Shown: positions 1 through 64,000 of the stretch, piece by piece
Numbering within the stretch: position 1 is the first letter of the stretch
How the letters are laid out: the number at the start of each line of letters is the position of its first letter
NCBI GenBank assembly: GCA_963848295.1
Contig: CAWKDB010000010.1
Location: 1,600,001-1,664,000, forward strand
Direction of reading: 5' to 3'
Origin: an uncultured delta proteobacterium
GTDB lineage: Bacteria; Myxococcota_A; Polyangia; Haliangiales; Haliangiaceae
Length of the DNA stretch: 64,000 bases
Made by a program: the position numbers and the translations under genes
Notes under the pieces: model-generated
The model's database searches: none
The model's input: only the letters and a program-made list of their open reading frames with translations
Told to the model about the DNA's origin: nothing

Positions 1-48
1 CCGGTCAAGCTACCACCGTTCCACTACGTCGAAGACGAGGTGGCGTAA
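1..48 (+). CDS. 3' end of an upstream CDS (partial, ...PVKLPPFHYVEDEVA*)
   Basis: Frame is open from base 1 to TAA at 46-48, which overlaps the next ATG (TAATG), suggesting translational coupling. Confidence 0.55.
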   Translation, partial: PVKLPPFHYVEDEVA

Positions 49-833
49 TGATCGAGCTCGAGCCAATTGTCACACGCGTCGCCCATACCGGTGCCGACGA
101 GCTCCGCTTCCAGGGACGCAAGGTCTTCGCCGAGCTGCTCGGCCACGCGTCGGTCGGGCAGATGCTCGTGCTTGGGATCAGCGGCAAGCTGCTCGATGCG
201 GAGGCGATCGCGATCATCGACGACATCGTGACCGCGATGTCCTCGGCCGATCCGCGCATGTGGCCGTTCAAGTTGACCCGGCTCGGCGCGGCGCACGGGC
301 TTGCATCACTCGGCACCTCGGTAAGTCTGATCGCCGCTGAGGGCGGAATGTTCGGCTCGAATCGGATGTTGGCCTCGACGACCTGGCTGCTCGACCTTCA
401 CGGAGCCGTCGGCGCGGGACCGATCGAGAAGGCTGCGATCCTGGACGCCCTCGATCGCGATTCCCGCGGGTTCGGAGTCCTCTACCGCGCTCGTGACGAG
501 CGATTCGAGGCCCTAGTACGACAGATCGTTCGACGCGGTCGTGCCGAGCGTCCCTTCACGGCGCTATGCCTGCGCGCAGTCGAGGTCGCTCGCACCGAGC
601 GTAAGGTCGAACCACATGTGTTCCTCGTGGTCGCCGCGATCTGCCTCGACCTCGGCATCGCGCCCCACGCCATCGCCAGCGTCGCGACCTTGTTGCTGTT
701 TCACGATTCGTTGGCAAACGCGGTCGAAGGTGCGCATCAGCACCCAACCTCCCTACAGTCGCTGCCTCGCCGATGCGTTGACTATGTAGGAGTTCCAACG
801 CGCACGAGCGAGCGCGCGAACCGATCGAAATAG
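48..833 (+). CDS. Citrate synthase/citryl-CoA lyase-like fold protein with degenerate active site
   Basis: N-terminal 'TRVAH...LRFQGRKVFAELLG', 'GFGVLYRARDERF' (resembles GFGH..DPR) and 'AAICLDLG' resemble citrate-synthase-like proteins. Confidence 0.6.
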   Translation: MIELEPIVTRVAHTGADELRFQGRKVFAELLGHASVGQMLVLGISGKLLDAEAIAIIDDIVTAMSSADPRMWPFKLTRLGAAHGLASLGTSVSLIAAEGGMFGSNRMLASTTWLLDLHGAVGAGPIEKAAILDALDRDSRGFGVLYRARDERFEALVRQIVRRGRAERPFTALCLRAVEVARTERKVEPHVFLVVAAICLDLGIAPHAIASVATLLLFHDSLANAVEGAHQHPTSLQSLPRRCVDYVGVPTRTSERANRSK

Positions 834-873
834 CGGGACACGCGCGCGATGCGATACGATCGAAGGACATGAC

Positions 874-1389
874 ATGATCGCAGCACCTCCGGGGCTTCGG
901 CTGATCGAAGCCACTGAAAAATGGGCGATGGGGGAGTACGAACGCTGCTTGGCGATGATCTGGAGCGGTCAGCCAGATCCCGAAGCGATGCGAAGGCGCG
1001 CAGCGCAGCTCGTCGAGCTCTGCGGGAAGTACCCCGGCCGGTGCGCGCTCGTCGAGGTCGTCGAACCGACGTCGAAGCCGCCCAACAATCAAACCCGCAA
1101 GATCGCGATGGATGTGTTCCGCGAGCTAGGTCCGAAGCTCTCGTCGATTAGCTTCGTGCTCGAGGGTGGCCAGATGAGCTCGGTGCTCGCCCGCGCGGTG
1201 ATCACGGGCATGCTGTTCTTCCTGAAGCAGCCCCAGCCGTCGAAGGTATTCAAGCACGTCCGCGACATGGCTAATTGGGTCAAGCCGCGCATCCAACCCG
1301 ACAACCCGGAGTTCGAAGTCGGGCTCGGTGCTGCGTTCGAACATCTTCGCGAGGTCATGCGCTCGCACGGACACGGTAGTTCGCAGTAA
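874..1389 (+). CDS. STAS/SEC14 (SpoIIAA-like) domain protein
   Basis: 171 aa alpha/beta pattern; 'SISFVLEGG...ARAVITGM...KVFKHVRDMANWV' resembles myxobacterial STAS/SEC14-like proteins. Confidence 0.5.
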   Translation: MIAAPPGLRLIEATEKWAMGEYERCLAMIWSGQPDPEAMRRRAAQLVELCGKYPGRCALVEVVEPTSKPPNNQTRKIAMDVFRELGPKLSSISFVLEGGQMSSVLARAVITGMLFFLKQPQPSKVFKHVRDMANWVKPRIQPDNPEFEVGLGAAFEHLREVMRSHGHGSSQ

Positions 1390-1397
1390 CTTGCAGC

Positions 1398-3786
1398 GTG
1401 GTCGAGGATGTCGCGAGCGCCGACGCCGTCGCCGAGCTAGAGCGTCAAGCGCGCCGGCTCGATACCGCATATAGCGTCATCCAGGCGGTCCACGAAGAGC
1501 TCGCGCTCGATCACATGGTGGCATCGATCGCCCAGCAGCTCGTCGAGGTCGCCGGATTCAGCGGCGCCGAGATCCGGCTGAACGCCGACTTCGACGGGTT
1601 TCATGTCGAACAATCGGCGTCCGCAGGTACTCCTCCGGCGACGCAGAGCTGACGCGGGTCACACCGATCTTCATCCGCGGCACCGAGATCGGGACGATCG
1701 TGACGCACTTCCGCTCGGTCGACGCGATGGGCGAGCAGTCCGAGCTCCTCGAGTTCGTGCTGCCGACTCTGTCCTCGGCATCGATCACGCGGTGTCGTTC
1801 GCCGAGGTGCTCGACTACCGGGCCACGCTGGAGAAGCGCGTCGAGGAACGCACCGCCGAGCTCCACGAGGCCCATGTCCAGCTCGAGCACACGATCGAAG
1901 ACCTTCGCGAGACCAGGCTGTCGCGCGACCGATTCTTCGCGAACATCAACCACGAGATCCGCACGCCGCTGACGCTGATCCAACTTGCCGCCGAGGCGGT
2001 GACGCTGTCACGTGAGGCGACGCCGATGGTGCGCGAACGCGGCGAGGAGATCCACACCGCAACCCGGCGGTTGCTGCATCTCGTCAACAGCTTGCTCCAG
2101 CTCGCCGCCGGTCACGAAGGCAAGCTCCAGGTCAAGCCGCGCGCGGTCGACGCCGCGGCGAACGTGCGCAACCTCGTCGCGAGCTGGAACACCGCTGCCA
2201 GCCACGCGCGCATCGAGCTCGCGTTCGACGGGCCCGAGCACTGCCCCGCGTCACTCGATGAAGCGGCGCTCGACACCGTCGTCGGCAACTTGGTGTCGAA
2301 CGCGGTGAAGTTCACCCCGCCCGGTGGGCGCGTCACCACGTCGATGCGCGCGACCGACAGCGAGATCACGATCGGCGTCCGCGACACAGGCGTCGGCATC
2401 GATCCCGAGTTCATCCCGAAGCTGTTCGGTAGGTTCGAACGGTCGACCAGCACCTCGGGGATTCGCGGCAGCGGCATCGGCCTCGCGCTCGCGAAAGATC
2501 TGGTCGAGCTGCAGGGCGGCACGCTGGCGGTGTTCCGCCACGAGGATCCTCGGGGCACCGAGTTCGTGCTGACGCTGCCGCGTCATCAACCGATCGCGGC
2601 GGTGATCGCGGACCCGAGCAGCGCACCGCAGCGCCGACCGATTCCGCTGACCCCGACGACGCCACAGCCGGACGTCGAAGTGAGCGTCCGCGCACCCGCC
2701 CCGATCGCGCCGGAGCATGCGGCAGCGACGATCGTGCTCGCCGAGGATGACGCCGGGCTCGCCCGTCAGGTCGCCAACATCCTGTCGGAACACTACCGCG
2801 TGTTGGTCGCTAGCAACGGCAGGGATGCGCTCGAGCTCGCGAGAAAACATCGCCCGGACTTGCTCGTTACCGACCTCGACATGCCGGAGATGGACGGCAT
2901 CGAGCTGACCAAGCAGTTCGTCGCGATCGAGGGGATGGCGTTGTCGCCGGTGTTGATCGTGAGCGCTCACTCCGGGCTCGGCGAGCGGCTCGCGGGGTTC
3001 GAGGCCGGTGCGGTGGACTACGTCACGAAGCCATTCTCGGCCGAGGAGCTGCTCGCCCGCATTCGCTCCCAGCTCGCGATGCGCAAGCTCGCGCTTCGGC
3101 TACACGAGAACGAGAAGCTCGCGGCGATGGGCATCATGTCGGCCGGGCTCGCGCACGAGCTGCGCAATCCGGCGAACGCGATCGTCAACGCGCTCGACCC
3201 GCTGCTGTCGCTGCTGCCCGAGGCTCAACGCCAGCCGGGATCGGCCGGCAAGTTGCTATCGCAAGTGCTGACCACCGCCGGCACTCAGCTGCGCGATCGC
3301 TGCCGCAGCATCCTCGACCTGTCGCGCACCGGCAAGTTCGACCGAAAGCCGGAGGCGCTCGCCCCCTTGATCGCGCGGTCGCGGCTCGTGCTCCGCACCC
3401 AGCTCGCCGAGATCACCGTGGTCGAGACCGCCAACGTGCAACCGGCGTCGTGTTCCGGATCCATGATCGAACAGATCCTGGTCAACCTGCTCGATAACGC
3501 CGCGTACGCTGCCGGGCGCGGCGGCACGATCTGGATCGAGGCGCGCGACGAAGGCGATCTCGCGGTGGTCGAGATCAGGGACAGCGGCGCCGGCGTGCCT
3601 CCGGCGCTACGCCAACGGATCTTCGAGCCGTTCTACACGACGAAGCCCGTGGGCATCGGCACCGGCTTGGGCTTGAGCGTGTCGCGCCGGATCGCGCTCG
3701 ATCACGGTGGCGACCTTCGCATCGTCGCGCGCGGCGACGACACCGTGTTCAGGCTCGAGCTACCACGTCAGCAACGCGCGAGTTGA
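1398..3786 (+). CDS. Hybrid sensor histidine kinase (GAF-like, HisKA/HATPase, REC, second HisKA/HATPase), broken by two 1-bp deletions near 1630 and 1772
   Basis: H-boxes 'NINHEIRTPL' and 'GLAHELRNPA'; N and G boxes 'NLVSNAVKFT', 'RDTGVGI', 'GSGIGL', 'NLLDNA', 'GTGLGL'; REC 'AEDD..VTDLDMP..KPF'. The N-terminus continues across three frames. Confidence 0.85.
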
Positions 3787-5125
3787 GCGCCGCCCCCGGG
3801 CCGATCCGCGGAGCTGGTGCCGCGCGTACGACCAAGCCTTTGCTCGGGGTCAGGAACGCGCCGCGCCAGCTCGGCACGACCTCGCGCTGGACGATCTCGA
3901 GCGAGAACCGCTCGATCATCGACGCGAGCACGAGCTTGATCTCGAACATCGCGAACGGCATGCCGAGGCAGCGCCGCGTCCCGCCGCCGAACGGCACGGA
4001 CTCGTACGGCGAGTACTTCGCGGTCATGAACCGCTCGGGCCAGAACTCGCCGGCGCGCTCGAACACCTGTGGCTTGCGGTGGACGGCGTGAAACGCGACG
4101 CTGACCATCGCGCCGGCAGGAACGCGATATCCGCCGAGCGTGAAGTCGCGCTTGACGATCCGGCCGCTGCCGTTCGGGATCATCGAGTAGTAGCGCAGCG
4201 ACTCGCGGATCACGGCGTCCATGTACGGCAGCTCGCCGCCGACGCCGTTCGGGCTCGCCGCGAGCTCGGCGCGCAGCTTCGCGAGCACGCTCGGCCGGCT
4301 GAACACCGCGTAGCTCAGCCATGTGAGCGACATCGCGGTGGTCTCGTGACCGGCGGCCACGATCGTCATGATCTCGTCGCGGACCTCGTCGTCCGAGAGC
4401 GGCGAGCCGTCGTCGTGGCGCGCCGCGAGCAAGAGGCCGGTGATGTCGTTCTGTTCGGTCAGGTCGGCGCGGCGCCGGCGGATCTCGGTCTCGACCGCCG
4501 CCCGCGCAGCGGCGACGACGCGCAGCACCCGACCCCACGGACTGAGCGCACCGAGATCGCGTTGCAACGCCGGGAACATCAGCAAGCGCGACGTCACCGC
4601 GCGGTTCGCGAAGTTGCGCAACGCCTCGAGCAGCTCGCCGACCAGCCGCGGTGGCGTCGCCGAGAACAGCGCGCGCCCGATCACATCGAACGCGATGCGA
4701 TGCATGTATGGATGGAGCGCGAACGTGCCGCCCTTCGGCATCGCGTCGAGCGTGCGCTCGCAGGCATCGAGCATGACCGGCCGAAACCCTTCCATCATCT
4801 CGCCGCGAAACCGGGGCAGCATCAGCCGGCGGCGCTTGAGGTGCGCCGGACCGTCGAGCAACAGCGTCGACGACTGGCCGAGCAGCTTGCCGAAGATCTT
4901 GATCTTCGCCTCGCCCGCGACCAGCGTGTCCTCGCCGGAGGTGTAGACCTCTTTCGCGAGCTCGGGCGAGCACACGAACACCATGCCGTGATTGACGAGC
5001 TTGATCGAGAACACATCGCCGTAGCGACGCTGGCACTGCTCGATGTAGCCGATCGGATCGCGCATGTAGCGGATGCGCTGGACCAGCGGCGAGTCGGTGG
5101 GGCCGGGGACGGCGATGGGCGACAT
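3749..5125 (-). CDS. Cytochrome P450
   Basis: I-helix 'AAGHETT', ExxR 'ESLR', 'PERF' and heme motif 'PFGGGTRRCLG'. ATG at 5125 has GGAG upstream. Confidence 0.95.
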   Translation of the reverse strand: MSPIAVPGPTDSPLVQRIRYMRDPIGYIEQCQRRYGDVFSIKLVNHGMVFVCSPELAKEVYTSGEDTLVAGEAKIKIFGKLLGQSSTLLLDGPAHLKRRRLMLPRFRGEMMEGFRPVMLDACERTLDAMPKGGTFALHPYMHRIAFDVIGRALFSATPPRLVGELLEALRNFANRAVTSRLLMFPALQRDLGALSPWGRVLRVVAAARAAVETEIRRRRADLTEQNDITGLLLAARHDDGSPLSDDEVRDEIMTIVAAGHETTAMSLTWLSYAVFSRPSVLAKLRAELAASPNGVGGELPYMDAVIRESLRYYSMIPNGSGRIVKRDFTLGGYRVPAGAMVSVAFHAVHRKPQVFERAGEFWPERFMTAKYSPYESVPFGGGTRRCLGMPFAMFEIKLVLASMIERFSLEIVQREVVPSWRGAFLTPSKGLVVRAAPAPRIGPGAALNSRVADVVARA

Positions 5126-5136
5126 GATGACTCCGA

Positions 5137-7281
5137 TTAGTTCGCGATCGACAAGTGACGCGCCGATGCCGGGCGCGCGGGCGTGTGGACCGGTGCATTC
5201 GAGATCATCGTCGCGACGCGATCTTGCTTGACCATCGCGATGTCCTGATCGATGTGGACATCGAAGATCACCGGTCCGGTGACCTGCCGCATCATCCAGG
5301 TCGCGGCGCGAAACTGAGCGACGCTCGTGATCTTCATCGTCTGCGCACCGAGGCCGCGCGCGACCGAGCACACGTCGAGCGGTGCGGTCGAATACTTGGG
5401 ACGGCGGCCGTAGACCGTCTCGTGGCCGCGCTCGACCATGCCGAGGCGCGCGTCGTTGAACACGAACACGCGGATCGGCAGCTGCTCTTGCACTGCGGTC
5501 GCGATCTCGAACGCGTTCATCGCGAAGCAGCCATCGCCGCAGATCGCGGTGACCGTGCGGTCGGGGTGCGCGAGCTGTGCGCCGATCGCCGCGCCGATCG
5601 ATTGGCCCATCGAGCCGAGTCCGGTCATCACGATGAACGAGTCGGGCAGGGCGATCTCGAGGTACTGCACGGCGAACAGGAAGTGCTCGCCGGAGTCGAT
5701 GGTGTAGATCGTGTCCGCCGGCAAGAGGCTTTGTATGTTCGCGGATCGCGTCATGCGGCGCCGACCTTGTCGGTGCGCAGCGAGGCCGGCAGCACGTGAC
5801 GCTCGACGCCGTAGACGCCCGGCTTCGGCACGCTGCCGTCGAGCATGTCGGCGAGCCCACCGAGGAGCTCGGCTGCCGATGCGACGACCGCGTGAGTCGG
5901 CGTGTAGCTCTTGCCGATCTGACGGGCGTCGATGTCGATGTGAACGAGCGCGCGCGTGCCTTGCAGCTGCGGCGCGAACCCGTCGGTCGACATGTCGCCG
6001 AGGCTCGTGCCGATCGCGATCACGACATCGACGTCGCTGTCGAGGTACTTGCGCGCCGACGGATGCCCGCCGAGCCCGAGCACGCCGAGCGCGAGCGGAT
6101 GATCTTCGGGGAACACGCCCTTGGCCTTCGGCGTCGTCGCGACCGGGCAACCGAAGCGCTCGGCCACCGTGCGCAGCCGCGCCGGCGCGCCGTCTCCGCG
6201 CACGCCGCTGCCCGCGAGGATCAGCGGCCGCTTCGCGCCGCGGACCAGCTCGATGAGCTCTTCGAGGATCTCCGGCGCGACGTGCTCGCCGAACGTGACC
6301 GAGCCGCCGACGCGCGGCATCGAGGTCTGCGCGGTCGTCACGTCGATCGGCAGCGTCAGCATCACCGGACCCTTGCGGCCCGAGCAGCGCCGTCGCGATC
6401 GCACGGCGCAGCAGGTGCGGCAGCGCGCTCGGCCGCGGCACCTCGGCCGACAGCTTCGTGACGTGGCGCGCCATCTCGACGAGCTGGAGCCCGTGCGCCG
6501 AGCCGTCTTGCAAGACGCCCTTGCCATGCGCGAGGCGAGCGACCTCGCCGACGAGCAACAACACCGGCAAGCCGTCGCACCAGGCCGAGGCGAGGCCGGT
6601 CATCGAGTTGAGCGCACCCGGACCGGACGTGACGGCGACGACGCCGAGCTTGCCGGTCGCGCGCGCGTAGGCCGCCGCCGCGAACATCGCTCCGCTCTCG
6701 TGCCGGGTCGTGACGACGCGGATGTTCGTGTCCATCAACGCATCGTGGATCGGCGAGATCGCACCGCCGGGCAGGCCGAACACGACCTCGACACCGGCGT
6801 CGACGAGCATGTTGACGACCAGGTTCGCACCGCGGAGCTGCACCGGCTTTGCCGCCGGCACTTCGTCGAACTCGCCGGTCTGCTCGACCTCGAACTCGCT
6901 CGGGGTCGCGTGCGCCGCGACCGAGGCGACGAGCGCCTTGACGTCGAACGGCTTCGACACCACGCAGCGCGCTCCCGCGGCGCGGGCGACGTCTTCGAGG
7001 TCCGGCGCGACCACCGCGGTCGCGAGCACGATGTCGATATCGCGAGTCTCGGGGTTTGCCTTGATCCGGCGGCACGCTTCGATGCCATCGAGGCCCGGCA
7101 TGAACACGTCCATCACGATCAGGTCGGGTTTCGCGAGGCCGACTTGCAGCATCGCGTCGACTCCGTTGTCTGCGAACCGCGCATCGACCAGCTGCTGACC
7201 CCGCAACACCCGCTCCACCGCCCGGAGTTGTGACGCGTCGTCATCGACGACGAGTAGACGAGTTGTACCAGTGGAAAGCAT
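5137..7281 (-). CDS. Receiver domain fused to an acetolactate-synthase-like ThDP-dependent enzyme, with three 1-bp insertions near 6371, 5761 and 5737
   Basis: REC 'LLVVDDD..IVMDVFMP..LAT..SKPF'; PYR domain 'FGLPGG', 'TRHESGA', 'TSGPG'; middle domain 'RPLILAGSG' lies in a shifted frame; ThDP motif 'GDGCFAM...FND'. Confidence 0.85.
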   Translation of the reverse strand: MLSTGTTRLLVVDDDASQLRAVERVLRGQQLVDARFADNGVDAMLQVGLAKPDLIVMDVFMPGLDGIEACRRIKANPETRDIDIVLATAVVAPDLEDVARAAGARCVVSKPFDVKALVASVAAHATPSEFEVEQTGEFDEVPAAKPVQLRGANLVVNMLVDAGVEVVFGLPGGAISPIHDALMDTNIRVVTTRHESGAMFAAAAYARATGKLGVVAVTSGPGALNSMTGLASAWCDGLPVLLLVGEVARLAHGKGVLQDGSAHGLQLVEMARHVTKLSAEVPRPSALPHLLRRAIATALLGPQGSGDADAADRRDDRADLDAARRRLGHVRRARRAGDPRRAHRAGPRREAAADPRGQRRARRRRAGAAAHGGRALRLPGRDDAEGQGRVPRRSSARARRARARRASVGAQVPRQRRRCRDRDRHEPRRHVDRRVRAAAARHARARSHRHRRPSDRQELHADSRGRRIGSRAPRWARRHARRQRAEAGRLRRRASRAAGLAAHRQGRRRMTRSANIQSLLPADTIYTIDSGEHFLFAVQYLEIALPDSFIVMTGLGSMGQSIGAAIGAQLAHPDRTVTAICGDGCFAMNAFEIATAVQEQLPIRVFVFNDARLGMVERGHETVYGRRPKYSTAPLDVCSVARGLGAQTMKITSVAQFRAATWMMRQVTGPVIFDVHIDQDIAMVKQDRVATMISNAPVHTPARPASARHLSIAN

Positions 7282-7319
7282 CGCGGCCTTATACTCCGAA
7301 GGAGGTTGGCGGCGCGCTA

Positions 7320-8783
7320 CTACTTGGTGAGCCTTCGAACAGCGCGTCGCAGCTCGCCTACATCGAACGGCTTCTCGAAATATATAGGGCCGAGATTCGC
7401 CAGTGCGCGAGCGGCCGCCGGGTCGCCCGCGGTGACGAGAATGAACCGAGGTACGTGATGCGGCGACCGGACTTGCAGGTCCCGGACGAGCTCGATCCCA
7501 CTCATTCCAGGCATCTGGACGTCGCACACGACCGCGGCGAATTGCTCTCCCGAGATGAACCGTTGTAACGCCGAGACCGCTGAGTGCTCGACGACGACCT
7601 CGTAGTCCCGCGCCAGCAGCCTGCGCAGCGAGGTGGCGACGATGACGTCGTCGTCGACCACTAGCACGCGGGCCCGCCGGCCGAGCGCGGTCGGTCCGGA
7701 ATCTGCCTCATCGGAGCTCCCTGGCCCGCTCGGCGCATCCTCGGTCGGCCACGTGATCCGGACCCGATGACCGGCATCGAGCTCGAACGTGATGGTGCCG
7801 CCGATCGAGCGCACGATCTCCCTGAACAACGCGAGCTCGACGCCGAGCGCGCCCGTCGGGTCGACCACCGGGCCGACGTTCGGGCCGGTCGCATGGAGCT
7901 CGACGAGCGCCCATCCAGCGGAATCGACGCGGGTCGCGATCGCGAGTTGGCCGAGCTCGGGCCCACCGGGCTGGAACGCGCGCGCGATGTAGACCAGCAG
8001 CTTGACGAACAACGTCGCGATCCGCGCTTCGTTCGCGGTCAGCTCGGGGAGCGGCGCGAAGTGCGTGACGACGCGCGCCCGATCGAACAGCTGGAAGTCG
8101 ATGAGATCGATCGTGTCGCGCAGCGCGCGCACGACGTTCACTCGAGCCACCACATTGGGCGCGCGAGCGAAGGCGCCGAGGGCGCTCACGACCCGCTTGA
8201 TCCGCTCCACGCCGGACCGGGCATCGCGCATCATCGCGGAGACTTCGCTCGCGTCGAGCTTGGCGCCGGATCCGCTCAGGCCGTCGAGCATCTCGAGGTT
8301 CGCGGCGAGAAACGCGAGCGGGTTGTTGATGCCGTGGACGACGCCGGACGCGACATGCGATAGCGATGACATTCGCTCCGCCAGCGCCAGGCTCGCCGCG
8401 CGTTCGTTGCGCGCGGTCAGATCGCGCGCGATCGTCACCATGCCGACGCTCGCGCCGCTGTCGTCACGCAACGGCACCGACGCGAGCTCGACGTCGACGA
8501 TCGCGCCATCCTTGTTGAGCCAGCGCGTCTCGAACGGGCCGCAGTGCGAGCCGCGCGCGATCCGCTCGCGTCGGATCCGAGCTTCGCTGCGATCGTGCGC
8601 CGGGACGATCAGCTCGCTCGACCGGCCGACCATCTCGTCGCCGGTGTAACCGACGAGATGCTCCGCCCCGCGACTCCATCGCGTGATCGTGCCCTCGAGC
8701 GTCTCGTAGACGATCGCGTCCGGCGAGGCCTCTTCCAGGGCGAGCAGACGATGGTCGACGAGTGGGGTCGTATCGCTCGACAT
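7320..8783 (-). CDS. PAS, HisKA, degenerate HATPase and REC hybrid kinase
   Basis: PAS 'SPDAIV..GTITRWSRGAEHLVGY'; H-box 'VVHGINNPL'; C-terminal REC 'VVDDD..VCDVQMP..EKPF'. Confidence 0.85.
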   Translation of the reverse strand: MSSDTTPLVDHRLLALEEASPDAIVYETLEGTITRWSRGAEHLVGYTGDEMVGRSSELIVPAHDRSEARIRRERIARGSHCGPFETRWLNKDGAIVDVELASVPLRDDSGASVGMVTIARDLTARNERAASLALAERMSSLSHVASGVVHGINNPLAFLAANLEMLDGLSGSGAKLDASEVSAMMRDARSGVERIKRVVSALGAFARAPNVVARVNVVRALRDTIDLIDFQLFDRARVVTHFAPLPELTANEARIATLFVKLLVYIARAFQPGGPELGQLAIATRVDSAGWALVELHATGPNVGPVVDPTGALGVELALFREIVRSIGGTITFELDAGHRVRITWPTEDAPSGPGSSDEADSGPTALGRRARVLVVDDDVIVATSLRRLLARDYEVVVEHSAVSALQRFISGEQFAAVVCDVQMPGMSGIELVRDLQVRSPHHVPRFILVTAGDPAAARALANLGPIYFEKPFDVGELRRAVRRLTK

Positions 8784-8916
8784 GGTGCGGCGTGCACGAG
8801 ACCGATATAGCTTTTTACTCTGGTCGTGTTGCTCGGCGCAATGCTGAGGCTTCATCACGACGCGATGAGGCGATCGCTCCCGGACCGGGGTGTAGGTGGA
8901 CCTGGGTAGAGCGCGA

Positions 8917-9903
8917 CTAGGTCTTGTGCCGGAGCCAGCGATGCAGCGTCGACGGGTCGATCCCGAGCTGTTGCGCTGCTTTCGTCTTGTTGTGATCGCA
9001 GCGCTCGAGCACCCACGCGACGTACTCGGCCTCGACCTCGCGGAGTGTGGCCCGGCGCTCGCGCGGTAGCTCGTAGCGCTCGGTGCCATGGTCTCGGACG
9101 ACGTACGGCACGAAGCGCGCGATATCGGCGGCCGACAGCTCGCGGGTGCCGCCGAACACGGTGAGGCGTTCGATCAGATTCTCGAGCTCCCGGACGTTAC
9201 CGGGCCAGGCGTAGCGGCTGAGTAGCGGGACGACGTCCGGCGCCAACTGTTCGACCGTCGCGCGCGGATTGCGCGTTCGCGCCCGATCGAAGAAGTGCGC
9301 GACGAGGGCCGGGAGATCCTGGGGGCGCGCCCGCAGCGGTGGGACGGCGATCGGCACGACGTCGAGGCGATAGAACAGATCCGCCCGGAACTGGCCGGTG
9401 CGGATTCGCTCCTCGAGATCGCGATTCGTCGCGGCGATCACGCGGACGTCGACGTGGCGAGCACGATCGGCGCCGACCGCGCGCACCTCGCCGTCCTGGA
9501 GCACGCGCAGCAACTTCGCTTGCAACGTCGACGGCATGTCGCCGACCTCGTCGAGGAACAGCGTGCCGCCGCTCGCCTCCGCGAACAGCCCGTCGCGGCC
9601 GCCGACCGCGCCCGTGAACGCGCCGCGAGCGTGACCGAACAACTCGGTCTCGACGAGCGCTTCCGGCATCGCGGTGCAGTTGATCGCCACGAACGGTCCG
9701 GCTCGGCGCGGGCTCGCGTCGTGGATCGCACGCGCGACGAGCTCCTTGCCGGTGCCGCTCTCGCCGCGGATCAACACCGGCGCAGGCGACGGGGCGACGC
9801 ACTCGATGAGCCGAACGAGCTCCGCGATCGCATCGCTCGTGCCGACGAGTCGCGGTGTGGTTGCCGGGGAAATGTCGAAGCTATAGTCGGGCGCGGAACG
9901 CAT
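8917..9903 (-). CDS. Sigma54-dependent activator (AAA+ and Fis-type HTH) with no N-terminal regulatory domain
   Basis: 'GESGTGKE', 'ELFGHARGAFTGA', 'LFLDEVG', '[10 protein letters not shown]' and HTH 'NKTKAAQQLGI'. The longer upstream ORF extension is not protein-like. Confidence 0.9.
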   Translation of the reverse strand: MRSAPDYSFDISPATTPRLVGTSDAIAELVRLIECVAPSPAPVLIRGESGTGKELVARAIHDASPRRAGPFVAINCTAMPEALVETELFGHARGAFTGAVGGRDGLFAEASGGTLFLDEVGDMPSTLQAKLLRVLQDGEVRAVGADRARHVDVRVIAATNRDLEERIRTGQFRADLFYRLDVVPIAVPPLRARPQDLPALVAHFFDRARTRNPRATVEQLAPDVVPLLSRYAWPGNVRELENLIERLTVFGGTRELSAADIARFVPYVVRDHGTERYELPRERRATLREVEAEYVAWVLERCDHNKTKAAQQLGIDPSTLHRWLRHKT

Positions 9904-9986
9904 GATGCACCTGGCCGGCTTTGCGGAGAGCGAGCGTCGACCGTGGAGCGGCGACGTCGCGGTTGATCGATTCGAGCTGCGAACGA

Positions 9987-10283
9987 TCAGCCGACCGGGG
10001 GGCCGCGAGATGAACGAACCGATGCACCGCAATCCTCGACGGTGATCGCACGCCGATCGAGCTGGATGCATGACGTGTGGCGAGTGACATCCGGGCCGGC
10101 CGACACCGACGCGGTGACGAACGGAGCGACTCGAGCCGACGTGCGCGCGCGGTGGACCGCGTGGAGGTGCGGTGACGACGGTCCGTGGAGCTGCTGGACG
10201 TGATCGACGCGATCGACCATCGAATGGCCGGTCCCGGCCGCCACGAGGCAGCAGGCGATCACGAAGGCCCAGACCGATCGCAT
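9987..10283 (-). CDS. Small exported His-rich peptide ending in RGPP (DUF2946-like candidate arrest peptide)
   Basis: 98 aa: hydrophobic N-terminus 'MRSVWAFVIACCLVAAG', His-rich middle, C-terminal 'SSRGPPVG*'. Confidence 0.55.
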   Translation of the reverse strand: MRSVWAFVIACCLVAAGTGHSMVDRVDHVQQLHGPSSPHLHAVHRARTSARVAPFVTASVSAGPDVTRHTSCIQLDRRAITVEDCGASVRSSRGPPVG

Positions 10284-10393
10284 CGATATATTCGTAGCAC
10301 GCGACCACGGCGCGCGCGTGCACGATGCGTGGCTGCGTCTCGCAGATTGCAAGACCTCGCGGCGATGTCCGCGATTCGCCTACGCATGCGCGC

Positions 10394-10409
10394 TGGCGTG
10401 ACGCGTGCA
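10394..10409 (+). promoter_or_regulatory. Putative sigma54 -24/-12 promoter
   Basis: TGGCGTGACGCGTGCA fits GG-N10-GC, with 14 nt between the GC and ATG 10423. Confidence 0.5.
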
Positions 10410-10422
10410 AATCCGTGGTCGC

Positions 10423-10875
10423 ATGCAAGATCACCTCGATTCGGAGCAGGCGTTCGACGACGAACCGACTCGGCCGATCGAGCCGCGACCGGCGCGGGTG
10501 TTGATCGCCGAAGATGATCCGGCGCTGCGCGCGCTGATGGTGTCTCGCCTCCGCGCCGATGGCTGCGAGGTGATCGAGGTGCGCTCGGGCGATCAGGCAC
10601 TCGATGCGCTGACCGACGCCGCGATCGACGCCGACCATCGCTCGCTGTCGCTCGTCGTGCTCGATCATCGCATGCCCGGGCTCACCGGCATGGAGGTGTC
10701 GTATCTCGTACGCGCCTGGGGCATGAAGATGCCCGTCCTGCTCGTCACCGCGTATCCCGACCCGGAGATCTTCGACGAAGCCGACCTGTTGAACGTGCGA
10801 GTGCTGGCGAAACCGTTCGCCTTCACCCAACTGAGCCGGATCGCGGCGGCCGCGATCGATCGTCGACCATCGTGA
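10423..10875 (+). CDS. Single-domain response regulator
   Basis: 'VLIAEDD', 'VLDHRMP', 'VTA', 'KPF'. Confidence 0.85.
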   Translation: MQDHLDSEQAFDDEPTRPIEPRPARVLIAEDDPALRALMVSRLRADGCEVIEVRSGDQALDALTDAAIDADHRSLSLVVLDHRMPGLTGMEVSYLVRAWGMKMPVLLVTAYPDPEIFDEADLLNVRVLAKPFAFTQLSRIAAAAIDRRPS

Positions 10876-11903
10876 GCTCGCTCGCTCGCCATCCGATCCT
10901 CGGCGCCGTCGTGTTGATGGCGATCGTCGCGATCGCCGACTACGTGACCGACGTCGAGATGACGTTCGTCGAGCTGACCTACCTGCTGCCGATCACGCTC
11001 GCGACCTGGCACAGCGGTCGCGTCGCGGGCATCTGTCTCGCGGTGCTCGCCACGTTCAGCACGACCGCCATCTTCGTGCACGAATCGACGACGGCATCGG
11101 CGTTGGGCGTCAGCCTCAACGCGATCGGCGCGTTCGGCATGTTCGCCGCGATGATCGGGATCCTCGACGCGTTGCGCGGCCACGTCGAACGCGAGCGCGC
11201 TCAGCGCCGGCTCGCGATCGAACAATTGCGACACTCGGAGCGACTCAACGTCCTCGGCGTGCTCGCCGCCGGTGTGGCGCACGAGCTCGGCACGCCGCTC
11301 AACGTGATCTCGGGCGCTGCCGAGATGCTCCAGGAGCTCGAGCCCGATCGAGTCGACGCCCGCCACGCCGCTCGCATGATCCTGACCCAGACCGAGCGGA
11401 TCACCTCGATCATCCGTCACCTGCTCGACTTCGGCCGGCGCGGCAACGCCAGCTCGAAGCAACTGGTGGATCCCGAACGCGCCGCGGCGTCGGCCGTGGA
11501 GTTACTCACCCCGACCGCGTCGAAGGCCGGCACGACGATCAAGTTCACGCCGAGCACGCCGAGCGGCCGGGTTCGCGCGGACCTCGCGGAGATCGAGCAG
11601 GTCGTGTCGAACCTGATCCTCAATGGGATTCAAGCGATGCCGCGCGGCGGGACGCTCGAGGTCGCGACGGCGATCGAGGACGGGTTCGCGGCGATCACGG
11701 TCGTCGACGCGGGCACCGGGATCCGCGAGGCCGACCTGCCGTACATCTTCGATCCGTTCTTCACCACGAAGGGGGTCGGCCAGGGCACCGGGCTCGGGCT
11801 GTCGGTCAGCTACGGCATCGTCGGCGACTGCGGGGGTACGATCGATGTCGCGAGCGCGATCGGTGCGGGCACGAAGTTCGTCGTGCGCCTCCCGCTTGCT
11901 TAG
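10872..11903 (+). CDS. Membrane-bound sensor histidine kinase
   Basis: About four N-terminal TM segments; 'VAHELGTPL', 'NLILNG', 'DAGTGI', 'FFTTK..GTGLGL'. GTGA overlap with the upstream response regulator. Confidence 0.9.
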   Translation: MSSLARHPILGAVVLMAIVAIADYVTDVEMTFVELTYLLPITLATWHSGRVAGICLAVLATFSTTAIFVHESTTASALGVSLNAIGAFGMFAAMIGILDALRGHVERERAQRRLAIEQLRHSERLNVLGVLAAGVAHELGTPLNVISGAAEMLQELEPDRVDARHAARMILTQTERITSIIRHLLDFGRRGNASSKQLVDPERAAASAVELLTPTASKAGTTIKFTPSTPSGRVRADLAEIEQVVSNLILNGIQAMPRGGTLEVATAIEDGFAAITVVDAGTGIREADLPYIFDPFFTTKGVGQGTGLGLSVSYGIVGDCGGTIDVASAIGAGTKFVVRLPLA

Positions 11904-12967
11904 CGATCGCCGGCGCGGCGCATTGCACGGTCGTCGAAGCGCGCGATCGCGGAGGCCAGCGCAGCACGCTCCGCTGGGCTCGGCCTGATCGAAAGCGTCG
12001 CCGAGATTCCGGTCTTCGCGCGCTTCCACGTCCCGACGACCTTGCCATCGATCAACAGCGCGTTCGAGAAGATGATGCCGCCCCGCCCGACCGACCGCGC
12101 CCGCACGCGATCGTCGATCACCTCGACCCGATCGACGTACGCGACCAGATACTCGTCGAAGTTCGCGAGCACGTGCGCGATCGGCGTGCGCGGTCTCGCG
12201 ATCACCGAGCCCGCGTCGGCGGCACCGACGAGGTAGCTCGTACCGTCGTACCGCTCCGCCGCAAGCCCATCGCCGGCGAGCGCAACCGCGAGTCGGCAGT
12301 CCGCGACGGTCAGGCCCGACCACCACGCAAGATCGGCGATCGTCGCCGGACCGTGGCCCGTGAAGAATCGCCGCGCGAGCTCGGCGAGTGCGGGCTCGCG
12401 ATCGAGCGTGGCCGTAGGCACTCGATCCGCGACGAGCGCGTAGGTGTGCTGGTTACCGCGCAGCGCCCCGCTGCAGATGATCGCGTCGAGCTCGGCGCGC
12501 ATCAAGATCTGGACGAGTCGCTGCCCGGTCGCGGCGAGGTTCGCGCGGGCGAACACCGCGACGAGCTCGGCGCGAGTCCGTTGAACGCCGGCGAGCTCGC
12601 GCTCGAACACGGCGCGCGTCCGCGCGAACACCTTGTCGTCGAGCCCGCACTTGCGATCTTGATACGCGCACAACTGGCGAACGCGTGGCGCGGTGAGCTG
12701 CTGCAGCCAGCGCAGATCGGTGGCCGCCACCAGGTGCCACGTCGGGCGCATCACGTGGGTACGCACGATCGCTCCACTCGCGAATGCCGCGGCCACCTCG
12801 CCGGCCGCGCTCGGGGCGAGTCGCTGCGCCACGGCCCAGCTCGCGCCGGCGAAGTCTTGCGCCTGTACCGCGCCGAGGTGGTGAACGAGCTCGCGGGCAC
12901 TGTGTTCGCGGGACGCGACCAGCCGGTGCGCGCGCAGCCGACGGCGGAGCACGGCGGCCGAGATCAT
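11900..12967 (-). CDS. AlkZ-like (HTH_42) DNA glycosylase family protein
   Basis: 'GAVQAQD', 'RTHVMRPTWH', 'GPATIADLAWWSG', 'NFDEYLVAY', 'DGKVVGTWK'. Confidence 0.85.
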   Translation of the reverse strand: MISAAVLRRRLRAHRLVASREHSARELVHHLGAVQAQDFAGASWAVAQRLAPSAAGEVAAAFASGAIVRTHVMRPTWHLVAATDLRWLQQLTAPRVRQLCAYQDRKCGLDDKVFARTRAVFERELAGVQRTRAELVAVFARANLAATGQRLVQILMRAELDAIICSGALRGNQHTYALVADRVPTATLDREPALAELARRFFTGHGPATIADLAWWSGLTVADCRLAVALAGDGLAAERYDGTSYLVGAADAGSVIARPRTPIAHVLANFDEYLVAYVDRVEVIDDRVRARSVGRGGIIFSNALLIDGKVVGTWKRAKTGISATLSIRPSPAERAALASAIARFDDRAMRRAGDR

Positions 12968-13154
12968 CGGTCCGGTTTATCACCGCGCGTTCCGGTGATC
13001 GGCCGGTCGGCGGGCCAAAGGGGCGATTTGCCGCGGCTTCGCATGCCGTCGACGGTGACCTGAGGACCGGCCGTGAGGTGTGCGGACGGCTTTGGCGCGA
13101 TTGACTGTCAGCGGCGTCACGTTCGCCCGAACGAGCTGCGTGTTACCCAGATGT

Positions 13155-14396
13155 ATGACTCGCGCGCGCCTCGTCATCGCCGGGATCCTCTTGTCCGCTG
13201 CCGCTTGCGGCAACAGCTCGAACGGCTCGCCCGATGGCCTCACCGTCGACGCGAAGCCTGATGCGTTCGAGCTCGGCGTCGAGGCGATCCCGCTGACCAC
13301 GCCGGACGGCAGCTACTACAACGTGTCGCTGATGATGGGTGCCGGCACGTTCGCGCTCGATCTCGATACCGGCTCGACCTCGGTCGGCGTCGCCGGCTCG
13401 ACGTGCACCGGTTGCGGCGTCACCCCGCTCTACAACGCATCGAGCGGGACCGATCTGCACAAGACGGCGTCGACCGAGTACGACGACGGCACCGGCTGGT
13501 CGGGCGAGATCTACTCGGACAGCGTCTCGCTCGGCCACGAGACCCCATCGGTGAAGATCGCGTTCGTCGATATCACCGCACAACAGAACGGCTTCTTCGA
13601 CGGCTCGGACTACCAGGGCATCATGGGCCTCGGCCCGCAGCAGAATGCCGAGGACGGCACGACCGCGTATGTCGATGCCGCGAGCGCTGCAGGCGTCCCG
13701 AAGATCATGGCGTTCGAGCTGTGCCCGTCGCACGGAAACATGTGGTACGGCGGCTTCGATCCGAGCGCCGGCACCGGCGACGTCCAGTACGCGACGATGA
13801 TCCCGATCGACGACAACAACCCGTACTACGCCATCAACATCGACGACATGCAGCTCGGCGGCACGAGCCTCGGCTTCACCGCCCCCGATTTCCAGGAGCC
13901 GATCCTCGACACCGGCACGAGCTACACGTATCTGCCGACGCCCGTGCACACCGCGCTCGTCAACGCGATCAATGCGGACCCGGCGTTCCAGTCGATGTTC
14001 AACTCCAAGAAGATCAGCGACAACACCTGCGTGACCAAGGCCGGCTCGACCGCGGCGCAGGTCGATGCAGCGTTGCCCGTGCTGTCGATGAAGGTGCCGT
14101 CCGCGTCGGGCGACATCACGATCTCGGTGCCCCCGAGCCAGTCGTACCTGCTCGACTTCGGCGGCGGCCAATGGTGCCTCGGGATCGCCGACGGCGGCGC
14201 GGACGGCGGCGGCACGCTCGGCGATACGTTCATGCGCGGCTACCTGTCGGTCATCGACACGCAGGGCAGCCGGATCGGCTTTGCTCCCGACGCGGGCTGT
14301 GCCGCGTCCGGCGACCCGAACACGATTATCCACATGACCAAGCCGCACCACCCGCGGCCGCACCCGCGCTCGCCGGCGACGTTGAACCGGAAATAA
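13155..14396 (+). CDS. Pepsin-like (family A1) aspartic protease, lipoprotein
   Basis: Lipobox 'SAAAC'; two catalytic motifs 'LDTGS' and 'LDTGT'; 'GIMGLG'; 'TLGDTFMRGY..VID...RIGFA'. Confidence 0.85.
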   Translation: MTRARLVIAGILLSAAACGNSSNGSPDGLTVDAKPDAFELGVEAIPLTTPDGSYYNVSLMMGAGTFALDLDTGSTSVGVAGSTCTGCGVTPLYNASSGTDLHKTASTEYDDGTGWSGEIYSDSVSLGHETPSVKIAFVDITAQQNGFFDGSDYQGIMGLGPQQNAEDGTTAYVDAASAAGVPKIMAFELCPSHGNMWYGGFDPSAGTGDVQYATMIPIDDNNPYYAINIDDMQLGGTSLGFTAPDFQEPILDTGTSYTYLPTPVHTALVNAINADPAFQSMFNSKKISDNTCVTKAGSTAAQVDAALPVLSMKVPSASGDITISVPPSQSYLLDFGGGQWCLGIADGGADGGGTLGDTFMRGYLSVIDTQGSRIGFAPDAGCAASGDPNTIIHMTKPHHPRPHPRSPATLNRK

Positions 14397-14421
14397 CGGG
14401 TTTTCCGCGCTACGGTGCGGC

Positions 14422-15453
<1,032 letters not shown>

Positions 15454-15456
15454 GTA

Positions 15457-17085
15457 TTACGGCTCGAGCAGGATCGGATTGCCATCGACCGGCGCCGAGC
15501 CGACGCACGGGTGAGAGACGCCGGGACCGAGTGGGGAGATCTCGAATAGGCGGCAGTACGAGTGATACGAACCGCAGTCGATCGTCGACGCGCTCGCAGT
15601 GTCCCACGCGATCAGCGCGGTGTAGCCCGGCGCGGCGAGCGCGGTCGGCGAGCACCCGGTGAGCCGTGTCGGATCCTTGCCGGTGATCGCGTAGGTCCAC
15701 TGGGTGTCGGCGTGAGACAGCGGGCCCATCGTAGCGCCGACCAGCCACTGATACATCGCGGCCCACGCGTAGGTGGTCGCGGTTGGCTGTAGCGTCGCGG
15801 TCGCCTTGATGTAGTCGCCGAACGAGCCCCACTCGCCCGCGCCCGGGGCGTACCAATAGAACCGCGCGACGCCCGCGGCGAGCATCTGCAAGTAGCCGCG
15901 CACGAGGAACCCCGGCGCGGGTGCGTTCGTGAGCGTCGTCTTCGTCGTCGTGATCGTCTCGGTCGCGATGCTGTCGGCATCCATGCACGGCTTGATCGGC
16001 GCGTCGAGGCAGCCGCAGTCGCTGTTCGCGCACAGCGCGGTCGAGTTGCCGTTCGTTTGATAGTTCTCGCCCCAGCCGCCTTCGTCGACCCACATCGGCT
16101 TGCCGCCCATGTGGTCTTGCTCGCCGGTCGTGAGCGCCGCGTAACTGGCGAGCCGCGTCGCCCAGTTGACCTCGGGCATGCCGGCCGCAAACGCCTGCGT
16201 GTCTCCCGCGGAATCACCGGTGCCGTAGATGTGGAACACGAGCATGTCGGCGACGTCGCCCGGCGACGGCGTCTGGTCGAGGTAGTACTTCAGATCGTCG
16301 TAGCCCGCCGCTTGCGTGAACGACGGCGTGCCGACGACGACGGTCGGGTCGACGTACTTCACGATCCTTTGTAGGTCGGTCGCGGCGCGCGCGAGGTTCG
16401 CGCATGGCGTCGCCTGGTTGGCCTGACACGGAGGCGTCAGGTACTGCTTCGAGTTGACCTCGTTGCCGGGCGAGAAGCTGCGGATCTGCAGCGTGCCGTG
16501 CCAGCCGTTCGCCTCGCTGCAGCCGTCGCAGGTCTTCATCGCGAGCGCGAACACGAACTCCTGAAACGCACAGTCGTCCTGCGGCAGAGCCGCGGCGGTG
16601 CGAAACGACGCAGGGATGTTCACGCAATCCGCGCCGGTCGGCATCGTCAGATCGTCGGGGAGCACGCCGGAGCCCGCGCCACCGACGGGATGACTCCAGT
16701 CCGGATAGTCAGCCGCGACGAAGTGGACGTCGCTGTTGTGCGCGAGGAACGCGCCGAGACTCGCCCAGCTCCAGCACGACGCATCGAGCTGCGTCGGATC
16801 GCAGCGCGCGGTCTCGAGCCCGGCCCAGTCGACGTCGGAGCCCCAGGTCCGCAAGCTCCCGATGTCCGAGCCCGCGAGGGTCGGCCACGGCGTGTTCACC
16901 TTCGGCGCCGACGCGGGGTTCGCCGGCCAGTTGATCGAGAACAACATCGGCGTCACGCCGGTGTGACCGACCGCGGCGTCGCCGGCATCGCTGTCGGCGA
17001 CGACGTCCTGGCCCGGCGCGCTATCGATGACCGTCGCGCTGTGCGAGCTGCAGGCTGTGAAGACGAGCGCGATCGCGAATCGCAT
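15457..17085 (-). CDS. Lipoprotein with clan GH-A (GH39-like) glycoside hydrolase domain
   Basis: Lipobox 'FTAC'; acid/base 'GNEVN'; 'FHIYG'; nucleophile-like 'PMWVDEGGW'; 'RFYWY'. Confidence 0.6.
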   Translation of the reverse strand: MRFAIALVFTACSSHSATVIDSAPGQDVVADSDAGDAAVGHTGVTPMLFSINWPANPASAPKVNTPWPTLAGSDIGSLRTWGSDVDWAGLETARCDPTQLDASCWSWASLGAFLAHNSDVHFVAADYPDWSHPVGGAGSGVLPDDLTMPTGADCVNIPASFRTAAALPQDDCAFQEFVFALAMKTCDGCSEANGWHGTLQIRSFSPGNEVNSKQYLTPPCQANQATPCANLARAATDLQRIVKYVDPTVVVGTPSFTQAAGYDDLKYYLDQTPSPGDVADMLVFHIYGTGDSAGDTQAFAAGMPEVNWATRLASYAALTTGEQDHMGGKPMWVDEGGWGENYQTNGNSTALCANSDCGCLDAPIKPCMDADSIATETITTTKTTLTNAPAPGFLVRGYLQMLAAGVARFYWYAPGAGEWGSFGDYIKATATLQPTATTYAWAAMYQWLVGATMGPLSHADTQWTYAITGKDPTRLTGCSPTALAAPGYTALIAWDTASASTIDCGSYHSYCRLFEISPLGPGVSHPCVGSAPVDGNPILLEP

Positions 17086-17140
17086 CCCTCATCTTGCGAC
17101 GAGCCCGAAACCGCCCGCTAGTCTCAAAAAACTGAGTGGC

Positions 17141-17425
17141 TCAACGCCGAGCGCGTTCATTACCAAACCGTAGCCTCGACCGTTGCTTCGCCTTCTCGGA
17201 CTCGATCGCACGATCGCGAGGCGGCGCCTCGGTCTCGAGCGAATCGATCAGCTTGCGCGCCACGCGAAACGTCTCGACCACGGCGCGATCGAACGCCGCG
17301 GTGTTGGCCTGCGACGGGTGCGCGTAGCCGCTGAGCTTGCGGACGAACTGGAGCGACGCGGCCCGGATCTCTTCGTCGGTCGCCGGGGGCGCGAAGTTGA
17401 ACAGGGTCTTGATGTTGCGGCACAT
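17141..17425 (-). CDS. DUF2277 family protein
   Basis: 'MCRNIKTLFNFAPPATDEEIRAASLQFVRKLSG'. Confidence 0.85.
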   Translation of the reverse strand: MCRNIKTLFNFAPPATDEEIRAASLQFVRKLSGYAHPSQANTAAFDRAVVETFRVARKLIDSLETEAPPRDRAIESEKAKQRSRLRFGNERARR

Positions 17426-17468
17426 CCCCAGGAAGCTACGCGACGCAAAACGCGTCCGCAACGCCACG

Positions 17469-17675
17469 CTAGGCGTGAACGAGGGCGCGGCGAACGATCG
17501 ACTCGGCGATCGCGACGAACACGACTCGCGTCACCGCGCGCAGGATGCCTTCCCGGCGCACGGGCGGCGTGGGCTTGGCGGCGGCGTCGCGATGAGCGAG
17601 CTCGTAGCCGATCGCGATGCCGAGCCCGAACCGGGCCCACGGGCTGTCGAGCACGACGTTGACGGGCGATCGCAT
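17469..17675 (-). CDS. Small hypothetical membrane protein
   Basis: 68 aa, starts 1 nt after the stop of the upstream gene, hydrophobic 'FGLGIAIGY'. Confidence 0.5.
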   Translation of the reverse strand: MRSPVNVVLDSPWARFGLGIAIGYELAHRDAAAKPTPPVRREGILRAVTRVVFVAIAESIVRRALVHA

Positions 17676-17676
17676 G

Positions 17677-17898
17677 CTAACCGCGGTGGAGCAGGCGCGC
17701 GCCGAGATAGCCAGCCGCGACTCCGAGCGCGATCGCGGCAAACGGGTGATATCGGACCGTCGTGCCGACGGTCTTGACCCCCTTGCCGACGCTGCGCTGC
17801 GCGTCGTCCTTGAGCTCGATGATCTTGTCGCTCGCGTCGTGGAACCGGCTCGCGAGGTCGTCTGCCGCTCTGCTGATGGTCTTGGCTACAGTCGTCAT
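17677..17898 (-). CDS. ElaB/YqjD/DUF883-like tail-anchored protein
   Basis: Helical N-terminal part and C-terminal 'VRYHPFAAIALGVAAGYLGARLL'. Confidence 0.7.
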   Translation of the reverse strand: MTTVAKTISRAADDLASRFHDASDKIIELKDDAQRSVGKGVKTVGTTVRYHPFAAIALGVAAGYLGARLLHRG

Positions 17899-17910
17899 GC
17901 CACGAAGAAG

Positions 17911-17926
17911 TGCAACGCGTGTACCG
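17911..17926 (-). promoter_or_regulatory. Putative sigma54 -24/-12 promoter
   Basis: Minus strand CGGTACACGCGTTGCA (GG-N10-GC), with 13 nt between the GC and ATG 17898. Confidence 0.6.
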
Positions 17927-18010
17927 CGCAGCAGGGCGCGCAGACGCGAACCTACATGGCCGAGCCGAGCGCACGAGCCCGGCTGCACGCGGCCGTGCGC
18001 GAGCGCGCGA

Positions 18011-18862
18011 TCAAGGCGACTGGCCGGCGAAGAACGGGCGCAACACGTCCGCGACCTTCGCGGGCTGGCCGGTGTTGTCGGCGGCGGTGTGGCCGACGCG
18101 GCGGAGCTCGATGCGCGTCGCCGACGGCAGCTGATCGGCGAGCTCGTCGAGCGCGACTCGCAGGAACCGGGCGCTGCGCTCGCCGCCGAGCAGCAACAGC
18201 GGGCAGCGCAGGTCGCGAAAGCTCGAGTCGTCCGCGATCTCGCGCACGAGCTGGACGTCGTAGTGCATCGTCGGGACCAGCGCGCGGAGCGCGACGTGGT
18301 CTTCGTGCTTGTCCGCGGCGTCGAGCCGCATCGCGAGCCTCATGCCGGCCACGAGCAGCGCGCGCGGCACGTGAGCGAGTGCCGAGTGGTCGCTCGTGCC
18401 TTTGATCGCCGCGACGATCGCCGCCGCGAGATCGCCGCTCTCGAGCGCGCGCTCGTAGTCGGGCACCCACGCGTCGGGCCGGGCACCGCGCACCGTCAGT
18501 GGCGGCTCGTACAGCGCGAGCTTGGCGATCGCGGTGAGCGTCCGCGCCGCGTACAACGCGATGACCGCGCCGGAGCTGAGCCCGAACACGCAGCGCGCAC
18601 TCGTCGCACGCAACAGCGCCTCGAGATCGGCGCGCTCCGCGGCGAGGCCGTAGCTCGGTCCGAACGCGCCGCTCTTGCCGCGGCCCCGCCGATCCGGCAC
18701 GTGGACCGTGAACGTGTCGCCGAGTGCGAGCGCGAGCTTGTCGAAGTTCTGCGCAGCCTGAAGCCCGCCGTGGAGCAGCACGACGCCCGGGCCGCTACCG
18801 TAGCTCCGATAGCTGATCGCGGTGCCATCGGCGGAGACCAGCGACGCGGTGCGATACGACAC
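18011..18862 (-). CDS. Alpha/beta hydrolase
   Basis: 'VLLHGG', 'PDRRGRG', nucleophile elbow 'GLSSG', 'LYEPP', C-terminal 'GH'. Confidence 0.85.
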   Translation of the reverse strand: MSYRTASLVSADGTAISYRSYGSGPGVVLLHGGLQAAQNFDKLALALGDTFTVHVPDRRGRGKSGAFGPSYGLAAERADLEALLRATSARCVFGLSSGAVIALYAARTLTAIAKLALYEPPLTVRGARPDAWVPDYERALESGDLAAAIVAAIKGTSDHSALAHVPRALLVAGMRLAMRLDAADKHEDHVALRALVPTMHYDVQLVREIADDSSFRDLRCPLLLLGGERSARFLRVALDELADQLPSATRIELRRVGHTAADNTGQPAKVADVLRPFFAGQSP

Positions 18863-18877
18863 GGCGCTCGACGAACG

Positions 18878-19303
18878 TCAGGGCTTGACCGCTCGCTTGC
18901 GCGGCAGGATCTCGTCGCTCTCGATCGCGGTCCTGAACGCTGGGTCGTTGTCGCAGGCTTGCGCCGCGGCCTTGACCTTGTCGAACGCGTTCTTCATGCG
19001 CGCCTCGTAGGCTTTCTTGAACCATTCCTTCGCCGCCGCGTCGGTCATCGTCTTGGTTCTCACCACGTCGACATCCGCGGCGATCGCTTTGCCGATCTCG
19101 GAGCTCGCGTGCACCGCTTCGACGGCCTTGCCGCAGTCGGATCCCGCGGCTTCGAGATCACCGGCGAACTTTTCGAGCGCACCCGCGTACTTGTCAGCGG
19201 TCGCGACCATCTCGTCGGTGATGCCCGCCGGGCGGTCGCTCGCGCTCTTGCTGCATCCGGCGGCGAGCACCACCGCGACAGCGACGCTCGTGATTCGGCT
19301 CAT
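18878..19303 (-). CDS. Hypothetical helical lipoprotein
   Basis: Signal peptide with lipobox 'LAAGC'. The start could instead be 19309. Confidence 0.65.
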   Translation of the reverse strand: MSRITSVAVAVVLAAGCSKSASDRPAGITDEMVATADKYAGALEKFAGDLEAAGSDCGKAVEAVHASSEIGKAIAADVDVVRTKTMTDAAAKEWFKKAYEARMKNAFDKVKAAAQACDNDPAFRTAIESDEILPRKRAVKP

Positions 19304-19338
19304 GCCCATGGACGCGGTGATAACGCGACCCGTCTCGC

Positions 19339-20061
19339 TCATGCGAGGTTCGTATAGACATTCTGCACGTCGTCATCCTCTTCGAGAGCCGCGACGAGCT
19401 TCAACACCTCGTCGGTCTTGTCGTCGGGCAGCTCCGTCGTGGTCGCCGGAAGGTACTCCGATGCGGTCGAGATCGGCGAGATCTTGCGAGCATCGAGCGC
19501 GCTCTGCATCGTGCCAAAGTCGGTGAACGCGACCCGCACCACGAGATGCTTCTCGCCCTTGTCGCCCTCGCCGTCCTCGAGCGCGACCAAGCCGTGATCG
19601 ATCAGATCGAGCTCGAGCGCATCGCGATCGAGCCCTTCGGGGTTGAGCCGGAACAGTCCCTGACGACTGAACATGAACGCGACGCTGTTCGTGGCGCCCA
19701 TGTTGCCGCCGTGCGATTTGAAGTAGCTACGGACGTTCGCGACCGTGCGCGTGACGTTGTCGGTGGCGGTCTCGACCAACATCGCGACGCCATTCGGACC
19801 GTAGCCTTCGTACACCACGATGTCGTAGTCGGTCGCGCCCGCGCCGCTCGCCTTCTTGATCGCCGCTTCGATGCGATCCTTGGGCATGTTGACCGCGCGC
19901 GCGTTCTGCAACGCCCGGCGCAGCGACGGGTTACCATCCGGGCTCGCGCCGCCGGCCTTGACCGCCATCGCGATGTCCTTGCCGACCTTGCTGAACTGCT
20001 TCGCGACGCGATCCATGCGCGCGAAGATGGTGGATTTGCGTTTTTCGAAGGCGCGGCCCAC
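19339..20061 (-). CDS. yebC: YebC/PmpR family protein
   Basis: 'MGRAFEKRK', '[12 protein letters not shown]', 'YEGYGPNG', 'TDNVTRT', '[13 protein letters not shown]'. Confidence 0.95.
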
Positions 20062-20231
20062 GGCGGGGAGACCCTAGCATTAGTACGTGTTCGAGTCCGA
20101 GGGCGAAGAGCGCGAGCTGCTCGCGGCGCTACGAGCGGCTCCGCCCCAGCCCGCGTGATCCGCGAGCTCGGATTCCTCGCGTTGCCGAATCCTACAGCGC
20201 CGCCGGTACGACCCTTGCTCGACGTAGGTTG

Positions 20232-21557
20232 ATGCGTGCCGCCGTGCTGCTCTGCATCCTCTCGGCCTGTCACCCCCAGACCATGTCGGCCCAGCCCGAT
20301 GCCCACCCGGGCGACGGCTCGAATGCGGATGCGACGCCGGCTGTAGGATTTGTCCACGTCGGCAGTGGGGCGATCGTGGACGGGGCCGACGCGCCGCTCC
20401 GTCTCCGATGCGTCAACCTGGGAGGCTGGCTCGAGCCGGAAGGCTATCTCTTCGGTACGGCGCTGCTCGGGCTGGTCCGGAGCCCGAGCGAGATCCGCGC
20501 GAACCTCGTGACGCTCGTCGGTCAAACCGCGGCGGATGCGTTCTGGCAGCAATGGGAGGCGGCGTATGTCACCGAGGCCGACTTCATGCGGATCGCGGCG
20601 CTCGGGTTCAATTGTGTGAGGCTTCCGGTCAATGCCAAACGGATCGCGAGCGTCGCCGGGACGACCGTCGCGCTCGACAGCGTCGAGCTCGCGCCAGTCG
20701 ATCACGCGGTCGCCTGGGGGGCCGCGCATGGCGTCTATGTCGTGCTCGATCTACACGCGACGTTCGGCGCTCAGAACTTCGCGCCGACGAGCAGCGATGT
20801 GCCGAGCACCGATACGTTTCCGCAGCTGTGGGTCGGTCCCAACGGCGAGTATCCGAGCGACGTCGCCGCGGCGAACCAGGCGCTGACCGTCCAGCTATGG
20901 AGCCTGCTCGCGACGCGCTATGCCGACGCGACCTCGATCGCGGGCTTCGATCTCTTGAACGAGCCCGAGCTGAACCACATGGGCAAGCCGAGCCAGAGCC
21001 CGGTGCCACAGACCGACCTGATCGCGTTCTATCAAGCGGTGATCTCCGCGATCCGCACGGTCGATCCGCACCACATGCTCTTCGTCGAAGGCGATGCGCT
21101 CGCGACCGACTTCACGCCATTCACGGCCGCTCTCGATCCGAACTCGACGTACGAGCTCCACGCGTACCAGACGGCCACGGCCTGGGTAGACCCGACCGCG
21201 ACGCCGTCGCAGCTGGATCCGTACGTCGCGCTGTCGACCGCGCAACATCTGCCGCTGTGGCTGGGCGAGTTCGGCGAGAACACGGCGGCGTGGCAACAGG
21301 AGATGGTGGCGCTCGTCGAGGCACACGACACCGGCTGGGCGGTGTGGCCGTGGAAGCGCCGCGAGACGTTCGCGACGCATCCCGTGGTCGAGACGATCGT
21401 GCTCCCGGCGACGTGGGAGCCCGTGTTCGACTATCTGGTCGGCTCGACCTCGACGGCGCCGGCGAACCCCGCGCAGGCGATGACCGACCTACTCGCAGCA
21501 CTCCCGCTCGCCAGTTGCACCGAAGACGCGTCGTTCGCGGCTACGCTGGTCCAATGA
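20232..21557 (+). CDS. GH5 glycoside hydrolase, lipoprotein
   Basis: Lipobox 'LSAC'; 'VNLGGWL', 'GFNCVRLP', 'VLDLHA', 'DLLNEP', 'WLGEFG'. Confidence 0.9.
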
Positions 21558-23929
21558 CCTCCGATCGGCTTGCCTGGCGTTTGCGAACCGCGGCGTTCGC
21601 CTGTCTGGCGCTCGCGGCGTGCATCACGGACGGACTCGTGCCGTGCGGCGACGAGCTCTGCCCGATCGGCTCGGTGTGCCTGGAGGGCCTATGCACGACG
21701 AGCGATCAGGCGACCGCGTGTGTTGGCGAGCCCGAAGGGGCGACGTGCTCGACGCCCACGACCACCGGGTACTGCGTCTCCGGAGGTTGTCGCGCGTCGG
21801 TGTGCGGCGACGGCAAGCTCGAGTACGGCGAGGTATGCGACGACGGCAACCAGACCTCCGGCGACGGTTGCTCGGCGCGGTGCGACTCCAACGAGACGTG
21901 CGGAAACAACGTCGTCGACTATGCGGTCGGCGAGCAATGCGACGACGGCAGCTACGGGCTGTCCGGAGATGGCTGCTCGTCGACTTGCAAGCTCGAGCTC
22001 GCGGTGTGGCGCGAGCAGTCCCCGCTCGCGTCGCCGTACGCGCGTGCGAGTCAGGGGATGGCGTACGACAGCGTGCGCGATCGCGTCGTCGTGTTCGGCG
22101 GCGTGCGCGGCGTGACCGGCCAGAACGATACGTGGGAGTGGGACGGGCTCAACTGGATCTTGCGCACGCCGCCGACCTCGCCCAGCCCGCGCGCATCGCC
22201 GGCGACGGCGTACGACTCGGTGCATCATCGCACCGTCATCTTCGGTGGCGAGTTCGGCCCGACGCTGTACAACGACACCTGGCTGTGGGACGGAACGACG
22301 TGGACGCAGGCCGCGACCTCGACCGCGCCATCGCCGCGCACCGACACCGCGGTCGCGTTCGACAAAGCGCGCGGCAGGCTCGTGCTGTTCGGCGGCCGAG
22401 ACAGCAGCGGCATCGTCGGCGACCTCTGGGAGTGGGATGGCGCGGCCTGGCGACAGATCGCGTTCACCGGCGGGCCCCCGGCGCGTCATCTCCACGTGCT
22501 CGCGTACGACGAGGTCCGCGCACGAGTCGTGCTCGTCGGCGGAACGGACGGCACGACCAACTTCACCGACACCTGGGAATGGGATGGCACGACGTGGACG
22601 CAACGCACGCCGGCCACGACCATGCCTGCGGTTCGCATCGCCGCCAGCGCGACCTATGACTCGGATCGCCACGTCGTGGTCGTGTACAGCGGAACGTCGG
22701 GGTCGACGATGCCGCCCGACACCGACACGTGGGAGTGGAGCGGCACCGACTGGGCTCGTCGCACCGCGACCGCCCCGAAACCGCCTGCCGTGTTACTCGG
22801 CGGCGCGGCGTTCGATGCCGTCGCACATGCCACGATCATCTTCGGCGGAAGCACCGCGATCGCCGATAACGCCGAGACGTGGGCGTTGAACGCCAGCGGG
22901 TGGCAAGAGCTCGATCACGCGTCGCCGTTGCCGCGAATCAACGCCGGATTCGTCGACGAGCCGACGCGCGGGTTCGTGCTGATGTTCGGCGGTCTGGACG
23001 GGCTGACTGCGCTGAACGACACCTGGGAATGGGATGGCACGAACTGGCTCCAGCGGGTGCCGGCGACATCGCCCTCGCCGCGCAGGCACGTCTCGCTCGC
23101 GTACGATGCGTCGCGCGATCGCGTCGTGATGTTCGGTGGCCTACAAAACTCGACTGCGCTCGGCGACACCTGGCAATGGGACGGCAGCGTGTGGACGCAG
23201 CTGACCGTGGCCGCGTCACCGTCGCCGCGTGCCGGGCATCGGCTCGTCTACGACGCAGCGCACGAGCGCACGATCCTCTTCGGCGGCACCGACGCCACGA
23301 ACACCGTGCTCGCCGACACGTGGATGTTCGATGGCACGACGTGGACACAGCTGACGCCGGCGCACAGCCCACCGCCGACCACGGAGTTCTCGTTCACGTA
23401 CGATCCCGATCGGCAGGTCGCCGTGCTGTGGAAGGATCCGACGACCGGCATCTGGCTGTGGGATGGAACCGACTGGACCGAGCACGACAACTCGAATCTG
23501 CCCTCGGACGCGGTCCTCGCGTATCACGCGAAGCGCCACAGCATGATCGCGTTCGGTGGCGACACCCCGGGCGCGACGCTCGTCGGCGAGACCTGGGAAT
23601 CGTTCGACGACACGACGTGGACGCTCCAGACCCCGGCGGCGTCGCCACCCGAACGCGTCGATCACGGGTTGGCGTACGACGCCGCACGCGGTCAGCTCTT
23701 GCTGTACGGAGGATTCACGTCGCAGGAAACCGAGGTCGGGGATACGTGGACCTATGGCCTCGAGTCCGGCACGCCGCCGGACCAGTGTGAGGGCGTCGAC
23801 ACCGATGGCGATGGCCTTGTCGGCTGCGCCGATCCCGACTGCGCCGCGCGGTGCGCGTACTGCGGCGATGGGACGTGCGAGCTCGTCGAAGACTATCTGC
23901 TGTGTCCGATCGACTGTGCGCCGCCCTAG
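21554..23929 (+). CDS. Lipoprotein with myxobacterial Cys-rich repeats and 12 Kelch-like repeats
   Basis: Lipobox 'LAAC'; '[18 protein letters not shown]'; twelve 'FGG...DTWEWDG..W'-type repeats; C-terminal '[15 protein letters not shown]'. ATGA overlap with the GH5 gene. Confidence 0.85.
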
Positions 23930-23984
23930 CGGCCGCGACGCCGACTCGACCCGGCCTCGATGTAGGATCTTGCGACTGGTTCTT

Positions 23985-24000
23985 TGGCATGCGGCCTGCT
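23985..24000 (+). promoter_or_regulatory. Putative sigma54 -24/-12 promoter
   Basis: TGGCATGCGGCCTGCT, with 13 nt between the GC and ATG 24013. Confidence 0.6.
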
Positions 24001-24012
24001 TTACCAAACCCG

Positions 24013-25230
24013 ATGAGCCCGAGGTCGTTCATCCTGGCTGCCCTGCTCGGATGCGGGCACCCGGGCGCCGGTTCCCCCGACACCCCGGCGGCCGACACCC
24101 CGGCGGCCGACACGCGGAGCAGCGACGCCGGCCTCACGACGCTGGACTGCGTCGCGAACGATCCCGCGTGTCCGGAGCTCGCGATCATGGGCGACTCGCC
24201 GTCGGGCGAAGCGTTCACCGGCTTCGCCGATCCGACGATCCGGCGTGACGGGGCTCGACTGTGGCTCGCCTACTCGTCCGCTCACACCACGCCGGCCGAC
24301 GTGATCGACGTCCGCCTCGCGCACAGCGACGACGAGGGGGCGACCTGGCAGTTCGACACCGTGCTGTGGCCCACCGTGCAGGTCACGAATCCGATCACGA
24401 ACACCGCGAACTATACGTCGAGCGAGGTCGCGAACCTCGCGACCGACGGCGCCGGGACCTGGTACGGCATCCGCGCGACGTACCTGGTCGATCCGGCGAA
24501 GGCGCAGTACGCGCAACCCGGGACCAGCGGGATGACGATCACGACGGCTTCTTCGCCGTCGGGGCTCGCGACCGCGCCGTCGGCGCTGCTCGGCAGCACG
24601 TTGACCAACGCGAAGATGAACCCCGCCGTCGATCTCCACGCGCTGTCGCCCGCTCTCGCCCACTGCGATCTGTTCAACGAGCCCGCGCTGATCGTACGCG
24701 GTGGCACGCTCTATCTGCTCGCGCAGTGCCTGTCGTACAACGGCCTGACGTACGATCCGAGCAGCGACTTCTACGCCGTGTTCGCGACGCAGCCGAGCGG
24801 CGCACCGGCCACCTGGACCTGGCGCTACGCCGGCGCGTTCGGCACGCACGCAGACGCCGAGGCGCTCGACGGGCATACGTACTGGGTGCAGCTCGATATC
24901 GCGACCGCGCTCGACGGCACGCTGCTCGCGATCGTGACTCCCAGCGAGTTCGACACCGCGGATGTCGTCGACATCCACTTCGGCTGCCGCGCGATCGAGC
25001 TCGCCGCGCTCGATCCTCCGGTGCTCGCCCGCGATGCCACGGGTGCGCCGGTCCTGCGCGCGTCGGTCACCGCGTCGGATCTCGCGCAACCGGACGGCTA
25101 CGGCCCGGGAGCATGCAGCTACGATCCGAGCTCGACTACCGGCATCCTGCTCGTGCGTCGCACCGGCCTCGTGATCGGCGAGAGCATCGGTGTGTTCACG
25201 CTGCACCGCACGGGTGTCCTCGCGCCGTGA
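24013..25230 (+). CDS. Lipoprotein, probable beta-propeller (Asp-box/sialidase-like)
   Basis: Lipobox 'LLGC'; 'FADPTI'; Asp-box 'SDDEGATW'; 'NEPAL'. Confidence 0.6.
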   Translation: MSPRSFILAALLGCGHPGAGSPDTPAADTPAADTRSSDAGLTTLDCVANDPACPELAIMGDSPSGEAFTGFADPTIRRDGARLWLAYSSAHTTPADVIDVRLAHSDDEGATWQFDTVLWPTVQVTNPITNTANYTSSEVANLATDGAGTWYGIRATYLVDPAKAQYAQPGTSGMTITTASSPSGLATAPSALLGSTLTNAKMNPAVDLHALSPALAHCDLFNEPALIVRGGTLYLLAQCLSYNGLTYDPSSDFYAVFATQPSGAPATWTWRYAGAFGTHADAEALDGHTYWVQLDIATALDGTLLAIVTPSEFDTADVVDIHFGCRAIELAALDPPVLARDATGAPVLRASVTASDLAQPDGYGPGACSYDPSSTTGILLVRRTGLVIGESIGVFTLHRTGVLAP

Positions 25231-25305
25231 GCGCGTGTCTCGATTTCCACCACAGCACTGAGGTTCGAGCCGGGCGATGTCGCAGCGGTCGAGTAAGCTG
25301 GCCGC

Positions 25306-28300
25306 GTGTCCCTCGTCCAGGCTCTGACCACCGCACAGCTGCGCGCGCGCGCCGGCCGCGGGTTCGAGCGCGGCGAGCGCTATTGGCGGCAAGGCCGAGT
25401 CAGCTCGTATGTCTCGCGCCCGGATCTCGTCACCGGGATCGTTCATGGCAGCGAGGCCTACCACGTGCGGTTGCTCGCGCGCGGCAAGCAGCTCGAGGCG
25501 GACTGCACGTGCCCGGTCGGCGTGCGCGGTGAGATGTGCAAGCACGCGGTCGCGCTCGCGCTCCACCATCTCGCGGTTGGCGGAGCCGCGAATCGCGTCG
25601 TGGCCGCCACCGCGAGCGCCTTCGCGACCCGCGCCGAGCTCGACGCCTGGGCGAGCGCGCATCGCGTCGAGTTCGAGCTCGACGTCACCGCCGAGGTGAT
25701 CGCGCCCGAGCTCGAGCCATTCCATGCGAGCGCGTGGCACCTGCGGCGCGAGCTCGCGCTCGTCCGGTTGCGCGACGTCGGATCGATCGAAGGTACGAGC
25801 CGGATGTTCGGCGACGCGGCGTTGTGCCAGCGCGCCGCGGAGGTCGTGGCGCATCGGCTCGAGCAGACCGCCGCCGACATCGCGACCGGCATCGCCGAGG
25901 AGCGCGAGCGTGCATCGACGTCGGGGGCTCGCCCCCCGACATCAGCATCGCCGGATGGCGCTGCGGTTAGATCGACCGGTGATGCGCTGCGGACGGCGCT
26001 CGTCGAGTTGCGCCGCCGCCTGCGCGCGAAGGCCGTGCCGCGATCGCGAGCCGCGCGCGCGACCGGTGCGTGGAGCTTCGACCGCGAAGGGCTCGCGATC
26101 GAATGGCGCGAGCCGATCAAGCTGCGCGGTCCGAGCTACACGATCGTGCCGGTCGTCGCGCGGCTCCGGCTCGAGCCGACCCCGGCCACGGCATGCGCGT
26201 GCCGGCTGCCGGCATGTACGCACGCGATCGCGCTGATCGACGCGACGCTCGATCGCCTCGAGGCGGACGATCCCGCGGCGCGCGAGGCCGCGCTCGAGCT
26301 CGGCCGTCCGCCGTGGCAGCGCGCGCTCGCCGCGCTTGCCGCCGACGAGGCGACCACGAAGCCGCTGGCTCGCGTCGAAGTATGGTGGGAGATCGATCAA
26401 GAGCTCGGCAACCTCGCGGTCACACCCGTCGTCAAGCGCGAGCTCAAGAAGGGTGGGATGTCGGCGGGCACTCGGATCAGCGCGGTGCGCCTGCTGCGCG
26501 ACCACGGCACCACGCTGTCCGATCGCGACCGCGAGATCGCGGCCCACATCGACAGTTGGCGGGCCGGACCCGCGACGAGCTATCCGGTCGGTGCCTTCGC
26601 GGCGTTGATCGGCCACCCGCGCGTGATGTTCGCCGGCGATCCGATCGCGGTGCGCCGGTGCCCGCTCGGCTTCACCGCCGTCGATCTAACCGCATCGCCA
26701 TCCGGCGATGCTGCCGTCCGGGGGCAAGCCCCGGCCGGCGTGGCCGGCGGCGACATCCGGCTCGAGCCCTCGGTCGATGGCGCACGATTCTCGCCGCGCC
26801 TGCTCGCGCCGCTGCTCGAGACGTTTCCGCCGAACGAGCCGTTGATCGTGCTCGAGCCCGAGCACGGGCGGTGCACGATGATCGACGTCGGGGAGCACGC
26901 GCGCCGCGTGTGGGCGGTCCTGGCGCGCCACGGCGATACGTTCCCGCCCGAGGCACACGCGCAGTTGTTCGACCGCCTCGCGAAGCTCGAGCACAAGCTG
27001 CCGGTCGGCGTGCCGACGTCGTTGCTCGGCGACGAGATCTTCGAGCCGACGACCGTCGTGCTCCGGTTGAGACTGCAACCCGATACCTCGCTCGAGCTCG
27101 AGCCGTTCGTCCGCGCTGCCGACGGCGCGCCGCTCTATCCTGCCGGCGTCGGCCCGCGCGACGTCATGATCGCACGCGACGGCAAGCGCAGCTACGTCCG
27201 CCGCGAGCTCGGGATCGAACGGGCGAAGGTCGACGCCGCGCTCGCCGCGTTGCCGCTCGCGACCGCTGAAGCGGGCCCGCCGAACTGCTACCGGATCGAG
27301 GAGCCGGACGCGGCGCTCACCGTGGTCGCCGCGGTGCAGACGCTCCCGGCTGGCGTCGTCGCGGAGTGGGTCGACGCGCGCGCCCGGATCGTGGCATCCG
27401 CGGGCTTGCCGCAGTTGCGCGTCGCGATCGAGGCGAAGCGCGATTGGTTCGGGATGACCGGCGGCGTCACGGTCGAAGCCGGCCGGATCGAGCTCGCGGT
27501 GTTGCTCGATGCAGCCCGCCGGCAGCAGCGGTTCGTCCGGCTCGACGAGCACCGCTGGGTCGAGCTCGCGGCGGCGTTGCGCACGCGGCTCGGCGAGCTC
27601 GCGGACCGCACGTTCGAGGCGACCGGTGGGCAGCTCGAGGTTTCGGTCGCGGCGGTGCCGGCGGTGCGCGCGCTCGCCGACGAAGGCGCGCAGGTCGACT
27701 CGGCCGCCACGTGGCAGCAGCTCGCGACCAAGCTGGCCGCGGCGACGAAGCTGCGCCCTCGCCCGCCGAAGGCGCTGAACGCGACGCTGCGGCCGTATCA
27801 GATCGAAGGTCACGCGTGGCTGTCGCGGCTCGCCGCATGGGGCGCCGGCGCGTGCCTCGCCGATGACATGGGCCTGGGCAAGACCGTGCAGGCGATCGCG
27901 CTGCTCGTCGACCGCGCGGCCGCAGGCCCTGCGCTCGTGCTCGCACCGACCTCGGTCAGCTTGAACTGGCTCGACGAGCTGCGCCGGTTCGCGCCGACGC
28001 TGAACCCGATCGTCTACGGCGAGGCGAGCGACCGGATCGCGACGCTCGCGACGCTCGGCAAGCACGACGTGTTGATCGCGAGCTACGGCCTGATGACCCG
28101 CGACATCGAGCCGCTCGCTCGCATCAAGTTCGCGACGCTGGTCGCCGACGAGGCCCAGGCGCTGAAGAACCCGCGGACCGAGCGCTCCCGGGCGGCGCGC
28201 GCGATCGATGCCGAGTTCCGCGTCGCGCTGTCCGGCACGCCGCTCGAGAATCATCTCGGCGAGCTGTGGTCGCTGTTCTCGATCGCGTTTCCCGGCTTGC

Positions 28301-29172
28301 TCGGGAGCTGGGAGCAGTTTCGCTCGCGGTTCGCCGTGCCGATCGAGCGCAACAACAACCCCGAGGCGCGCGCCGCGCTCGCGCACTTGATCCGCCCGTT
28401 CCTGCTCCGCCGCACGAAGGCCGAGGTCGCGCCCGACCTGCCGCCGCGCACCGAGATCGGCGTGCCGATCGCGCTGTCGACCGAGGAGCGAGAGCTGTAC
28501 GAAGATGCTCGGCTCGCCGCGGTCGCCCACCTCGACAAGCTCGCGAAGCGAGGTGACCGCGACGAACGCCGCCGGTTCCAAGTGCTCGCGGCGTTGACTC
28601 GCCTGCGGCTGCTCGCGTCGCATCCGAAGCTCTACGACGCGACGTCGGCGGTGAGCTCGTCGAAGATGCAGCGCTTGCTCGAGCTCGTCGAGGAGCTGCG
28701 CGCCGAAGGCCATCGCACGCTCGTGTTCAGCCAGTTCACGTCACACCTCGCGCTCGTGCGCGAAGAGCTCGAACGCGCAGGCGTCTCGGTGCTGTACCTC
28801 GATGGCGCGACCCCCACGGCGACGCGCCGCACGTTGATCGAGCGGTTCCAGGCGGGCGAGGCGACCGCGTTCCTGATCTCGCTCAAGGCCGGCGGCACCG
28901 GCATCAACTTGACCGGCGCGGACAACGTGATCCATCTCGATCCTTGGTGGAATCCCGCGGTCGAGGATCAAGCGACCGATCGCGCGCATCGCATCGGCCA
29001 GGACAAGCCGGTCACGGTCTATCGGCTGATCGCCCGTGGCACGGTCGAGGAGAAGATCCTCGCGATGCACGCGACGAAGCGCGCCCTCGTCGCCGGCGTG
29101 CTCGCAGGCACCGATGCCGCCGCACGGCTCACGACCGGCGACCTCGTCGACCTGATCGCGGCGCGAGCGTAG
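25306..29172 (+). CDS. SWIM zinc-finger and SNF2-family helicase
   Basis: SWIM motifs 'CTCP..MCKH' and 'CACRLPACTH'; 'LADDMGLGKT', 'DEAQ', 'SGTPLEN', 'VFSQF', 'DPWWNPAVEDQATDRAHRIGQ'. Confidence 0.95.
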   Translation: MSLVQALTTAQLRARAGRGFERGERYWRQGRVSSYVSRPDLVTGIVHGSEAYHVRLLARGKQLEADCTCPVGVRGEMCKHAVALALHHLAVGGAANRVVAATASAFATRAELDAWASAHRVEFELDVTAEVIAPELEPFHASAWHLRRELALVRLRDVGSIEGTSRMFGDAALCQRAAEVVAHRLEQTAADIATGIAEERERASTSGARPPTSASPDGAAVRSTGDALRTALVELRRRLRAKAVPRSRAARATGAWSFDREGLAIEWREPIKLRGPSYTIVPVVARLRLEPTPATACACRLPACTHAIALIDATLDRLEADDPAAREAALELGRPPWQRALAALAADEATTKPLARVEVWWEIDQELGNLAVTPVVKRELKKGGMSAGTRISAVRLLRDHGTTLSDRDREIAAHIDSWRAGPATSYPVGAFAALIGHPRVMFAGDPIAVRRCPLGFTAVDLTASPSGDAAVRGQAPAGVAGGDIRLEPSVDGARFSPRLLAPLLETFPPNEPLIVLEPEHGRCTMIDVGEHARRVWAVLARHGDTFPPEAHAQLFDRLAKLEHKLPVGVPTSLLGDEIFEPTTVVLRLRLQPDTSLELEPFVRAADGAPLYPAGVGPRDVMIARDGKRSYVRRELGIERAKVDAALAALPLATAEAGPPNCYRIEEPDAALTVVAAVQTLPAGVVAEWVDARARIVASAGLPQLRVAIEAKRDWFGMTGGVTVEAGRIELAVLLDAARRQQRFVRLDEHRWVELAAALRTRLGELADRTFEATGGQLEVSVAAVPAVRALADEGAQVDSAATWQQLATKLAAATKLRPRPPKALNATLRPYQIEGHAWLSRLAAWGAGACLADDMGLGKTVQAIALLVDRAAAGPALVLAPTSVSLNWLDELRRFAPTLNPIVYGEASDRIATLATLGKHDVLIASYGLMTRDIEPLARIKFATLVADEAQALKNPRTERSRAARAIDAEFRVALSGTPLENHLGELWSLFSIAFPGLLGSWEQFRSRFAVPIERNNNPEARAALAHLIRPFLLRRTKAEVAPDLPPRTEIGVPIALSTEERELYEDARLAAVAHLDKLAKRGDRDERRRFQVLAALTRLRLLASHPKLYDATSAVSSSKMQRLLELVEELRAEGHRTLVFSQFTSHLALVREELERAGVSVLYLDGATPTATRRTLIERFQAGEATAFLISLKAGGTGINLTGADNVIHLDPWWNPAVEDQATDRAHRIGQDKPVTVYRLIARGTVEEKILAMHATKRALVAGVLAGTDAAARLTTGDLVDLIAARA
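25920..25976 (-). repeat. 57-bp palindromic repeat, copy A (reverse orientation, in frame within the SNF2 gene)
   Basis: Reverse complement matches copy B at 50/57 nt without gaps (hand alignment). Confidence 0.85.
26680..26736 (+). repeat. 57-bp palindromic repeat, copy B (in frame within the SNF2 gene)
   Basis: gtcgatctaaccGCATCGCCatccGGCGATGCtgccgtCCGGGGgcaagCCCCGGcc forms two hairpins and encodes VDLTASPSGDAAVRGQAPA. Confidence 0.85.
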
Positions 29173-29185
29173 TGCGCGCGCTCGG

Positions 29186-30421
29186 TCAATCCGCGTCAGC
29201 GCCAAGCGCTGCTCCCGAGACGACGCCCGCGTCCTCACTTGCGCTGAGCGACGTTCGGACTCCAGGGAGCGAAGCTCGGCCTGTGACCGATGCGGTTGGA
29301 TCGATGATCGCGAGCACGCGGGCGGCCGGCACGCGACGAGTGAACGGCACGACCGGCGCACCGGCGGGTAACTGCATGGCATCCGCGGCGCGGCTCGCGT
29401 CGATGCAGAGGATCACGCGCACGTTCGCCGCGGCGTAGAGCTCGAGCTTGCGAGCGAGATAATTCGGCGTCCAGAACCCGACGATCTCGATCGACCAGCG
29501 CGTGTCATCGCGCTCGAGCACGAGATCGGGAAACGCAAACGAGCTCGCGACCGCGATCGGCGGTGGCTCGCTCACCACGGTCCACTGCGGCGCGTGCTTC
29601 GCGAGATCGGCGGCGAGTCGCTGCTCGACCGCGCGCCGCACTCCGCCCCTTGCATCGTAGCCCGGCAGCATGATCGGCGGCGCGATCCGGACGATCGTGG
29701 GGCTCGGCGACGGCGGAAGGTCGCAGCGCGCGATCAGCTCGAACGACTCGCAAGCGGCGAGCGCGGGGACGAGCGAGCCGAGCGCGCGGCCATACACCGC
29801 GGTGCGATGAAACAGCGCCAGTGGTCCCGACACGACGACCTCGACCATGTCGCCGCTCGCATGCGCACTCGCGATCAGACCGCGCCTGATCGCGCCGCGG
29901 ACGAGCGACCGCGAGCCGTCCGGCACGCGCAAGCGGAGCTCGTGACAGCGCAGCAGACAGCGTTGGATGATCGCGAGGTTCGCAGCGGCCGCGACGGCGA
30001 GCTCCGAGGGCCGCCCGAGCGGCAGCGAGATCGTACGCTCGTCCCACAAGTCGGCCCACATCAGCTGCTCGAAGTCCGCGTCCGACACGACGAGCTGCTC
30101 GGCTGCCGCCCGGATCCGGGTCGCGCGCTCGCGTTCGTCGAGCGCGAGCCGGCCGAGCAGGCGACTACGCATCTCGGGGGAGACCAGATCGTGGTGCACG
30201 CGGCCTCCGAGCAGCCGGCGCAGCGCGTGGACGATCGCGGCACGGCGCGCCGGCGAGCCGACCACCGGGATCGCGGCGATCGACTCGATCCATTCGCGCC
30301 ACGGCCGGCCGACCGCGCCGACAAATGCGTCCACGAGCTCGGCGATCCACGGCACGTCGGTGTCGTCGAGCAACTCGAGCGTCGCATCGCCGCCGTGATG
30401 GCGAACCGGCAGCGACCTCAC
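29186..30421 (-). CDS. DUF790 / Bax1-like PD-(D/E)xK endonuclease
   Basis: 'SGPLALFHRTAVYGRAL' and 'FPDLVL...IEIVGFWTPNYLARKL'. Overlaps the upstream helicase stop (GTGA). Confidence 0.85.
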   Translation of the reverse strand: MRSLPVRHHGGDATLELLDDTDVPWIAELVDAFVGAVGRPWREWIESIAAIPVVGSPARRAAIVHALRRLLGGRVHHDLVSPEMRSRLLGRLALDERERATRIRAAAEQLVVSDADFEQLMWADLWDERTISLPLGRPSELAVAAAANLAIIQRCLLRCHELRLRVPDGSRSLVRGAIRRGLIASAHASGDMVEVVVSGPLALFHRTAVYGRALGSLVPALAACESFELIARCDLPPSPSPTIVRIAPPIMLPGYDARGGVRRAVEQRLAADLAKHAPQWTVVSEPPPIAVASSFAFPDLVLERDDTRWSIEIVGFWTPNYLARKLELYAAANVRVILCIDASRAADAMQLPAGAPVVPFTRRVPAARVLAIIDPTASVTGRASLPGVRTSLSASEDAGVVSGAALGADAD

Positions 30422-31782
30422 GACATCACCGCCGTCGTCGCGCTGCCGATCGCCCGGCGTCGCCGCCGCACGCTGTCGACATCGACCGTGCGTGACACCG
30501 CGAGCTCGTAGACGTGCGCGCGCTTGCCCGGCGCGGGGCGCAATACGCGACCGATGCGCTGGACGTGGCGCCGCCCGCTGCCCGATCCGCCGAGGATGAT
30601 CGCGATCTCGGCCTCCGGGACATCGAGCCCCTCGTCGAGCACCTGCGCGGAGACCAGCACGTTGATCTCGCCGGCGACGAACCGAGCGAGTGCGCGCGTC
30701 CGCTCCTTGCGGCCGATCTCGTGCGTGATCGGGTAGACCAGGAATTCGCGCGCGACGTCGTATGCGGTCCGATTGTCATGGGTGAACACGAGCGTCCGCC
30801 GATCGCGGTGACGCGCGAGCAACTCGCGCAGGACGCGCCGCTTGTCCGCCGGATACGCGAGCAGCGCCTTCGACGCACGCCACGCGGCGAGCGCCCGCCG
30901 CCCTTCGGGGGTTCGCGTCGCCGCCTTGACGAACGCGTCCCACGTCGCGCCTGGCTGGCGTCGCTGCAACGCCGAGAACGCGACGGCGAACACCGCGCGC
31001 GCGGCGTCGTAGCGTTCGCGCTCGCTCGGCTCGAGTCGGATCGGGATCGTCGTCAAGTCGAACTCGGCGAGCGCATCGCCGACCAGATCATCGATCGCGA
31101 GCGAGAAGACGACCGGCCCGATCGCGCGTTCGAGCGCCGCGGCGGAATCGCCGTCGGGCGGCGTCGCGGTCAGCCCGAGTCGCGCTGGCGCGACCAGCAT
31201 CTCGAGCAGCTCGGTCGGACACTCGGCGCCGACGTGATGCGCTTCGTCGACGATCACCAGCCCGAACCGATCGCCGATCGTCGGCGCCCACTTGATCGCG
31301 CTCGCATAGGTCGCCACCGTCACCGACGTGACCCGATGATCGCCGTCGCCGAGCCGGCCGATGTTGTCGAGGTGAAGCGCGAGCACGGTCGCCCATTGAT
31401 CGAGCAAGACGCGAGTCGGCACCAAGCACAGGGCGGAGACGCCGCATTCCGCGATCGCGGCGGTCGCGATCCGCGTCTTGCCCGCGCCGGTAGGCAGCGC
31501 GATCACGCCGTGGCGATGCGCTGCGGACCAGGCGGTCAGCGCTTCGCGCTGGTACCAGCGCAGGTCGGGCGCGGCTGCGATCGCTGTCCGGTGGTCCGGC
31601 GTCGTGTCCGAATACCGGACGCTTCCGTCCGCAAATCGGCCGAGCAGCGACGCATAGGCCTGAGCTGGTGCGCGCCACGTTTGCACGCGCGGATCCCACA
31701 CAACACCTGGAAGTTGCGCGGGATCGAGCCCGCTACTCGCACGATCGACGAGGATCGTGCCGCGATCGAATCGGATCTGCAT
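30418..31782 (-). CDS. XPB/Rad25-like SF2 DNA helicase
   Basis: 'LRWYQREAL', 'LPTGAGKT', 'VDEAHH', 'LGLTATP', 'DEGLDVP', 'QRIGRVLR'. Confidence 0.9.
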   Translation of the reverse strand: MQIRFDRGTILVDRASSGLDPAQLPGVVWDPRVQTWRAPAQAYASLLGRFADGSVRYSDTTPDHRTAIAAAPDLRWYQREALTAWSAAHRHGVIALPTGAGKTRIATAAIAECGVSALCLVPTRVLLDQWATVLALHLDNIGRLGDGDHRVTSVTVATYASAIKWAPTIGDRFGLVIVDEAHHVGAECPTELLEMLVAPARLGLTATPPDGDSAAALERAIGPVVFSLAIDDLVGDALAEFDLTTIPIRLEPSERERYDAARAVFAVAFSALQRRQPGATWDAFVKAATRTPEGRRALAAWRASKALLAYPADKRRVLRELLARHRDRRTLVFTHDNRTAYDVAREFLVYPITHEIGRKERTRALARFVAGEINVLVSAQVLDEGLDVPEAEIAIILGGSGSGRRHVQRIGRVLRPAPGKRAHVYELAVSRTVDVDSVRRRRRAIGSATTAVMS

Positions 31783-31832
31783 GCGGCGACGAACAGCAAC
31801 GCGCGTGCCGAGCTGTCGGTCATACTGCGGTG

Positions 31833-32687
31833 ATGGCGCGCGCCGCAGACCGGATCGCCGACAATGTCGCCGGCGACTTCTACGTCGATCGCTCGTGCAT
31901 CGACTGCGATCTATGCCGGCAACTCGCGCCCGAGAGCTTCGCGCGGAGCAACGCCGCCGCACAGTCGTACGTCGCGTGCCAACCGATCGACGATGCCGCG
32001 CGTCTTCGCGCGCTGATGGCGCTCGTCACCTGCCCGACCAGCTCGATCGGCACGACGCGCAAGCTCGACAGCCGCGCCGCAGCTCGCGCGTTTCCCGAGC
32101 GCGTCGCCGACAACGTCTACTTCTGCGGCTACGCGTCGGCCGACTCGTACGGCGCGGCGAGCTGGTTCGTGACGCGCCCGGCCGGCAACGTGCTGATCGA
32201 TTCGCCGCGCGCGGCGAGCACACTGATGAACCGCGTCGCCGAGCTCGGCGGGGTGCGCTGGCTGGTGCTGACTCACCGCGACGACATCGCCGACCACGAA
32301 GCGTGGCACGACCGGTTCGGCTGCGAACGCGTCATGCATCGAGCCGATGCGCCGCGCGGGATCGAGCTCACGATCGATGCGGTCACCCAGCTCGCGCCCG
32401 GCCTCGAGCTCGTGCCGGTGCCCGGCCACACCCGCGGCAGTTGCGTGCTGATCGACCGCGCCACCCATGCGTTTACCGGCGATCACGTGTGGGCGAACGA
32501 CGCGGGCGACGGTCTCGAAGCCGGTCGCGACGTCTGCTGGTACTCGTGGCCCGAGCAACGGCGATCGATGGCCGAGCTCGCGGAGCATGCGTTTACTCAT
32601 GTCTGGCCCGGTCACGGCCGCCGATTCCACACCGCGACCGCCGAGGCGATGCAGCGCGAGCTCCGCCGGCTCGCCGCCGCGATGTGA
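31833..32687 (+). CDS. Ferredoxin-fused MBL-fold metallo-hydrolase
   Basis: 'CIDCDLC...CP' at the N-terminus; 'LTHRDD', 'PGHTRG', 'FTGDH', 'PGHG'. Confidence 0.85.
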   Translation: MARAADRIADNVAGDFYVDRSCIDCDLCRQLAPESFARSNAAAQSYVACQPIDDAARLRALMALVTCPTSSIGTTRKLDSRAAARAFPERVADNVYFCGYASADSYGAASWFVTRPAGNVLIDSPRAASTLMNRVAELGGVRWLVLTHRDDIADHEAWHDRFGCERVMHRADAPRGIELTIDAVTQLAPGLELVPVPGHTRGSCVLIDRATHAFTGDHVWANDAGDGLEAGRDVCWYSWPEQRRSMAELAEHAFTHVWPGHGRRFHTATAEAMQRELRRLAAAM

Positions 32688-32772
32688 ACACCACGCATGC
32701 GAGCACGGGCGCGCATGTGCGGGTGAGCATCGGTACCACGCCCGAGATCAGCGCGTGGGAGCGCAACAGCTC

Positions 32773-32788
32773 CGGCACCTCCATTGCA
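32773..32788 (+). promoter_or_regulatory. Putative sigma54 -24/-12 promoter
   Basis: CGGCACCTCCATTGCA is near consensus, with 13 nt between the GC and ATG 32801. Confidence 0.7.
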
Positions 32789-32800
32789 CTACTCGCGGGG

Positions 32801-33277
32801 ATGAAAACTCGATCGATCCTCTGGACCTCGTTGTTCTCTCTGTCGCTGCTCACCGCCGGCGCGTGCAAGAAGCGCGATGCGGATCGCGCGAGCGACGACA
32901 TGAAGCAGGCGCAGGACGACATCAACAAAGAGGGCAAGGCCCTCGGCAAGACCGTCGAGAAAGCCGACGAGTCGGTCGCGAAGGATCAGGCGAAGCTCGA
33001 TTCGGCGAAGGCCGACTGGGAAAAAGCCGCGGCCGACTATGGCACCGCGGTCCACGCGCGACTCGAGAAGCTCGACGCGAAGCTGAACGTGCTCGCGGCG
33101 AAGGCAGACGCTAAATCAAGGGAAGCCGAGCAGAAGATCAAGGAGCGCCGCGACGTGCTCGCGAGCAAGCTCGACGGGCTCGCCACGCAGGGCACCGAAC
33201 ATTGGGACGCGTTCAAGAAAGACGTCGACAGCTCGTTCGATTCGCTCGAGCACGACCTCAACGCGGCCATCAAGTAG
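32801..33277 (+). CDS. Coiled-coil lipoprotein
   Basis: Signal peptide with lipobox 'AGAC'; K/D/A-rich helical body. Confidence 0.75.
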   Translation: MKTRSILWTSLFSLSLLTAGACKKRDADRASDDMKQAQDDINKEGKALGKTVEKADESVAKDQAKLDSAKADWEKAAADYGTAVHARLEKLDAKLNVLAAKADAKSREAEQKIKERRDVLASKLDGLATQGTEHWDAFKKDVDSSFDSLEHDLNAAIK

Positions 33278-34336
33278 TCACGGCAGCAGGACTAGCTTGC
33301 CGACCGTGAGCCCGGACTCGATATCGGCGTGAGCGCGCGCGACATCGGCGAGCGGATAGGTCGTGACCTTCGGCGGCGCGAGCGTGCCGTCGTCGATCCA
33401 GCCGATGATCTGACTCATGCCCTCGGCGAGCAGGTCCTGGCGATCGAACAGATAGCTGAGGTTGAACGCGAGCACGCTGTGGCTGTCGTTCGTCATGTCG
33501 AGCGGGTTGAACCGCGGCGTGCGCACGTAATCGAGCGCGAGCTTCGCGTAGTTCGGGCGGCCTCCGGTCTTCGGCATCATCGAATGAAAGCCGTAGACGA
33601 CGAGCTTGCCGGCGCGCGCGAGGTGCTTGTAGCTCGCGCCGAGCGTCGATATACCGTTCGCATCGAGGATGACGTCGTAGCCTTTCGGCGCGATCCGCTC
33701 GGCTTCGCGCCACAGGTCTTGTTTCGATTTGTCGATGACGTGATCGGCGCCGAGTCCTCGGGCGGTCGCGACCTTGCTCGTCGCACCGACCACGCCGACG
33801 ACTTCGCAACCGGCGTGCTTCGCCATCTGGACGAGCGCGCTGCCGACGCCACCCGCAGCGGAGTGGACCAGGACCCGTTGGCCGCGCCGCGGATGAGCGA
33901 GCTCGAACAGCGCGTACCACGCGGTCATGTAGACGGCGGGCAGCGCTGCGGCTTGCTCGAAGCTGGTGCGCGCGGGGCGACGAAACACCTTGGCCCGATC
34001 GACGACGACGTGCGACGCATAGCCGCCGAACAGCGTGATCGCGAAGACCTCGCTGCCGATCGCCAAGTCTTCGACGCCGGTGCCGATCGCCTCGACGACG
34101 CCCGACACCTCGAACCCGGGCGTGATCGGCCAGCCGACGTACTCCTTCGCGGAGGCGTAGAGCCCCATCCGTACGATCGTGTCCGCGTAGTTGACGCCGA
34201 TCGCTCGCACCGCGACCCGGACTTGACCGGGCGCCGGCTCCGGGAGGCCTGCGGTCTCGAGCTTCAGCCGGTCGTAGCCGCCGGCCGAGTGGACGACGAC
34301 TTTGCGGGTGGATCCGTTCTCGGTCATGGTCTGCAT
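33278..34336 (-). CDS. MDR-family (VAT-1-like) NADPH:quinone oxidoreductase
   Basis: 'GVNYAD', 'PGFEVSG', 'GGYAS', 'HSAAGGVG', 'GKLVL'. Confidence 0.9.
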   Translation of the reverse strand: MQTMTENGSTRKVVVHSAGGYDRLKLETAGLPEPAPGQVRVAVRAIGVNYADTIVRMGLYASAKEYVGWPITPGFEVSGVVEAIGTGVEDLAIGSEVFAITLFGGYASHVVVDRAKVFRRPARTSFEQAAALPAVYMTAWYALFELAHPRRGQRVLVHSAAGGVGSALVQMAKHAGCEVVGVVGATSKVATARGLGADHVIDKSKQDLWREAERIAPKGYDVILDANGISTLGASYKHLARAGKLVVYGFHSMMPKTGGRPNYAKLALDYVRTPRFNPLDMTNDSHSVLAFNLSYLFDRQDLLAEGMSQIIGWIDDGTLAPPKVTTYPLADVARAHADIESGLTVGKLVLLP

Positions 34337-34464
34337 GATGCCCAGGTAAGCCGACCGCGGCCGCGGGGAAGTGACTGAGCGCGCCAGAGTCGTGACCGCT
34401 TTGATGATTGCGTCCGGGGACCGGACAGACTAGGGTGCCGCCTTCGTCGCGCCGGCGACGGTAG

Positions 34465-36273
34465 ATGTTGTTCTCGGCTGCCCATCCCACGCTCGGTCGC
34501 GCTCTCGCGACTCGGGAGTACACGACGCCGACCGCAGTCCAAGCGGCGGTCCTCGCCGACGACGCGCGCGATCGCGATCTGCTCGTGTCCGCGCAGACCG
34601 GGTCGGGCAAGACCGTCGCGTTCGGCCTGGCGCTCGCGCCCGAGCTGCTCGGCGACGCGCCGCGGTTCACGTCGGCCGGCATGCCGCTCGCGCTCGTGAT
34701 CGCACCGACCCGCGAGCTCGCGATCCAGGTCCATCGCGAGCTGTCGTGGCTGTACGCCGAGACCGGCGCGCGGATCGCGACGTGCGTCGGCGGCATGGAC
34801 GCCCGGCGCGAAGCCCAGACGCTCGGGCGCGGCGCGCATATCGTCGTCGGTACACCCGGACGGTTATGCGATCACCTCGAGCGCGGTGTGCTCGTGCTGA
34901 ACCAGCTGCGCGCGGTCGTGCTCGACGAAGCCGACGAGATGCTCGATATGGGCTTCCGCGACGAGCTCGAGCGCTTGCTCGACGCGACGCCGAAGCAGCG
35001 CCGCACGCTGATGTTCTCCGCGACGATCCCGCGCGACATCGCGACCCTCGCGAAGCGCTATCAGCAGAACGCGCTGCGACTCGCGACCTCGAGCGAGGTC
35101 GATGCGCACCGCGACATCGAGTACCGCGCGATCCCGATCATCCAGCGCGAGCGCGATCTCGCGGTCGTGAATTTACTCCGCTATCACGACGCGCCCGGCG
35201 CGCTCGTGTTCTGCGCGACGCGCGACGGCGTCACTCACCTCAGCGCGAACCTGCACGAACGCGGCTTCGCGGTCGCGGCGCTGTCGGGCGAGCTCAGCCA
35301 GCGCGAGCGCAACCAGGCGCTGCAAGCGTTGCGCGATGGGCGAGCGCGCGTGTGCGTCGCCACCGATGTCGCCGCGCGCGGCCTCGATCTGCCCGACCTC
35401 GGGCTCGTGATCCACGCCGATCTGCCGAACAACAAGCAAGTGCTCGTCCATCGCAGCGGCCGCACGGGGCGCGCGGGCAAGAAGGGCGTCGCGGTCGTGC
35501 TCGTGCCCGAGCCCGCGCGGCTGCACGTCGAACGCATGCTGCACGCCGCGCACCTCGTCGCGACGTGGTCACTCGCGCCGACCGCCGACGACATCCGCGC
35601 GCGCGATCAAGAGCAGCTCGTCAAGGAGATCGCGAAGCTCGCCGACGAGACCACCGACGACGATCGGCAGGTCGCGCGAGCGCTGCTCGCCGAGCGCGAT
35701 GCCGAACAGCTCGCCGCGGCACTCGTCCGCTTGCGTCGCGAGGCCCTGCCGTCGCCCGAAGAGCTGACGATCCCGATGTCGATGCGCCCGCGCAACCCGC
35801 AACGCGAGCTCCGGCCGCGACCGAGCGAGGCGCGCAGCTTCGTCCGCGACCGGCCGAACGATCGCCACGATGATCGCGCTCATGATCGACCGGCGCCCGG
35901 CCGCGACCGCCCGCAGCACCATGCCGGCTCGGAGCGCCCGCGCTACACGCCGACCGATCGCCCGCGCGAGCATCACGCCGCGCCGATCGATCGCCCGCGC
36001 GAGCATCATGCTGCGCCGACTGGCGGCACGACGCTGTTCACGATCAACGTCGGCCGCAGCAAGAACGCCGACCCGAAGTGGCTGATCCCGCTGTTGTGCC
36101 GGCGCGGCGGCATCACGAAGCGCGAGATCGGCAAGATCCGAATCCTCGCGCGCGAGACTCACGTCGAGATCATCACCGATGCGAGTGAACGGTTCGCCGA
36201 GGCGATCCGCCGACCCGACGACAAAGATCGCAACATCCACATCGAGCGCCTCGACGCCGAGCCCGGCGCGTAG
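34465..36273 (+). CDS. DEAD-box RNA helicase with C-terminal DbpA-type RNA-binding domain
   Basis: Q motif 'PTAVQ', 'AQTGSGKT', 'PTRELA', 'DEAD', 'SAT', 'HRSGRTGR'; C-terminal 'INVGR..ADPKWLIPLLCRRG..IGKI'. Confidence 0.95.
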   Translation: MLFSAAHPTLGRALATREYTTPTAVQAAVLADDARDRDLLVSAQTGSGKTVAFGLALAPELLGDAPRFTSAGMPLALVIAPTRELAIQVHRELSWLYAETGARIATCVGGMDARREAQTLGRGAHIVVGTPGRLCDHLERGVLVLNQLRAVVLDEADEMLDMGFRDELERLLDATPKQRRTLMFSATIPRDIATLAKRYQQNALRLATSSEVDAHRDIEYRAIPIIQRERDLAVVNLLRYHDAPGALVFCATRDGVTHLSANLHERGFAVAALSGELSQRERNQALQALRDGRARVCVATDVAARGLDLPDLGLVIHADLPNNKQVLVHRSGRTGRAGKKGVAVVLVPEPARLHVERMLHAAHLVATWSLAPTADDIRARDQEQLVKEIAKLADETTDDDRQVARALLAERDAEQLAAALVRLRREALPSPEELTIPMSMRPRNPQRELRPRPSEARSFVRDRPNDRHDDRAHDRPAPGRDRPQHHAGSERPRYTPTDRPREHHAAPIDRPREHHAAPTGGTTLFTINVGRSKNADPKWLIPLLCRRGGITKREIGKIRILARETHVEIITDASERFAEAIRRPDDKDRNIHIERLDAEPGA

Positions 36274-36366
36274 CCCGATTCGCAGGTCTCCACATCGCGC
36301 GCTCGCCATGGCCGCGGGCGTACGAGTCGCGGTCACCGTGGTGCTCGCGCAACGACAGGAGTAGAC

Positions 36367-38400
36367 GTGGCAGACTTGCTGCACGTCGTGATGGCAGAAG
36401 CGGACATCAGGCACGGCTCGAAGGTCGGCAGGTTCGTCGTCGTCGGCGAGCTCGGTTCGGGCGGGATGGGCATCGTCTACGCGGCGCACGATCGCGAGCT
36501 CGATCGCCAGGTCGCGCTCAAGGTGTTGCGCGCCGCCGCCGCGACCGACGAGGAGCGCATGCGCATGCTGCGCGAGGGCCAGGCGATGGCGCGGGTCACT
36601 CATCCGAACGTGATCACCGTCTACGAAGTCGGGGTCGAAGGCAGCCTGGTGTTCCTCGCGCAGGAGCTGCTCGACGCCGGCACGCTCGGCCGCTGGCTCG
36701 AGCAGCCGCACTCGCAGGCCGAGGTCATCGACAAGTTCGTCGCGGCCGGGCGCGGGCTCGCGGCCGCGCACGCCGCCGGGCTCGTCCACCGGGACTTCAA
36801 GCCCGACAACGTGTTGCTCGGCAAGGACGGTCGCGTCCGGGTCTCGGACTTCGGGCTCGCGCGCGCCCTCGGTCCGAGCGACGACGGGTTGCCCGCGGCG
36901 ACTCGCGCGAACATGGCGCGAGCTCAGCTCGATCTGTCGACCAACCCGATGAGCGCGTTGACCCGGACCGGCGCGGTGATGGGCACGCCGATGTTCATGT
37001 CGCCGGAGCAGCACAACGGCGATCCGGCCGACGAGCGGTCCGATCAGTTCGCGTTCTGCGTCGCGCTGTATCAAGCGCTCTACGGCGAGTGGCCGTATGC
37101 GGGCAAGACCGCGGTCTCCCTTGCCGACGCGGTGATCGAGGGCCGGATGCAACGCGAGCCGCGCGGTCATCACGTTCCGGCGCGGATCCGCGCGATCCTG
37201 TTGCGCGGACTGAGCACGAAGCCGTCGGCGCGCTATCCGTCGATGGACGCCCTGCTCGCCGACCTGACGCGACCGCCGAAGCGACGCGCGCGTGCGTTCG
37301 CGATCGTGATCGGCGTGTTCGTGATCGCGGCGGCCGCGGTCACCGGCGGCTATGCGCTGCGCACCCACGACGACGAAGTCAAGCGCGCGCCCCTGACCGC
37401 GTTCGATCCCAAGACGCTCGGCACCGATCGCGGCATCGAGTGGCTCGCGAGTGCGATCGAGCGGGGCGAGCTCGACGATGCGCGCGAGAAGTACGACATG
37501 GCCGCGGCGCTCGCCGAGCAGAACGGCGACACCACGCACGCGTCGATCGCCTCGTCGGCAGGCGCGCTCCTGCTCGCGCTCCGGGGCCACCTCGACCAGG
37601 CGCGTACGCATCTGCACGATGCCGACACGACGAAGGGCAGCGATCCGGTCGCGCTCGCCTACGCCGATCTCGCAGCTGCGGAGATCGCCTCGTCCGCCGG
37701 CGACCTCGACACGGCGCTGACTCGCAGTGCGAGCTGTGCGGCGCAGTTCTCGACGACCGTGCCGGCGCTCGCGACGCTGTGCTTCCAGCTCCACGGCGAT
37801 GCCGCCGCTGACCACGGCGATGGCGCCGCGGCGCGCAAGGCGTACGCCGATGGGCTCGAGATCGCGAAGCGCGCCGATCCGAACGAGCGCGCGTTGCCGC
37901 TCGAGCTCGCGATCGCGGCGCTCGATCTCGACGAGGGCAACGGCAAGTACGACGCGGTCGTCGCGAAGGCGACCGAGCTGCAAGCGGTGGCCGCCGAGCG
38001 CGGCGAGATCGCACCGGAGGAGCAAGCATGGGTCTTGCTCGCCCGCGCGCACCTCGCGCAAGCCTCGTCGCAACAGGCGTTCGACGATCTGGGCCATATC
38101 AAGCCCGACGCGATCGAGGCCTTCCGCATCCGCATCGAAGCCCGGATCACGCGCGGAGAGAGTGCCGCGATCCTCGGCGACGCCGAGAACGGCCTGAAGG
38201 ACATCGAGGCCGCCCGCGGCGAGGCCGAGGCGCAAGGCTACGTCGGGCTCGCCCTCGCCGCGCGGTTAGCACGGGTCGAGACGCTCGTGTTGACCGCCGC
38301 TCCCGAGGCCGCCGCCGAACAGCGCGCACTCGTCGCGGATGCGCGAGCCCGCGGTTACGGGCGAATCGCGCACCTCGCCGAGACCGTCGCGCAGCGGTGA
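36367..38400 (+). CDS. Membrane Ser/Thr protein kinase with extracytoplasmic helical (TPR-like) region
   Basis: AGGAG upstream of GTG; 'LGSGGMG', 'VALK', 'HRDFKPDN', 'DFGLA', 'GTPMFMSPE'; one TM segment. Confidence 0.9.
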   Translation: MADLLHVVMAEADIRHGSKVGRFVVVGELGSGGMGIVYAAHDRELDRQVALKVLRAAAATDEERMRMLREGQAMARVTHPNVITVYEVGVEGSLVFLAQELLDAGTLGRWLEQPHSQAEVIDKFVAAGRGLAAAHAAGLVHRDFKPDNVLLGKDGRVRVSDFGLARALGPSDDGLPAATRANMARAQLDLSTNPMSALTRTGAVMGTPMFMSPEQHNGDPADERSDQFAFCVALYQALYGEWPYAGKTAVSLADAVIEGRMQREPRGHHVPARIRAILLRGLSTKPSARYPSMDALLADLTRPPKRRARAFAIVIGVFVIAAAAVTGGYALRTHDDEVKRAPLTAFDPKTLGTDRGIEWLASAIERGELDDAREKYDMAAALAEQNGDTTHASIASSAGALLLALRGHLDQARTHLHDADTTKGSDPVALAYADLAAAEIASSAGDLDTALTRSASCAAQFSTTVPALATLCFQLHGDAAADHGDGAAARKAYADGLEIAKRADPNERALPLELAIAALDLDEGNGKYDAVVAKATELQAVAAERGEIAPEEQAWVLLARAHLAQASSQQAFDDLGHIKPDAIEAFRIRIEARITRGESAAILGDAENGLKDIEAARGEAEAQGYVGLALAARLARVETLVLTAAPEAAAEQRALVADARARGYGRIAHLAETVAQR

Positions 38401-38419
38401 TGAGCTATTCTCGGCGTTC

Positions 38420-39352
38420 ATGGCCGATTGCCAGCTGTGCGGCTCGTCGCACCCAGACGACAATCCGACGTGCCCTCAACAGCGCACCGGCCAGCAGCTC
38501 GCGGGCAAGTACACGATCGGCGGCGTGCTCGGCATCGGCGGCATCGCGGCGGTGTACAGCGCGGAGCACCCGGTGCTGCGCCGCCAGATCGCGGTGAAGA
38601 TCCTGCATCGCCGGTTCGCGAACGATCGCGAGCTCGCCACTCGCTTCGTACGCGAGGCGCGCGAGACCGCCGCGCTCGGTCATCCCGCGTTCGTCCATGT
38701 CCACGACGCCGGCACGACCGAGGACGGCTGCCCGTACATCGAGATGGACAAGCTCGAAGGCCGCGAGCTGTACAGCCTGCGCAAGGAAGTCGGCCCGCTC
38801 GAGCCGGAGCGCGTCGTGCCGATCGCGATCCAGATCCTCGACGCACTGACCGTGTTGCACGGCCGTGGCGTGATCCACCGCGATCTCAAGACCCAGAACA
38901 TCTATCTCGTGCCGACGCCGAACGGCGATCAGGTCAAGCTCCTCGACCTCGGGTTCGCGAAGGTCGAGGACGAGCTCAAGCTGACGTCGAAGCATCACAT
39001 CCTCGGCACGCCGTTCTACATCAGCCCCGAGCAGTACCTCGACCCGAGCGCGGTCGATGCGCGCGCCGATCTGTTCTCGCTCGGCATCGTGCTGTTCGAG
39101 ACGCTGACCGGGGATTGGCCGTACACGTGGACCACGAAGCGCGAGCTGCTCAGCCACGTGATGAAGGGCAACCTCGAGCGCCATCCCGCGAACCGCCGTC
39201 CCGACGTGCCGGCGTGGCTCGATGCGATCGTCGCGCGCGCGCTCGCCCATGCCCGCGAGGACCGGTTCGAATCCGCCGCGGCGATGAAGGCGGCGCTCGA
39301 GGCCGGTCCGCCGCCGGCGAAGTCCGGCATCTTCAAGCGGCTGTTTGGATGA
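38420..39352 (+). CDS. Cytoplasmic Ser/Thr protein kinase with N-terminal CxxC..H..C motif
   Basis: 'CQLCGSSH..TCP', 'LGIGG', 'HRDLKTQN', 'DLGFA', 'GTPFYISPE'. Confidence 0.9.
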   Translation: MADCQLCGSSHPDDNPTCPQQRTGQQLAGKYTIGGVLGIGGIAAVYSAEHPVLRRQIAVKILHRRFANDRELATRFVREARETAALGHPAFVHVHDAGTTEDGCPYIEMDKLEGRELYSLRKEVGPLEPERVVPIAIQILDALTVLHGRGVIHRDLKTQNIYLVPTPNGDQVKLLDLGFAKVEDELKLTSKHHILGTPFYISPEQYLDPSAVDARADLFSLGIVLFETLTGDWPYTWTTKRELLSHVMKGNLERHPANRRPDVPAWLDAIVARALAHAREDRFESAAAMKAALEAGPPPAKSGIFKRLFG

Positions 39353-40572
39353 GCGAGCCCGCGCCCCGCAAGCATCCGCCACCGTGGATCTTCGCGTTCG
39401 CCGGTAGCTCGTACGGGGTGGCCGGCGCCTTCATCGCGCAGATCATGCCGTTCGTCGCGAAGAAGCACGGCATCCCGCAGACGTCGATCGGTCTGTTCAC
39501 GACGATCTTGTTCATCCCGGCGGCGTTGCAGTTCCTGTATGCACCGGTCGTCGACGTCGGGCCGCCGCGGCGCAAGTGGCTCGTGATCGTCGCGATCATC
39601 AGCGCGGCAGCGCTCGTCGGCGCGTTCTCGGTTCACTTGCCGGACCAGCTCGATCTGTTTCTGGTGTTCGGGTTCATCGCGCAGTTATCATCGGCGCTGA
39701 TCAGCGCGTGCGCCGGCGGACTCTTGGCCGTGACGATGCCCGACGAGAAACGCGGCGCAGCGAGCGCCTGGTACAACACCGGCAATCTCTCGGGCGGCGG
39801 TGCGGCCGGCGCGCTCGCGATCGCGTTGACCGGCGCGGGCGTCCCACAGATCGTCGTCGGCCTCGTCGTCGCCGCGATGGTGATCGCACCGGCGTTCGTC
39901 ATCCTCACGATCTACGAACCGCCGCGCGACAACATTCGCACGCTCCGCGAAGTGCTCGGCCAGAGCACGCGCGATGTCGGCCGCGTGTTGTTCAGCCGCG
40001 CCGGTATCACCGGCATCGCACTGTGCCTCTCGCCGGTCGGCACGGCGGCGCTCACGAACTTCTTCTCCGACATGGGCGATGACTTCCACGCATCGGATGG
40101 TACGGTCGCGTTCGTCGCCGGCGGCGCGAGCGTGGTCGTGACCGCGCTCGGCGCATTCGTCGGCGGTTACCTGTGCGATCGCTTCAACCGCCGCGCGATG
40201 TACTTGTTGTCCGGCGCACTGACCGCGGTGATCGGCGTGATCATGGCGAAGACCGACCACACGCCGGTGAGCTACGGCGTGCTCGCGACGACGTACAACC
40301 TCGTCACCGGGTTTTGCTACTCGGCGTTCACCGCGACCGTGCTCGAGACGATCGGCGACGCGGGCAAGGCGGCCTCGACGCAGTACGCGCTGTTCGTGTC
40401 CGCCGGCAACATCGCGATCCAGTACACCGGCCTTGTCGACACGCGGTTCAACAACATCGACCACTCGTTCTTGAGCGATGCCGCGCTCAACATGGCGGGC
40501 GTCGTGATCCTCGCCTTCGCGTTCTGGAGGCTCGGCTCGTTCGGCAAGCGCCACCCCGGCAAGCCGGCCTAG
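39349..40572 (+). CDS. MFS transporter, AmpG-like
   Basis: About 12 hydrophobic segments; 'QFLYAPVVD', 'GGYLCDRF', 'ASTQYALFVSAGN'. ATGA overlap with the kinase. Confidence 0.75.
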   Translation: MSEPAPRKHPPPWIFAFAGSSYGVAGAFIAQIMPFVAKKHGIPQTSIGLFTTILFIPAALQFLYAPVVDVGPPRRKWLVIVAIISAAALVGAFSVHLPDQLDLFLVFGFIAQLSSALISACAGGLLAVTMPDEKRGAASAWYNTGNLSGGGAAGALAIALTGAGVPQIVVGLVVAAMVIAPAFVILTIYEPPRDNIRTLREVLGQSTRDVGRVLFSRAGITGIALCLSPVGTAALTNFFSDMGDDFHASDGTVAFVAGGASVVVTALGAFVGGYLCDRFNRRAMYLLSGALTAVIGVIMAKTDHTPVSYGVLATTYNLVTGFCYSAFTATVLETIGDAGKAASTQYALFVSAGNIAIQYTGLVDTRFNNIDHSFLSDAALNMAGVVILAFAFWRLGSFGKRHPGKPA

Positions 40573-40661
40573 CTGCTACGCTCTCGCCGTCGGCGCTTTC
40601 ACGTTCATCGAGAACACGCCCCTAGCAGGTCGCGATCCGCGGGCTCATCCGACGAAGTCGA

Positions 40662-41972
40662 CTAATCGCCCTTCGGCCGAGCTAGACCGTGGCGCTGAGC
40701 GAGCTCGCGCAGGTGCGCCCGATCCATCCTCGCCGCGCGGGCGGCACGCGTGATGTTGCCGGCGTGCCGCGATAACAGCTCCTGGACGTACCAGCGCTCC
40801 CACGTCCCGACGGCGCGCTCTTTCGCTTCGCGAAACGACGCTGCGTCGTCGAAGCCGACGTAGCCGTCGCCGGCCGGCGCGTCGACGTCGGGCGCACCGA
40901 CCATCAGCACCGCGCGTTCGACCGCGCTGCGCAGCTCGCGGACGTTGCCCGGCCACGCATGATCGCGCAGCGACGCGACGAGCGCCTCCGGTGGGCTCGC
41001 GGCGTCGTCGCCGATGAACACGCGATAGTAGTGTTCGATCAGCAGCGGGATATCCTCCCGCCGCTCGCGCAGCGGCGGGATTCGAAACCGCAGCACGTTG
41101 AGTCGGTAGTAGAGGTCGGCGCGGAACCGCCCGCGGTTGACCTCCTCGCGCAGGTCGCGGTTGGTCGCCGCGATCATCCGCACGTCGAGCCGGACCGGCT
41201 TCGTGCTGCCGATCCGCTTGATCACGCGCTCCTCGAGGACGCGCAGCAGCTTCGCTTGAAGATCGAGCGGCAGCTCGCCGATCTCGTCGAGAAACACCGT
41301 GCCGTTTTGCGCGGACTCGAAGGCGCCGACGCGCATCGCGTGCGCACCGGTGAACGAGCCCTTCTCGTGGCCGAACAGCTCGCTCTCGATCAGGGTCGGC
41401 GGGATCGACGCGCAGTCGACCACGATGAACGGCTGATCCGCGCGCGGGCTCTGCCGGTGGACGACGTCGGCGATCATGCTCTTGCCGGTCCCGGTCTCGC
41501 CTTCGAGCAGCATCGTGCTGTCGGTCGGGGCGACGCGCGCGATCAACGCGAAGATCCGGCGCATCGCCGGGCTCTCGCCGAGCACCTCGCCATAGTGATC
41601 CTCGGTCGACAGCTCCTGGCGGACCTCGTCGTCGAGCGTCTCGAACTTGACCGCGACCGTGCCGACGCGGAACGTCGAGCCCGGCTTGAGGTAGGCCGAC
41701 TCGATCAAGTGGTTCGCGAGCCAGGTGCCGTTCGTGCTCCCGAGATCTCGAAGCTGGAACCCCCGCGGCGTCACGCGGATCGCGCAGTGATGGCGCGACA
41801 CCGTCGGATCGTCGAGCGCGAGCTGATTGCCGGGCGCCGACCCGATCGTGAGCTCGCTCGTGCTCGCATCGGCCTCGGCCGACGACGAGCTGCCGACGAC
41901 CGACACGCGAAACCGGCGGAAGGTCAGGACCGCGAGTCGCGACACGACGACGTCGGTCGAGCGCTCGATCAC
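40662..41972 (-). CDS. FHA-domain sigma54-dependent activator
   Basis: FHA '[19 protein letters not shown]'; 'GETGTGKS', 'GSFTGA', 'FLDEIG', 'WPGNVREL' and an HTH. Confidence 0.9.
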
Positions 41973-42015
41973 GGTGCCAGGGTAGCACGCGAATACCGCG
42001 TGATACACTCGGCTC

Positions 42016-43497
42016 GTGGCGGACGCAGGCGCCCAAGCCACTGCCCGACCTGACTCGATGTTGCCGCGCAAGCTCGGTCGCTACGAGCTGGTCGCCGCGC
42101 TCGCGAAAGGCGGGATGGGCCAGGTCTATCTCGCCTGCACGCGCGGACCCGGTGGGTTCGAGCGGCTCGTGGTCGTGAAGTGCGCGCTGCCCGGGGCGTC
42201 CGACGATCGGGAACAGAACTTGCTCTCCGAGGCCAGAATCGCGGCGACCCTACAACATACGAACATCGTGCAAGTGCACGACGTCGGGATCGAAGACGGC
42301 GTGGTGTTCATCGCGATGGAGTACCTGCACGGCCAGGACGTCGCGGCGATCTTGACCCGAGCATGGGGAACGAAGCGTCCGCTCGGGCTCGATCCGGCGC
42401 TCGCGATCGCGCTGTCGATGTGCTCGGGCCTGCACTACGCGCACGAGAAGCGCGACAGCGACGGCTCGATGCTCGAGATCGTGCACCGTGACGTGTCGCC
42501 CTCCAACGTGATCGTGACCTACGACGGCGGCGTGAAGATCATCGACTTCGGGATCGCGAAGGCGACGTCCTTGCCGAGCGAGACCCAGCTCGGCACGGTG
42601 AAGGGCAAGCCGGGCTACATGTCGCCGGAACAGTGCCGGAGCGAGCCGCTCGATCGCCGCAGCGACGTGTTCTGCCTCGGCATCGTGCTGTACGAGCTGA
42701 CGACCGGGATCCGACCATTCGCGGGTGACAGCGAGTACGAGCTCGCGAAGGCGATCGTCGAGCTCGAGCCGGTCTGGCCGCGAGCGATCGATAGCGCGTA
42801 TCCCGCGGAGCTCGAAGCCGTCACTCGACGAGCGCTCGCGAAGGATCGCCGCGATCGGTTCCCGAGCGCGCAGGCGATGCACGACGAGCTCGCAGCGCTG
42901 GCGAGTCGACGACGGCTCGACGTCTCGCAGTTCGCGCTACAGCGCGCGATGACGAGCCTGTTTCAGGTCGAGCTCGATGCGTGGCAAGCGGCGCAGGCGA
43001 ACGAGCAGGCGATGGTCGATTTCGCGATCCAACGTACCGCGACGGACGCGCGCCGACCCGCGCGGTTCTCGGAGACCGAGGAAGCGACGGCGACGATCGT
43101 CGCGCCGATGCCGCCCGCGTCGATGGTCGAGCCGCCGGAGTCCGCGACGAACCTCGCCGCGCCTGCGATCCGGCGCAGCCGCGCGCGGCTGTACGCGACC
43201 GGCGGCGTGATCGCCGCTGTCATCGCCGGCGGGTTGGTCTTTCACTTCACGGGCAAGAGTGGGCCCGAAGCCGCTGTGCCAGCCGAGCCGATCGCCGTCG
43301 ATCCGCCACCAGCGATCGCACCGCCGCCCCCGGCCGCGATTCCAGATGCCAGCCCGCCGGTCGCTATCCCGATCGACGCCGGAATCACCGACGCACCTCC
43401 CGCGCCGCTGCGTCACATCACGCCGCCGCCGAAACGCGTCGACCATCCGCGTCACGGTGCTCCCAAGCACGTCGATCCCGACGAGATCATCCGATGA
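42016..43497 (+). CDS. Membrane Ser/Thr protein kinase with Pro-rich tail
   Basis: 'GGMGQVY', 'HRDVSPSN', 'DFGIAK', 'GKPGYMSPE'; one TM segment. Confidence 0.92.
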   Translation: MADAGAQATARPDSMLPRKLGRYELVAALAKGGMGQVYLACTRGPGGFERLVVVKCALPGASDDREQNLLSEARIAATLQHTNIVQVHDVGIEDGVVFIAMEYLHGQDVAAILTRAWGTKRPLGLDPALAIALSMCSGLHYAHEKRDSDGSMLEIVHRDVSPSNVIVTYDGGVKIIDFGIAKATSLPSETQLGTVKGKPGYMSPEQCRSEPLDRRSDVFCLGIVLYELTTGIRPFAGDSEYELAKAIVELEPVWPRAIDSAYPAELEAVTRRALAKDRRDRFPSAQAMHDELAALASRRRLDVSQFALQRAMTSLFQVELDAWQAAQANEQAMVDFAIQRTATDARRPARFSETEEATATIVAPMPPASMVEPPESATNLAAPAIRRSRARLYATGGVIAAVIAGGLVFHFTGKSGPEAAVPAEPIAVDPPPAIAPPPPAAIPDASPPVAIPIDAGITDAPPAPLRHITPPPKRVDHPRHGAPKHVDPDEIIR

Positions 43498-44333
43498 AGG
43501 CGCGCGCACTGGCGATCGTGCCGATCGTGGTTGCGGCTCGCGTGTTACTCGCGAGCGCTGGTCCGGTGTCGTTCGAACCGCCGTCTCGGGTGCGGGGCGC
43601 GCAGGCCCACTTCAAGCGCGGCACGGAGCTGTTCGACGCGAACGACTTCGCGACCGCCGCGACCGAGTACGCCGCCGCGTACGCGCTCGACCCCGATGCG
43701 AAGTGGCTGCTGTTCAACCTCGCGGTCGCGCGGCGCAAGGCCAACGCGTGTCCCGAAGCCATCGAGGCCTACGATGCGTTCATCGCGGCGGGACCGCCTG
43801 ATGACGAGCTGGCGTTGGCACACGAAGGCGTCGCCGAGTGCGCCGAGATCCTCGCGCAAGCGCGGCGCGAAGAAGACGCGGCGCTCGCCGAACAAGCGCG
43901 ACGAGCCGAGCAAGAGCGCGCGGCCGAGCAACAACGCGCCGCCGCGGCAGAGCGCCAGCGCCTCGCCGACGATCAAGCGCTCCGTGATCGCGAAGCGAGC
44001 GAGCTCGCGAATCGCGGTTTGCGAGCTCGTCATCGCGCGATCGCGGTGGGGGTGACGAGCGCCGGTATCGGACTCGTCGCCGGTGGCCTGTACTTGGTCG
44101 CGCGCCACGAAGCCTCCGCGGCGGGCTCGGCGGGCTCGCTCGGCGATTTTCATACCGCACGGTCGAACGCATACGCGTTTCAGACCGCGAGCCAGGTCAC
44201 CGGCGTCGCCGCGGCCGCGCTCGCGACGACGGCAGCGATCTACTATGCCGTCTCGCGCGCGGCTCCCGCGCACGCGGTCGCGATCGCGCCCGTCTCGCGC
44301 GGCGCGATGCTCGTGATCGGCGGCGCGCTGTGA
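43494..44333 (+). CDS. Exported TPR-containing protein with C-terminal hydrophobic segments
   Basis: 'AHFKRGTELFDANDFATAATEYAAAYALDP..LLFNLA'. ATGA overlap with the kinase. Confidence 0.75.
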   Translation: MKARALAIVPIVVAARVLLASAGPVSFEPPSRVRGAQAHFKRGTELFDANDFATAATEYAAAYALDPDAKWLLFNLAVARRKANACPEAIEAYDAFIAAGPPDDELALAHEGVAECAEILAQARREEDAALAEQARRAEQERAAEQQRAAAAERQRLADDQALRDREASELANRGLRARHRAIAVGVTSAGIGLVAGGLYLVARHEASAAGSAGSLGDFHTARSNAYAFQTASQVTGVAAAALATTAAIYYAVSRAAPAHAVAIAPVSRGAMLVIGGAL

Positions 44334-45250
44334 TCCGCGGCGCGCTGCTGCTCGCGCTGGGCACGAGCTGCGTGCACGTCGCCGATACCTATACGTGCAC
44401 GAGCGATGCGCAGTGTACCGGCGCCGCGCAAGGCCGCTGCGAACCGTCGGGCAGCTGCAGCTTTCCCGATGCGACGTGCGGTACCGACGGCTATCGCTAC
44501 GACGCGTCGAGCGGTGTGCGCGCCGGTGTGTGCGTGCTCGCCGACGAGGTCGTCCAGGCCGACCTCGATTTCACCCACGCTTCCGATCAAGTCGCGAGCA
44601 ATTGCTCGACCGGCACCGCCGACATCGAGCTCGAGCTCTCGATCGCGAGCCAACAGACGATCGCGTTCGATACACCTGGAGCCGGGGCGACGATCGCCGT
44701 CTACGCCGGATCGTGTCCGCCCGCGACGCCGAGCGCGGGCATGTGCACCGACATGCCGTGCAACGATCCGACGTACGATCGCAACGTCCAGACGCTCGAT
44801 CCAGGTACGTATTGTATCGTCGCCGAGCAGACAGGCGCGACCACCGGCACGCTGCGGATGTTTCCGATCGACGGCACCGCGATCGTCGCGACCGCCGCGA
44901 CCGGAAACGGCTCGACATGCGGTCATGCGACGAACGTCGCAACTCCGAGCTGCTTCAGCCCGGTTGGCCCGTCGGTGCCGGTGCTGCTGTGGCACTGCCC
45001 GTCGATGCAGCTGCAGTTCGCGGCGACGATCACACCGGAAGCCAGTCTCGATGTCGGCCTGTCGCTGCGCCGCGCGACCGACAACTCCGAGGTCGGCGGC
45101 TACTGCGCGAACGCGGGCGGCAACGGTGCGAACGAGATGCTTCACGGCACGATCCTGAGCCCCGGCCCGTACTGGTTGATGATCGACGGTGTCGGCGGCG
45201 GCGGTGCCGGGCAGTGCGGCGCGTTCGCGACGACGTTCTCGTTTCAATGA
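44330..45250 (+). CDS. Cys-rich lipoprotein
   Basis: Lipobox 'GTSC'; 'YTCTSDAQC..GRCEPSGSCSFPD..C..GYRY'. GTGA overlap. Confidence 0.75.
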   Translation: MIRGALLLALGTSCVHVADTYTCTSDAQCTGAAQGRCEPSGSCSFPDATCGTDGYRYDASSGVRAGVCVLADEVVQADLDFTHASDQVASNCSTGTADIELELSIASQQTIAFDTPGAGATIAVYAGSCPPATPSAGMCTDMPCNDPTYDRNVQTLDPGTYCIVAEQTGATTGTLRMFPIDGTAIVATAATGNGSTCGHATNVATPSCFSPVGPSVPVLLWHCPSMQLQFAATITPEASLDVGLSLRRATDNSEVGGYCANAGGNGANEMLHGTILSPGPYWLMIDGVGGGGAGQCGAFATTFSFQ

Positions 45251-45257
45251 CAGCCGC

Positions 45258-45295
45258 GGTGGCGCCAGCCTCCGGAGGTGGCGCCAGCCTCCGGA
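45258..45295. repeat. Exact 19-bp tandem duplication (ggtggcgccagcctccgga x2)
   Basis: Read directly: 45258-45276 equals 45277-45295. Confidence 0.9.
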
Positions 45296-45333
45296 CTCCC
45301 GACGTCATCCGTGTACTTACATCGCGACGCGAG

Positions 45334-45349
45334 TGGCCCGTGCAGTGCA
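45334..45349 (+). promoter_or_regulatory. Putative sigma54 -24/-12 promoter
   Basis: TGGCCCGTGCAGTGCA, with 13 nt between the GC and ATG 45362. Confidence 0.55.
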
Positions 45350-45361
45350 GAAGCAGTCGCC

Positions 45362-46480
45362 ATGGGTCATTCAGCTCGCTGCGCGATCGTGTTGCTGCTC
45401 GCCGCCTGCACGCATGCCGGCTCGGGCACCGCGCTCGATTCCGGATCCGCGTCGCCCGACAGCGGCTCTGGGTCGGTGTCGCCCGATGGCAGTCTCCGCG
45501 ATGGCGGCGGTGACGCCGGGACGAGCAGCGCGCTGCCACTCGGCACGGTCACCGTGACGCAAGCGACGGTCGCATGCCCGAAGGGCGCCGCACCGGGGGC
45601 GACGTGCGAGACGTTGTCGGTCTCGTGTCCGGACATCCCAGACCTCGCCGTCACGATCGCGGACGTCGAGCCCACCGGCACACCCAAGGGCACGATCGTG
45701 TCGCACGACGGTGGCTCGGGCACCGGGTTCTACAACGGTAACACCGGCGACCCGAGCCGCAGCTTTTCGAAGTCGCTCACCGCAAAGGGCTACCGGTATG
45801 TCCAGGTCGCGTGGGCCGATGACTGGGCATCGACCGGCAAAGGGATCAAGACCGCGGGCTGCCGCCCTGCGACGGTGTTCCGCTGGATCTTCGACAACAT
45901 TCACGGCGGCAGCCGGACGACCGGGTTCTGCGCGCAGAGCGCGAGCGGCGGCACCGCGGCGGTCCTCTATTCGATCGCGTCGTACGGGCTCAAGAACGTG
46001 TGGGACTACCTGCAGCTCGCGGCGGGCCCGACGCCCGCGCGCCTCGACTACGGCTGCGACCCGCCGCTCTATACCGGTGGCGCACGCAACTTGTGCCCGC
46101 AACTCACGGACGCACCGTGGCAGTACAAGAGTCCCGGCTCGTCGATCGTCAGCATCGCGAACGGCTGGGAAGGCACGAGCACGTGTGACGCGGCGGCACC
46201 GCCCGCCGGCGATGTCGACAAGTGGGCGAGCGACAGCCTGGTCTCGACCGGCGACGAGCTCGACTACTCGCAGACGACGATGACGTACTGGTACTGCGTC
46301 ACGACGCCGAACATGAGCACCGGCCAGGCGTCGTTCTTCATCGACGCGGCGCACGCGAAGAACCCGGCCGAAGTGAACTGTTACAGCGGGACGTGCACGA
46401 GCGAGGAGGTATTCGAGGACGCCGGCGCGTTCGATCTCGCGGTCCAAGAGATGACGACCGACTGCGTCCCCAACCACTAA
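45362..46480 (+). CDS. Lipoprotein, possible alpha/beta-hydrolase fold
   Basis: Lipobox 'LAAC'; S/G/D linker; 'HDGGSG' and 'AQSASGG' resemble oxyanion and nucleophile loops. Confidence 0.55.
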   Translation: MGHSARCAIVLLLAACTHAGSGTALDSGSASPDSGSGSVSPDGSLRDGGGDAGTSSALPLGTVTVTQATVACPKGAAPGATCETLSVSCPDIPDLAVTIADVEPTGTPKGTIVSHDGGSGTGFYNGNTGDPSRSFSKSLTAKGYRYVQVAWADDWASTGKGIKTAGCRPATVFRWIFDNIHGGSRTTGFCAQSASGGTAAVLYSIASYGLKNVWDYLQLAAGPTPARLDYGCDPPLYTGGARNLCPQLTDAPWQYKSPGSSIVSIANGWEGTSTCDAAAPPAGDVDKWASDSLVSTGDELDYSQTTMTYWYCVTTPNMSTGQASFFIDAAHAKNPAEVNCYSGTCTSEEVFEDAGAFDLAVQEMTTDCVPNH

Positions 46481-46494
46481 TCCGTCGAGGCCTC

Positions 46495-48738
46495 ATGACC
46501 AAGCTCCTGTTGTCGATCTGTGCGGTCGCCCTCGCGGCGTGCCACGGCGGTGCGGAAGGCGGCGGCGATGGCGGTGACGGCGGCGGTGGCGGTGGCGATT
46601 CGGGCGCGTCGATCGATGCGCAGTCGTGCGCGGCCGAGCCCGCCGACTTCTTCGTCGCCACGAACGGCGACGATGCGTGGACCGGCACCCTCGCAGCTCC
46701 GAACAGCGCCGGCACCGACGGGCCGTTCGCGACGCTCGGCCACGCCCAGACGATGGTGCGCTCGCTGCCGCGCGGTGGCCGGACGACGCCGATCACGGTC
46801 TCGATCCGCGGCGGCACGTACTTCTTGGCGAAGACGTGGACGTTCGACGCGACCGATGCCGGCACGGCCGCCGTGCCGACCGTCTACGCGGCATATCCGT
46901 GCGAGACCCCGGTCATCAGCGGCGGGTTCGCGATCGACTCGTGGACCGCCGATGCGAGTGGCGCGCTCACCGCGACCGTACCGGCGACCGCGAGCTTCGC
47001 GCAGCTGTGGGTCAACGATGCGCGCCGCTATCGCCCGCGCGCGCTCGCCGGCGGGTACGGCTTCATCGACACGCCGACCGCAAACGGCTTCCACTTCACC
47101 GACGCCGGCGCGTTCTCGCCGAGCTGGCACGACCTGGGCGATGTCGAGGTCGTCGTGTTCGAGAAGTGGACGGTGTCGCGCAAGAAGGTCCTCGGCGTCA
47201 ATGCGGCGACGCAGACGGTGACGACCGACCCGTTCACGAACGCCGGTGCCGATCACGGCTATCTGCAAGGCCATCGCTACCTCGTCGAGAACGTCAAGGA
47301 GGCGATCGCGCCCGGCCAGTTCTATCTCGACAGCGTCAGCCACGAGCTGTCATATATGCCGCTCGCCGGCGAGACCGCCGCGAACGTGACCGCGATCGCG
47401 CCGGCGCTATCGCAGCTCGTCGTCGCGAACGGCCTGACCTACACGACATTTCGCGGCCTGACGTTCTCGCATTCGAACTACGTGATCCCGGCGACCGGGT
47501 ATCAACAGACCCAAGGGTTGTGGGACATCCCGGCGGCGGTCGAGCTCGATGACTCGGTCCACGTGACGTTCGATGGCTGCTCGTTCGAGCACCTGGGCAA
47601 CGTCGGCGTCGACATCGAGGGCAGCGGCGGGTTCGTCGCGAGCGCGGGCGACCCGTACTCGGACGAGATCATCAACAGTGCGGTCACCGACATCGGCGTC
47701 AGCGGCATCCGGATCGGGTCGGACAACCGACCGCCGAACACCGTCACCGATGCGACCGCGACCCAGAGCGTGCACGTCGCGAACAACCTGATCGCGGGAG
47801 GTGGCCGGTACCTGACCAGCGGCGTCGGTATCATCATCGGCGAATCCCACGGCAACGTCATCGAGCATAACGAGATCGACGATCTTTATCAGACCGGCAT
47901 CTCGGTCGGCTTCACGTTCGCGACCACTTCCGCCAACGGTACGATCGCGACCTATCCCGCGACGCTCGCGCACGACAACGTGCTCGACCACAATCTGATC
48001 CACGACATCGGCCGCGGCGTCACCGACGACTTCGGCGGCATCTACCTGCTGGTCGGGAAGTCGCTCGGCAACGTCGTCTCGAACAACGTCATCCACGACA
48101 TCGTCAACTCCCCGAGCGCGGGCGGCTACGGCGGCAACGGCATCTACTTCGACCAGGGGACGAGCAACGTGATGGCGACGTCGAATCTCGTCTACCGCGT
48201 CACCGGCTCGCTGATGCAGCAGAACTACGGCCGCGCCGACGTGTTCACGAACAACCTCTTCGCGTTCGGCAAGGCCGGCGTCTACCACCACCAGTTCTAC
48301 GAACCGGCCGGCACGCTGTGGGCGACGTTCGCGAACAACGTCGTCTACTACGATACCGGCCCGTTCTTCGACCAGGGCTTTCACTGCCCGGCCGGCAGCG
48401 ACTGCCGATCGTCGTTCGATCTCCACGACAACGACGAGCTCTCGACGCGAGGGGCCGTGACCTTTCAGATCCAGACTCCGGCCGAGAGCTACACGCTCGC
48501 GCAGTTCCAAGCGATGCAGTCCGAGGAGCTCGGTTCGATCTCGGCCGACCCGCAGCTCGTTGACCCGACGTATGGCCACGACGACTTCACCTTGTCCGCG
48601 ACGTCGCCCGCGCTCGGCATCGGCTTCGTACCGTTCGACCCATCGACCGCGGGTCGCACGACCACGGCGCTGATGCCGCCACCTGCGCCGACCGCGTTCC
48701 CGCTGCAGGAGCCGGCCGATCCCGCGACGTTCTATTAG
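46495..48738 (+). CDS. Lipoprotein with right-handed parallel beta-helix repeats (GH141-like)
   Basis: Lipobox 'LAAC'; 'FFVATNGDD..GT..PFATL', 'RGGTY', 'HNLIHD..DDFGGIY', 'GIYFDQG'. Confidence 0.8.
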   Translation: MTKLLLSICAVALAACHGGAEGGGDGGDGGGGGGDSGASIDAQSCAAEPADFFVATNGDDAWTGTLAAPNSAGTDGPFATLGHAQTMVRSLPRGGRTTPITVSIRGGTYFLAKTWTFDATDAGTAAVPTVYAAYPCETPVISGGFAIDSWTADASGALTATVPATASFAQLWVNDARRYRPRALAGGYGFIDTPTANGFHFTDAGAFSPSWHDLGDVEVVVFEKWTVSRKKVLGVNAATQTVTTDPFTNAGADHGYLQGHRYLVENVKEAIAPGQFYLDSVSHELSYMPLAGETAANVTAIAPALSQLVVANGLTYTTFRGLTFSHSNYVIPATGYQQTQGLWDIPAAVELDDSVHVTFDGCSFEHLGNVGVDIEGSGGFVASAGDPYSDEIINSAVTDIGVSGIRIGSDNRPPNTVTDATATQSVHVANNLIAGGGRYLTSGVGIIIGESHGNVIEHNEIDDLYQTGISVGFTFATTSANGTIATYPATLAHDNVLDHNLIHDIGRGVTDDFGGIYLLVGKSLGNVVSNNVIHDIVNSPSAGGYGGNGIYFDQGTSNVMATSNLVYRVTGSLMQQNYGRADVFTNNLFAFGKAGVYHHQFYEPAGTLWATFANNVVYYDTGPFFDQGFHCPAGSDCRSSFDLHDNDELSTRGAVTFQIQTPAESYTLAQFQAMQSEELGSISADPQLVDPTYGHDDFTLSATSPALGIGFVPFDPSTAGRTTTALMPPPAPTAFPLQEPADPATFY

Positions 48739-48819
48739 CGCGGCTCGAAAATCTGAGGCGCGCGGCGGCAATCTGAGAGCTGGCGAGCGAGAGCTCCATG
48801 GATTTCGCAGGCTTTGCCG

Positions 48820-48835
48820 TGGCACTGTCCTCGCA
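48820..48835 (+). promoter_or_regulatory. Putative sigma54 -24/-12 promoter
   Basis: TGGCACTGTCCTCGCA, with 13 nt between the GC and ATG 48848. Confidence 0.7.
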
Positions 48836-48847
48836 ACCACCGGACGG

Positions 48848-51745
48848 ATGAGTCGCCTCGCGCTGTCGATCGCATTGGGTTCGGCCCTGTTCGCCGCCTG
48901 TACCGGGAGCGACGAGGACCGATTTCCGGGGCAGACTAGCTTCGTCTCGGCGCCTCCGAGTTGGTACACGTTTGGAGAGACCGATGGCGTCGGCGGTACT
49001 GCCGGCGCCGGATCGGCGGCCGGTGGCACCGACACGACCTCCGGCACGGCGCGCACGGTCGAAGAGACCGACCTGTACCGGCTCGACGGCAACCGGCTGT
49101 ACTACCTCAACGCGTTTCGCGGCTTGATGGTGTTCGACGTCACCGACGTCGACCATCCCGCGTTGCTCGGTCGCTCGCCGATCTACGGCTCGCCGGTCGA
49201 CATGGTCGTCAACAACGGCATCGCGATCGTCGTCGTCGCCGACTGGTACGGCACGCTCGACGACGGCACGCCATTTCGCGGCTCGATCGTGCGCGGCCTC
49301 GATGCGACCGACCCGACGAACATCAAGTCGCTCGGCGATGCGAAGCTCGGCGGTTGGGTCCAAGACGATCGCGTCGTCGGCAACGTGATCTACGCGGTGA
49401 GCGAAGACTACGGCTGGAACTACGGTTGGTACGCCAACGGCAGCGGTGAGAACGTCGAGCAAGTGATCGTGTCGTCGGTCAGCTTCGCAAACAACACGAT
49501 CAAGAGCGTCAGCCAAGTGTCATTGCCCGGCTACGCCGGCATCTTCAACGTCACGCCGAATTCGATCATGCTCGCGCACGACCTGATCGACGCGAACGAT
49601 CGCGACACCGGGCGCACGGCGCTGCTCTATCTCGACATCTCCGATCCGAACGGCGCGATCGTGCAGCGCGGCTCGATCTCGGTCGACGGCATGGTCGAGG
49701 GCTGGGGCGCCGACAACGGCCGATGGAACCTCGACTTCGCCGACGGCGCGACCGCGCACGTCATCGGCTGCGGCGGCGAGAGCTACTGCGACGACGAGAC
49801 CGGCTTCATCCTCTCGACGGTCGACTTCACGAACCCGGATCGTCCGGCGCTCGCGTCGCAGCTCGATATCCCGGCGACCGGTTGGACGGCAGCAGCTCGG
49901 TTCGATAGCGGGCGGATGTACCTGTCGCCGGACAGCGGCTGGAGCAGTGGCTCGACCCCATTCCAGGTCTACGACCTGACCGTGCCGACGAAGCCGGCGC
50001 TCGCCGGCACCGTCACGATCCCGGGCGATGTGTGGAACATCTTGCCCGCGCCGCAGCAGCGGCTGTTCGCGCTCGGCAGCTCGGATGGACCCGGCGAAGG
50101 CGACGCGGTGACGCTGACCTATCTCGACGTCACGAACCCCGCCGCGCCCGTCCGGCTCGGCACCTCGCAGTTCGGTCAAGGCTGGGCGTGGACGCCGGCG
50201 ACCGACACGTTCAAGGCGTTCACGATGGACGCGACCAAGGGCCTCGTCGTGTTGCCGTTCGCCGGCTGGGATCAGACGCAACAGACGTACACCAACGGGC
50301 TGCAGCTGATCGAGTTCACGCCGACCACGCAGACGACGGCGAGCGCGGCGCGCACGAAGGGCTGGGTCGAGCGCGGCATCTTCGTCGGAAATCGCTTGGT
50401 GTCGCTGTCGGACATGTCGCTCGCGGTGGTCGACTACACGAATCCGATGGCGCCGACCGTCGTCACCGAGCTCACGCTCGCGCGCAACGTCGTCGCGTCG
50501 CGGCCGAGCACGTCGAACGGCGGCACGATCGCCGAGGTGTCGTCGGATTGGTGGGACAACGACGTCACGACATCGGAAGTACGCGTGCTGCCGATCGCGA
50601 ACGCCGAAGAGACCGCCGACGCGACCGGTGTGCCGACGCTCGACGTCCCCGGTGTCGACGCGAAGCTGTTCACGAACGGCAACCTGTCCTATGTCGTGAC
50701 CAACGTGCAGACGCCGTGCGCGGATTCGCAAGCCACCTGCCGTGCGCAGCGCGTCCAAGTCGTCGATCTGTCGAACGGGCTGGCGGTCCCTCGCGGATCG
50801 ATCAGCCTGCCGACCGACTCCTGGGGCTGGTACGGCTGGGGCTGGTACGGCTTCCTGTGGGACGACTGGTACCAGGGCTCCGAGGTCGTCCAGCTCGAAG
50901 GCGATGCGCTCGCGTTCCGCCGCTGGCAACCGGAGTACGACGCCAACCACAACTTCATCACCACGAACTCGTTGCTCTATCTCGTGGACCTGTCGAACCC
51001 CGACGCGCCGCACATCGCCTCGATCACGATCCAACCCGACCCGGCCGCGTGGTGGGGCGACATGCAGGTCGTCGGCGACACGCTCTACACCTCGCACTAC
51101 GAGTGGGTGCGCCAGCCGTCCAACGATGACGGCGGCCTCGTCAAATACTACATCGATGGCATCGACCTGAGCGACCGCGGCAACCCGCGCGTCCGCCACA
51201 AGATCAACGTGCCCGGCATGCTGGTCGGCGCGGATGCGAACGACCACGAGCTGCTCTACACCGTCGATTATCGCTGGGACGGCAACACGCCGAAGAACGA
51301 CTTCAACGTCGTGCGGATCTCCGGCGACACCGCGACGCTCCAGTCGACGACCCGAGTCAGCGGTTGGACCGGCACGCCGTTCATTCAGGGCACGACCGCG
51401 TACGTGTCGGCGCAGCGCTATCCCGATCCGAATAGTCCAAACGACTGGCCGGTGGTCGATCTGCACGCGATCGATGTCTCCGATCCGCAGCATCCCGTCG
51501 ACCATGTCGCCAGCGGTGGTTCCGGTTGGGGCTGGCTGCTCGCGGTCGAAGGCGATCGCTTGCTCGTGACCTCGGGCTGGGGGCCCGACGGCCTCGATAT
51601 CTACAAGCTCCCGGCCGGCCAGGCGCCGCAGTTCGAACAGACAGTGCGAGCCCGCGGTTGGTGGATCGACGGTGTCTCGCGGCAAGGCTCCCAGCTGTTC
51701 TTGTCGAGTGGTTACTGGGGCGTGCAGAGCGTCGGGCTCGAGTAA
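48848..51745 (+). CDS. Large beta-propeller lipoprotein
   Basis: Lipobox 'FAAC'; 'VEETDLY'; repeated 'vxDxsnPxxP' (LVIVD-like) blades. Confidence 0.75.
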   Translation: MSRLALSIALGSALFAACTGSDEDRFPGQTSFVSAPPSWYTFGETDGVGGTAGAGSAAGGTDTTSGTARTVEETDLYRLDGNRLYYLNAFRGLMVFDVTDVDHPALLGRSPIYGSPVDMVVNNGIAIVVVADWYGTLDDGTPFRGSIVRGLDATDPTNIKSLGDAKLGGWVQDDRVVGNVIYAVSEDYGWNYGWYANGSGENVEQVIVSSVSFANNTIKSVSQVSLPGYAGIFNVTPNSIMLAHDLIDANDRDTGRTALLYLDISDPNGAIVQRGSISVDGMVEGWGADNGRWNLDFADGATAHVIGCGGESYCDDETGFILSTVDFTNPDRPALASQLDIPATGWTAAARFDSGRMYLSPDSGWSSGSTPFQVYDLTVPTKPALAGTVTIPGDVWNILPAPQQRLFALGSSDGPGEGDAVTLTYLDVTNPAAPVRLGTSQFGQGWAWTPATDTFKAFTMDATKGLVVLPFAGWDQTQQTYTNGLQLIEFTPTTQTTASAARTKGWVERGIFVGNRLVSLSDMSLAVVDYTNPMAPTVVTELTLARNVVASRPSTSNGGTIAEVSSDWWDNDVTTSEVRVLPIANAEETADATGVPTLDVPGVDAKLFTNGNLSYVVTNVQTPCADSQATCRAQRVQVVDLSNGLAVPRGSISLPTDSWGWYGWGWYGFLWDDWYQGSEVVQLEGDALAFRRWQPEYDANHNFITTNSLLYLVDLSNPDAPHIASITIQPDPAAWWGDMQVVGDTLYTSHYEWVRQPSNDDGGLVKYYIDGIDLSDRGNPRVRHKINVPGMLVGADANDHELLYTVDYRWDGNTPKNDFNVVRISGDTATLQSTTRVSGWTGTPFIQGTTAYVSAQRYPDPNSPNDWPVVDLHAIDVSDPQHPVDHVASGGSGWGWLLAVEGDRLLVTSGWGPDGLDIYKLPAGQAPQFEQTVRARGWWIDGVSRQGSQLFLSSGYWGVQSVGLE

Positions 51746-51800
51746 CCGCGCAGGTGAATCGGCGCCCGGTCGACGCCCCGCCGAAGCCGGCGACGTGAGC

Positions 51801-52640
51801 TCAACGCAGCTCGTCGAGCGCGCTCGCGACGTTATCGATCGCGTGTACGATCTTGTTCGCACGTGGATCATCCGACGCTACGCGGTGGACGCGATCGAGC
51901 GTCGTCTTCTGCGCCTCGCCCGCCTGCGCGCCGTCGAGCATCGCCGCCCAGATCCGTTCTGAGGCCGCGACGTGCGCACGATCGAAGTCCGACGCCTTCG
52001 CGGCCGAGCCGAGCGCCGCCATCCGCGCTTCGACTTCCTTATGGCCCTCCGGCGTTAGCAAATACTCGCCTTGCCGTTTGTTGTACTGCGCCGCGGCCGC
52101 GACGATCCGGACGAGCTCGCCGTCTGGGCGCGCGACCGGTGGCGTCGGGTGTTGCTCTTCGGCTGCTTGGTCGCGCACTCGCTTCAGCAGCCAAGCACCG
52201 ACCAAGGGCTCGAGAAGGTTGCCGCCTTCACCGATCAACCGCTCCCCGAGGTACGTACCGGCGCGCACCCCATCGCCGCCCGCACGGATCGCGAGCGAGC
52301 CGAGCGTGTGCATCCGCACCGGGTCGTCGCCGGAGAGCGCCGACACCGGCGGCAGCCCACCTTTCGCGCGTGACCACGTCACGAGGTCGACGACCGCGTC
52401 ACTGCCGTTCGGGAACGCGTTGAGTGGAGCGGCCGGGTTCGTGTCGAGAACGTCCTGCCATGCTCGCTCGTTCGCCGCGACGATCGCGAGCGCGGCGACG
52501 AGATCCTCGGTCGGGCCGGGCGCGACCGTCGGCCTCGCGAGCTCGGCGATGTGCGCCCACGCGGCCTCACTCGGGGGCGGCGAACGCGGCTCGGTACTGC
52601 CGCAGCCGAACACGACGAGGACCGCGAGCGCGCGAGTCAT
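51801..52640 (-). CDS. Hypothetical lipoprotein
   Basis: Lipobox 'VFGC'; protein-like 279 aa ORF. Confidence 0.65.
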   Translation of the reverse strand: MTRALAVLVVFGCGSTEPRSPPPSEAAWAHIAELARPTVAPGPTEDLVAALAIVAANERAWQDVLDTNPAAPLNAFPNGSDAVVDLVTWSRAKGGLPPVSALSGDDPVRMHTLGSLAIRAGGDGVRAGTYLGERLIGEGGNLLEPLVGAWLLKRVRDQAAEEQHPTPPVARPDGELVRIVAAAAQYNKRQGEYLLTPEGHKEVEARMAALGSAAKASDFDRAHVAASERIWAAMLDGAQAGEAQKTTLDRVHRVASDDPRANKIVHAIDNVASALDELR

Positions 52641-52662
52641 TGGGCGAAGCTAACACGTCAGC

Positions 52663-53751
52663 TCAGCGCCTCCAGCGCAGCACGTCGACGGTCGCCGGGG
52701 CCTGACTCGACAGCGGCTCGATCATCAAGTGTGGATGGCCCATGTGGATCACGAGGTCCCAGCCGTCGAGCTGCCCGTCGGGACCGCCGTGAAGCGGTCC
52801 GTCGGGGTCGCTGCGGTCCTCCCACAGCGCCGCGACGTGGTCGAAGTCGCGCGGCGTGTGATGCGCGAGCTCGCCGCCGTAATCGATCCGGATCAAGTCG
52901 CCGCGTTGCACGCCGGTGATCGGATGCGCCGGGATGCCGTCGTCGTCGAGCGCGGTCGGGCCGGCGACCCGGGTCGTGTATGCCGGCAACCCCGCGACGT
53001 TCGTGTACGCCAGGCCGCGACCCGTGCGGCGTAGCGCACCGACCATGACATCCGCGCAGTCGGCGCCGGTGAAGCGATCGGTTTGATGATCGCGTCCGTT
53101 GCCGGCCGAGCCGAAGACCTCCGGAACTTGAAGATACGCGGTCAGCCAGCCGAGGAAGTCATCGCCCATGCGAATCGAAACGCGGTGCACCGAGGGCGAG
53201 ATGCCCGCGGTGTTGATGGCCTCGGCGCCGGGGCTGACGAGGTGCGTGCCGTCGTCGAGCTCGACGTCGACCTTGTAGCGGATCGTGCCGAGCCCGGGCA
53301 GCACCATGTCGGTGGTATCGACCGTCGCTGGAATGATCGGCTGATCGATGGTCAACGCGCGCTCGAAGTAGTCGATGTGGTCGTAGCCGAGCCACTTGCC
53401 GAACGTCTTCGGCTCGGTCGAGACGTTGCTGTAGAAGTCGCTCGTCGCGCCGTTCGCCGCGGGGTGCGCGCGAAAGCCGTGCGGCTCGACGGTCGACCAA
53501 TGCTGCTTCGCGCCGACCAGTGGAGAGAGCCTCACCGGCTTGCCGTCGATGTGCACGTCGGTGACGCCTTCGGGTGCGAAGCCGCGATGGTTGCGAATCA
53601 CGACGACCGAAAGCTGAGCCTTCTGATCCGAGCGGGCGAGCGTCGGCGCGTCGGTCCACGGCCCATCGCCGACACGGCCGATCACGACGGCTCGATCCGC
53701 AAACGCGGTCGTCGCGACAAACAGCAGCAAGAGCGAGAGCACGCGCCGCAT
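52663..53751 (-). CDS. Secreted protein with C-terminal NlpC/P60-like (papain-fold) motifs
   Basis: Signal peptide; 'GADCAD', 'GDLI', 'DHVA', 'VIHMG'. Confidence 0.55.
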   Translation of the reverse strand: MRRVLSLLLLFVATTAFADRAVVIGRVGDGPWTDAPTLARSDQKAQLSVVVIRNHRGFAPEGVTDVHIDGKPVRLSPLVGAKQHWSTVEPHGFRAHPAANGATSDFYSNVSTEPKTFGKWLGYDHIDYFERALTIDQPIIPATVDTTDMVLPGLGTIRYKVDVELDDGTHLVSPGAEAINTAGISPSVHRVSIRMGDDFLGWLTAYLQVPEVFGSAGNGRDHQTDRFTGADCADVMVGALRRTGRGLAYTNVAGLPAYTTRVAGPTALDDDGIPAHPITGVQRGDLIRIDYGGELAHHTPRDFDHVAALWEDRSDPDGPLHGGPDGQLDGWDLVIHMGHPHLMIEPLSSQAPATVDVLRWRR

Positions 53752-53838
53752 TCAGGGCCAACGCGCGACCTCCCCGGGCTATTCGCACGCAACACCCGGG
53801 GACGGTGGAACCTTTGTCAACGTTGTCCGGTCCCCCGG

Positions 53839-54858
53839 TCAGAAGCTCGGCAGCTCGGTCGGCTCGGGCGCAGCGGCGCGGCCCTGGGTGCTGACGCGAT
53901 AGGCCTGGTTGCGCGCTCGCATGATGTTGCCGAGCGGGCGCAGATCCTCGCGCGCGTGCCACGGATCGAACGACAGCGTCTCGATGTACTCGCCGATCTT
54001 GCGACCGCGCGGCGACGTCACGTCTTGCACCGGCAGGGTCAGCTTGCCGATCGTCACGAACGGCGCGTCCGCGACCCTCCACTCGACCGACGCGTCCTCG
54101 ATCGGTGTGCGCGTCGCATCTTGATAGAACTGGATGCGCAGATCGTAGATGACCGAGCTTTCGCGCAGCCGCGCCGCGAGCGCGTCGCCCAGCGCGTTCG
54201 GCTCCTTGCCAGTAGCGACCGAGACCGGATCGTGCGGCACGAACGCGAAGTGCACCGCATACGGACCGTACTTGCTCGGCAACGCGCTGTAGTACGCGGT
54301 CGCCGCGAGTGGCGCGGTCGGCGGCTTGAGCCCCGCGAGCACGCTCTTGAGCAAACCGATACCGCGGCCGAGGCCGAGTGCACCGATCACCTTGAACGGC
54401 GCGAGCGCGGCGGGTTGCGCGGCCCGGACGAGCTTGACGAACTCGTCCGCATTGCGCATCGGCACCGACGGCGTGCGGATCGCGAGAAAGTCTTGCGTCG
54501 TCGCATCCTCGAGCCCCGGAATCAGCTTCTTGCCGGCGACGCCGAGCACCTTGACCGCGATGCCGCGCACGTCGGGCTTCGTGTCTGATTGGCGCCGAGG
54601 AGCTCCGTTCGAGTAGCGCACGAGCGCGCGATAGGTCTTCGGCTCCGCGAACATCCCGAGCTTCGCGTCGGTCGGGACATCGCCGACCACCTCGAATTCC
54701 GCCTCGACCCCGAGGTTCGCTTTCGCGTGCAGCGCGCGATCCACGACGCCACCATGCGCGCGACTCTGCTGCATCTCACCGAGCATCGTGGCGTAGCGCT
54801 CGAACCGCGCGGCCTCGTCGTCGGGGATCTGTTCTTTCCAATCGGTCGCCGGTGGCAT
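53839..54858 (-). CDS. Short catalase-related heme protein
   Basis: 'RALHAK', 'RYSNG', 'DVRGIAVK', 'QDF', 'LSFDPWH', 'RPLGNIMRARNQAY'. Confidence 0.8.
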   Translation of the reverse strand: MPPATDWKEQIPDDEAARFERYATMLGEMQQSRAHGGVVDRALHAKANLGVEAEFEVVGDVPTDAKLGMFAEPKTYRALVRYSNGAPRRQSDTKPDVRGIAVKVLGVAGKKLIPGLEDATTQDFLAIRTPSVPMRNADEFVKLVRAAQPAALAPFKVIGALGLGRGIGLLKSVLAGLKPPTAPLAATAYYSALPSKYGPYAVHFAFVPHDPVSVATGKEPNALGDALAARLRESSVIYDLRIQFYQDATRTPIEDASVEWRVADAPFVTIGKLTLPVQDVTSPRGRKIGEYIETLSFDPWHAREDLRPLGNIMRARNQAYRVSTQGRAAAPEPTELPSF

Positions 54859-54877
54859 GGCGCGAGCGTCGCACGAT

Positions 54878-55825
54878 CTACGGTGCGACCACCGTCGCCA
54901 ACGCTCGGTATTGCTCCGCGTAGTCGCCGGTCGTCGCAGCGGCCCATCGCCGATATCTCGTTGCTGCGGTCATGCGCAGCTTCGCCGGGACGGCGTTCAG
55001 CAGCGCGACTCGCCCGGACACGTCGGGCTTGCCGTTCCAGTCCTGCACGAGGAACTGATGGAGCAGGCTGACGTAGTTCGACATCGGCTTCGCGCTACCG
55101 GCGAGCGACGCGGCGAGGAGGCTCCGCACGACGAGCGCGTTCGGGGCATCGCCGCCCCGCGCGAGCTCGAACACGTGCTGGTCGTACAGCGCCCACGTAT
55201 CTCGCTTCCCGGCGTCGACCGCGGCCGTGGCGATCACGTCGGCGATCGCCGCGGCGACCTCGGCGCGGGTCAACGCGGTCTTCGACTCGAGCGCGGCCCG
55301 CGCGAAGGCCTCGCCGATCGGATGCGGCGAGTGCAGCGCGTCGGTCACGAGCTCTGCCATCGATCGCGTCGTGTCGACGCAGCGCGCGAGGTCCTGGACT
55401 TCATCAGCCGCGGCGTCGGCGACTTGCACCACTGCGAGCGGTGTCCACGTGTGGTCGTCGCGCGCCAGCAAGAACACGAGCAGGTCGCCGCGGTGAAACG
55501 CGAGCTCTTGCCACTGATCGTGGAACGCGCGCGCCTTGTCGATCGGCCGCTGGTAGTGCAGCTGCTTCGTGAACGGCAGCTCGAGCGCATCGCCGGCCTT
55601 GAGCGGCCCGCGCAGCGCGCGATCGACCTCGAGCCGCAGCCGGGATGGCACCTCGCCTTTGGCGTTGGCGTGCCCCGAAACGACGCCTTCGACCCGGGCC
55701 AGCACTACCGGCGTCGCCGGATCGAGCAGCATCGGGCCGAAGTCGACGTCCCACAGCAGCTGGACCGGCTCGGCCGACGCCGGCGCGCTCGCGATCACGA
55801 ACGCCGCGATGACGAGCCTCCGCAC
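54878..55825 (-). CDS. Hypothetical secreted protein
   Basis: Signal peptide ending 'APASA'; 315 aa. Confidence 0.6.
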   Translation of the reverse strand: MRRLVIAAFVIASAPASAEPVQLLWDVDFGPMLLDPATPVVLARVEGVVSGHANAKGEVPSRLRLEVDRALRGPLKAGDALELPFTKQLHYQRPIDKARAFHDQWQELAFHRGDLLVFLLARDDHTWTPLAVVQVADAAADEVQDLARCVDTTRSMAELVTDALHSPHPIGEAFARAALESKTALTRAEVAAAIADVIATAAVDAGKRDTWALYDQHVFELARGGDAPNALVVRSLLAASLAGSAKPMSNYVSLLHQFLVQDWNGKPDVSGRVALLNAVPAKLRMTAATRYRRWAAATTGDYAEQYRALATVVAP

Positions 55826-55840
55826 CCATCCGAGTCTAGC

Positions 55841-56257
55841 TCACGCGACGTACGGCCACAGGATGTACAGCGCGCCCATCGCGATCGCGAACAGGCCGCA
55901 CGTGCCTTGATACGGCGCGAGCTTCGCGCGGATCTCGGTGCCGCGAGCTTCGGCAGCCGGGTTCTTGGACAGCGCGTACTTCGTGATCAGGCCAAAGCCG
56001 AGCAGGAAGCCAACCAGCAGGTCGGCGACGCCGGACGCCAGCCAGAACGTCCAGAACAGCGGCATCGCCTTCAAGAGGCCGAGGTGCGTGACGCAATCGA
56101 TCACCGCCCACACGCCCCAGAAGAACATGACGATGCCGATCCAGCCCTGATACGGCGTGAGCTTGTTGATCAGCTCCTTCGCGTTCGGCTTGCGCGCGAT
56201 GATGAGAGCCGAGGCCGCGAGAATTCCGCCAGCGATCGTGATGAGACCTGCGAACAT
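55841..56257 (-). CDS. Hypothetical membrane protein (about 4 TM)
   Basis: AGGAG ribosome-binding site upstream; hydrophobic segments. Confidence 0.75.
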   Translation of the reverse strand: MFAGLITIAGGILAASALIIARKPNAKELINKLTPYQGWIGIVMFFWGVWAVIDCVTHLGLLKAMPLFWTFWLASGVADLLVGFLLGFGLITKYALSKNPAAEARGTEIRAKLAPYQGTCGLFAIAMGALYILWPYVA

Positions 56258-56382
56258 GGAGTTGCTCCTTGAGAGGTTGAGGCCCGACCCAAGAGCAACT
56301 GCCGGTCCACGCGTAACCCCTTGTGTTTTCTCGGATCTGCGAGATGCTCACTACGCAAGAACTTGCGCGTTCGAGCAAGCCG

Positions 56383-58110
56383 ATGACCTCTCGCGACACC
56401 ACGCTCAAGAATCACGGCGATGTCGTGATGCACGCGCGGACCACGCTCGTCGTCTATCACCGCGACGGCGCGACGGTCGCGCACATGGACAAGGGCCGGC
56501 CGCTCGTCATCGGCCGCTCGGCGCCATCCGATGTCGAGATCAACGATCTCGGGCTATCGCGCCAGCACGCGCGCTTCACGTGGGACGACCACGGCATCTG
56601 GGTCGAGGATCTGCAGAGCACGAACGGCACGAAGAAGAACGGCGAGCGGATCACGCGCGCGAAGATCATGCCCGGCGACGAGGTCGCGGTCGGCCCGTTG
56701 CTCGTGTCGGTCCACATCGTGTCGTCGGTCGACGAGGACTTGCGCGGGTTCGACGGTCACGATCGGTTCGTCGCGGCGCTCGGGGACGAGATCACGCGCG
56801 CGCGCACGTTCGGCCGGCCGCTCGCGCTCATGCTCGTGCGCAGTACGAGCGCGACGAACGGTCATGTCAATCGCTGGGCGAATCGCCTGCGCGTCGCGTT
56901 GCGGCCGGTCGATCGCGTCGGCTTGTTCGGTCCGTCCGCGGTGCTGGTGTCGCTGCCCGAGGCGACCGCCGACGAGCTGCGGGCGTTGATGGCCAAGCTC
57001 GCGGCCGGCGATCCTCCGCTGCAATGCGGCGCCGTGACGTTTCCCACCGACGGTGGCTCGCCCGACGAGCTGATCGCGGCGCTGCAGGTCGCGAAGCGCT
57101 CGGATCGCGCCGCGCCGCGAGATCCGCTCGAAGCCTCGGCGGTGATCGTCAAGAACACCGCGATGAAGCAGGTGATGGCGACGGTCAAGCGGCTCGCCCA
57201 GTCGACGATCGCGGTGCTGATCCACGGCGAGACCGGCGCGGGCAAAGAGGTGATCGCGCGCGCGATCCACGACGGCAGCCCGCGCAAGAAGAAGCCGTTG
57301 CGCACGATCAACTGCGCGGCGATTCCCGGGATGTTGATCGAGAGCGTGTTGTTCGGCCACGAGCAAGGCGCGTTCACCGGCGCGGAGAAGTCGGCGCGCG
57401 GCATCTTCGAGCAAGCCGACGGCGGTACCGTGTTGCTCGACGAGATCGGCGAGCTCGCTCCGTCGGCGCAGGCGGCGCTGCTCCGCGTGCTCGAGACCAA
57501 GAGGGTGACGCGGGTCGGCGGCGACAAGGAGATCGCGGTCGACGTGCGCGTGATCGCGGCGACCCATCGCGATCTCGAGGCGATGGTCGCGGCCGGGCGG
57601 TTCCGCGAGGACTTGCTGTATCGCCTCAACACGATGACGCTGCGGATCCCGCCGCTGCGCGAGCGCATCGACGAGATCCGCGCCCTCGCCGAGCGATTCT
57701 TGAAGGACGCGAACGACCAAGCGGGCACGTCGGTCCGCGCGATCGATCCGCGCGCGATGACCGCGCTCGAGTCGTACAGCTGGCCCGGCAACGTCCGCGA
57801 GCTGCGCAACGCGATCGAGCGCGCAGTCGTGCTCGCCGAGGGCAACGCGATCACGCCCGCCGACCTCACCGATCGCATCACCGGCGGGGCGATGCGAGCG
57901 CAGACCGTCGATCCGGAAGCCGCCGAGCCCGCCGACATGCCGGCCGATCACAAGGAGCACCTGCGGCGCTACGAGGCGCAGCTGATCGTCAAGGCGCTGC
58001 ACAAGCACGACGGCAACCAGACCGAGGCCGCGAAGACGCTCGGGCTACCGCTGCGTACGCTCGTCCACAAGATCCAGACCTACGGCATCAAGAAGAAGTT
58101 CGATCATTGA
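56383..58110 (+). CDS. Sigma54-dependent activator with FHA and degenerate GGDEF-like domains
   Basis: FHA 'IGR..LSRQHA..DLQSTNGT'; 'GETGAGKE', 'GAFTGA', 'LLDEIG', 'WPGNVREL' and an HTH. The start could instead be 56344. Confidence 0.9.
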   Translation: MTSRDTTLKNHGDVVMHARTTLVVYHRDGATVAHMDKGRPLVIGRSAPSDVEINDLGLSRQHARFTWDDHGIWVEDLQSTNGTKKNGERITRAKIMPGDEVAVGPLLVSVHIVSSVDEDLRGFDGHDRFVAALGDEITRARTFGRPLALMLVRSTSATNGHVNRWANRLRVALRPVDRVGLFGPSAVLVSLPEATADELRALMAKLAAGDPPLQCGAVTFPTDGGSPDELIAALQVAKRSDRAAPRDPLEASAVIVKNTAMKQVMATVKRLAQSTIAVLIHGETGAGKEVIARAIHDGSPRKKKPLRTINCAAIPGMLIESVLFGHEQGAFTGAEKSARGIFEQADGGTVLLDEIGELAPSAQAALLRVLETKRVTRVGGDKEIAVDVRVIAATHRDLEAMVAAGRFREDLLYRLNTMTLRIPPLRERIDEIRALAERFLKDANDQAGTSVRAIDPRAMTALESYSWPGNVRELRNAIERAVVLAEGNAITPADLTDRITGGAMRAQTVDPEAAEPADMPADHKEHLRRYEAQLIVKALHKHDGNQTEAAKTLGLPLRTLVHKIQTYGIKKKFDH

Positions 58111-58179
58111 GCTGCGCGATCACGCAGGTTCTTGCGTACGCGATGTGAGCCCGGTCGAGCGATGTCGGTCGGTTACCGG

Positions 58180-58195
58180 CGGCAACCGCCTTGCA
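58180..58195 (+). promoter_or_regulatory. Putative sigma54 -24/-12 promoter
   Basis: CGGCAACCGCCTTGCA, with 14 nt between the GC and ATG 58209. Confidence 0.65.
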
Positions 58196-58208
58196 CTCAC
58201 GGTGTGCG

Positions 58209-59678
58209 ATGCGAAACCTGCTCGCGCTCGTCGCCGTCAGTTGTGGGTCCAGTCCGGCGCGTCCGGCCGAGCCGATCGCGCCAAGGCGCATTGTCGTGAT
58301 CGCGCCGACGGCACCGAAGGTCACGCCATTACCTGCGGTCGCCGCGGTGCCGAGCGCGAATCCGCCGTACATGGCGGGCGTGCGATCGGTGGTGCTGGTC
58401 AAGAACACCGCGTTGCGCAAGCAGCCGCGGCTCGACGCCGCGCTCGTCGGCATCATCCGCAAGGGCACTCACGCCGGTGTGCAGCAGGCGATCCTGGCGG
58501 GCGCCGATTGCCCGACGACCGACGGCGCCGAGGGCCGATGGATCGAGCTCGCGCCGCGCGGCTGGACCTGCGAGACCGCGGTCGAGCCGAGCCGCGACGC
58601 GCCGACCGTCGCGCCCGTCGCTTCACTCGATGACGACGGCTCGGATCCGGATCCGATCAAAGGCGTCTACGGCATGGTCCGCGGCGACACCGAAGCGTTC
58701 GCGAGTCGCGACGATGCCGCTGCCGACACGAATGGCCGGACGCTCGCCGGTTCGAACACGGTGCGCGCGGCCGGGGTGGTCGCGGTCGACGACCGCCGGT
58801 TCTGGCGCACGACCCAAGGCGAGCTGATCGACGAGAGCTCGATCATCCAGATCTCGCCGTCGCGGTTCAAGGGCGTCGCGATCGCGGACCCGACCGAGAT
58901 GCCCGCGTGGGTCCGCGCGCATCGCGATCCGTACAAGCCGGCGAGCACGCGCAACGCGCCGTCGCCGCGCGCGAAGGTCATCGGCTCGCTCGCGCCGCGC
59001 ACGGTCGTGACGATCCTCGAGACCTCGGATGACGGCCGGTTCGTCCGTGTCGATCTCACCGCACCGCCATTCGGCGGCGCTGCCGGCCGGGGACAAGCCC
59101 CGTCCGTCGGGGACGGCGCGTGGCTCGAGCGCGCCGACCTGCGGATCGCGACGGTCGCAGAGCCGCCGCCCGGGACGCGCGCCGACGAGAAATGGTTCGA
59201 CATCGATCGCGACGCGCAGATCCTCGTCGCCTACGAGGGCACGCGTCCGGTCTATGCGACGCTCGTGTCGACCGGCAAGTATCAACACGAGACGCCGACC
59301 AGCATCGCGCGGATCGCGTCGAAGCACGAGACCGCGGTGATGACGAGCGATGCGAGCAAGGGCTCGGTGTACTCGGTCGCGGACGTACCGTGGACGATGT
59401 ACTACGACCGCGACTTCGCGCTGCACACGTCGTACTGGCACGACGGCTTCGGCAGCCCGCGCAGCCACGGTTGCGTCAACCTCGCGCCGCGCGACGCTCG
59501 CCTGCTCTATCGCTGGTCGTCGCCAGACGTGCCGGCCGGATGGACCACGGTCTACGGCGACGCCGACAACCCGGGCTCGCTCGTCCGCGTGCGTTCGGCC
59601 GCGGCGCCCGACCCCGCGTTCCGCGGCTACGCGCGCGCGATGCACGAGCGCGACCAGCAAGTCGCGACCGCGCCGTGA
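58209..59678 (+). CDS. L,D-transpeptidase (YkuD) lipoprotein with SH3-like segments
   Basis: Lipobox 'AVSC'; 'LVSTGK', 'ALHTSYWHDGFG..RSHGCVNL'. Confidence 0.9.
   Translation: MRNLLALVAVSCGSSPARPAEPIAPRRIVVIAPTAPKVTPLPAVAAVPSANPPYMAGVRSVVLVKNTALRKQPRLDAALVGIIRKGTHAGVQQAILAGADCPTTDGAEGRWIELAPRGWTCETAVEPSRDAPTVAPVASLDDDGSDPDPIKGVYGMVRGDTEAFASRDDAAADTNGRTLAGSNTVRAAGVVAVDDRRFWRTTQGELIDESSIIQISPSRFKGVAIADPTEMPAWVRAHRDPYKPASTRNAPSPRAKVIGSLAPRTVVTILETSDDGRFVRVDLTAPPFGGAAGRGQAPSVGDGAWLERADLRIATVAEPPPGTRADEKWFDIDRDAQILVAYEGTRPVYATLVSTGKYQHETPTSIARIASKHETAVMTSDASKGSVYSVADVPWTMYYDRDFALHTSYWHDGFGSPRSHGCVNLAPRDARLLYRWSSPDVPAGWTTVYGDADNPGSLVRVRSAAAPDPAFRGYARAMHERDQQVATAP
59049..59105 (+). repeat. 57-bp palindromic repeat, copy C (in frame within the L,D-transpeptidase gene)
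   Basis: 49/57 nt identical to copy B without gaps; encodes VDLTAPPFGGAAGRGQAPS. Confidence 0.85.
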
Positions 59679-59779
59679 CTACGCCGTGCGCGCGACGGCG
59701 GTGGCCGACGTCCCGCGTCACGCCGGCTAGTCGACTTGCCAGCGCCGTGGCATCTGGTCGAAACCACAAGCCGAGGCGC

Positions 59780-59795
59780 AGGCACAGCGCGTGCT
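59780..59795 (+). promoter_or_regulatory. Putative sigma54 -24/-12 promoter
   Basis: AGGCACAGCGCGTGCT, with 13 nt between the GC and ATG 59808. Confidence 0.6.
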
Positions 59796-59807
59796 GTTGG
59801 ACCCACC

Positions 59808-61085
59808 ATGCGCAACCTGTTCGCCGCCGCCCTGGTCCTCTCGGCGTCTCACACCGCTCGCGCCGATGTGACGCGTTGCGCTGGAGGCGACGCACCAGTC
59901 GCTTACAACGTCAACGACATCGCGGAGCAGAGCGGCGACACCGGTTGGTTCCCGAGCGACACGACGGCGCAGCTCCGGTTGACCGGTCAGATCGTCGGCA
60001 CCACGAACGTGGCGATGGACCTCGCGCCGAGCGCGTGCTGGGACAACGGCATGGCGATCGGCGTGCCCGGGGCAAAGGGCAGCGGCACGCTCGATGTCGA
60101 GTACGGCGCGGATCTCCAGCTGTTCGGTCAGATCCACACCTCGATCCTCGGCGAGGCGATCGATTGGGAAGGCCAGATTCCGATCCCGTTCATTCCGACC
60201 GACCTGTTGCTCGCGGGCACGGCGTCGTTCGATCCCGTGATGCTGCCGGACTCGCCCGAGAAGTCCGTCAGCGTGTCGGACACGACCGACCCGATCACCG
60301 TGATCTCCACGAATCTGATCGGTGACCTGATCGATATCACCGGCATCTCGGGTGGTCTCTACGTCACGGTCCAAGGCCAGATGACGTCGACGTACACCAC
60401 GAACGCGGTCACGATCGGCGACGATGGCCAGATCACCTCGGCGACCGGGACCGCCGCGGTCACGACACCGAGCGGCGGCTACGGTCCGATGCTCGCGGTC
60501 GCCGCGAGCGCGACCGGCAACGTCCACTACGCGCCGTCGCTGATCTTCGCGGCGAACTTCGACGTCAAGATCCTCGGCATCAAGGTCGTCAACTACCAGA
60601 TCGCGAGCATCCAGATGCCGCTGTCGGCGATCGATCGCCCGATCTCGCTGACCGGCGCGGGCGCGCAGATCGGCTTGCCCCACATCGACACGCTGCCGCA
60701 GATGCTCGGCTTCGCGAGCGGCTCGGCGCAGCAGCTGACGTTTCATAATAGCGGCGCGGCGCCGCTGATGATCGAGATGGCGTCGGCACCGTCGGGCGTC
60801 ACCGCGGCGGCCATCACGATTGCTCCGGGCGCGAATGGCGCGGTCGAGGTCAACGCGGCCGACCCGGCCTCGGTGGGCAGCTCGGCGCTCGTGCTCGACA
60901 CCAACGACCCGAACAACCCGACCGTCACCGTCGAGCTCGACGCCTCGTCGACCGGCCAGACGAACCAGCCGGGCACCGACGGCGACGAGCCGGCCGGCTG
61001 CAACGCGGTTGGCAGTGCGCCCGGTGGCGGCCTGCTGCTCGTCGGCTTCGTAGTGTTCGCGGTCAACCGCCGCCGCCGCTCGTAA
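59808..61085 (+). CDS. Secreted beta-rich protein with Ig-like domain and MYXO-CTERM-like sorting signal
   Basis: Signal peptide; C-terminal 'AGCNAVG..GLLLVGFVVFAVNRRRRS'. Confidence 0.75.
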   Translation: MRNLFAAALVLSASHTARADVTRCAGGDAPVAYNVNDIAEQSGDTGWFPSDTTAQLRLTGQIVGTTNVAMDLAPSACWDNGMAIGVPGAKGSGTLDVEYGADLQLFGQIHTSILGEAIDWEGQIPIPFIPTDLLLAGTASFDPVMLPDSPEKSVSVSDTTDPITVISTNLIGDLIDITGISGGLYVTVQGQMTSTYTTNAVTIGDDGQITSATGTAAVTTPSGGYGPMLAVAASATGNVHYAPSLIFAANFDVKILGIKVVNYQIASIQMPLSAIDRPISLTGAGAQIGLPHIDTLPQMLGFASGSAQQLTFHNSGAAPLMIEMASAPSGVTAAAITIAPGANGAVEVNAADPASVGSSALVLDTNDPNNPTVTVELDASSTGQTNQPGTDGDEPAGCNAVGSAPGGGLLLVGFVVFAVNRRRRS

Positions 61086-61105
61086 GCTCGCGCTAGACTC
61101 GCCCG

Positions 61106-62146
61106 ATGCGCGTCGCGGTCACCGGTGGCACGGGATTCATCGGCAAGCGCGTCGTTCGAATCTTGCGCGCCCGTGGCCACGACGTCGTGTGCGTCGTCCG
61201 GAGCCCGGACAAAGCCGGCGCCTTGACCGACCTCGGCGCCTCGCTCGCCCGCGGCGACATCCTCGACGGCAAGAGCCTCGCCGCCGCGTTCGCGAATTGC
61301 GAGGGCGTGCTGCACATCGCCGCGAGCTACGAGCTCGGTGTCGTTGGCAAGAAGGCAAAGCAAGCGCTCGCGAAGAACCTCGACGGCACGCGGACCACGC
61401 TCGAGGCGGCGCGCGACAGTGGCGCGGCGAAGATCGTCTACACCAGCTCGATCGTGGTCTACGGCAATACGCGCGGCGAGATCGTGCCCGAAGGTTGGCG
61501 GCCGGAGCGGATCGCGTGTCCGAACCCGCACCCGACGTTCTACGCGATGAGCAAAGCGCGCGCGCACTACGACGTCGCGTTGCCCATGATCGAGGCCGGC
61601 GCGCCGATCGTGGTCGTGCAACCGGGTGCGGTGCTCGGGCCCCGCGACCACAGCACGTTCCGGATGTTGTGGCGGTTGATGGCCCGCGGTTGGCCCGCTC
61701 CGCTCGGCCGCGCGCGCTATGGCGTCGTCGACGTCGAGGACTGCGCGCTCGGCCACGTGCTCGCCCTCGAGAAGGGACGCGCAGGCGAGTGCTATCACCT
61801 CGTCGACCAGAACATCTCGATCCCCGAGCTGTTCGTGCGCGCCGCGCGGGCGAGCGGACTGCGCGCGCGACGGATCGTGCTTCCGTCGTGGATGCTGCGC
61901 TTCAGCGCCGCGATCAACTCGGTCGTCGAGCGCGTGATCCCGCTCCCCGAGTTCCTCAGCAGCGACGCGCTGCGCGGGATCGCCGGTTCGCTCACGCAGA
62001 TCGTCGAGACCCAGAAAGCGCGCGAGCATCTCGGTTGGACGCCGCGCCCGCTCGACGACACGCTGCGCGACATCATGGCCGACGAGCTCGTGCTGCGCGG
62101 CAAGAAGCTGCCGCCGCTGCTCGAGGGTGTGAAGCCTCGCGTCTAG
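61106..62146 (+). CDS. NAD-dependent epimerase/dehydratase (extended SDR)
   Basis: 'VTGGTGFIG', 'HIAA', 'YTSS', 'YAMSK'. Confidence 0.9.
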   Translation: MRVAVTGGTGFIGKRVVRILRARGHDVVCVVRSPDKAGALTDLGASLARGDILDGKSLAAAFANCEGVLHIAASYELGVVGKKAKQALAKNLDGTRTTLEAARDSGAAKIVYTSSIVVYGNTRGEIVPEGWRPERIACPNPHPTFYAMSKARAHYDVALPMIEAGAPIVVVQPGAVLGPRDHSTFRMLWRLMARGWPAPLGRARYGVVDVEDCALGHVLALEKGRAGECYHLVDQNISIPELFVRAARASGLRARRIVLPSWMLRFSAAINSVVERVIPLPEFLSSDALRGIAGSLTQIVETQKAREHLGWTPRPLDDTLRDIMADELVLRGKKLPPLLEGVKPRV

Positions 62147-62206
62147 CGCGTCGCTTCGAGCTCGCTCGAATACCAGCCACTCGCCGGACGTTGCTAGGAT
62201 CGCCGG

Positions 62207-63484
62207 ATGACGCGGACGAGCCTCTCGCTGATCGCACTGGCCGCGGTGGGTAGCGGCGACGCGCTCGCTACACCTGATGCCGACGTCGCGTACGCACGCT
62301 TGCTGTGCGCCGGACGTGCGCGGTGCAAGGTCGCTTCGGTGACGAAGGTCGACCCCGACGCAGGCCGAGCCCAGGTCGTCGTCACCGTGCTCACGAGCGA
62401 CCCTGATCCGGACGCGGCGTTCCCGGGCTGCACGCCCGCCGAGCACTGGCTCGTCACCGGCAGCGCCGACAAGCCGGCCCGCCGTCAGCTGCTCGCGAGC
62501 GGCTTCAGCGGCCAGTGCGCGTCGGTCGGTGACTCGGCGTCGATCTCGACCTCGACGTTCGACTACGAGGACATGTGCGGCGGCGGCCACGCCGATCACT
62601 ACACCCACGACAACTCGCTGACTCTCGCGCCGCTCGGCTTCGCCGCGGAGAACGGCTCCGATGCGATGCGGTTCCCCGACACGAACGTCGTCGACTCCAG
62701 ATGGAGCTGGCTCGACTTCGCGGGCAGCGGAAGCGCCGGCTACTTTCGCTGCGATGCCTCCGGCGACGCACTGCCGGACAACGCGCCCGCCGGGCCGACC
62801 GTAAAGTGGGTCACGGTGCCGGCGCTGCCGACGATCGTCCCCGGCGTGGTGCACCTCGGATCGTGCGCGACCTTCGTCGATGGCACGCGCAACGGATTCA
62901 CGATCCACGGCAAGCCCGGCGCGACCGCCGACGCGTCGTTCCGCGCGGTGATCGCCGGCCGCGAGCTGCTCGTCGAGGTCACCGACGACCACTGGGTCGG
63001 CCCAGGGAAGGACTGGACGTTCGACGACCACCTCGAGCTCTGGCTCGTCGACACCGCGTCGCCGCAGGTCCTCGATAAGTGCGAGGACCTCCACGCATCG
63101 GACGCCGAGCAGTGGGGGGTGCGCATCGCCGATGGCGCCGTGTTCTCGGCGTCGGGCCATCCGCGCGACAAGCTCTCGGTCCGACGCTCGCCGACGACCG
63201 CGAAAGACGGCGAGCCCGTGCTGCTCGCGATCACGCTCCCCGCTTGGTTCGACCCGAAGACGTCCGGCATCACGGTCGTGTACAGCGACTCCGACGACGG
63301 CGTGACGCAGAAGCGGTTGATCGCGACGAGCGAGCTCCAGTTCGCACAGCGCTGGACGATCGGCCACGTTCGCCGGATCGCGCCGCACGAGGCGAGCTGC
63401 ATCGTGAAAGACGGGCGACTGGAGCCCTCGCTCAATCACAAGTTCAAGCCCGACGACCCGCTCATCGGCGCACCCGACGACTGA
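62207..63484 (+). CDS. Hypothetical secreted protein, possible C-terminal CBM9-like domain
   Basis: Signal peptide; 'LLVEVTDD', 'DDHLELWL', 'VVYSDSD'. Confidence 0.55.
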
Positions 63485-63495
63485 GTCGGTGCATC

Positions 63496-64000
63496 ATGTC
63501 GGCCATGTCCCACGAGCCGTCCTACGTCGAGGCCAATGGTCTGCGGTTCGCTTATCTCGAGGAAGGACGCGGCCCGCTCGTCCTGTTGCTCCATGGCTTT
63601 CCCGACACCGCGCACACGTGGGATCACGTTCGTCCGTTGATCGCCGCGAAGGGCTACCGCGCGGTGAGCCCGTGGACGCGCGGCTACGCGCCGACCGCGA
63701 TCCCCGAATGCGACGCCGACCTCGAGACGCTCGCGCGAGACGCGGTGGCGCTGATCGAGGCGCTCGGCGAGACCGAGGCGATCGTCATCGGTCACGACTG
63801 GGGCGGAGGCGCGGCCTACGCCGCGGCCTCGCTCGAACCCAAGCGCGTGAAGAAGCTGTTCGTCGTCGGCATTCCGCACACCGCGACCCTTCGGCCGTCG
63901 CCCCTGACGCTCTGGAAGGTGCGCCACTTCATCGCGTACAAGTGGAGAGGGGCGGCGCGGCGGTTCGCGCAGAATGACTTCGCGGCGCTGCCGCTGATCT
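63496..64000 (+). CDS. Epoxide-hydrolase-like alpha/beta hydrolase (runs off the window end)
   Basis: My translation gives '[12 protein letters not shown]', 'RGY' and 'GHDWGG'. Absent from the ORF track because there is no stop in the window. Confidence 0.85.

Follow-up and report, generated by a model that had tools for sequence, protein, structure and literature searches.

Among described signalling systems, an alpha-hydroxyketone signal is made by a single enzyme encoded beside its sensor kinase in Vibrio (CqsA/CqsS) and Legionella (LqsA/LqsS). CqsA and LqsA are PLP enzymes, CqsS and LqsS are membrane proteins, and neither system has the exchangeable tailoring cassette or the receiver on the synthase found in the locus described here. 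An agr-like exchange of synthesis and receptor genes is known from Bacillus comQXPA. In Staphylococcus agrBDCA, synthase, receptor kinase and response regulator likewise lie within one locus, and recombination exchanges the linked synthesis genes and receptor but leaves the genome's own response regulator in place (PMC8768832). The present locus shares with agr a hypervariable segment made of synthesis genes and the input part of the receptor, flanked by conserved genes. It differs in its putative small-molecule chemistry in place of a peptide; in a cytoplasmic H-NOX-fold HK-REC-HK receptor together with a REC-HK; and, in the fused clade, in a final receiver that sits on the synthase and lacks a DNA-binding domain.

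The chemical parallels lie elsewhere. The solved structures nearest to the enzyme studied here are alpha-hydroxy-beta-keto acid synthases (CybE/BbmA/CsmA), with the acyloin-type BbmA and CsmA nearer than AHAS. In the majority of loci a KAS III-like gene accompanies the ThDP gene, an arrangement shared with the CybE-CybF furanolide pair (Plesiocystis, Enhygromyxa cybEF). The N-terminal receiver and the flanking three-kinase relay set the present locus apart; the main text of PMC8777810 does not contain the words "kinase" or "regulator". Further differences from CybE-CybF are that the FabH Cys is missing in 27 of the KAS III proteins of these loci (present in 17) and that the window cassette has no KAS III; no acyl-CoA synthetase CybC was seen among the cassette genes scanned. 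A Trp-halogenase is reported for E. salina SWB007 (supplement), and one distant cassette here holds a gene of that family. The scytonemin ScyA-ScyC and NzsH/CqsB3 carbazole pathways also combine a ThDP enzyme with a ScyC homologue, an order seen in four loci here, including the nearest relative (351-372 bits, cut-off 400). The beta-keto acid from ScyA is cyclised by ScyC (PMC7997468), and the scytonemin two-component pair is described as acting on transcription. The ScyA models score far below cut-off here (NF035923, 264 against 1000; NF035927, 244 against 1020), and other scy genes were not seen.

Response regulators fused to standard enzymes tend to have narrow, one-family distributions (part of PMC5847659), and the REC::ThDP fusion matches that trend. 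A ThDP carboligase as response-regulator output is absent from the literature searched and from that part of PMC5847659, although the two main bacterial censuses, which lay outside the search, may list one; the same literature holds no description of the fusion or the locus.

The explanation to which we give about an even chance is a signal synthase-receptor locus whose relay acts on the synthase itself. The receiver-ThDP fusion is the fixed left end of the locus and would make a cell-to-cell signal; the tailoring enzymes and the sensor input domain are swapped as a unit between close relatives; and the receptor relay of the same locus would phosphorylate Asp58 and so switch the synthase directly. 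If true, the formation of carbon-carbon bonds would here be the output of a response regulator, the autoinduction loop would act on an enzyme rather than a promoter, and the evolutionary step of losing an HTH and fusing to a synthase would be visible in living relatives. Held more tentatively is a specific version, in which Kofleriaceae use a new family of acyloin-derived kin or quorum signals in at least ten interchangeable dialects; cytoplasmic kinases with a heme-free H-NOX fold would read them, and in the large fused clade the relay would phosphorylate the synthase as feedback without transcription.

Table 1. Features of the locus within the window (the whole analysed stretch of 64,000 nucleotides).
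Feature	Position	Strand	Remarks
Citrate-synthase/citryl-CoA-lyase-like protein	48..833	+	weak NCBIfam citryl-CoA lyase matches under cut-off
Small myxobacterial protein	874..1389	+	no Pfam family; weakly SpoIIAA-like
Cassette sensor kinase GAF-like-HK-REC-HK	1398..3786	+	inverted; form without H-NOX-fold domain
Cytochrome P450 of variable cassette	3749..5125	-	p450 246 bits; AGHETT, ESLR, heme Cys 3970-3968
REC::ThDP fusion gene	5137..7281	-	~714 codons; three extra bases put middle domain out of frame
ThDP PP domain	5257..5697	-	PF02775 120 bits; GDG...ND cofactor motif, GDG = 5538-5530
ThDP central domain	5859..6266	-	PF00205 134 bits; frame shifted in window copy
ThDP PYR domain	6505..6834	-	PF02776 124 bits; catalytic Glu195 in TTRHE = 6699-6697
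Pro/Ala/Glu-rich linker	6844..6918	-	neither sequence nor length conserved
Receiver domain (aa 10-121)	6919..7254	-	Pfam PF00072, 74 bits; phospho-accepting D58 = 7110-7108
Upstream PAS-HK-REC	7320..8783	-	pseudokinase in window strain and G117

The preliminary description of this DNA had claimed an intact receiver running uninterrupted into an acetolactate-synthase-like enzyme, and the Pfam analysis agrees. Response_reg (residues 10-121) and TPP_enzyme_N (residues 150-259) lie in the same frame with neither stop nor indel between them, and the acidic D13-D14-D15, D58 (in VMDVFMP), T88 and K110-P111 are all present. TPP_enzyme_M is found in a different frame. The nearest relative, G117, has an intact fusion gene of 717 aa (enzyme 96% identical, DNA 88% identical to the window). 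Compared with it, the first indel falls ~450 nt beyond the start of the ThDP part, well past the junction as had been stated, and the P450 indeed starts (ATG 5125) 11 nt past the fusion-gene stop (TAA 5139-5137) with a GGAG site. The fusion is not a chance feature of this copy, since one open frame holds the same fusion in 17 of 24 same-genus genomes (first draw).

Single extra bases relative to G117 lie at about 6387, 5762 and 5744, with a compensated -1/+1 pair at 5560/5566, and the convergent sensor kinase gene has its own frame changes near 1640 and 1772. A rival view of this copy, though not of the family, is that the locus in this strain is a decaying, signal-blind remnant whose frameshifts are real. 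The shifts affect all three core signalling genes (ThDP gene, sensor and REC-HK) and spare the P450, the small gene and the citrate-synthase-like pair; the motifs of the upstream PAS kinase have degenerated; and more than 5% of genomes are stated to carry frameshifts in agr operons (PMC8768832). Against this, frame-split genes also cluster elsewhere in the assembly (7 of 82 genes, two inside the locus and five outside), nonsense codons are absent, dN/dS against G117 is 0.04-0.06, and the extra base at 6387 is missing from a relative's contig (run X2, record 14). Among sequencing-run fragments with zero differences, drawn from small shares of the runs, none spans the indel sites. Assembly errors are the probable source of the frameshifts, and decay is a possible but distinctly less probable one.

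Across the family, receiver and ThDP domains occur together in all 120 best homologue clusters, and the fusion is one gene family-wide. Two separate genes are ruled out for the fused clade by these one-frame homologues and the intact G117 gene. In the same set the phospho-accepting Asp, the Ser/Thr, the Lys and the ThDP catalytic Glu are each conserved in 120/120, the GDG cofactor motif is invariant, and DDD is present in all 114 rows having residues at that site. With dN/dS of 0.03-0.16 over five close pairs (window against G117: receiver 0.062, PYR domain 0.044), the receiver is, by codon comparison, under purifying selection like the enzyme.

The fused forms make up a single clade among split forms (SH-aLRT 99), and an HTH is encoded upstream in 25/25 split and 0/53 fused loci. 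The fusion therefore probably had a single origin, in the joining of an HTH-receiver regulator gene to a ThDP gene. The window receiver is also the best match to the receiver profile of the split-form HTH-REC (119 against 58 bits, among 131 receiver matches in the genome). The palindrome TCACCC-N5-GGGTGA, found at a fixed upstream position in 18/25 split loci, is retained in two basal fused loci and absent at that position from the other 51. Its persistence without the HTH, with the binding protein unassigned, means that it was rejected as evidence that a transcriptional loop has been lost, and it is not counted as support.

Whether the receiver controls catalysis is a separate matter. The signal system may be real while the fused receiver is a tethered single-domain regulator or phosphate sink with other proteins as its targets, or a dock for the enzyme at the kinase complex; we consider this unlikely, though a serious competitor. 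It would suit the linker, which is Pro/Ala/Glu-rich, loose and unconserved, unlike a rigid signalling helix as far as sequence can tell, and whose length from KP to GxPGG is 39-56 aa in 113/120 homologues and up to 102 in one locus. The fusion could come about simply, if a co-transcribed pair lost the HTH along with one stop codon, and loss of the receiver from three members of the fused clade (L076, L124, L126) indicates that the enzyme is able to persist without it. The counterweight is retention: 53 of 56 sampled loci of the fused type keep the fusion, and an HTH-less receiver occurs as a separate gene in no sampled locus, although a sink need not remain fused. Complex prediction for receiver and ThDP part scored 0.00 in two runs and counts neither way.

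Direct switching of the synthase would draw phosphate from kinases of the locus. The preliminary description had placed a PAS hybrid kinase directly upstream; its position stands, whereas a working kinase in the window strain does not. In this gene (8783-7320) the H-box reads HG instead of HE, the N-box Asn is missing, the G boxes are deleted and Pfam gives no HATPase_c match, which excludes it on motifs as phosphate donor in this strain. The other aligned relatives have intact motifs, with N boxes altered in two, and a homologue lies directly upstream in 24/53 fused and 0/25 split loci. A REC-HK just outside the window, overlooked in the preliminary description, is constant across loci, being found downstream in 41/53 fused and 17/25 split loci; the negative cases are 18 contigs that are short, the window copy with its frameshift, and a single genuine absence. 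Its relay Asp and His are conserved in 54/54, and those of the sensor in 60/60 (His1), 59/60 (Asp) and 58/60 (His2). Among complete loci (n=59), enzymes and sensor occur together in 55, neither occurs in 4, and one alone occurs in none. The double kinase said to converge on the P450 does so, the P450 gene overlapping the HK-REC-HK stop by 38 nt. The GAF-like label of the window sensor is an atlas-search lead only (0.84, all GAF leads being below 0.9).

Between the ThDP gene and the constant REC-kinase lies a variable cassette, one of about ten exchangeable kinds that draw on KAS III, ScyC, methyltransferases and P450s; in G014 and G115, cassette and ThDP gene are on different contigs. The P450 had been described as coupled to the fusion, but the cassette census of complete fused loci rejects it as a fixed partner: this P450 type occurs in only 5 of 42, and G117 has ScyC at the same position. 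Its best relatives among solved structures are only distant (127 bits), and no redox partner was seen in the window cassette.

The sensor input domain of the relatives adopts an H-NOX/V4R fold in an alignment-based model (pLDDT 87.6; only 49 for a single-sequence fold), and the modelled sensor is cytoplasmic. The model matches H-NOX (Foldseek E 7e-6; Z 13.3, rmsd 3.7 over 165 aligned) and the VirS ligand domain (Z 10.8), while the domain profile finds nothing significant among PDB sequences. The heme motif of H-NOX consists of YxSxR and a proximal His. No His column in the input domain exceeds 27/58 and YxSxR occurs in 0/58, so heme gas sensing is not supported. The family is widespread (79/401 phylum genomes), its distant members being mostly far from any ThDP gene.

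In 36 loci the partial rho of KAS with the input domain is 0.60, against -0.06 with the kinase core; with 40 loci the former is 0.47, and with 25 fused loci it is 0.61 (0/999 permutations). Enzyme-class changes over 53 loci number 8 on the input-domain tree and 15 on the tree of the ThDP part as well as on that of the kinase core. By these sequence comparisons the input domain goes with the tailoring enzyme rather than with the flanking genes, although adjacency means that co-transfer alone gives part of the correlation, and kin are not independent. In two strain pairs, DNA identity stops at the ThDP stop and returns ~946 nt into the sensor gene; the crossovers lie near codon 316, and the input domain is exchanged along with the enzymes. 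Such joint exchange points to a signal-receptor locus. The window sensor has no H-NOX-fold domain, so this step of the preferred explanation is weakest at the window copy.

The same cassettes could instead make a specialised metabolite, such as a weapon, of furanolide-like or indole-acyloin-like type; the kinases would then adjust output within the cell in response to the product, its precursor or the compound of a competitor, rather than count kin. The furanolide core pair is ThDP plus KAS III and furanolides are antibacterial or algicidal (PMC8777810, PMC12395478); KAS III is present in 26/42 fused and 14/17 split complete loci (40/59), and a cytoplasmic sensor would fit. We judge this improbable: the cassettes are small, with one to four enzymes each; no transporter or resistance gene was found among the cassette genes scanned; G115 has two extra short receptors with input domains 41-68% identical; and receptor-gene crossovers that keep the input domain with the enzymes are characteristic of signal specificity groups.

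Under the preferred reading of a signal synthase-receptor locus, the swaps are natural matched and mismatched enzyme-receptor pairs, which makes specificity testable in vitro without culturing. They would also offer leads to new compounds of indole or furanolide-like type and to ligands of heme-free H-NOX-fold domains, within a small-molecule signal family for myxobacteria represented here by metagenome-assembled genomes only.

By sequence the enzyme is not the plain housekeeping acetolactate synthase that would have refuted the preliminary description, and is nearest to acyloin-type synthases; from its ScyC and KAS III partners we infer carboligation of two 2-oxo acids. A housekeeping enzyme with the receiver standing in for the IlvN regulatory subunit is very improbable: acolac_lg (TIGR00118) is the top NCBIfam match and no ilvN was found in the window genome (85% complete), but the intact orthologue P0001 scores 380 bits against a cut-off of 538, that genome yielded no ilvC either, ilvC exceeds its cut-off in 20/91 genus genomes and is missing from 45/63 with a ThDP match, and the ThDP gene's neighbours are tailoring enzymes and kinases.

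Two further genes lie beside the cassette. The small protein at 874-1389 occurs in 7/7 complete loci with an H-NOX-less sensor and in 0/54 loci where all sensors have the domain, and is a candidate separate ligand-binding subunit. The citrate-synthase-like gene has a paralogue partner just left of the window (G000:C10:1599344-1600048), and the pair co-occurs.

The central claim of the preliminary description, that a receiver runs into a ThDP-dependent enzyme without a stop or frameshift at the junction, is borne out: in the frame from 7281, the stretch from receiver to PYR domain is free of stops and indels. The receiver carries D13-D14-D15, D58, T88 and K110-P111, and the ThDP part contains the catalytic Glu195 and the GDG motif; the middle ThDP domain sits in a different frame. 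The nearest relative, G117, has an intact 717-aa orthologue (DNA 88% identical), compared with which the window copy shows one surplus base at each of three places, near 6387, 5762 and 5744. The P450 was also correctly described, starting 11 nt past the fusion-gene stop behind a GGAG site; it may act on the ThDP product by oxidation, and the spacing is compatible with co-translation. The adjoining kinases stand only in part: both genes are there, but the upstream PAS kinase is degenerate, lacking both the N-box Asn and the G boxes, as does its G117 counterpart; the convergent double kinase starts near 1398 and has two frame changes.

Assembly error is the likelier cause of the frameshifts in the window copy. 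Because all three core signalling genes carry frame changes in this genome, decay, with the frameshifts being real, is kept as a less probable but sizeable alternative. Against decay, five of the 7 frame-split genes (82 tested) lie outside the locus, and the base at 6387 is absent from a relative's contig.

The fusion is conserved. In a first draw of 24 genomes from the same genus, 17 have it as an uninterrupted reading frame, and an order-wide search, scoring 15 candidates per genome, matched 91 of 147 genomes (G010 was counted only as a non-match in both, and in the ilvC tally). All 120 best homologue clusters have a receiver with three TPP domains, and the phospho-Asp, Ser/Thr and Lys are each present in 120/120; 9 of the 13 labelled clusters among them are Kofleriaceae. 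Receiver dN/dS is 0.03-0.16 in the five close pairs computed, of eight, and between the window and G117 it is 0.062 for the receiver and 0.044 for the PYR domain. The linker is unconserved in sequence and variable in length. PMC5847659 describes receiver-enzyme fusions of narrow range in general; no description of a receiver-ThDP fusion or of this locus was found in the literature searched, which included neither the principal bacterial censuses nor the papers on BbmA and cyanobacterin.

The origin of the fusion was traced in 86 loci, one each from 80 of the 91 matching genomes plus 6 from a further set of 30, of which two were duplicates and 22 were too distant or fragmentary to be used. These comprise 53 fused, 25 split and 8 receiver-less loci. 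HTH and fusion are mutually exclusive: a separate HTH_17-REC gene directly upstream holds the receiver in 25/25 split loci, and the HTH occurs in 0/53 fused loci. No orthologous HTH was found in the window genome, where one weak 21-bit match lies elsewhere. Of the 131 matches that a profile of the split-form receiver has in the genome, the fused receiver ranks first, with 119 bits against 58. A quick maximum-likelihood tree, built from 85 enzymes and rooted at the midpoint, places the fused forms among split forms as one clade (55 rows, SH-aLRT 99), which takes in three receiver-less members. A single fusion event with loss of the DNA-binding domain would be the simplest reading. A palindrome, TCACCC-N5-GGGTGA, lies at a fixed position upstream of the HTH-REC gene in 18/25 split loci (L072-L090, L127-L130), followed by a TTGAC-type promoter-like site; L111 and L113, both fused loci of basal position, retain it.

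Among solved structures, the ThDP enzyme is closest to BbmA (368 bits) and CsmA (288), with acetolactate synthases behind (267); according to PMC12395478, both are CybE homologues making alpha-hydroxy-beta-keto acids. The intact orthologue falls under every NCBIfam cut-off shown. Neither ilvN, ilvC nor an over-cut-off ilvB was found in the window genome (85% complete), and over-cut-off ilvC is missing in 45 of 63 genus genomes having a ThDP match; a housekeeping role appears unlikely. In G117, the fusion gene is followed by one for a ScyC homologue, scoring 372 bits against a cut-off of 400; ScyC, according to PMC7997468, cyclises the compound formed from indole-3-pyruvate and hydroxyphenylpyruvate. 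Since the window enzyme is 96% identical to this ScyC-associated one, its product is likely an aromatic acyloin-type precursor too. Acyloin-type chemistry as such is very probable.

The ThDP gene is followed by a variable cassette and then a constant 390-aa REC-HK. By marker search, which overlooked a few further cassette genes (e.g. other P450s, an FAD enzyme), 42 complete fused loci contain KAS III alone (12), KAS III+P450 (7), the window-type P450 with a citrate-synthase-like pair (5), ScyC (4), KAS III+radical SAM (4), methyltransferase (3), KAS III+O-methyltransferase+P450 (3), two single types (one locus each) or an empty cassette (2). Enzymes and an HK-REC-HK sensor occur together in 55 of 59 complete loci, neither in 4 and just one of them in 0; in G014 the cassette is on a different contig. 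Relay residues are kept in the sensor (His 60/60, Asp 59/60, His 58/60) and the REC-HK (Asp and His 54/54). The cassette KAS III proteins (L021, L030 and others) are of two types, with the FabH Cys kept in 17 and replaced in 27, and most lack the triad Asn; the Cys-less type would require different chemistry.

The window carries the rarer cassette type, made up of the P450, a pair of citrate-synthase-like genes, a small protein of no assigned family, and a sensor that is inverted and lacks the H-NOX-fold domain. The small protein occurs in 7/7 complete loci with an H-NOX-less sensor and in 0/54 whose sensors all bear the domain (partly kin), and on this ground may function as a binding subunit apart from the sensor. 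This cassette type is older than the fusion, since distant receiver-less ThDP loci have it (L045, L187; table). Locus L109 suggests a cassette caught mid-replacement or a two-signal strain.

In most loci the sensor begins with a 195-aa domain (confidently predicted fold, pLDDT 87.6) of H-NOX/V4R fold (Z 13.3, rmsd 3.7, 165 aligned); structure comparison gives 10.8 with the VirS ligand domain and 7.4 with PoxR. H-NOX heme motifs are absent from it. This domain is exchanged together with the cassette enzymes. Its pairwise identity follows that of KAS III after flanks and kinase core are accounted for (partial rho 0.60, 36 loci; 0.47 with 40 loci, 0.61 with 25 fused; 0/999 permutations), while the kinase core gives -0.06 in the same test (36 loci) and, in the same 36 loci, tracks the ThDP enzyme instead (rho 0.90). 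The input domains of the four ScyC loci form one clade, their ThDP enzymes being scattered. Genomes G061 and G116 share 93% identity in the ThDP enzyme, 95% in REC-HK and 30% in the input domain; for G090/G086 the values are 97% (ThDP), 99% (REC-HK), 90% (kinase core), 47% (input domain) and 36% (KAS III). In G090/G086 and G064/G107, DNA identity ends at the ThDP stop codon and returns about 946 nt inside the sensor gene. The same pattern is reported for agr (PMC8768832), whose synthesis genes stay linked to the sensor but not to the regulator. Counting against the exchange reading, enzymes and input domain sit side by side, kin loci do not count as independent, and the input-domain family, present in 79/401 phylum genomes, has distant members that mostly lack a nearby ThDP gene (40 loci inspected). 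The input domains of L167 are 41-68% identical to one another; its additional sensors are possible receptors for signals of other strains.

The cassette product would be read by the locus sensor kinase, which is reasonably likely; the sensor relay would end, probably, on the synthase-fused receiver; and phosphorylation would change ThDP enzyme output, a step only slightly favoured. The whole reading, acyloin chemistry included, is evenly poised, its steps not being independent. That the fused receiver is instead a tethered sink or docking domain is doubtful; less likely still is that the product is a non-social metabolite coupled to feedback sensing.

The table includes other genes of the window; the block of sigma-54 activator, stand-alone receiver and membrane kinase also occurs in G117.

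Features of the window, its genome and compared loci
Feature	Position	Strand	Remarks
Receiver-ThDP fusion gene	start 7281	-	receiver aa 10-121, PYR aa 150-259, one frame
REC-HK, window genome	C10 (window contig) about 1597984-1599170		just left of window; frame-broken twice
Sigma-54 activator	8917-9903	-	AAA+ and Fis HTH, without receiver or other input domain; adjoins next two
Stand-alone receiver	10405-10875		
Membrane kinase	10872-11903		
AlkZ-like DNA glycosylase family protein	11900-12967	-	198 bits
Pepsin-like aspartyl protease	13155-14396	+	Pfam Asp 109 bits; signal-peptide-like start; bacterial host
542-aa protein	15457-17085	-	lipoprotein-like start; no Pfam match
L045, distant myxobacterium	6173-11181		receiver-less ThDP gene, same two citrate-synthase-like genes, kinase or input-domain gene alongside
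L187, distant myxobacterium	5748-9691		as L045
L109	9327-17069		both sensor types, KAS III and P450
L167 (G115:C60)	8396-16597		three H-NOX-fold sensor kinases, two short, beside KAS III and P450
L043, Polyangiaceae	1632-3044		Trp-halogenase-family gene after KAS III and sensor

Follow-up and report, generated by a model that had tools for sequence, protein, structure and literature searches.

A mobile 57-base two-hairpin element carried in frame within predicted genes of an uncultured soil myxobacterium

The window analysed here, a stretch of 64,000 nucleotides from the genome of an uncultured soil myxobacterium (G000; 7.78 Mb, 68% GC, 85% complete), contains two unrelated genes that together carry three copies of a 57-base element (Table 1). 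Copies A and B are read in frame as residues 205-224 and 459-477 of a SNF2-family helicase, whose SNF2 and Helicase_C domains occupy residues 831-1231. An earlier annotation made without database searches (hereafter the sequence-only reading) had reported that A and B agree, ungapped, at 50 of 57 positions inside the same open reading frame, that a third copy sits in an unrelated gene, and which peptides A and B encode. Re-alignment bore out the match, the peptides are as given, and copy C, 49/57 identical to B, occupies an in-frame position in the gene of a YkuD L,D-transpeptidase. Two stem-loops per copy and covariation at the pairs 16-29, 40-54 and 38-56 had also been described. Both hairpins indeed fold (DNA z-scores of -2.85 to -3.62 for the four strands folded) and all three pairs are present in the aligned copies A, B and C. 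Elsewhere in the window a long open reading frame (20408-23929) is built of 147-150-base repeats, and we take it to be beta-propeller-like. One soil sequencing run contained 36% of the words of window positions 24000-30000, and no RNA run was among those listed.

Table 1. Features of the window and loci of a sister repeat family in the source genome
Feature	Position	Strand	Remarks
SNF2-family helicase (host gene 1), 1288 aa	25306..29172	+	copies A and B in N-terminal half
Copy A	25915..25976	-	57-nt unit 25920-25976 and RTCGA-like closing repeat 25915-25919; frame R2
Copy A hairpins	hairpin 1 25945-25964; hairpin 2 25919-25941	-	predicted by folding
Copy B	26680..26741	+	57-nt unit 26680-26736 and diverged closing repeat 26737-26741; frame F0
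Copy B hairpins	hairpin 1 26692-26711; hairpin 2 26715-26737	+	predicted by folding
YkuD L,D-transpeptidase with SH3-like region (host gene 2)	58191..59678	+	start may be 58296
Copy C	59049..59110	+	57-nt unit 59049-59105 and closing repeat; frame F0
Copy C hairpins	hairpin 1 59061-59080; hairpin 2 59084-59106	+	predicted by folding
Sister family loci (G000)	C10:73704, C10:3927610, C2:158775, C2:41662 and 15 more		

The helicase was compared with its orthologues at 24 loci (one row from the unpublished G010). Gaps at both sites had been anticipated, and the segment of site A is found in 0 of 21 orthologues covering it and that of site B in 0 of 22. The closest orthologue (G104), from a relative of about 90% identity, lacks both copies and shows gaps of 17 residues at site A and 19 at site B, corresponding to 51 nt and exactly 57 nt. 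An AlphaFold model of residues 100-580 (21 sequences, mean pLDDT 88) agrees with the earlier expectation that the inserts fall in loops, since both are predicted as loops of lower confidence: copy A would join two long helices and copy B two strands (pLDDT below 50). In two relatives (L013, L014) the same loop at site B holds an insert of some 20 residues that is unrelated to the element.

Further genomic copies had been predicted as well, and an iterated ungapped profile search of the source genome called 144 of them at a cut-off of 25 bits, compared with none of at least 18 bits in the reversed genome, which excludes chance. They occupy 124 loci, namely 115 singles and 9 arrays of 2-5 copies, with an array spacing of exactly 57 bases in 20 of 20 cases and a mean pairwise identity among copies of 69%. 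Each element consists, in this order, of RTCGA, a 7-base tail, hairpin 1 (positions 13-20 paired with 25-32), a 3-base linker, hairpin 2 (36-44 paired with 50-58) and a second TCGA-like motif. Hairpin 2 reaches position 58 and an RTCGA-like repeat borders the unit, which refines the boundaries drawn before. Among 58 aligned copies pairing is kept in 86.9% of cells. Two-sided changes occur in 90 cells against 29.3 in shuffles, none of 500 of which reached this value, and a maximum of 35 in slid controls, an excess inflated by the kinship of the copies. Stem 2 exists in 14 different perfectly paired versions, and therefore the fold has been kept by many copy lineages. An Rfam search gave no family above the gathering threshold and three chance-level matches below 19 bits. 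An origin from a tRNA T-loop is ruled out, since there is no pairing partner and positions 6-10 vary.

Decayed copies without part of hairpin 2 are also found (e.g., C10:2576945, C10:4297766 and C2:809256), and the orthologous remnants of such copies are mostly multiples of three in length (18, 21, 24, 27, 42, 48). A sister 57-base family with 34 copies at 19 loci has hairpin 1 in common with the main family and shows a three-base GNA-type loop in it, another hairpin 2 and a TTGTCG-type junction; 11 of its 19 loci lie in genes, and 10 of these 11 are read in reverse. The same genome harbours two intergenic repeat families that often form inverted pairs (75 matches at 46 loci and 49 at 33 loci), along with a multi-copy coding element and three further families: one paired (17-18 loci), one of hairpins (16 loci) and one resembling a microsatellite (18 loci).

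Genes were called with a purpose-made dicodon gene caller (6412 genes, 86% coding). The 124 loci are divided into 96 within genes, 7 across a gene end and 21 between genes, so the in-gene share (77%) is close to that of random intervals (2401 of 3000, 80%) and genes are not avoided. The value of 96 is probably too low, because five "intergenic" loci checked by eye each proved to have an open frame of coding character. At 71 of the 96 in-gene loci the best score of either flank falls in the frame of the gene; 15 of the 96 lie within 30 residues of the predicted start and may be untranslated. All six frames are used (F0 54, R0 22, R2 11, F2 7, F1 1, R1 1), and the codon phases of the copies (79/19/2%) follow those of TCGA in the genes of this genome (80/18/2%), so that phase use is explained by the codon context of the target. 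This use of six frames and both orientations in proportion to target context upholds the earlier claim that nucleic-acid structure and not peptide is conserved. Beyond target context goes the excess of F0 over R0 (expected approximately 1:1, p 0.0003). The element had been described as free of stops in either frame used; some copies carry stops in frames that they do not use (F0 at 9 of 70 loci, R0 at 16 of the 102 loci not using it). The R0 peptide is richer in Arg and Trp, and Ala, Gly and Pro make up 53% of the F0 peptide. Judged from these reading frames, each in-gene copy would add a 19-residue loop to the predicted protein, and the copies are tolerated in frame within predicted genes.

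The copies reside in 92 host genes. A Pfam scan of 61 hosts, i.e. the SNF2 gene and 60 from the list of 68 with both flanks in frame, found a family in 52. Among the predicted products of the host genes are ArgRS, Era, an EF-G paralogue, PlsX, RecG, UvrD, two Lhr helicases and SbcD, and also products of sirohaem genes, penicillin-binding proteins, kinases and a PKS. Of 14 hosts tested in the 85% complete genome nine, among them ArgRS, Era, SbcD and CinA, have a single match; EF-G, PlsX, RecG, UvrD and FtsI have paralogues. The sole ArgRS found (C11:700301-702295, L121) contains five tandem copies, about 95 residues, inside its catalytic domain, and the sole Era found carries a copy. Compared with solved structures the insert appears as an uninterrupted gap, 20 residues long for PlsX and 19 residues long for SUMT, and the element splits the alignments of Era and ArgRS; a single-sequence fold of PlsX (pLDDT 42.7) was left out of the analysis.

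The element might also be a module selected by the host, for mRNA structure or as a peptide motif, that spread for a function. Its retention in the sole ArgRS and Era and also at 21 sites shared with relatives, and the favoured forward orientation, would fit this explanation. We nevertheless regard it as quite improbable, since all six frames and either strand serve in the proportions expected from target context, the 92 hosts are unrelated, half of the genus lacks the element, its loops fit DNA and not RNA motifs (see below) and Rfam holds no family above threshold.

The comparison with relatives shows that the element is real and mobile. Among their 114 element loci, 75 have an orthologous site in the source genome (at least 83% identity, mean flank identity 90%), and these sites are exactly 57 bases shorter in 35 cases, filled in 21 and otherwise different in 19, gain and loss being unpolarised. 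Insertions of relatives at sites that are coding in the source genome read through in 19 of 20 cases. Copies at shared sites differ by 9.1% overall, with 3.8% in stem 1 compared with 11.1% in stem 2. Paralogous empty sites within the source genome are represented by one weak case. Copy number and the exact 57-base empty sites thus support the main part of the earlier proposal, a mobile palindrome that adds loops of about 19 residues; the term MITE-like does not apply to it.

An ordinary MITE would be moved by a DDE transposase with a target duplication of 2-5 bases, and the direct repeat at both ends and the palindromic target are reminiscent of it. The family consensus, however, has no terminal inverted repeats. 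Positions 2 and 59 vary independently (p 0.39), and A occurs at position 5 in 215 of 226 copies against 159 of 226 at position 62, unlike duplicated bases; hence a 4-5-base duplication is apparently absent. A 2-base CG duplication may occur. This explanation is largely refuted and we consider it very improbable.

The empty allele has the form N-T-C/G-G-W and reads TCGA in 13 of 35 cases. Where the two ends differ, it agrees with the left one at position 1 (7:2) and with the right one at positions 2-4 (11:3), and position 5 is split 5:4. For this reason most events resemble an insertion on the reverse strand 3' of WCGA, the terminal TCGA of the insert being the element's own. The base at position 1 varies with that at position 58 (p 5e-9), and the base at position 59 with the subfamily (p 4e-6), both p-values being overstated by kinship of the copies, and the cut point appears not to be fixed. 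Within 5 bases of empty junctions divergence is 21-29% in comparison with about 10% further out, perhaps owing to variable loops or to imprecise insertion. As for insertion overwriting target bases, 13 of 35 stand against 473 of 526 for far flanks, a difference that is weaker against local divergence. No tetranucleotide guide was found at the foot of either hairpin, and in a guide search only 35-59 covaried (p 0.004), more weakly than subfamily markers.

With a covariance model, matches were obtained in 46 of the 90 other genus genomes, 1 to more than 120 copies in each (tallies including the unpublished G010 and G057); in other genera 7 of 56 genomes were matched, each by one weak match. A GTDB-wide pattern search returned 31 stretches, 30 of them in MAGs titled Kofleriaceae (Myxococcota) and one in a MAG titled Deltaproteobacteria, and there were no matches among the viral contigs searched. 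The dominant element lengths across the genus are 51, 54, 57 and 60. Among the 149 matches listed of 240 in five relatives (one partial match excluded), 118 have a net length of 3n; listed matches measure 54 (43 matches) and 51 (14) in G049, 57 in G083, G008 and G093, and 60 in G069 (18 of 20). In these variants of relatives hairpin 1 is constant and hairpin 2 is swapped or shortened. Two arrays, G008 C204:8965-9143 and G049 C189:9220-9474, deviate from the 3n rule with periods of 58 and 50.

Both hairpins carry a DNA-fold signature. Read on the reverse strand, the hairpin 1 loop and its closing pair conform to cGNABg in 127 of 144 copies (255 of 283 when copies are pooled) and to the RNA-type GNRA in 1, and the forward-strand loop fits UNCG or GNRA in 0 of 144. 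At positions 45-50 the sequence gCNNG(c/t) is matched by 101 of 144 copies. Both motifs were reportedly named as stable DNA tetraloops by Nakano et al. 2002. Loops of the GNA and cGAACg types occur in the sister family, on the same strand as in the main family; stable GNA loops are described in PMC3201870. G-T wobbles favour the reverse strand mildly (108 vs 70). The tetraloop fit points to the reverse strand as the single-stranded form, and we infer that this strand would be the DNA substrate.

We therefore propose, with a probability of about one half, that a non-coding two-hairpin element at TCGA-like sites moves as folded single-stranded DNA of the reverse strand by means of an HUH (Y1/TnpA-type) enzyme encoded elsewhere. 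First, the reverse strand would fold as DNA and the enzyme would bind the near-invariant hairpin 1. Second, the RTCGA end of the element would pair with a genomic (R)TCGW site, and strand exchange would take place within these 4-5 overlapping bases, on the folding strand mostly 3' of WCGA, and without true duplication. Third, in a genome that is 86% coding, variants of 3n length with frames rich in Ala, Gly and Pro would survive in loops and linkers, and slippage across the terminal repeats could produce tandem arrays and also delete copies. Two subterminal hairpins that fold on one strand are a feature of IS200/IS605 derivatives. TnpA and TnpA-REP bind single-stranded hairpins of 20-25 bases strand-specifically via loops and bulges (PMC6006769, PMC8266576), and because the anatomy of the element resembles these substrates, an HUH enzyme may act in trans. 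This assignment, made from anatomy, has in our estimation an even chance of being right.

The source genome contains nine Y1 genes, all with an HUH-like motif and seven with a downstream Tyr motif in frame. Y1 genes occur in 88 of 91 genus genomes, including every element-rich one, and are equally common in element-free genomes. A RAYT/IS200-like gene flanked by the element, as envisaged by the sequence-only reading, was not found at any Y1 locus scanned. The loci of Y1, Y2 and RT genes scanned (34, 54 and 29) contained no copy or recognisable ends (best 23.9 bits), flanks and ends of the Y1 genes showed no relation to the ends of the element, and the copy nearest to any Y1 gene of the source genome is 2.0 kb away. 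Six of the nine Y1 genes (L001-L009) have in common a structured leader of about 200 bases that is unrelated to the element. Solo Y1 TnpA-like genes form a large family with up to 37 members per genome and a basic Gly-rich N-terminus. An autonomous parent with the same ends was found neither among 12 left-half matches in the source genome, which look like decayed copies, nor among the 124 metagenome stretches listed. Clustering of the gene neighbours of copies yielded kinases, regulators and sigma factors and no mobile enzyme. IS200/IS605 elements use the lagging-strand template; for the copies no replichore bias was detected (C10: 20 plus/28 minus, then 12/18).

Two other candidate mobilisers were rejected. 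DUF559 has 0 matches in the 85% complete source genome. IS91/ISCR-type Y2 genes are present in 38 of 91 genomes and have no ends in common with the element, and none was found in the element-rich G104, G053, G063, G049, G083 or G069. Two divergently oriented Y2 genes of this type lie at C10:52169-55762 (L066).

Enzyme-free copying or copying by host repair also has to be considered: stalled replication or repair would switch template onto a stable hairpin copy via RTCGA microhomology, or would capture a single-stranded segment released when the stretch between the terminal repeats loops out. The variable cross-over within the overlap, element-type bases at both ends, the raised divergence near junctions and the exact array spacing all speak for it, as do the abundance of TCGA (102,157 sites) and the lack of a cognate transposase among the genes found. 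Left unexplained, however, are the sequence of hairpin 1 and the one-strand loop, which are kept across the 51-60-base families while hairpin 2 is freely replaced, and near-identical copies show no carry-over of donor flanks. On balance we consider this route rather doubtful, though the most serious of the alternatives.

A retro-element parasite would arise if intragenic copies were transcribed and a retron-type RT made a reverse-strand hairpin cDNA that was captured by microhomology, in the manner of the msDNA-related repeats of Nannocystis. In forward copies the strand that folds as DNA would correspond to the cDNA, the surplus of F0 relative to R0 points in the same direction, and the source genome has three full RT matches. 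But no RT gene was found in the element-rich relatives G104 and G053 (89-90% complete), there is no similarity to the element near seven RT loci, and the orientation bias can also be attributed to stops and to Arg and Trp in the reverse peptide. This route is unlikely.

Returning to the folded single-strand proposal, a wider version can be formulated, which is possible but tentative: the family would belong to a genus-wide superfamily of minimal single-stranded DNA replicators, whose lengths are held to whole codons (51, 54, 57, 60), which colonise coding DNA at random rate, enter by short end-to-target pairing without a fixed cut via an undescribed pathway and generate new protein loops.

Several known systems behave similarly. 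Rickettsia palindromic elements (RPEs; about 105-150 bp, 44 copies, just under half of them in ORFs) are palindromic non-coding repeats fused in frame into unrelated housekeeping genes, with mobiliser unknown (PMC10969869). In-frame insertion in unrelated genes, absence from orthologues and, in predicted structure at two sites only, placement in loops are RPE-like features of the present family, which in contrast has 144 copies, 77% of loci in genes, both orientations and arrays in a free-living 7.8-Mb GC-rich genome. RPEs and SDRs proper appear to be set apart by sequence and host range (the pattern search hit only MAGs labelled Kofleriaceae and one labelled Deltaproteobacteria). SDRs are 21-27 nt long and used in frame. 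SDR5 of Nostocaceae is likewise a very small mobile repeat with precise insertion into an over-represented palindrome (HIP1; here TCGA) (PMC4390886, PMC5861425), but phylum, sequence and target differ and our element has 57 bases and two hairpins.

REP/BIME/REPIN repeats with TnpA-REP (RAYT) resemble it in small hairpins, strand-specific single-stranded DNA features and tandem groups, and some intragenic GTAG/CGTC REPs in ORFs add 20-30 aa (PMC3733652, PMC6006769, PMC8266576). In contrast, the 57-base element lacks a GTAG/CGTC foot 5' of the stem, inverted dimers and a REPtron, and it is not extragenic; CGTC overlaps the 3' end of hairpin 2 in the consensus, with none 5' of either stem on either strand. 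Non-autonomous derivatives of IS200/IS605 are termed PATE. Two subterminal hairpins are common to both, and insertion without duplication beside a tetranucleotide that also ends the element may be (PMC6006769), whereas in the present family the cut point is variable and neither a guide, a replichore bias nor a parent IS was found. The mycobacterial MIRU and the BRE of Betaproteobacteria are GC-rich units of 40-100 bp, with terminal tetranucleotide repeats in MIRU and with tandem arrays and empty sites, and some BRE lie in coding sequence (PMC3184786, PMC3110155). They are mainly intergenic; our family, in contrast, enters genes at random rate and keeps 3n lengths.

The behaviour is thus already known from RPE/SDR-type repeats, and the family itself appears to be separate. 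Its distinctive points are the lack of gene avoidance, the codon-stepped lengths across the genus and the one-strand DNA-fold signature. A literature search covering the main text of openly accessible articles yielded no description of it. The family can help to show how coding repeats of the RPE/SDR type move, since it offers, unlike most of them, many empty sites resolved to the nucleotide, variants whose lengths differ by multiples of three, a strand-specific DNA-fold signature and few candidate enzymes, and therefore mobility is testable with oligonucleotides. If the tentative superfamily were real, it would represent a standing source of novel loops in proteins, reaching 95 residues in the sole ArgRS. 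The 92 genes of one genome also form a natural insertion-scanning data set of where proteins tolerate at least 19 extra residues. Clustered insertions occur in both neighbouring sirohaem-synthesis genes, in both Lhr helicases (one of them twice) and twice in an acyltransferase (L088, L089, L107, L123, L091).
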